Shown here piece by piece: positions 1 through 64,000 of a DNA stretch of 64,000 nucleotides. This stretch comes from Octopus vulgaris. Its lineage: Eukaryota. Numbering within the stretch: position 1 is the first letter of the stretch; each line of letters starts with the position of its first letter. Position numbers and translations under genes: made by a program. The DNA lies in contig CATOCA020000001.1 of NCBI GenBank assembly GCA_951406725.2, positions 6,944,001-7,008,000 on the forward strand, in the 5' to 3' direction. The notes under the pieces were generated by a model. The model did no database searches and was not told where the DNA came from. It saw nothing but the letters and a program-made list of their open reading frames with translations.

Positions 1-13010: not shown

Positions 13011-15211
13011 TTCCACATCCCTTCTTGACATTACTCTAAATTATTTTGATTTTTCAATGAGTATTTTGCACTTTTTGTCAACAGTTACCTATAACATGCA
13101 TCACATAATTGATATGGTGTATACACACACATGCAATAAGCATCATATAGTTCCCATCAACCACTTTCACTAAAAATGCATTTGTTGGTCCCTACCTATA
13201 GTCGAAGACTCTTGCCCAAAATGACACACAGTAGAACTAGACCCTAAACCATGGTATTGGGAAACAAACATATTTTACATTTGCAAACATATATGTCTTA
13301 TGGAAATTGTTCAATATACACAGAGAAACAGTTGTTCAATTTACAAACAGCTATGGTTAACTAACAGAAAACTTAATTTAACAAAAAAATTATGTACTTA
13401 CATACAGGTGAAGCTTCTTGCTTGGTAAAATCTACATGTATAAAGAAAAGTCTACATGTATAAACTGTTGTGGTGAGAGTCATTGGCACCCCTATGGGAT
13501 TGGAAGAATGGACTAGCAAAACTCTTATAAAAAAATTAGCATATTGGTTGAGACAAAGAGAGTCATTGGGAGTTCATGGAAGTTGTTGACATTGTTCAGA
13601 GTTTCTATTTATTAGAAGTATTGTGTTTAGTAGAGTAATCTGAAGTGGGTTGTGTGAAGACAGTTGTGTCTATCCCCGCTTCGTGAAAGTTGCATATCCA
13701 ACATATAGAAAGATATAAAATAAACAAAAGTTCGCATGTAAACCAATAAGTGTAATCATTCATTTTTTAACCCTGAAAGTAAAAATGAAAAACATCCTAA
13801 TAGTAGCGAAAGGAAAATTTTGGCTTTAAATATCAGTTCAATACTCTTTATTTGAAGTGACAAGCAGCCAAGAATTTGGCAAATGGAAACTTTTACATGT
13901 CTCATGTTACATGCATATATATGCATGCTTGCACCCAGTTTCTGTGCACATCTATAGACTGTTAACTTTTTTTTTCCTTTGCATGCAACTCTTTTCTCAT
14001 GAGAATATCTCCTCCTCATTTTATAACTTTCCCGTCTTTTTCTTACAATTTCACCATCGTCACATCAACAGAGACATTAAGACAGTAGCAGTCGACAAGG
14101 CATGTATAACGATTAAATAAATAAAAAAATTGTCTATATCTTCGATCACTGTCATTATTCCATTGAGTCAACCTCATTATTTTCTACATAGCAGACCGTT
14201 ACATAAACAGGCAAAGGTAATCTTTCGGAATAATGTAAACACTGAATCGGCCATACATACATACACACACACACACACACATACATACATACACACACAT
14301 ACATACAAACACACATAGATAGATACATACACACACACACATGCATACATACACACACACACACATACATAGATACATACACACATACATATACACATAC
14401 ACCGAGTAAAAAATTTCAGTTATCTCTCTTTCACACACACTAACAGAAGCACTTCACTTACACAACATACTTTCTGTGCCCCACACCCCATCAAACACAC
14501 ACACACACACACATGTACATCAAAGCTTTCCATGCGCGGTAACTTCAAAACAACTTCCCTCCTCATACAATCGCTTTCTCTTAGTCTCTTTCGCTCTCAT
14601 TACTTCAAAAGTTCCCGCAAACCCATATGTAAAAAAAATAATAGTTTTTTGCGGAAATTGACGGAAAGGTCTACTAGAAACGAAAGATAATCTTTCGTTT
14701 TAACCAACATCTTAATTATGAATCTGAACTCCAAACTTTTTATACATTTTGCCACTAAAGAAAATGAAAAGCGAGGCCCTCGAACACAACAGACTTCCTT
14801 CAGCTTTTGTCTTTACATCGTCACCAAATACTCTTACTTATTTTTTTCTAGATATTAACAATAACAATAATAATAATTTCTTACTTACTTATTTCAAAAT
14901 TGTCAGCTGCAGGACAAACATTCAAAGACGAAAATTCAATAAAAAATTCAGACCGGCGCCATTGAAAAACATACAACAATCCCACAATGCTTTGCGTAAA
15001 GTCAGACACCAATTTTCAGCCGCTATAGTTCCGTATTTGTTCGGTTATAAATTAATCCATTGTAAAATAGATACATTTACAATTCATGTGTGAGTGTGTG
15101 TGTTCTTGATAATCGTTTAGAACAAGAAGTTTTACACCAATTATACTATTTTTTTAAAGGCCGTGGACTGAAGATGGCCGAGGCCTTTCCCCCACCCCAC
15201 CCCTTTCGCGT

Positions 15212-15427
15212 GACGGGGACGTAAACACACCAGCAATGCTACGGGGACAAACACAGACACACAAATACATATATACGACAGGCTTCTTTCAGTTTCCGTC
15301 TACCAAATCCACTCACAAGGCATTGGTCAGCCCGAGGCTATAGTAGAAGACACTTGCCCATGGTGTCACGCAGTGGGACTGAACCCGGAACCGTGTGGTT
15401 TGTAAGCAAGCTACTTACCACACAGCT
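15212..15427 (-). mobile_element. SINE family A copy (tail truncated)
   Basis: Same head sequence as the other family A copies. Confidence 0.85.
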
Positions 15428-15698
15428 ATATATATATGTATATATCTGTATATATGAAGCGAAGACTATGTGTTTATTCGCTTACGGCATACTGTTGAAG
15501 AACGTGATTCACTGCCTGTTCCGGGATTCGAAATCACAATTTTACGACTGTGAATGCAACACGCTTTGTCGCTAGGCCACGCGGCTTCACACACACGCGC
15601 ACACAATTTCGTGCACATACACACACACTTACCACTTATACACATTCATGTGGTGTGCGTGTGTATGTGTGTTTGTGTTATATATACGTATAAATACA

Positions 15699-15739
<41 letters not shown>

Positions 15740-15742
15740 CTA

Positions 15743-17673
15743 TCTCTATATATAAAACTGAAATGCGTTTTTACCGCTTGGATCGCTTTCAATGCCACTA
15801 CGACCCGTCCGATTCGCTCCTAAATTTACAGGGACATGTAGAATGAGGTGACGATGCGCGTGGGCTACCTTAGAAATCCCTATCTTAAAAGGTGTGGTTG
15901 CTAGGGGCCATCTTCTTCACTCACACTATTTCCTTCTTTCCCTCTCTTACTCCCCTTCATTTATAACGTTGACAATGTCCACTCCCGTTATTTAATGTAT
16001 TCCCCTCAACTCCCTTTCACTTTGCCTTTATAAAGTCGTCAGGCGGCTTTCTTTGATGGATCTGTTTGCATTCATAGGGAGAATTATCATCGCTACAATT
16101 TATGTATATGTCTTCCTCACTCACTCAATCTTTTTCCTAATGATAATTATCATCGCCACCACCACCACCACCACCACCACCAACACACAATACTCACTCT
16201 ATTTCATACAAACGGCCTTCTTTTATGTATCTGTCTGTGTGAAAGAGAGAGATAACTGAAATTTTTTACTTGGTTTTTGTAGTGCGTGCGTGTGTATGCA
16301 TGTATGTGTGTATGTATGTATGCATGTATGTGTCTGTGTGTATGTATCTATGTATGTGTGTGTGTATGTATGTATGTGTGTGTATGTATGTGTGAGTGTG
16401 CATGTATGTATGTACCTTTGCCTGTTTATGTAACGGTCTGCTATGTAGAAATGAGGTTGGCTCAATGGAAATGCATACATACACACACACATACATACAC
16501 ACACATACACACATACACATATAGATGCAGACCTATGTTAAAAGTGCTGGCAAGTTTGCATGACAACTATTTTTTTTCCTCAAATGAAAGGCGTCACCTC
16601 TAGGACAAAATTCCTCATCTTATAAAATGTGGCCCCAGTACACCCGAATGAAATCACGTTATATTAACCAAAATGTGAAAAGGGGTATAAATGGGGCTGG
16701 AAGGGGATTAAAATTTAAAGGAGCGGGTGTTTAGCAATTCTCTGTTACATCAAGCTAAAAAATTTGCGCCAGCCTTTTAATCGTCAATGTGTTGCCGTCC
16801 ATGATGAAGAAGTTTTGAATGCTTGCCATGGTGAGTCTACTGTTGTTGAAAAGAATCACTTCAAAACTTGGTGTTTAGGGATTTTCTTTTACATCAAGTT
16901 CAAAATTTTACGCCAGCCGTTAAACTGTCAAAACGTTGCTGTCCGTCGTTAAGAAATGCCAGCCATGCTGACTCTACTACCCTCAGATTCTATCCCTTCA
17001 AACTTTGGTTTCCAATATTTTATTATTTTTATTCAGCTCGCAAGTTCATCTGTCCCTTTTAAATGTTAGTGTTTTGCTGTCTGCCTTGAAGCAGACCTTT
17101 CCGTTGTTACTGCCTGATATTTATGATTGATCTTTCTAAATATTTTATTTCTCAACTTACTCAAGATATTTTGTTGTTTATAAATGGGAGAGAGATAGAT
17201 AAAGATAGAGAGTAAGAGAAAGCGAGGGAGAGTCCAAGAGAAAGGAAGAGTAAGAGAGTGGGGAAAGTGAGAGAGAAAGGAGAGAGAAACAAAGAGGGAG
17301 AATCATCATCATCGTTAAACGTCCGTTTTCTGTGCTAGCACGGGTTGGACAGTTTGACCAGGGTCTGGGAAGCCAGGAGGCTGCACCAGGCTCCAGTCTG
17401 ATCTGGCAGTGTTTCTACAGGTGGATGCCCTTCCTAACGCCAACCACTCTGTGAGCGTAGTGGGTGCATTTTTCGTGCCGCCGGCACAGGTGCCAGGGGG
17501 CTGGCAATGGCCACGATCGGTTGGTGCTTTTTACGTGTCACTGGCACAGAAGCCAGTCAAGGCGGCGCTGCAATCCGCCACGTTCGGATGGTACTTTTTA
17601 CGTGCTGAAAGGAAGCAACAGAAAGTAACAACCACACTCTTACCCGCGCGAGGAGCGGGTCACCTTCAGCTAG
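15743..17673 (+). mobile_element. non-autonomous Helitron
   Basis: 5' A|TCTCTATATATAAAACTG start; 3' hairpin ACCCGC-GCGAGGA-GCGGGT (17642-17660), a 9-nt spacer, then CTAG (17670-17673). No coding capacity; carries an RTE 3' fragment. Confidence 0.75.
17302..17605 (-). mobile_element. RTE LINE 3' UTR fragment
   Basis: (CAT)n tail, then GTTAAACGTCCGTTTTC...GGATGCCCTTCCTAACGCCAACC, as at 24227-24600. Confidence 0.85.
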
Positions 17674-17822
17674 TCTCTATATATAAAACTGAAATGCGTT
17701 TTTACCGCTTGGTTCGCTTTCAATGCCACTACATCCCGTCCGATTCGCTCCAAAATTTACAGGGACATGTAGAATGAGGTGACGATGCGCGTGGGCTACC
17801 TTAGAAATCCCTATCTTAAAAG
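17674..17822 (+). mobile_element. second Helitron 5' end fused head-to-tail
   Basis: ~148-bp near-identical repeat of 15743-15891 starting immediately after CTAG. Confidence 0.75.
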
Positions 17823-18776
17823 CAACGAAACTCGAACTCACAACCTCTTCACAATGACGCACTCGAAACAAACACACCAGAATAACAACTCCAAAAAAAA
17901 TAGGTCGGCTGGTGATATTTGTCTGGACTTCGTATCTGTCTATATGTAAACTCAGTGAAGTCTATTCACTGATTATCAAAATAAGAAATATTGAATTTCT
18001 AAATCTCTCGTAGAGAGATGTACGGTGGTGGAGCGATAGAATGGTTGTATACTGTCAATCTAACAAGAACGTGACAGTAGGGGGTACACCACCGTTGTAT
18101 AGCCCTAGGAGGCATCGAACGCCTCCTGACAGCTTCGACACATTTTTTTCCCTGTCGCACACACACAAACGAATACAAACACAGTCGCTCACACACACGT
18201 ACACACAGAAATAAAAACATTCACACAAACACAAACACTGAAATGAAACTACCAACACACACTTTCACACACACACAAATAAAAACAGTTCCACGTACAC
18301 AAACACTGAAAAACAATACTCACACACACACACACACACTCACATACGCACAAACACACAAATGAAAATACATAGCTACATATTCACACACTCAAACACG
18401 CGGACAAACACAGAAATGGAAACAGTTACATACCTACACACGCACAAACACACAGACACACACATATAGCAACGAAAAAGACAGTTACACATCCAAACTC
18501 TCACATACGCACCCACACACAGAAATGAAAACGCAGTTACACACTCACACATAAAACCCTAACCCTAACTAGCACAAACATACAATTTATTCAGAATGTA
18601 AAGGGGCATTGGGTCCTTTGCACTCGCAGTTAGAATATCAGCCCCTCCACGCCAGTATGAGAATTTCTGCCATCCACTTGTGAAATTAATACCTTGTCGA
18701 CATATGGGAAAAATATGAGCAACATCTCAAGTCACTAAAGGTACAATAAATTATACGAAGTTTAAAACTTTTTTGT

Positions 18777-19212
18777 TACCTACAAACCCACTCTCAACCG
18801 AAAATAAGAATGGAGGTAACATCCAGATTCCACTCAGGGTTACCATTCTATAAGCACCTCTCTCTCTCTCATTTACATGTAGTAATCCATGCATAAATGT
18901 TGAAATGCATGGTACTAAAATACATATATGCAGTTATATATAACCGTACGAGCGTACATTGTTTGATACGTATGTACGTATGTGTAGATGTATATGTGTG
19001 TATACGTGTCTGTGTGTGTGTGTGTGTGCCGTATGTTGTGTATATTTGTGTATAAATATGTACATGCATGCACATATGAGCATGTGTAAATATACATATG
19101 TATTATATATGTATGCATGTAAAAAATATTTTTAAAAAAATAAAATAAAACAAGTTTGAATTTTAACCATTGTCCTTGGAAAAATTGTCATATATATGTA
19201 TAGAAACAGCCA
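18777..19212 (+). mobile_element. Penelope-like element 3' fragment (end of GIY-YIG ORF plus 3' flank)
   Basis: Matches 47341-47722 (TACAAACCCACTCTCAACCGAAAAT...CCAGATTCCACTCAGG...AAAATTGTCATATATATGTATA). Confidence 0.8.
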
Positions 19213-19659
19213 TATACATCGATGACATAGTTTTCCGATCGGTCACGGTTGGAACGTCTCTCCGATCACCCATAATCCATCTACTGGTTCAGCAAAGACT
19301 GTAGAAGTCGGGGTTTAAACATGATCGCCTCGCGGATTTCAGCAAAAACCACGCACCATAAGGAAACAAACTAAAACCGTGTTGTTTACAATGTTTATAT
19401 GTATTTAAATGTGTAATATACAGCTGCACTGACCTTTTCATTGTCCAAGGTGGAGGTAAGGAACTGGCCTAAGGCTTCATTCAGTGTGGGGGTGATCGTA
19501 AGTCCACGACAGGGTGACCATTTGCACACACGAGCGGGAGAGATGGCAACATAATAATCCTTGTAGTGAGTTTGATAATGGCTTTTAAACATTGCACTAA
19601 GAGCTGCTGCTGATGGTGGTGGTAGTAAAAGGTAAAAAGTGCGTCGTGTTGGGAGGAAG

Positions 19660-19945
19660 TCACTCTGTACTGATGGTGGTGACGGTGTTGTGGTGTGGTG
19701 AGAGATAATGTCGTGATAGAACACTCTGTACCGATGAGGGTGGTGATGGTGACTGTTGTGGTGGTGGTGAAAGTTACTCAGAACTGATGTGGGGGTGGCG
19801 GGAGATACCGGTGTACCGATGATGGTGATAGTGGTGGGGAGAAGTTACTCTACTGATGGGGTGGTGATGGTGGTGGTAGCGACTGTATAATGATGGTGGG
19901 AGTGGTGGTGAGCGGTTACAGTGTACGAATGATAGTGGTGGTGGT
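19660..19945. repeat. degenerate GGT-rich minisatellite
   Basis: Recurrent ACTCTGTAC(T/C)GATGGTGGTG-like units at roughly 35-60-bp spacing. Confidence 0.55.
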
Positions 19946-20824
19946 AGAGAGAGAGAGAGAGAGATAGGTAGACTGTAGTAGTAGTAGGAGGAACACAAAC
20001 GCACACACTCGAACACATAGAAATAAATACATTCACTCACACACAAACGTATGCGCACACAGTACCTGGATCTGTAAAACAGATCAAAGATAAAATACAA
20101 GAGATCGTAAGATCATTTCCAGTTTTCCACACGCACATATCAACACTTGTCAATGAATGTAGTGCACCAAATTACCAAACTCCAACAGGTCAGGGGTCAC
20201 TTCAACGTATCCTGATTGATATTGCTATCTGACCTATTTCCAACACAGAAATGAAAACATTCATTCACACACACGCACAAACACAGAAATGAAAACACAC
20301 AGTTACACACTCACAAACACACACACTCGAACACATAGAAATAATTACATTCACTCACACACACGCACGGAAATGAAAATAATCACACATACTCACACAC
20401 AGAAATGAAAACACAGTTACAAACTCACACACCTAGCAATGAAAACACACATGTACACACTCACTCACTCACTCACACACACACGCTCAGGCACAAACAT
20501 TGAACCGGAAACACTCTGTCACACAGGTGCGCGCAAACACAGACACAGAAATTAAAGCACACACACATATTGGCTTACAAACACACTCATTTAATTTCTT
20601 CAGAATGTCAAAGTTTTAAAGTCAACATATTTAAAGCATAAATACCTACAAGTGTGCATCTTTGCATGTATCTATGTGTGTGTGTGTGTTCGGACGTATG
20701 TGTGTTAGTGCGTGTTTGAGCACAGTCCACACATACGCTGCCGTAACGTAACGGTTAGAATGAGTACTAGCATTCCAAAGAATAAGTCCTAGGGTACGTT
20801 TTGATTGACTAAAGACGGTGCGCG

Positions 20825-20873
<49 letters not shown>

Positions 20874-20879
20874 GAATAC

Positions 20880-22692
20880 ATAATAATAATGACCGTCCAC
20901 TCGTGACCGAAGAAAACCATTGCCGACCTTCAGGAACATTGTGCGCTCTACGAGGACTAACTTATATTTTGCATTTGTGGCTCCGTTGGTGGCTAATGAG
21001 CCCTGCTCTTGACAAGCATACACGACTGCAAACTTTGCAGACCAAACTTTCCCCATTCACTATACGAGCCGTGCGCTTTCGCGCAGCTCGCTTAAGTTCT
21101 TCATGCTGGATACGTGCTCTCTCAAAAGTGTCCTCCATCTGCTTCCTCCATCTGTGGCGATGACAGGTATTGCTCTCCCAGTCAGTGTCCTGCATATCAC
21201 AGGCCTTTAATGAGGACTTGACACAGTCCTTAAATCGCAGTCTTGGTTTCTGCCGGAGTCTCCTTCCATTCACAAGTTCTCCATAGAGCATCTGCTTAGG
21301 AATCCTTCTATCCTTCATTCGAATAAGGTGTCCAGTCCAACGCAACCGGTGCTTGTGCACCACCGCTTCAATACTCAAGATATCAGCTGTCCTCAGGATC
21401 TGTGTGTCTGAAGCTTTTGAGGTCCAGCTAACATTGAGAATGTGTCTGAGACATCTCTGATGGAAACGTTCAAGGACCCTTACCTGACGCTTGTACAGAG
21501 TCCATATCTCACATGAGTAGAGAAGCGATGTCAGTACATAAGTACGGTACACAGCAACTTTTGTTCTCCTTGCGATGCCATGTTGGTACCAGACACGAGA
21601 CTGAAGAGACTGGAAGGAATTAGTTGCTCTCTGCAACCTGAAAGATAGTTCCTCATCCAGGGAGCAAGAACGGCTGAATGTGCTGCCCAGATAGACTACT
21701 TGTCTACTACCTTCAGAATTGTTCCTTCAACGAAGATAGCTGGTTCTATATATGGATTTCCTGGTGCAGGCTGGAACATTACAACAGTCTTGTCCAGGCT
21801 AATGCTGAGTCCAAATGCTCTGCAAGAAGCAGAAATGCAATTCATGATTATTTGCATGTCATCTACTGTATGAGTGACTAAGTCACAGTCATCTGCATAA
21901 AGGAGGTCACGAATAATAGTCTGGAAAACCTTTGAATTGGCAGCAAATTGGCGAAAATTAAAGAGGCGGCCAGAAGATAGACATCTGACATATATTCCCA
22001 GAGAGCTAACTTTAGCAAAAGCATGAGTAAAAGTAGCAGCAAAGTACAAAGAAAAGAGAGTTGGGGCAAGGATGTCACCCTGCTTGACACCATTCTCTAC
22101 AGGAATGGGTCCCACCATGGCACCACCAACATTGACCTAAGCCTCCATCTCATCATGAAATGATTTAATTATAGATACAAAGTGATCTGGACATCGAAGT
22201 TTGCCAAGTATTTTCCATAGAAAGGCCCTATTTACAGTATCTAAGGTCTTAGTTAAATCAATGAATACCTGGACAAGATCCATATTCTGCTCATAGCACT
22301 TCTCCTGCATCTGTCTTGCTGTGAAAATCATATCCATTGTCCCTCTACCAGATCGGAAGCCACATTGAGATTCAGATAGGACATCATTTACGAGACACCC
22401 ATGCAGACGGGCAAGAAGAATATTTGCCAGAACCTTACCAGCAGCTGATAGTAGAGCAATACCTCTGTAGTTACCACACATTGTTCTGGCTCCTTTTCCT
22501 TTATATAGAGGAAGAATAATTGCATCCTTCCAGTCTTTAGGGATTGCACCATCCCTCCAGACTGCACTAATAAGTTCATGAAGGGACTGTGTGATGCAAT
22601 TACCACCAAATCGCAAGACCTCAGCACAAATTCCATCCTTTCCAGGTGCCCTACCAAGATTCAATTTACTTATTGATGTCATTACTTCATCT
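20880..22692 (-). mobile_element. RTE (BovB-like) LINE, 5'-truncated, reverse transcriptase pseudogene
   Basis: APGKDGI, YRGIALLS, QCGFRSGRGTMDMIF, FIDLTKTLDTV, GVKQGDILAPTLF, LLYADD, RLRWTGH and a C-terminal CKVC...HQRSH zinc finger. One in-frame TAG (22137-22139) and one frameshift near 21700; (ATT)n tail at about 20880. Confidence 0.93.
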
Positions 22693-23746
22693 ATATACAT
22701 ATATATACAAGTATATATATATATGCAAACATACACATATCAATATATACATGTATATATATATATATATATACACACACATACATATACATACATAGAT
22801 ATATACATATATATATTTATATATATTTACATACATATATACGTGTATTTACCCACACACGCATATATCCACTAAATATGGCCAATAATATTCCAAAACA
22901 CTACTGGGTTGAAAATGTAATCAGTTCACTGATAAACGCTTGGTACACTCACCAAAAAGATTGTGTAAAAGCTAATGTTTACAGTAAAATCGCTGAAAAA
23001 ATAACAAAACATTCAGAAGACGATACAAAAAACACGGACGAGTCATTCGAAGCCTTCAATCTTCAGTGAAGAACCGGATCATCCTCGCAATTTCGGCTGA
23101 TTAATCTTGAGATTGCTACAATCTGACCAGCCCCAAGGAAAAACTAAGTTAAGCGCATTAGATTCCTTGGAAAAAAGCTTCGAATGTATACGAAACAAGG
23201 ACAGAAAACGGACGATGTTATACGAATATGAATACAAAAATAACACGAAATAACAATAATAATATATATATATGCGACAGGCTTCTTTTAGTTTCCATAT
23301 ACCAAATCCACCAGGCTATAGTAAAGACAGTTGCACAAGGTACAGTGCAGTGGAACAGAAACCGGAACCATTTCGTCGGGAAGCAAATATTATACCACAG
23401 AGCCGCCTGCGCCTACACACAGATTGCAGCCACATCTTCCTCGAATTGTAGCATAGTGTTTAGAAGAGTCACGTGGTATAAGGTAGTTTTAAATGCAGTG
23501 AAATCGAAAAACAAAAAGTACGGGAAGATATGGTTGGTTGTGATCATCGGCGAGGTCGATCAGTACTTACCTAGGGTTAAATAATATCAAACCTATATAG
23601 CATTTTTCATCATCTCTCTTTTAAGCTGCCGTGTGTATGACATATGTGACTGGCATGTATGGTCTACACAAGTGCGGGAACTGATCTTTTTAGGTGCACT
23701 CGAATTTTGATAAAGGTTTTAAAAATGCATTTAACTCTGTGAGTGA

Positions 23747-23799
<53 letters not shown>

Positions 23800-24119
23800 T
23801 GCAAAAATATTTCCTAACGACAAATATGATCGGATAAAGGCCCTTTCGCATGTTCAACAAGGCGATAATCAGAACATGAAAATTCAGTCATCTCTATGTT
23901 CACAATGTACACACACACACACACAGGCAAACACACACATAAAGCTGAAGATATAAGTATAGACACACATACATACATTATATATATGTATGCCCAAAAT
24001 GCCACGCAGTCGGACTGAACCCGGAACTCTATGGGTGGTAAGCGAGCTACTGACCTCACAGCCAGTCCTACGCCTATATAAATATATATATATATATATA
24101 CATACATATATATAGATAT

Positions 24120-24226
<107 letters not shown>

Positions 24227-25828
24227 TCATCATCATCATCGTTTAACGTCCGTTTTCCGCGCTAGCACGGGTTGGACGGTTCGACCGGGGTCTGGGAAGC
24301 TAGGGGCTGCACCAGGCTCCAGTCTGATCTGGCAGTGTTTCTACAGCTGGATGCCCTTCCTAACGCCAACTATTCAGTGAGTGTAGTGAGTGCTTTTTAC
24401 GTGCCACCTGCACAGGTGCCAGGAGGGGGTCTGGCATCGGCTACGATTGGTTAGTGCTTTTAACGTGCTACCGGCACGGAAGCCAGCCGAGGCGGCGCTG
24501 GCATCGGCCACGTTCGGATGGTGCTTTTTATGTGCCACCGGCACAGAAGCCAGTCGAGGCGGCGCTGGCATCGGCCACGTTCGGATGATGCTTTTTATGT
24601 GCCACTGGCACAGGTATCACAACTACTATTTCCATTGATATTTGTTTCGATGTTCATGTACATGCACTTGACTCAACAGGTCTCCTCAAGCACAGCGAGA
24701 TGTTCTGGGATCCAAGGTACTTTGAATGGGCAGGGGCTATGCGGAACTGGTGCCGGAAGCATCCCGGGTCTTTGCAGTCACAGCACATCTCCAGAGATCT
24801 CGGTCCTTCGCCATTGCCTCAGTGAGGCCCAACGCTCTGAGGTCATGCTTGACAACCTCATCCCATGTCTTCCTGGGTCTACCTATCCCCCTGATTCCTT
24901 CAACTGTTTGGGAGCGGCACTTCTTCACACATCTCTCCTCATCCATCCACAGTACATGACCATACCATCGCAAGCGACGCTCTTGCACACCACATCTGAT
25001 GCTTCTTATGTCCAGCATTTCTCTCAGGGTGCTTACACTCTGTCGTGCGTTCACACTGACATAACACATCCAGCGGATCATGCTAGCTTCATTTCTTTCA
25101 AGTCTACGCATGTCCTCTGCAGTCACGGCCCATGTTTCACTACCGTGAAGCATGGCAGTTCACACACACATGCATCATACAATCTACCTTTCACTCTGAG
25201 TGAGAGACCCTTTGTCGCCAGTAGGGGTAGGAGCTTTCTAAACTTTGTTCAGGCTATTCGTATTCTAGTGGTGACACTCTCTGAGCATCCACCTCCACTA
25301 ACTAACTTGGTCACCCAGGTAGCGGAAACTATCAACAACTTCTAGTTTCTTCCCCTGGAGTGTGATGGAATCTGTTTTCTGAGTATTTGTGGTGTCTATT
25401 GTCCCTGTGCATCTGCCGCACATGAAAGCTATCTTATCAGTTAATTTCCCTTTGATGTTGCTGCACCTCTTATGCGTCCATAGCTTACACTGGGTGCATC
25501 TTATGGAGTTTCTACCTACACCTTTCCTACAGATCGAGCAGGGCCACCTGCCTGATGGGGTGTGTGCTGAGTTCGCCTTTCTGCTTACTATAACTTTGGT
25601 CTTTGCTACATTTACTCTAAGGCCTTTTGATTCTAACCCTTGTTTCCACACCCGAAATTTCTTTTCTAGTTCCGGTAGTGATTCTGCTATGAGAGGCAGG
25701 TCATCAGCATAGAGGAGCTCCCAGGGGCAACCTGTTTTGAATTCCTCTGTTATTGCCTGGAGGACTATGATGAATAAAAGGGGACTGAGGGCTGAGCCTT
25801 GGTGTACACCTACTTCTACTCGGAATTC

Positions 25829-25830
<2 letters not shown>
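24227..25830 (-). mobile_element. RTE-clade LINE 3' half (RT with PHD-like insert, 3' UTR with ~58-bp repeats)
   Basis: GVHQGSALSPLLF, ELLYADDL, FRYLGD, MLHGSETW, RRLRWYGHV, GRPRKTW; (TGA)n tail. Confidence 0.92.
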
Positions 25831-25866
<36 letters not shown>

Positions 25867-26059
25867 CATACATACATACATAGGGACAACAAAATACAAA
25901 AAAAATATGATGACCTCGAAGACAGAATATTCTGGAATTGGTAACTTGATCTGTTAACACTTTTGAATTAATAAAGAGTCCAAAGTAAGAATGCTGTGTG
26001 TGTGTGTGGTAGGTTGTATGCATATATCTGATAATAGCGATAATGAGATACACACCTGT

Positions 26060-28993
26060 ATACACATACCAGACTACTAAACACCAAATAACACCAACAT
26101 GAAATATGTATCCTCTGACCAAGTGGCAAACCAAAGAGGTAACTCTTTTTTACTGTCTTACCTAGAAAATATGAAGGCCGACCTAAGCCAGGATATCCAA
26201 CGAGCTATCAGCAACCACCTATGCAAATCACAAGGACCACACACCCACTACCAACAAGAAAATCATACACACACAGCTCCATACAAGAACTACCCACATT
26301 GTTACCACTGAACAACATAAAACACAACTTAGAACAAGGCAAACATCAAACTCCCCTTACCTCGACATTCCTGTTAAATGTACGTGGCATCAACCCATCA
26401 ATTATTGCCCAAAAATGGAAGATCCCATAGATAGAGAGTTGGCTTGCCGAAACGGCACATTGCTTCCCTTTCTTTATCCTTACTGAGACTCACCTGAACA
26501 ACACCCATATGGACGCCGAGGTGAAAATAAAAGATTTCACCATTGTTCGTGTGGATCGCACAGACCGAAATAAGGGAGGGACAGCCATCTTTATCCATCT
26601 ATGACTCCTTTTCACTTGATGCCAAGAATATATTTTCCAATGGCTATTGTGAATCTGTATCACTATTCAGCAAGGCCAAGGACATAATCATTGTTGGTCT
26701 TTACAGGCCTCCCCAAGCACCTCTAAAGTGCTTTGAAGAGTGCCTTAGTAAAGTCAAGTCCTTCCTTCGGAAGTACAACTCCGGAAACATACTAGTGGAT
26801 GGGTGATTTTAACCTCCCTTATGTGAACTGGCCCACAAATACTCTGAAGTTAGGCAAATGCTCTACATCAGATAGAGCAGCAGCAGAACTGCTCTTTAAT
26901 CTAATGGATGAATACTTCCTGACTCAGCTAGTGCTCGAACCAACGAGACAGAATAAAACGATCTTGGATCTGGTATTGACGAATCACTCTAGCTTCGTTC
27001 ACAGTATTTCAGTTGAAAAAACTCTCCTCTCATACCACGACATGGTACTCTGCAATTTCAATTCCCGACATATAAAAACCAAACCAGCCAATCCCACTCC
27101 ATGGCACTCATTTGACAACATAAACTTTCACAAAGCGGACTGGGGAGCAACCAGAAAGGATCTGTCTTGCATAGACTTATCTTTCACTCACAATTCCACC
27201 CATACTGAGACCGCATGGCAGCACTTTGAAAACATTGTCACCTATACAGAACAATACTGCTCTGTCTGATATTGACGCAAGAGAAGCGAACAAAGTTGAC
27301 CCTCAACATAAAATCTCAGACATAACCTTTTATTGCCACTGACATCACAGCAGCAATAAATGAGATCAAATACTACTCTGCTGTAGGCCCTGATAGATTC
27401 CCCGCTAGTCTCCTGAAGGAATGTAAATACCAACTTGCAGTCCCTCTGACCAACCTCTGGAGAAATTCGTTAGACGCAGGTTATATACCGAAACAGTTTC
27501 TATCCAAGTCAGTCATCCCGGTTTTCAAACAGGGAAACAGATCCCTCGCACTCAACTATCGCCCAATCTCACTCACCTCCCACATCATCAAAGTGTTTGA
27601 AATTGTGTTAAGATCAAGGATAGCTGACTTCCTGGAGACCCACAAACTCCTAAATGCAAATCAGCATGGCTTTCGCTGTGGCAGGGACTGTCTAACACGG
27701 CTCTTACACCACATTGAAGATGTACTCAAAGCCTTGGGAACAGGTTCGAACTCTGATGTCATATATCTTGACTTCAGTGAAGCGTTCGACAGGGTAGACC
27801 ATAATATCCTACTCTCAAAATTGGCAAATGTTGGAATCCGTGGAAAAGTTCTACACTGGATCAAGTATTTCCTGGCGAATAAAACACATGTTGTAGTTGA
27901 TGGAGTCCACTCAAGCCCAGCAAAAGTCACCAGCGGTGTCCCCCAGGGGACTGTCTTAGGTCCGCTACTCTTCATAATCTACATAAACGACCTTTCCAGT
28001 GTCGTACATTACTGCAAAGTGAAAATATTTGCTGATGACACCAAGCTCCAGCAAATCGTCAATGAAGAAGCAGACCGAACTCAACTCCAGTCTGATCTAT
28101 ATGCTGTGAGTCAATGGGCAAACAGAAACAAAATGCAACTGAATGAGGGAAAATTTGAGCTGATGCATTTTGGAAGAAACTCCTCACTAAACCAACCATA
28201 CTCTTCCTTCAGGGGAACCGCTCACAGCCTCTAACAATATCAGAGACCTGGGTGTAATTGTTGATGACGATCTCAGTTGGAGTGCACACATCAACAAGAA
28301 GGTCGATATAGCTCATAGGATGAGTTCCTGGATCTTAAGAACTTTCCAGTCCAGAGAACAAGGTGTCATCATACCACTTTTTTCCTCCTTTGTACGGCCA
28401 CACCTTGAATACTGCTGCCCACTGTGGTCTCCTCACACAAGACAAAACATCTCCAGGATTGAGTCACCCCAGAGGGCACTCACTAAACGAATTGAAGGCA
28501 TGGCTGCTCTCGATTATTGGGATCGCCTTAAAGCCTTGAAACTTTACTCCCTCCAGCGTCGCTGTGAGCGGTACATCATTTGTACGATGTGGAAAATATA
28601 CCGCCAACTATGCCCAAACGACCTGAACATTAGCTTCAAGGTTCATCCAAGACTGGGACCACGGGCCATTCAAGATCACAGCATACATGTACACTACAAC
28701 ATAATTTCTTTTCCTCAACAGGCCCTGCCCTATTTAACATTGTCCCGAAAGAGATCAAAGAGCAACAGGATCCCATCAACTTTAAACGGAGTCTGGATAG
28801 ATTCCTTCAAGGAATACCAGATAAGCCACCCATAATTGGATACAACTCACCCAACAAAAACTCACTACTTGAATGGACCATAAACAAAGCTTGACTTAAA
28901 CAGGATTCAAATAATCCTATCAGGTGGTGCTATTAAGTTAGACATGGCCTGGACCAATCTTTGGTCGAAACATATCTAAGTTTATCTAAGTTT
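26060..28993 (+). mobile_element. CR1-group LINE (ORF1 remnant plus APE-RT ORF2), disrupted
   Basis: APE motifs LLNVRGI, LTETHL, GLYRPP, MGDFNLP, PTRQNKTILDLVLTN; RT motifs YRPISLTS, QHGFR, YLDFSEAFDRVDH, GVPQGTVLGPLLF, FADD; VRPHLEYC...LYSLQRR. Internal deletion near 27250; (ATCTAAGTTT)2 tail. The 5' boundary is approximate. Confidence 0.9.
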
Positions 28994-29266
28994 ATATACA
29001 AATATACAAACATATATATACAAATCTATATACAAACACATACAAACATATATACAAATATATATACAAACATATATACAGACATATATATACAAATATA
29101 TATATATACAAACATATATATACAAATATATATATATACAAACATATATATATACAAACATATATACACAAACACATATATACAGACATATATACAAATA
29201 TATATACAAACATATATACACAAATATATATACAAATATATACATACAAATATATATACAAACATA
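28994..29266. repeat. (TA)n-ACAAA(C/T) compound minisatellite
   Basis: Repeated ATATATACAAAC/ATATATACAAAT units. Confidence 0.85.
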
Positions 29267-29866
29267 TGACCCTCTCCGTAACCTTCATTACCTGATCCAA
29301 CAGCTTGATACCTGTTTAATTATTTGTATCTAAAGCGTCACCTTTACTTTTGTAGTAGTTGACTATTATGCTGCTACACCAGTCATTGGGTATGACTCCT
29401 TCGTGTATCAACTGGTTAACTATACAGGTGACCAGGCTATAACCAACACTGCCAGATATTTTGAGCATCTCTGCAGTAATTCCTGATGGGCCTGGGGCTT
29501 TTCCTGTCTTCATACTTCTAATTACCTTATCTACCAAAGAACTGTCAACTCGGATAGCTGGTCCCTCAGTTGGGTCGACATTCGGCAGACTCCCTTTCTC
29601 CCATTCATTTTCTTTATTCAGCAACTTTTTCATAGTGGCGTCTCCAAACCTCTCTCTTTGCAGCCACACTTAGCGCAAGTGAACCATTATCCATGCGAAC
29701 ACATTTCTCTCCTACCACGTCACGATTCTCTCTCACACACTGTCTTGCAACACGAAATACCTCAAGTCTTTTGTCCTCACGGCGCAGAACATTGGCAAAT
29801 GTTTTCTTATCTGCTTCTCCTCTGGCTAAATAAACCGCCTCCTAGCTTCCCTTCTGGCAGTCTGAC
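29267..29866 (-). mobile_element. RTE LINE fragment (upstream RT region, apparently same family as 24227-25830)
   Basis: LLNKENEWE, MKTGKAPGPSGITAEMLK, IPNDWCSSIIVNYYKSKGDAL, GIKLLDQVMKVTERVI. Confidence 0.85.
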
Positions 29867-31689
29867 ACACTTCACCCATATAGTTAATATGGACTTCTCA
29901 AAATCTACAAAAGTTAGGCCATAAACGAAATCAGTAACAAGTTAACTTCTATAGTCATAAATATTCCACACCCTAGAGATCTCCGAATGACCAATTATGA
30001 CCGATCCAGGTATGTAGGTACGGCGGGGGGCAATTGGGTGCTTAACACTTGCAAATCTGAAGTCGCTAAAGGTGCAATAAATTGAACTTCTTTTCATTTA
30101 GCAGTTAGTGATCTGCAAATGTGGGTATCTTAGAAATGGTTAAAGTGTTTGTTGTAGCTGTAATTGTTGCACACACACAAACGAATAAAAACACACAGAC
30201 GCTCACACACACATACACACACAAATAAAAACATTCACACAGACACAAAGACTGAAATGAAAATACCAAAACACACACAAATAAAAACAGTCCCACGCAC
30301 ACAAACACTGAAAAAAATACTCACACACTCACATACGCACAAACACACACAGAGAAGTGAAAATACACAGCTACATATTCACACACTCAAACACGCGGAC
30401 AAATAGAGAAAAGAAAACAGTTACATACGCACACACTCGAAGACACAGAAAAGAAAACACTCACACAGACACATGCACAAACACACAGACATACACATAT
30501 AGAAATGAAAAATACACAGTTACACATCCAAACTCTCACACTCACACACGCACAAACACACACAGAAATTAATGTAGTCACAAACAAACATACGCACCCA
30601 CACACAGAAATGAAAACGCAGTTACACAATCACACATAAACCCTAACCCTAACTAGCACAAACATACAAGTTATTCAGAATGTAAAGGGGCATTGGGTGC
30701 TTTGCACTCGCAGTTAGAATATCAGCTCCCTCCACGCCAGTATGAGAATTTCTTTCATCCACTTGTGAAATTAATACATTGTCGCCATATGAGAAAAATA
30801 TGAGCAATATCTGAAGTCACTAAAGGTGCAATAAATTGAACTTATTTTGATTTAGTACTTAGTGATCTCAAATGTGGGTATCTTAGAAATGGTCAAAGTG
30901 CTTGTTGCATTTGTAAGTGTCGCACACACACAAACAAATAGAAACACTCAGTCGCTCACACACTCGCGCACACAGAAATAAAAACACTCTCACACACACA
31001 CAAACAACCACTGAAATGAAAATACCCATACTCACATAAATAAAAACAGTCCCACACACACAAGGAGCCCCAATAGGTATATCAAAAAAGTTTCTAGTAT
31101 TTTTCCTAGCCCATAATTTATAATAATTGAAGTTCTTACAATAAATAAATGCCTACTAAATCAGTACATCGAAAATTAAGTCCCCGTAACTTTTCGGTTC
31201 TGCAAAAGAGACCTATACATTAAGTAATAGGCATACAAAGAATAATTCCTGGAGTTGATTTGCTTGACTAAAGGCGGTGCTCCACCATGGTCACAATGAA
31301 ATAACTAAAAGAGTCTAACATGCAGGGAAATAACTCTAGAATATATTATTCAGACATGACACACACTGTTACGCTTTTCCTTGTTTAGTCATTTCACTGT
31401 GTCCATGCTGGAGCACAGCATTTTCTAGAGCAAATCGACACTAGGACTTACTCTATGACAGTCTAGAATTTATTTGTTGGTCGTCTTTTCCCGAAGTTAC
31501 TGGAGTGTAAAAATACCAGCATCGGTTGTCAAGCGGTTTTGGGGACACAGAAACATATATATAAATATATATCTAGTTTATATTTACTGTTGAGAAAACC
31601 GCGCGAGAGTGGTAGATTTGGAAAAGTTATAGCATATAGACTCGAGACATGGTTATTATCGCCTCGAGCCTATATGCTAGTCCTTCGCT

Positions 31690-31769
31690 TTCTGCTCAAG
31701 AGGCAACGCCAGTCGTAACTAAATTTGTTTTATTTACGAAAGATTGCCGAAACTATGCATAGTCCAGAA
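31690..31769 (+). ncRNA. type I hammerhead ribozyme motif with G5C core substitution
   Basis: Stem I TTCTG/CAGAA; core CTCAAGA (canonical CUGANGA); stem II GGCAA/TTGCC; GAAA; stem III inside the palindrome ACTATGCATAGT; GUC cleavage triplet. Confidence 0.7.
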
Positions 31770-31968
31770 TGGATAGGGTAAACGTTTTTATTTCTCTTTC
31801 CATTTCAGAATTACAATTATCACTGGTTTGGAGTTTAACTGCTCTCTCTAGTGAGTCGGATGTCCCATTATGGCCATCCCTTATATGTTTAAATATCTAT
31901 ATGTATATACATATATCTGTCAATATATACCTATGTCTCTCTCTCTCTCTCTCTCTCTCTTTCGCTCT

Positions 31969-32029
<61 letters not shown>

Positions 32030-32389
32030 CTGTCTATATACGACGGGCTACTTTCTGTTTCCGTGTACCAAATCTACTCAGAAACGTTGGTCTGTCCGAG
32101 GCTATATTGGAAGACACTTGCCCATGGAGCCACGTAGTTGGACTGAACCAGAAACACCGTGTTTGGAAAGCAAGCTACATACCACAGCCACTCTTACTGC
32201 TACATATATATATATATATATATATACTACAAAATTAGAAAATGGAGAAACATACTTAAATCAATCAAACATCAACCATCAGATGATACCCAATCAATAC
32301 TTTATTACACCATTACATAACAGTAAAGGCATTATACAAAATATATTGTGAATATAATTAGACAAGGAAATAGAAATATAAAATATAAA

Positions 32390-32429
<40 letters not shown>

Positions 32430-33289
32430 ACAGTCTTCTTTTAGTTTCCGTCTCCCAAATCCACTCACAAGGCTATGGTCGGCCCGGGACTATAGTAGAA
32501 GACATTTGCCCAACGTGCCACCCAGTGGGACAGAACTCAGAAACATTTGTTAGGTAAGCAAGCTAATTCCCATTCAGACACTACTGTTTGTTAACCGGAC
32601 AAGTTCAAGGTGAGCCCTAATTGTTTGTATGCAAATGAGTTCATTAATGGGGTCCGGAACTTTCGCGGCTGGGTCCCATAAGACAATGCATCCACCTTGG
32701 GTATAGGTGGACTGTGCTCACACACGCACAAACACCCACACATCCGCACTCACGAATATAGATACACGCAAAGACGCAATCTCGTACCTATTTATGTTTT
32801 AAATATGTTGACCTTAAAACTGTGACATTCTGAAAACACACGACCGCACTCATGCACATAGATACATGCATATACGCAAACTCGTAGCTATTTATGTTTT
32901 AAACATGTTGACCTTTAAACCATGACATTATGTGTCTGTTTGCGCGTGCATTTCTGTGAGAATGGTTGCTCACGAACCGTAATGCGCTGAGTTCAAACCA
33001 ACAGCGTTGCACCTTTGGTAAGTGTATTCAACTATAGCCTAGGGCCGACCAAAGTATTCTGAGTGGAGTTAGTAGAGGGAAACTGAAAGAAGCCCGTCGT
33101 ATATATGAATATCGGCGTAGGAATGGCTATGTTGTAAGTAGTTTGCTTGCGAACCACATGGTTTGGTGTTCACTCCCACTGCCTGTCATCTTATGCAATT
33201 GTCAACTAATGTACCCCAGGGCCGACCTAATCATTGTGATTGGATTTAGTGGAGGGAAACTGAAAGAATCCCATCGTATATATGTTTAA

Positions 33290-33335
<46 letters not shown>

Positions 33336-34365
33336 TGTGTTTGTTCGCACTCGAAGGGCACACGAGAATGCACGCACGTACTATCACATATACAGATGCA
33401 AGTTTTCTTAATAAAACGGAAAGAACTCCCGTTCCATCCCTTACAGTTTCTTTTTTGTTTTAAACACTACATATACGTGCGTGGGTATATACACGTATAT
33501 CTGTATGTGTATGTCTGGGTGAAACAGACTTTCACGGTTGGGTCACATTAGCCGATGCGACCACCTTGGGTATGTGTGGACTGTGCTCACACACGCACAA
33601 ATACCCACACTTCCGCACTCATGCACATAGATACATGCAAAGCTATTTCATGTTTTAAATATGTTGACCTTAAAACCGTGACACTCTCAAGAAATTGTAT
33701 GAGCGTGTGGGTCAGCCAATATGTGTGCTTTCATCTCTCTGTCTGTTTGCGCTCGCGCATGTGTGTGAGAGTGTTTGCTCACCAACCTCAATGTGCTGGG
33801 TTCAATCCAACAGCGTGGCACCTTCGGCAAGTGTATTCAACTATACCCCCGGGCCGACCAATGTATTCTGAGTAGGGTTGGTCAATTGAGAGAAACTGAA
33901 AGAAGACCGTCGTATATGTTTATATATATATATGTGTGTGTGAGTGTGTTCGCACTCGAATGGCACACGAGCATGCACGCATGAACCATCAGACATACAG
34001 ATGCAAGTTTTCTCAATGAAAGGGAAACAACTCCCGTTCTATCCCATACAGTTTCCGAGAGCTATGAGTAAAATTCCTTCCTTTAACTACTTTTAGTATT
34101 ATATACTTGTAAGGAAGGCAACTCTCCATACATCGCTTAGAGCCTATTATTATTCAAACACTATTTACGTTTCCTAATGTTAAATTGTATTAGTATCAAT
34201 TAACGGATGTAACTCTTGTCAAGTAAGGGATGTAGAGGGAGTTACTTTCCTTGGTTTGAGATTCATTTTTATATTTAAGTTTAAATGCCAAAGGGAGATG
34301 AAACTATGAGTTAGGGTTAGATGTGTGTATTTCCATTTCTGTGTGTGCGACTACGTGCTTTTATA

Positions 34366-34453
<88 letters not shown>

Positions 34454-34574
34454 GATACTAGAGCGCCGCCTTTAATCGATCACATCGTCCGCAGCACTTA
34501 TTCTTTGTAAGCCTAGTATTTATTCTAACTTATTCTCTTTTGCCGAACCGCTAAAATACAGGGAGTAAAACACA

Positions 34575-34840
34575 CCAGCATCGGTTAAAAACATCAACAA
34601 CTACAGTCAATCGAAGATAATGACCAAACTGTCTACTCTTATCCACCAGTTCCAACACGATTTAACAAAAAACCAGACAAATTGCTTGACTAGATTTCAC
34701 TGCAAAGCCAGTAACATCTATGGACTTCCCAAAATCTACAAAAGTTAAGCCATAAACAAAACCTGTAACAAGTTAACTTCTATAGTCATAAATATTCCAC
34801 ACCCGAGAGATCTCCGAATGAGGCCAATTATGGCCGATCC
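34575..34840 (+). mobile_element. Penelope-like RT fragment (second family)
   Basis: Translates LTKNQTNCLTRFHCKASNIYGLPKIYKS*...DLRMRPIMADP (PLE YGLPKIHK...RPI motif). Shorter copies at 29862-30010 and 36020-36120. Confidence 0.75.
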
Positions 34841-35597
34841 ATGTATGTACATACGGGGGGCATTGGGTGCTAAACAAACGCAAATCTGAAGTCGCAATAA
34901 ATTGAACTTCTTTTCATTTAGAACTTAGGGATCTGCAAATGTGGGTATCTTAGAGATGCTTAAAGTGTTTGTTGTAGCTGTAATTGTCGCACACACACAA
35001 ACGAATAAAAACACAGTCGCTCACACACACTTACACACACAAATAAAAACATTCACACAAACACAAACACTGAAATGAAAATAACAACACACACTTTCAC
35101 ACTCACACAAATAAAAACCGTCCCACGCACACAAACACTGAATAAAAATTCTCACACACACACACACACATACGCACAAATACACACACAGAAATGAAAA
35201 TACACAGCTACATATTCACACAAACACGCGGACAAACACTCGAGCATGCGCGCACGCATACAGATGCAAAGTTTCTTAATTAAATGGAAAAACTCCCGTA
35301 CCATCCCTTAGAGTCTCCAAGACACGAGGAAAACGCTTTTCATCAATCAAGGGAGGTAACTCTTTTCAAGTAAGGGATTGGCGGGAGTTACTTTCGTTGG
35401 TTTGATATTAATTTTTATGTTTAAGTTCTTTCCACTTAAATGCATTTTTGCCAAGAAGCAAATATAACTGAGTTTTCATGTGTGTGTGTGTGTGTGTGTG
35501 TGTGTGAGTGTGTGTGTGTATGTGTGTGTGCACGACTATGTGCTTCTATATACATGTATGTAGGTATATATATATCAATATATATATATATATTGAT

Positions 35598-36012
35598 AGG
35601 CGTAGGAGTGGCCGTGTGATAAACAGTTTGCTTACGAATCGCAATGTGCTGGGTTCAGTCCCACAGTGTGGCACCTTCGGCAAGTGTATTCAAATATAGC
35701 CTCGGGCCAAGCAAATACTTCTGAGTCGAGTTGGTAGACGGAAACTGAAAGAAGACTGTCGTGTATATGTTTATATATATGTGTGTGTGTATGTTTGTGG
35801 GTTTGTGTCTGTGTTTGTCCTCAAACATTGCTTCACAACTGATGCTAGTCTGTTTACGTCCCCGTAACTAAGAGGTTCAGCGAAAGAGACCGATAGAATA
35901 AGTACTAGGCCTACAAAGAATAAGTCCTGGGGTCGATATGTTCGACTAAAGTTGGTGCTCCAGCATGGCCACAATCAAATGACTGAAACAAGTAAATGAG
36001 AATAAAAGAGTA
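35598..36012 (+). mobile_element. SINE family A, older full-length copy
   Basis: AGGCGTAGGAGTGGCCGTGTG head through GACTGAAACAAGTAAATGAG tail. Other decayed copies at about 23275-23415, 23990-24075, 31177-31550, 32041-32200, 32428-32575, 32960-33280, 33770-33915 and 37585-37950. Confidence 0.8.
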
Positions 36013-37955
36013 AATAGCGACAAAAGTCTACGAAGCCTGTAACAAGTTAACTTCTATAGTCATAAATATTCTACTCCCGAGAGATCTCAGAATGAGACCA
36101 ATTACGGCCGATCCAGGTATGTAGATACGGGGGAGGCATTGGGTGCTTGGCACTCGCAGTTATAATCTCAGCCCCCTCCACGCCAGTATGAGAAGTTGTT
36201 TTATCCACTTGTGAAATTAATACATTGTCGCCATATGAGAAAAATATGAGCAATATCTGAAGTCACTAAAGGTGTAATAAATTGAACTTATTTTGATTTA
36301 GTAGTTAGTGATCTCAAATGTGGGTATCTTAGAAATGGTCAAAGTGTTTGTTGTAGTAGTAATTGTCGCACGCACACAAACAATTAAAAACACTCAGTCG
36401 AGCACACACATGTACACACACAAATAAAAACACTCTCTCACACACACAAACACTGAAATTAAAATACTAACACAAAACACATTCGCACACAAATAAACAC
36501 AAACAGTCCCACAAACACTGAAATAAAAATACTCACACACACTCACATACGTACAAAACACACACACATAGAAATGACAATACACAGTTACACATCCAAA
36601 CACTCACACACACACATAGAAATGAAAATAGTTGCACATCCAAACAAACACCCACACAGAAATGAAAATAGTCACACACAAACGTACGCACATACACACA
36701 GAAATGAAAACAGTTACACACTCACACACGCACCGAGAAATCAAAATACACATTTACACACTCCCTCACTCACACACACATGCGCAGGCACAAACATTGA
36801 ACTGGAAACACTGTCACACATGCGCGCTCACACACAGACACAGAAATGAAAGCACACACATACATTTCTTCAGAACGTAACAGTTTTATGGTCAACATAT
36901 TTAAAGCATAAATAGCAACAAGTGTGTATCTTTGCATGTATCTATGTGTGCGTGTTCGGAGGTATGTGTGTTTGTGGGTGAGCACAACACACACATATGC
37001 CCCGCTAACTTTACGGTTCCGCAAAAGAGTAAAAAAGATAGAAGTACTAAGCTTCCAAAGGATAAGACTTGGGGTACGTTTTGTTTGACTAAAGGCTGTG
37101 CTCGGGCATATGCATAAATATATATATATAAATTCATTTCATACTAATATATATATACATACATACATACAAATATACATATTTATATACATGCATTCAT
37201 AAATATATACGTGTATATACCCACATACGCATATATACTATCTAAAACAAAATAAAAACCTGATCATGTCCAAAGGGTGGTACTAGATATGGGGAGTACT
37301 TTACATAGTTTTCAGGTGTAATTAAATGTAAATTATAATGTGTATTTGTTAAAGTAAACAGCAGAAAATGTGCATGTGTATGTCTATTCTTGCACGAATG
37401 CAAGTGTGCCCTTCGCATGCGAAAAACAAACGTGCCTACATCTTAAACTGTCATGTCTTTTATTAATATGTCAAGAGAAGTAACTCTAAAATTTGATTTT
37501 TAGTTATCTCCCTCACTAATGTAGTTAATAGAATATAAACTTTTCTGGTTATTTTCTATTTTACACACTTAATTTATGCAATTATTTGACTGCGGCCATG
37601 GTAGAGCAATGCCTTTATTCGTGTAAATCCTCCCAGGACTTACACTTTGTAGGCCTAGTATTTAAACTATCGGTCCCTTTTCCCGAACCGATAAGTTCGG
37701 GGACCTGTACACACCAACACCAGTTGTCCAACGATGTTGGAGAAATAAACAGACATACAAATATATATATATACATACATGTATTCCATGCCGCAGCAGC
37801 GCCTTTATTCGAGAAAATCGACCCCAGGTCTTATTTTTTATAGGCCTAGTATTTAATCTATCTTTCACTTTTGACAAACAGCTAAGTTACAGGGACATGA
37901 ACACTCCAGCACCGGTTATTAAGTGGTGTTAGAGGGATAACCAGATATACAAAGG

Positions 37956-37987
<32 letters not shown>

Positions 37988-38031
37988 CACACTGCCCAAG
38001 ATGCCATGCACCCAGTGGGACTGAACCCGCA

Positions 38032-41000
38032 ACCGTGTGGTTGGTAAGCAAGCTACTTCCCATTCAGACACTCCTGTTTGTTAACCTGACAACAAGTTCA
38101 AGGTTAGCTCTCATTGGTTGTATACAAAATGAGTTCATTAATGGGGTCCTGAACTGTCGCGGGGGAAAGAAACTTTCGTGGCTGGGTCACATGAGACGAT
38201 GCGACCACCTTAGATATGGGTGGACTGTGTTCACACAAGAACAAACACCGACACGTCCACACTCATGCACATGCATACATGCAAAGACGCACACTGGTAG
38301 CTATTTATGCTTTAAATGTGTTCACCTTAGAACCGAAACATTATGAAGAAATTATATGAGTGTGTGGGTCAGCCAATATGTGTGTGTGAGTATGAGTGTG
38401 TGCTTTCATTCCTGTGTCTGTTTGCACCCGCTCATGTATGAGAAAGTGCTTCCAGTTCATTGCTTGAGCTTGTATACGTGTGTGTGTGTTTAACTGGGTT
38501 TTCATTTCCGTGTGTGTGATGTTTGTGCGTGTGTGATAGCGTGTGTGTGTGTATTTTCATTTCAATGTTTGTGCGTATGTGTGTGTGACTCTTGTTATTT
38601 CTGTGACCGTCTGTGTGAACGACTGTGTATTTTTATTTGTTTGTGTCTGTGCGACTTCCCCAACTTACTCCACTTTTACCACAAATGGTCATACCCCTGC
38701 CCTCCAAGAGCGACCCCTGCCTGATGCAGTTTATCCCCCATCCAGCAATTGTCCTGTTAGTCGCTCTGCCAGACTCGCAAAGACTAAAAGCCTGACGCAC
38801 AACTGACACGTTGCTCCTTGATCGTCACACCATCAATATTGATTAAGGGTCTCTCGCACTAATTATTAAATTTTCGTTAATCATTTAATACATATTATCA
38901 GTCTTCTTTGCTTCCCTCACATGACTTGCGGAGGGAATAGGGGATTACAACTAAACATACATATATTATCATTTATTACATTACATTCAATTAGCCATAC
39001 ATTATTAGTTTCATTATCCAAATATTTTCCTTCACGTTTCAGGTATACCGAGGACCTTCTTTTTCATTGCTTCAATCAGTGTACATAAAGTGTTTGTGAA
39101 AGCAAAGAGTTTTCACACTTATTTACTAATGAGCTTTTTCTTTTAGCTAAATCTATACCAGAACAAGAGAACAAATTTTGCGTACGGAAGCAAGGTCTAG
39201 AATTGAAAGGTCACAGAATTAACCTACCCAACCCTAACACAAAGTCTTAGTAAGTAGGAAAACAGATAAATCATAAAGCCCTTCAGGTACATGGCCATCC
39301 TCAAAAAGAAGGTAGGTAGATGTACTCTGTATAACACATAATAGGTGTAGCAATATCAGAGGAAGGTAAACTGGGAAAATATTTTTTGTATGTGGAAGGT
39401 GCACATGTACAGTAAACACTAAAAGTGTACAGAAAATGGGCTCCATCAAATGCCAGAGGAGTACATTAGAGATCGTTGAGTAACAAAGTCAGTAGCAGAG
39501 GTGGATGAACCAAGAGTGTGGCTGCAAGAATAAAAATAGGCTGAGCAAATTCAGAGAGCTCCTTCCTCTGTTTGGTAACTAAGGGTCTCTCCTTCAGAGT
39601 GAAAGGCAGATTGATTATACCTGTGCAGACAGCTATGCTACATGGCAGAAGAAGTAGACATAAGAAGGCATTGGACAAGGTGGTAATGCATGATCTTTGA
39701 CTGTTGAAACTTATAAAGGCAATGACTAATGACTGACACCTTTCATGACATGCTGTGCCTTAGAAGACAATATATTGTAAATAATTTCCCATCAATTAAT
39801 TTTTTTCACAACCCCTGCCCACAACACTCATGGAGTGTTTGATGTTAAGAAGAACATCCAGCCATAGAAACAATGACAAATCAAGACTGGAGTCTGCTGC
39901 AGACCCTCAGCTTACCAGCCCTGATGAAACTGTCCAACCCAAGCCAGCATAGATAATGGACATTAAATGATGATGATGATGAGGACAATTCTTTTTGTAA
40001 AACTTTTGCATTTGATGCTGAACATTTAGTTTAAAGTTAATTTTATACATTGAATTTTCATTTCTTGTGAAATCAATTTTAATATTTCAAATTCAAAAAT
40101 ATTTAACAAAATATAATGAGAAACTGAAGCAAGTACTACTTCTATATTTGTAAAAACAAAAAGAAACAAATAGAGGAAAATGAGCAAAATTGTGCTAAAG
40201 TGAAACTAAGAAACAGAATACTGTGTAAGGCAAGATACAACTGTATTTTATGAAAGTACCATATTGCATAAACACAAAAAAAAGAAACTATTGCAGAGGG
40301 AATTAAACTGAAACAGATATCAACATGATACACACAACCCATGCTAGTATGGATAAAATGATTAGATATTTCTGTCGAGAGAAAATTCAATGACAATCTT
40401 ATGCAACCAACAATAACCTCAAACTTATCAGATTATTGTAGATGAGCAACAACTCAAGAAAACCTGTCAAAATTCTATGTTCTTACAATGAATTAATTGC
40501 AAGTATTTAAGTATGTAGACAACATAATTTCATGTTTTATATGCATCGATACATGTGTAAAAATAAGTCTCATATCTACGTTCATTTTTCCATCCTAGCA
40601 TGAGTTTGAAAAATATAAGATTTAATAGTTGGGTAACATTGTCGTAGCTAATGATAATTTTCTACTAAAGGTTTTCTTTTTTCTTTCAAAGTGCAGTTCT
40701 AACAAATGATACATTTGTACACAAACATGACAAAAGTAAATAGATACCCATTAACACATTGTTTTATGGTTATTATAACTTGAAGAGGTTTATATTTTTT
40801 TTATTAATTGACATTTATATGTTTCAGGTTCTATATGTAACTGTTTAATCATGCCATGTACAAAAGAAGCCTTAAAAATGTCCAATTTACAAAGAGGCCA
40901 TATGCTGCGCCTATTTCAAGGCTGACTTAGCCTAAAACCACAGAAAACATTGTGATTCCACTTTCTACAGTAAATAGAGTAATTTTTCAATTCACTAAAT

Positions 41001-43563
41001 GGGAAAGTAGTCCATATCACCTTACCCAGGTAGACTAAGGCCCTCTGACAGAACACTTTGCTTTCTTAAGAGAAGTGTGTAAGATAATCCTCATTGCAAG
41101 GCCTCCAATATAGCAGAATAAGTTGATGTCAGTCCCAGAATAGCTGTCAGTTATCTCCGCAAAATTGGCTATTATGGCAGAGCAGCAAGAAAGAAGACAC
41201 TGCTTCGACCAGCCAATATCAAATGGAGAAAAGATTGGACAAGTGAGATGGTAGAGAGGTCACTAGCACTTTGGGACACTGTCAAATTCTCTGATGAATC
41301 CAAATTTGCTGTATTTTCTGACACTGGTCGAATGTGGGTCTGGAGAATCAGTCACCAATATTTTCACGTGAATATATTGCAGCCAACAATGGAACATGTG
41401 ATGGTCTGGAGAGCAGTTTGGAGCAATAGTTAATCAGAAATGGTGGAGTGTGAGGGATACATAAACTCAGATAAATATGTGTCCATATTATAGAAAAATC
41501 TTCTTCCTATAACCTCCAGGGGTAAAATGATTAAATAACACTATTTATCGAAGATAGGGCTTTCTTGCACAACTAAAAGACCCAGGATTGGTTGGAAGAG
41601 AATGGCATTAAAAAGCTTCCATAGCTAAGCCAATCACCAGATATGAACCCTACTGAACACCTCTGAGGCATGATGGATGGGATACTTCCTAAAAAGAAAA
41701 AGAAAGCATCCTTAAAGCCAGATCTTTTGATATTACTGCAAGAAACTTGGCAAGAAAATCATGAAGAGAATATTCATCAGATCAGTAGCATGCCTGCTAG
41801 GGTCCTTGCATTCAAAAATGCAAGGAGCCTGTCTACTAAATATTAGATATTCACATTATAATAATTAATAAATAATTTAAATAAATTTTAACAATCATAA
41901 GGGTGTCTATTTAATTCCGTCATGTCTATGTAGTTTTTGAAGCAAAACACAATGGAAACATTAATATTAAGACCTTTTCAAAAATCTCTCTCAAGCATTT
42001 CATGCACACTGAGATTTTATTGACATTCATTCAAATTCACTCATTCCAACATGAAACAATTTTTTCCATCAAAAACTTTGTGATGTTTTCACTGTCTCTA
42101 ATTTGATCTAGATCCTCTAAGTGTCTCTAATGCATTCATGCCTTAATTTCAATTTGTTGCCAGATTTTTCCTCAGGGCCAACTCACCAAACAGAAATTAA
42201 TGAGAGACCTAATTGCCTTTCATCTTGATCACATAAATACACCCACACATTTGGTGCTCAAATACAGCATGCTCCACACTAGGAGATTGACAGTTACCCA
42301 CTATATGCAAAAATCGAACACACTTGCAGTACTAAACAAGCCATTACTATTGCATTTTCTGGCTTCATGTTTCCCAATTATATCCCAATTTTTTTTATCT
42401 CTGAAATCACCAAGTATGAAGATTTTATAAGCAGAAAGAACATAGAAGCTTTTTTCATGAAAGATAAAATATTAGTCTTTTTTTTTCTCTTCAGAGGAAC
42501 ACATGGTTGGAGGGTAGACACTTACTAAGGTAACAAATCTCTTGTTTGACAATGGCAATCTCACTGACATCAAGGTAATCAGTAAATCCAGAGAGTTCAT
42601 AATCTTAGATGCCAATATTTCACAAACATTCAATGGTCTGTACTCTCTTGCAGTAGCAAGATGACACATAGGCCCAGGCTGCAATACTGTGGGACACCTT
42701 CACTATCCATTCCACATCCCTTCTTGACATTACTCTAAATTATTTTGATTTTTCAATGAGTATTTTGCACTTTTTGTCAACAGTTACCTATAACATGCAT
42801 CACATAATTGATATGGTGTATACACACACATGCAATAAGCATCATATAGTTCCCATCAACCACTTTCACTAAAAATGCATTTGTTGGTCCCTACCTATAG
42901 TCGAAGACTCTTGCCCAAAATGACACACAGTAGAACTAGACCCTAAACCATGGCATTGGGAAACAAACATATTTTACATTTGCAAACATATATGTCTTAT
43001 GGAAATTGTTCAATATACACAGAGAAACAGGTGTTCAATGTACAAACAGCTATGGTTAACTAACAGAAAACTTAATTTAACAAAAAAATTATGTACTTAC
43101 ATACAGGTGAAGCTTCTTGCTTGGTAAAATCAACAAGTATAAAGAAAAGTCTACATGTATAAACTGTTGTGGTGAGAGTCATTGGCACCCCTATGGGATT
43201 GGAAGAATGGACTAGAAAAACTCTTATAAAAAAATTAGCATATTGGTTGAGACAAAGAGAGTCATTGGGAGTTCATGGAAGTTGTTGACATTGTTCAGAG
43301 TTTATATTTATTAGAAGTATTGTGTTTAGTAGAGTAATCTTCGTGAAATTTGCATATCCAACATATAGAAGGATATAAAATAAACAAAAGTTCGCAAGTA
43401 AACCAATAAGTGTAATCGTTCATTTTTTAACCCTGAAAGTAAAAATGAAAAACATCCTAATAGTAGCGAAAGGAAAATTTTGGCTTTAATATCAGTTCAC
43501 TACTCTTTATTTGAAGTGACAAGCAGCCAAGTATTATACAAATGGAAACTTTTACATGTCTCA
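38032..43563 (+). repeat. segmental duplication copy 2 (~5.5 kb)
   Basis: Near-identical to 8329-13904; includes RTE fragments (39131-39982, about 42150-42700) and the Tc1 element. Confidence 0.95.
40720..41930 (+). mobile_element. Tc1-like transposon fossil (duplicate of 11007-12215)
   Basis: Same TIRs, TA flanks and DESKF/SPDMNPTEHL motifs. Confidence 0.88.
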
Positions 43564-43661
43564 GGAAAGATATAAATGCAAGCAATGTGAGACCAACTTT
43601 CATTAAAACTACACAAGAAATTCATCAAAATTCATTCACAGATTTTATTCTATTAAACTTC

Positions 43662-43860
43662 AGATGGTGGAGAGGCACAATTGTTAGTGTTGGCAAAATA
43701 CCTTCCAATATTTCTACCAGCTCTTTATATTCTAGTTTCAAATCCTGTTGAGGCTAACTTTGTTTCTCTTCCTTTCATGGTTGATAAAAAAAAGTGCAAG
43801 TCAAGTAATAAGATCAATTTAATCAATTAACCACTTCCTCTAAAATTTGAGGCATTCCCC
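43662..43860 (+). mobile_element. highly decayed SINE family B
   Basis: TTCAAATCCTGTTGAGGCTAACTTTG...CCTTTCATGGTTGATAAA resembles the family B core. Confidence 0.5.
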
Positions 43861-44425
43861 TGTTTTACAAACATGACCAATTAATCAAATGACTTGGGAA
43901 AAATAAATCTGCATGTTAGGAAACAGGATAGCTTTCCTGTCATTCAAATATTCGTGAAATTTACAATATACCATAATTTCAGCAATTCACATAGTCATAT
44001 TGTAAGAGAGTTCATCATCATTTCACTAAAGATGCATACACTAATATAGAAACTGATATTAATTAAGAAATCTTACCCATAAACAATATTTTTTATGCTA
44101 TTTCACCAATGAGCAACTAATAAGGCAGAGTTTAAATCCATGCTTCCTTCACCAGTTTATCATATGGCTCTCAATCCATTCAAGCCTTTATTGCAAAACA
44201 GCTCAGTTTGCTAATTCTTTACAAAGGGCAGTACAGGTGAGAAACATAAAATGGACAAAATGAGTGATGAGTAGCAATAAAAAAACATAAGCATCTATCT
44301 ATTTATCTATATATCTATCGAGCTATCAAGCAGTCTATCTTTCTAGGTGTTTGGTAGTTGGTATGTCTATTCTTCTTCTGACTCTATCTATTTCTGTCTA
44401 TATATTTTATCTATGTTACAATCTG

Positions 44426-44490
<65 letters not shown>

Positions 44491-44979
44491 AGAGAGCGAG
44501 AGAGAGAAAGAGATGTACTTGCATAGCGAGTGGCAAGGTAACAGTCAAGTATACAAATTGAACTGACACATATTACATAAACATACGTTCGCAAGTACAT
44601 ACACATGTACACACACACAGACACGTCTATTTCTCCTAAATACTCACATACGTAAGTACATAAGTACATACATACATGCGTATAGGCATGCGCACATACA
44701 TGTACACATATACATACATAAACACATACATACGTACGTACATACATATATATCATGAACTAACTGTTACTTTCTCAGATGCAGCACGGAATTTTGTCAG
44801 TGAAGTCGCAGTCTCAAAGCGACGAAAATATTTTGACAAATTAAATTTAAATATTAAAGTGAATCTAACGGTTTTTGTGTGTTTCTTAAATGGCTTATAA
44901 ACACCTTCCATGCTGCAATTGTTTTCATTCCAGTACAGCAAAGTTTACCCTTACTAAATCCAAACTCCTGTCAGCTTTC

Positions 44980-47722
44980 TCTAATTACACCCAAAGGCAT
45001 AAACAAAAACGAACAAAAAATAAGACCCGTGATCTTGACACCAAAATTAAGAAAGGCCTTAACAAATTAAAAAATCATATAAAAAATAAGAGATTGTATG
45101 CTTCCCGACTGACAAATCAGTTAGAATGTCTGTTGACAACTTATCTAATTACATTTTGAACATGCAACCACACATTGAAAACGAAAAAGTCCTCAATGCT
45201 CACATGGGGATGCGGAGTATCATTCTCCAGTCTGAGGAATGCACAGCAAACAATTTCATAACTACCAACAATGAAATCCCACCCCTATATGGCCTTCGAA
45301 AAGATCATAAGATCCACATGGATCATATACTTGGGCCACCTACCCGACCTGTTTGTGGTGCCAACAATGCAAACAACCACAAAATATCATATTTTCTCTC
45401 ACAATTCATAAGACCCTTAATAGAGTTATCTGCAGATTTACGTGATAGTACTGAAGACCTCCTTAGCAGGATCCGCGAATGCAACAACACATGTGACCTC
45501 AGAGAGCACATCGTAGGTATCATGGATATGGTATCACTGTAAGGCGGCGAGCTGGCAGAAACGTTAGCACGCCAGGCGAAATGCTTAGCGGTATTTCGTC
45601 TGCCGTTACGTTGTGAGTTCAAATTCCGCCGAGGTCAACTTTACCTTTCATCCTTTCGGGGTCGATAAATTAAGTACCAGTTACGTACTGGGGTCGATGT
45701 ATTCGACTTAATACCTATGTCTGTCCTTGTTTGTCCCCTCTGTGTTTAGCCCCTTGTGGGTAATAAAGAAATAGGTATCACTATATCCTTCCATTGATAT
45801 AGAATTTGCTGTCGAAAAATGTATAAAGATAATTAGTGAGAGTAATATATTTAAAAATGCGGACATATATGAACTATGGCTCTTCCTGGCACCAATGAGT
45901 ATCTGTCACACAATAATCTTCTATATGCTTGTCTTTCCCGTAACAAACGAGGTAGACCACCTACCATTACCTCAGCATACAAAAAGACCCATTGTGAACG
46001 CTGACAGGGTTTGATGAGGCAGACTACCCACCTTCAGATGCACAGGACATCAGAACTACTATTGCACATGCTATCGGTGTCAGCCTTAGAACTATACTTA
46101 AAACCCATATTTTTAAGTTTAACAAAAAACTGTATAAACAGACGAAAGTGGTGCTATTGGAGTAGGGATCGTCGGTGATGTTGCAAACCTCTTCATTGGA
46201 TGGTGGGACAGACAGTTTAAACAGTGCCTAGTGACCTGTAACATCCACTTAGCTATGTACTCTCTATACATTGACGACATTAACATTGTTGTGAAATGTA
46301 ATAATAATACAGACACAGAGATAGAATCTCTACTAAATGAAGAACAGGTGATGACAGCTATACAACACATGGCTAACTCTATCCATAGCAGTATAAAAGT
46401 TACCGTAGACTGCCTCTCTAAACACCCCAGTAACAGATTACCTGTCCTAGATACTGAGCTGTGGATAGAAAATACTATGGTTAACGGAACTGTTAAATCC
46501 TGTTTACTCCACTCACACTCTTGTAAACCTATGGCTAATCCACTGGTAATCCGTAGTAACTCAACGATGTCGAGTACTAACAAGCTCAACATCCTGGTGG
46601 CAGACTTAGTTAGATTAATGAGGAATGTATATCTCCACTATGCCAACCACAAGAACGACAACACATCCAGCACTTCATATTCCGAATGCAACGCCCCGGA
46701 TACACACAATATGAGAGAATCAGAGTGTACAAAGGAGCAAAACCAAGATTCAAACACATTCTAAGTGATGACGAAAACAGTGTATGGTTCCTATACCGCA
46801 ACAAGTTCTGGAATAGGTTAGAGAGGGACACCAAGAAAAGAAATAAGACCAATACTTGGTATAACAAGAGATTTCACAGTGTAATGTTTGTTGATGCCAC
46901 ACCTAAGAACGAATTATGTAAGGCATTCAAGGAAATCCTACACACAACTGGCCTTAAGATCAAGGTTGTAGAAAAGACAGGTAGGACTATCAAATCTGTA
47001 TTGTGTAGATCATATCCTTTCGATAGATTCCCATGTCAAAATAATTGCGCAGTATGTTCCACAAACCCACATGTGAACTGTAAAACCAAGAACATTGTGC
47101 CAAGAAGGAGCTTGCGAGACTAACCCAGAGTCATACATAGGTGAAACTTCTAGGAGTATCAATGATAGGTTCAAAGAACACCTGGACAACTACATTGAAA
47201 AGAAACCAAACTCCATCTTCTATCAGCATGCTGTAGACTGTCACAAGGGCTCCTTAGGGAGACTTAAGTTAAACATTTTATCCACACATCCCACTGATGC
47301 AGTGCTGAGACAGGTCAATAAATCTGTCTGTATACAAGAATACAAACCCACTCTCAACCGAAAATCCGAATGGAGTAACATCCAGATTCCACTCAGGATG
47401 ACCATTCTATAACCACCCCTCTCTCTCTCTCTCTCTCTCATTTACAAGTAGTAATCCATGCATAAATGTTGAAATGCATGGTACTAAAATACATATATGC
47501 AGTTATATCTAACCGTACGAGCGTACATTGTTTGATACGTATGTACATATGTGTAGATGTATATGTGTGTATACGTATGTGTATGTGTAAATATACATAT
47601 GAATTATATATGTATGCATGTAAAAAATAAATAAAAAGAATAAATAGAATAAAATAAAACAAGTTTGAATTTTAACCATTGTCCTTGGAAAAATTGTCAT
47701 ATATATGTATACGAACAGCCAT
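44980..47722 (+). mobile_element. Penelope-like retroelement (RT plus C-terminal GIY-YIG endonuclease), disrupted
   Basis: PTDKS, PPLYGLRKDHK, PTRPVCG, MDMVSL|YPSID, GAIGVG, LYIDDINI, LPVLDTELW, KPMANP, Cys-rich linker, YIGETSRSINDRFKEH...QEYKPTLN. Frameshifts and a SINE insertion. The 5' boundary is approximate. Confidence 0.9.
45542..45773 (+). mobile_element. SINE family B, full copy with target-site duplication
   Basis: AGGCGGCGAGCTGGCAGAAACGTTAG...GAGTTCAAATTCC...TAATAAAGAAATA; flanked by GGTATCACTGTA (45530-45541) and GGTATCACTATA (45774-45785). Confidence 0.9.
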
Positions 47723-48663
47723 GCTACACGGCAGTGAAACATGGGCGGTGACTGCTGAAGATATGCGTAAGCTCGCAAGAAATGAAGCCAGTATGCTCCG
47801 ATGGATGTGTAATGTCAGTGTTCATACTAGACAGAGTGTAAGTACTTTGAGAGAAAAGTTGGACCTAAGAAGCATCAGTTGTGGTGTGCAAGAGAGACGT
47901 TTGCACTGGTATGGTCATGTGGCGAGAATGGATGTAGATAGTTGTTTGAAACAGTGCCACGCCCTAGCGGTTGAGGGAACCTGTGGAAGAGGTAGACCCA
48001 GGAAAACCTGGGACGAGGTAGTGAAGCACGACCTTCGAACTTTAGGTTTCACCGAGGAAATGACTAGAGACCGAGACCTTTGGAAGTATGCTGTGCGTGA
48101 GAAGACCCGGCAGGACAAGTGAGGCCATAATTCCGTGGCCTCTACCTGGGATGTAGCCAGCCCACTTATGCATTCCTTTCCTTCTTGGGACACAAAGCTC
48201 CACTTGTGAAGACCTGTTGAGGCAAGTGAAAATCAAAATCGTATTCAATCAACATCAATGGAATTTGTAGCTGTGATACCAGTGCTGGTGGCACGTAAGA
48301 GAACCATCCGAACGTGGCCATAGCCAGCACCGCCCTAACTGGCCTCCGTGCCGGTGGCACGTAAAAAGCACCATCCGATTCGTGGCCGTTGCCAGCTTCG
48401 TCTGGTCTCCGTGCTGGTGGCACGTAAAAATCACCATCCGATCGTGGCCGTTTGCCAGCATCGTCTGGCACCTGTACCGGCGGCACGTAAAAAGCACCCA
48501 CTACATTCACAGAGTGGTTGGCGTTAGGAAGGGCATTCAGCTGTAGAAACACTGCCAAATCAGACTGGGCCTGGTGCAGCCTTCTGGCTTTCCAGACCCC
48601 AGTTGAACCGTCCAACCCATGCTAGCATAGAAAGTGGACGTTAAATGATGATGATGATGATGA
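47710..48663 (+). mobile_element. RTE LINE 3' fragment
   Basis: RTAMLHGSETWAVT...RRLHWYGHV...GRPRKTW, a repeat-containing 3' UTR, and a GGACGTTAAA(TGA)n tail. Confidence 0.9.
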
Positions 48664-48683
48664 TATATATATATATATAGAAA

Positions 48684-49618
48684 TAGGGTTGGCAACTAAG
48701 TTCCCGCCGTTTTTTTTTATTTAAATTGTTTAAAAGGTTTAATGATTAAATAACAACTAATTAATCAATAATGTATTCACTTTTGTTGTTTACAACTTCT
48801 TCCCAATGTTCAAAAAGATTTTCAATACCTTGTTGGTAGAAATCACTCGATTTCGACTCGAAAAATTGATCCAACTAAGCTCTCAATTCTGTATCAGTAC
48901 TGAACGAAACTCTGTGCATAGCATTTGAAAGAGATCGAAAGAGGTAGAAATCCGTTGGTACAAAATCAGGAGAGTACGGCGGATGTGGCAGTACTTTCCA
49001 ATCATGCGTTTGAATTGCTTCCTTGGTCATATTGGCGATATGTGGGGTGGGCAATGCTGTGCAGCAGAAGAACTCATGCTGCCGATTAAATCTTTTCTCT
49101 TGAATAGCCGTGTTGAGTCGTTCCATCTCTTGAACATAGAATTCTGCATTGACCATGTGGTTCCATTCAAGCAATTCGTAAGGTATAATCCCCTTCCAGT
49201 CCGACCATACGCACAACATCATTTTATGCAGATGGAGATCTTGTTTCATGTGCAGTGTCGCTTGTTTACCAGAGCTCAGCCATTCCTTTCCGCTGCTTCA
49301 TTTTGATGTACAGGCACCATATTATGTCGCCTGTGATGATTCGGTAAATAAATCGTTGCTTTTGTCCATGAGTTGAGCGGTGATGAGCAAGCAAACCTGC
49401 AGAGATTGTGGCTCATTGATTTTTGTTGTTGTCACTTAAAGCATTCGGAACCCATCCTCCATACATCTGCACCTTTCCCATCGAATAAAGATGCTTCTCT
49501 ATAGCAGTGTGGGAGCATTCCATTTTCTCTCATATTTCCCTTGCCTTTTGACAAGGATTTTAGTGCAAAAGTCGGTTTAATTGCTCTTCCTCGAACTCAA
49601 CTGGATAGCCAGAACGAG
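48684..49618 (-). mobile_element. mariner (DD34D) transposon fossil, 5'-truncated
   Basis: RSGYPVEFEEEQLN, KMMLCVW, HPPYSPDFVPTDFYLFRSLSN; one TIR-like end TAGGGTTGGCAACTAAGTTCCCGCCG at 48684. Confidence 0.88.
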
Positions 49619-49628
49619 ATTATTAATT

Positions 49629-50219
49629 ATCATCATCATCATCATCGTTTAGCGTCCGTTTTCCATGCTAGCATGGGTTGGACGGTTCTACTGGGGTCTG
49701 TGAAGCCAGAAGGCTTCATCAGGCCCAGTCAAATCTGGCAGTGTTTCTACAGCTGGATGCCCTTCCTAACGCCAACCACTCCGTGAGTGTAGTGGGTGCT
49801 TTTTATGTGCCACCCGCATAGGTGCCAGACAGAGCTGGCAAACGGCCACGAACGGATGGTGCTTTTTATGTGCCACCGGCATGAGGCCAGTCGGGGCGGC
49901 GCTGGCAATGGTCGCGAAACGGAAGGTTCTCTTACATGCCACCAGCACTGGTAACACATCTGCAATTTCCATTGATCGATTTCGATTCTGATCCTCACTT
50001 GCCTCAACAGGTCTTCACAAGTAGAGTTTTGTGTCCCAAGAAGGGAAGGTATGCATACGTAGGCTGGCTCCATCCCATGTAGAAGGCCACGGGTTATGGT
50101 CTCACTTGTCCTGCCGGGTCTTCTCGCGCACAGCACACTTCCAGAGGTCTCGGTCTCTAGTCATTTCCTCAGTGAGACCTAAAGTTCGAAGGTCGTGCTT
50201 CACCACCTCGTCCCAGGTT
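49629..50219 (-). mobile_element. RTE LINE 3' fragment
   Basis: KTWDEVVKHDLRTLGLTEEMTRDRDLW, 3' UTR and (CAT)n tail; cut at the scaffold gap. Confidence 0.9.
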
Positions 50220-50242
50220 TTATAAATTTTATAAATTATAAA

Positions 50243-50342
50243 NNNNNNNNNNNNNNNNNNNNNNNNNNNNNNNNNNNNNNNNNNNNNNNNNNNNNNNNNN
50301 NNNNNNNNNNNNNNNNNNNNNNNNNNNNNNNNNNNNNNNNNN
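50243..50342. other. assembly gap (100 N)
   Basis: Run of N characters. Confidence 1.
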
Positions 50343-50459
50343 ATCGAATTCTTTTTGATGAAACTCATCAGTCCGTCTAATGAGGGCTTTTTGGTACTGT
50401 TTCCTTGGTGGGATAGTAATGTTCTTCAGGGAAGTGTCGAGGTCGATTCTTGTCAGCAT
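50343..50459 (-). mobile_element. probable N-terminus of a Penelope-like element ORF, running into the gap
   Basis: MLTRIDLDTSLKNITIPPRKQYQKALIRRTDEF resembles the SLKNIPIP...Y.K.LI N-terminus I recall from one PLE group; recognised from memory only. Confidence 0.5.
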
Positions 50460-50619
50460 TTTTCTTGGTGATGGTTATATGGGCACTAGGTGTCTATGAT
50501 ATAGATACACATACACAGAAAATACTCAACATAAAATAGACAGCAATAAATATATATATATATATATAGAAGGAGAGGCTAAGAGTTTATATTTGCAAGG
50601 AAATCTTATATCCTATAAC

Positions 50620-50881
50620 AATATGTATACATATATACATACACATATACAGGAGGTATACTTGTATACATACACACACGCAGTATATATACACACACGG
50701 GGCCACACATTATACACACACAGAAAATATATATATACACATACACACACATAAATCACATACGATACACACATAACACACACACACACACACGATCACA
50801 CACAGCATATATATATACACATATACATACAATACATACACACTATATACACACATACATATACATACACATATACATATA

Positions 50882-50927
<46 letters not shown>

Positions 50928-51057
50928 TGTATATGTACATACACATACGTATATATATATATACACATACAAATATATATATAGTGTGTATATATATGTG
51001 TATATATATGTATGTATTTATATATATGTGTATATGTGTGTGTGTATGTATGTGTAT

Positions 51058-51097
<40 letters not shown>

Positions 51098-51102
51098 ATA
51101 TA

Positions 51103-51158
<56 letters not shown>

Positions 51159-51730
51159 GCGGTGTATGCATGTATATATGTATATATAGTGTATATGTTA
51201 CCTGTATATATATGTGCATGTATGTGTATATATGTACGTATGTATATATGTATGTATGAATATGTGTAAGCATACGTATGTATACTTGCAATATGGGTGT
51301 ATGTATGTGTATATATGGATGCGCGTGTGTGTGTGAATGTGTATGGGTACGCATGTATGCATGTGTATGTGTAGGTGTATGCATGTATAACAAAAGTATG
51401 TATGTATGTATAATCATTAAATATCATATGTGTGTGCGTATATTTGTATATGTATGTGTATATGAGTGTGTGTATATATGTATATATATATATATGTATA
51501 TGTATATATATATATAGATATATATATGTGTATATATATGTATGTGTGTGTATGGATGTATAAATGTATGTATGTATGTATGGATGTATGGATGTATGTA
51601 TGTATGTATACGTATGTATGTGTGTATGTGTGTATATAGAATGTTATGTGTGTATATATGTGTATGTATGTGTGTATGTGTATATGTGTGTATGTGTATG
51701 TATGTGTATATATATATGTGTATATGTATA

Positions 51731-51802
<72 letters not shown>

Positions 51803-51814
51803 TGTGTGTATATA

Positions 51815-51845
<31 letters not shown>

Positions 51846-52151
51846 GTATATTTATTGGTGTATATGTATAGACTATATCTCCTAAGTGTAGACATGTAAT
51901 CTGTAGGTACGAGTACGTATGTGTATATACGTGAACGTATGTAGATGTTTGTATGTATGAATATAACGCGTGCGTACGTGTATGTGTATGAGTGTACGAA
52001 TGGGTGAATGTACGTGCCTAAATGAGTGTGCGTGAGTGCGGGAATGAATACTTGTTTTCCAGTAGACAGATAAATGGACATGTGCATTGCCAAGATTCTT
52101 GAGCGATCAAAGATAACAAAAGTAATAGTTGAAAGATAATAAAAAAATTAA

Positions 52152-52187
<36 letters not shown>

Positions 52188-52259
52188 ATTGAGTATATGT
52201 GTAGGTATATGTGTGTATGTGTAGGTAATACCTCGTCACATATGTATATATATATATAG

Positions 52260-52323
<64 letters not shown>

Positions 52324-52560
52324 ATATGGGTATATATATATATATACATGTGTGTATACGTGTATATAGTGTATATATGTGAGTGTGTGTATGTGTAGAC
52401 ATGGCATGTGTGTGTACATATGTGTGTATGTATGTATGTGTATGTGTGTATGTATGTGTATATATATATGTATATATATATATATATATATATGTGTCGT
52501 GTATGTATATATATGTGTGTATGTGCGTGTGTAGATACGTATACATGTGTGTATAGGTAT
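50620..52560. repeat. long TA/TG/CA low-complexity field
   Basis: Directly visible. Confidence 0.9.
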
Positions 52561-52815
52561 AAGTGAGAATCTCCTTATTTACCTAAAACTCTATCCCCCT
52601 TTTTTTATATATATATATATATATATTTTTTATATATATATTTTATTTTTTTTTTTTTGTGTTTTTTATTTATTCTTCTATCTAATTTAACACTGACTCC
52701 TTGACCACTCCCCCAAGTATGATATTTTGCGCTATGCCTACCCCCAAAAAGTCCCCCACCAACACCCCTTTAAACCTGCCTAAATGTATAAATGCCAATA
52801 CAATTCTTGTTAACT

Positions 52816-64000: not shown

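Follow-up and report, generated by a model that had tools for sequence, protein, structure and literature searches.

A hammerhead-bearing repeat family of Octopus vulgaris whose insertions share the end pattern of Penelope-like elements

The window analysed here, a stretch of 64,000 nucleotides from the Octopus vulgaris genome, carries a type I hammerhead motif within a short non-coding insertion (Table 1). Three pairing stems, a C at position 5 of the core and a stem III that forms a perfect 12-nt palindrome can be read directly from the sequence, as the preliminary description had stated. In a relaxed hammerhead scan of both strands, this motif was the window's sole match; as a control, 40 block-wise dinucleotide shuffles were scanned and a single one matched. 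Rfam gave nothing at E ≤ 10 for positions 31570–31900, and the 150 matches listed, out of 200 for the whole window, came from simple repeats scoring against miRNA and snoRNA models. Folding of the 291-nt stretch exhibited a z-score of −2.8, and that of the hammerhead core alone −1.1.

Table 1 Features of the flagged copy and of the repeat that it interrupts (window coordinates).
Feature	Position	Strand	Remark
5′-truncated copy of retrozyme unit	31575–31900	+	unit positions ~258–455 then 1–130; 91% identity to family majority
Upstream hairpin	31630–31679	+	arms 31630–31646 / 31663–31679; 16/17 pairs in window copy
Candidate pseudoknot, 5′ strand	31684–31688	+	family TTGGC; window copy TTCGC, breaking pairing
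Type I hammerhead motif	31690–31769	+	core position 5 (31697): C in window copy, G in family
Stem I	TTCTG 31690–31694 / CAGAA 31765–31769	+	read from window sequence
Core CTCAAGA	31695–31701	+	C at position 5 (31697)
Stem II	GGCAA 31702–31706 / TTGCC 31744–31748	+	read from window sequence
GCCAG, stem II internal loop; candidate pseudoknot partner	31708–31712	+	
GAAA of hammerhead	31749–31752	+	read from window sequence
Stem III palindrome ACTATGCATAGT, loop TGCA	31752–31763	+	
Predicted cleavage position	after C31764	+	
Fixed terminus A	31890–31900	+	inferred reverse-transcription start; TA-rich sequence then follows
Left half of ~420-bp SINE-like host repeat, split by element	31363–31543	.	
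Right half of ~420-bp SINE-like host repeat	31990–32186	.	collinear with left half in intact copy L006:436–860

The stretch first taken for a ~290-bp unit is a truncated copy, the full unit measuring 455 bp (455–491 bp across the family). Its right boundary is indeed a family terminus, whereas the left one is a random truncation, and the copy lacks the ~92-nt tail that runs to a second terminus, B. The upstream hairpin is real and exists family-wide in a less perfect form than in the window copy, where a single A·C mismatch interrupts its 17 positions; its inner arm CTCGAG is private to this copy (majority CTCGTG), and the weight earlier put on the hairpin was misplaced. In the same way, the G of TTACGA in the inner helix TCGTAA/TTACGA of stem II is a private change (majority TTACAA). 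Further departures from the majority affect core position G5, the candidate pseudoknot strand and distal stem I.

Hammerhead catalysis requires G5. This base is present in all 25 other aligned loci, four segmental duplicates apart, and is kept in 63 of the 64 aligned pieces of a larger set. The four further copies with C5 are all segmental duplicates of the window insertion, flanks included. The G5 counts therefore decide between the two possibilities raised at the outset in favour of an inactivated copy rather than a natural variant: judged from its sequence, the window copy is a core-mutated, 5′-truncated element that is predicted to be inactive, and in itself most likely an ordinary one.

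The insertion point is the internal microsatellite, a (TA)n tract, of the host repeat, which is SINE-like. Window positions 30090–33380 are segmentally duplicated on contigs C27 and C31 (97–99% identity, ~3.3 kb), and a fragment at 47107–47409, part of a Penelope-like element (PLE), is likewise duplicated. Several other window fragments (20962–22739, 24737–26149, 26796–28835, 11407–11778 and 48875–49297), a number of them interrupted by (TA)n tracts, resemble LINE reverse transcriptases and Tc1/mariner transposases in their motifs. The region 56001–64000 exhibits a strong GC skew (0.39–0.46) and AT skew (0.17–0.30) and is probably a strand-biased simple or satellite repeat. Another hammerhead, at 52816, lies in a repeat (52600–52980) that had been called unrelated to the flagged element; this holds, no match between it and the flagged family being better than E 0.096. 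That repeat family also terminates on (TA)n with inverted pieces (L092, L101, L119, L122 and L027). Outside the window, L039:2218–2305 is a separate hammerhead with an intact core, a long stem II and a short palindromic stem III; it lies outside the flagged family, between (TA)n tracts and adjoining a family copy.

To define the family, the 2.8-Gb genome (227 contigs) was searched. The window element gave 1,554 first-look candidates, of which 40 were scored. Exact matching returned 503 hits to a pattern of the core with the TGCA loop, 551 to a pattern of the hairpin near the far terminus, 8 to a further variant and 2,475 to a 28-nt hammerhead pattern of a young sister subfamily, with no match to the reversed control in any case. 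The sequence is thus not single-copy but belongs to a family of thousands of members. Its 455-bp, circularly permuted unit was defined from partial head-to-tail copies, and eight real monomers of 458–491 nt are collinear with 57–95% identity. The unit of the young subfamily measures 491 bp, is 57–65% identical to those of other subfamilies and retains the core CTGANGA in 69 of 70 units. Unit GC content is 0.32–0.36, and all four real monomers that were folded as circles gave z-scores between −3.0 and −6.1 (40 shuffles each). The unit runs from terminus B straight into the next hammerhead without a long ORF, and tblastn with PLE proteins found no ORF inside the unit or its arrays, in keeping with the non-coding character first proposed.

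Copies of the window's own subfamily mostly span fewer than two units, and the longest in a related subfamily reaches 2.7 units. An initial reading that long arrays do not exist, based on five dimers, was discarded, since the pattern behind it matched a single stem III variant and spacing. Young arrays, near-identical and either one- or two-armed, include C1:7117195–7121196 (L197), C1:31731905–31736367 (L199), L149, L215 and L216. In the subfamily L159–L166 the loop is CATG, and most of the copies read carry U at position 3 of the core. Donor-like and acceptor-like motifs ~31 nt apart just after the hammerhead raised the idea of an intron; it was ruled out, as the AG is lost in several subfamilies, no contig skips the stretch and the stretch folds into a hairpin. 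Contigs from presumed-RNA runs cover the family, carrying no information on strand, ends, level or circularity; in them, set against a DNA-like run, the element shows no enrichment above the repeats that flank it. One form of a motif taken from loose contig ends had no match in the genome, and a second form led to another subfamily. With a consensus G5 core, tandem arrays and conserved stems all found, the proposal of a retrozyme- or pLTR-type family was borne out.

Conservation of the fold was assessed on 91 extracted motifs, one of them outside the family, from which 31 were hand-picked as subfamily representatives. Among these 31, pairing holds in 93.1% of cells and both partners change in 12 of the 19 pairs, counts that are inflated by relatedness and affected by local misalignment of three subfamilies in stems II or III. 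None of 500 shuffles reached the observed level, and slid partners paired in 26–38%. Compensatory changes on both sides occur in all three stems, and RNAalifold finds stems I, II and III unprompted. Stem II is long and interrupted by an internal loop, and stem III comprises 4 bp in most subfamilies. These covarying stems, together with the CTGANGA core of the young units, indicate that the fold has been under selection in units of only 57–65% identity.

Loop 3 takes three different palindromes across subfamilies (TGCA, TATA and CATG). A palindrome is seen there in 86 of 91 motifs; that count is biased, as one pattern search had required TGCA. By prediction, the stem III 12-mer alone forms no stable monomer hairpin (0.0 kcal/mol) and a homodimer of −15.9 kcal/mol, which agrees with the dimer model for palindromic loop 3 set out in PMC4209133 and PMC7229834. 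The minimum-energy fold differed from the hammerhead in four of four segments, with stem III pair probabilities of at most 0.08. A GGC before stem I can pair with a GCC in the stem II internal loop, the three positions being paired in 30, 31 and 29 of the 31 representatives; the outer pair varies (UG, UA or CG), and 8 of the 31 do not form the fourth pair. This near-invariant 3-bp core is a possible pseudoknot, and we treat it as a candidate only. At L166, up to 7 pseudoknot pairs are possible.

Mapping of insertion ends revealed two fixed sites, A ~135 nt and B ~227 nt downstream of the predicted cleavage site, with a family tail of 92–102 nt between them. At 81 non-redundant loci, 92 of 112 3′ ends fell in the A and B intervals, which make up 12% of the unit; locus selection by DNA query biases these end counts, and the subset selected by hammerhead pattern gave 29 of 40. 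By comparison, 7 of 50 5′ ends fell in the same intervals and 43 elsewhere. Within 40 nt of 100 of the 112 3′ ends lies a (TA)4 stretch. Target-site duplications, for which the criterion was more than 4 bp, would be masked by the (TA)n tracts in which the insertions lie.

Many insertions consist of two arms set back to back; the outer ends of arms are fixed, the inner ends are ragged, and arm length ranges from 0.2 to 9.4 units. Two arms are present at 31 of the 81 loci of the older set and at 17 of 24 loci of the young subfamily (18 multi-match loci from the first 100 listed matches and 6 first found by tail pattern). Both ends are canonical at 15 of the 31 older two-armed loci, which comprise 14 with A and B, one with B and B and none with A and A (P = 3.6e-4). 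In the young subfamily, all 17 mapped two-armed insertions combine A with B, 12 of them being from a hammerhead-only list, and all seven single arms end at A or B. From this pattern we infer that the fixed ends A and B are reverse-transcription starts.

The same genome contains PLEs. A decayed one at window positions 45090–47412 has a reverse transcriptase together with a C-terminal GIY-YIG domain, is frameshifted and is split by a short repeat near 45541–45780. Its family is autonomous and young elsewhere, with open frames of up to 1,025 aa, and all five resolved insertions, out of six two-armed ones fetched, combine an A and a B end on (TA)n, with a tail of ~60 nt. An atypical hammerhead-like core, GTGAACAG, is identical in 11 of its arms. 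A second young family (L096–L099) is a two-ORF element with many intact copies; its 781-aa RT and GIY-YIG ORF contains a CX4CXXC linker, Neptune-like by the description in PMC8557442, and its two ends lie ~38 nt apart. The hammerhead of these elements is minimal and has the U3-A8 type of core known from PMC4209133, and the 5′ end of L097 is close to that site.

Linkage of the flagged family to a PLE reverse transcriptase had been expected, and no physical linkage was found. The screen for a homologous terminal repeat covered 72 PLE loci, a minor share of the 6,136 and 5,552 first-look candidates, and none of them had one; tblastn identified no PLE ORF contiguous with the family. The only PLE piece that adjoins a family copy is a reverse transcriptase fragment beside L028; considered as a family–PLE chimera, it proved uninformative, being internal and cut on both sides. 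The two matches that the screen of PLE loci did give, one inspected (L068) and one judged by its coordinates only (L220), look like independent neighbouring copies.

Frangieh et al. 2024 (PMC11167929) reported that, in vitro, both strands of AT-rich DNA are cut and extended by a PLE protein and that cDNA starts at two internal RNA sites, the gap between which equals the genomic tail, a feature described there as unique to PLEs. This two-site initiation, together with the A and B rule common to the family and autonomous PLEs, suggests that the family most likely uses PLE machinery. Our main reading, to which we assign a probability of roughly 0.7, is that the family is a non-LTR retrozyme that a PLE copies in trans, with self-cleaved RNA circles as the probable template. 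An array would be transcribed and its hammerheads would cut the RNA to unit length, probably with the help of two copies of the palindromic loop 3 that pair with each other, after which the units would be ligated into highly self-paired circles. A PLE RT/GIY-YIG protein would then cut both strands of a (TA)n tract, as the ends and the findings of PMC11167929 suggest, and cDNA would start at the two internal sites, one per strand. The outcome would be the pattern seen in the genome, namely one or two back-to-back arms with A or B as outer end and a ragged inner end; the window copy would represent a single 0.7-unit arm ending at A. Points that count against this reading are the missing homologous terminal repeat in the PLE loci screened, a tail longer than the published one and a predicted minimum-energy fold other than the hammerhead. 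More tentatively, and at slightly less than even odds, one PLE complex may prime both cut (TA)n strands on a circular RNA, A on one strand and B on the other, rolling out multi-unit arms from an RNA that has no detectable PLE homology, is recognised by structure and carries a hammerhead that is extended, possibly pseudoknotted and missed by Rfam.

The nature of the template was considered at the 12 loci that have at least two complete units, with 65 units in the alignment. A locus-private base is present in every unit at nine of the 12 and spans both arms at five of eight, and the seven units of L197 show zero substitutions. L200 is heterogeneous, with up to 17 substitutions between units, the arms of L198 differ from each other, and in L202 a variant recurs at three-unit spacing. 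Of 51 tandem pairs of units, 17 were more alike within their insertion than either was to the nearest other locus and 28 were less so, a comparison that is dominated by two loci and does not discriminate. Several of these observations suit a PLE that mobilises uncleaved linear read-through RNA, with the hammerhead acting later or in regulation and arrays regrowing by DNA-level duplication: the period-3 and arm-specific variants of L202, L198 and L199, the heterogeneity of L200 and the lack of consistent closeness among units of one insertion. It also accords with the in vitro work, in which uncleaved RNA was the main template, cleavage was unnecessary and hammerhead mutants still inserted (PMC11167929). 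We nevertheless consider this alternative unlikely. A linear template should only keep or shorten arms, so that the arms of 6–9 near-identical units that begin at fixed ends fit rolling-circle copying, and the selection on the fold also argues against it. A circular template is ranked ahead of a linear one, which falls short of proof.

It is improbable that the copies are solo terminal repeats (pLTRs) of an unsampled autonomous PLE and that the family is not independently mobile. Their layout, a hammerhead followed by two ends on (TA)n, does match the 3′ ends of local PLEs, 150 of the 6,136 GIY-YIG candidates were scored, and Xenopus retrozymes are reported to derive from pLTRs (Li, Clavereau & Pollet 2026, bioRxiv 10.64898/2026.07.22.740005). 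However, the unit closes on itself without an ORF and forms arrays of up to 9.4 units, and the internal fragment beside L028 is the one exception to the absence of a contiguous PLE ORF. A minisatellite or MITE-like DNA repeat spread by recombination, with the fold inherited passively, would account for tandem arrays and inverted arms and is largely refuted by the fixed outer and ragged inner ends, the A and B rule common to autonomous PLEs and the compensatory changes in all three stems, while perfect terminal inverted repeats with a fixed target duplication were not seen.

Compared with known systems, the family adds further non-LTR retrozymes or non-autonomous PLEs, a kind already described. 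As in the non-LTR retrozymes of Cervera & de la Pena 2020 (PMC7229834) and bioRxiv 10.64898/2026.07.22.740005, its units are non-coding, tandem and a few hundred bp long with one type I hammerhead each, loop 3 is palindromic, GC content is below 50%, the predicted circles are self-paired, copies range from monomers to multimers, and autonomous PLEs share the genome. Its unit size of 455–491 bp compares with 150–450 bp in PMC7229834 and 51–972 bp in the bioRxiv study. The family differs in its long stem II with an internal loop, in a stem III of mostly 4 bp rather than the 1–2 given for non-LTR retrozymes, and in its two-armed arrays and two fixed (TA)n termini, which do not appear to be described in those two sources. 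No pLTR homologue was found for it in our screen, whereas 24 of 57 Xenopus families are reported to have one in the bioRxiv study.

With PLEs, as presented by Craig et al. 2021 (PMC8557442) and in PMC11167929, the family shares partial tandems, an inverted 5′-truncated arm, a one-end tail, microsatellite or AT-rich targets and a hammerhead upstream of two termini. Unlike PLEs, it has no ORF, and thus no RT and GIY-YIG ORF between terminal repeats such as marks an autonomous element; its tail measures 92–102 nt against 30–40 bp, and its hammerhead is extended and does not fit the minimal PLE form of PMC4209133, in which helix III is missing or vestigial and loop 2 is short. Non-autonomous Chlamys elements such as MRC1 (PMC8557442) resemble it in having no autonomy, in pLTRs and in head-to-tail multimers. 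According to the same paper, however, their 3′ ends are generally like those of their autonomous partners, and canonical hammerheads are missing from most Chlamys elements; for our family no partner homology was found, and the hammerhead is central. The possible pairing between the stem I side and the stem II loop recalls the pseudoknot-stabilised hammerheads of Perreault et al. 2011 (PMC3088659), although here only the GGC/GCC core is kept in all subfamilies, as a candidate contact. A literature search found no paper on the family; it is weak evidence, most subscription journals, repeat databases and supplements being outside its scope.

PMC7229834 calls PLEs ‘a strong candidate’ for retrozyme mobilisation, and the bioRxiv study, in which only one of nine retrozyme dimers was cleaved, describes the mechanism as open. 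The family is of interest because the way in which animal retrozymes move is so far hypothetical, and its value lies in an unusually clear genomic record of that movement: a young subfamily with a PLE-specific two-ended tail and a strict rule of one arm each, beside autonomous PLEs that obey the same rule. It also supplies natural covarying hammerhead variants that Rfam misses. The young arrays offer the best assay material and a good system in which to test retrozyme mobilisation. Two questions become testable with them: is a circular RNA foreign to a PLE copied by the PLE protein, and does a circle or an uncleaved multimer serve as template? Should one PLE complex indeed prime from A and B on the two cut strands, the family would preserve the entire retrozyme cycle as a fossil record.
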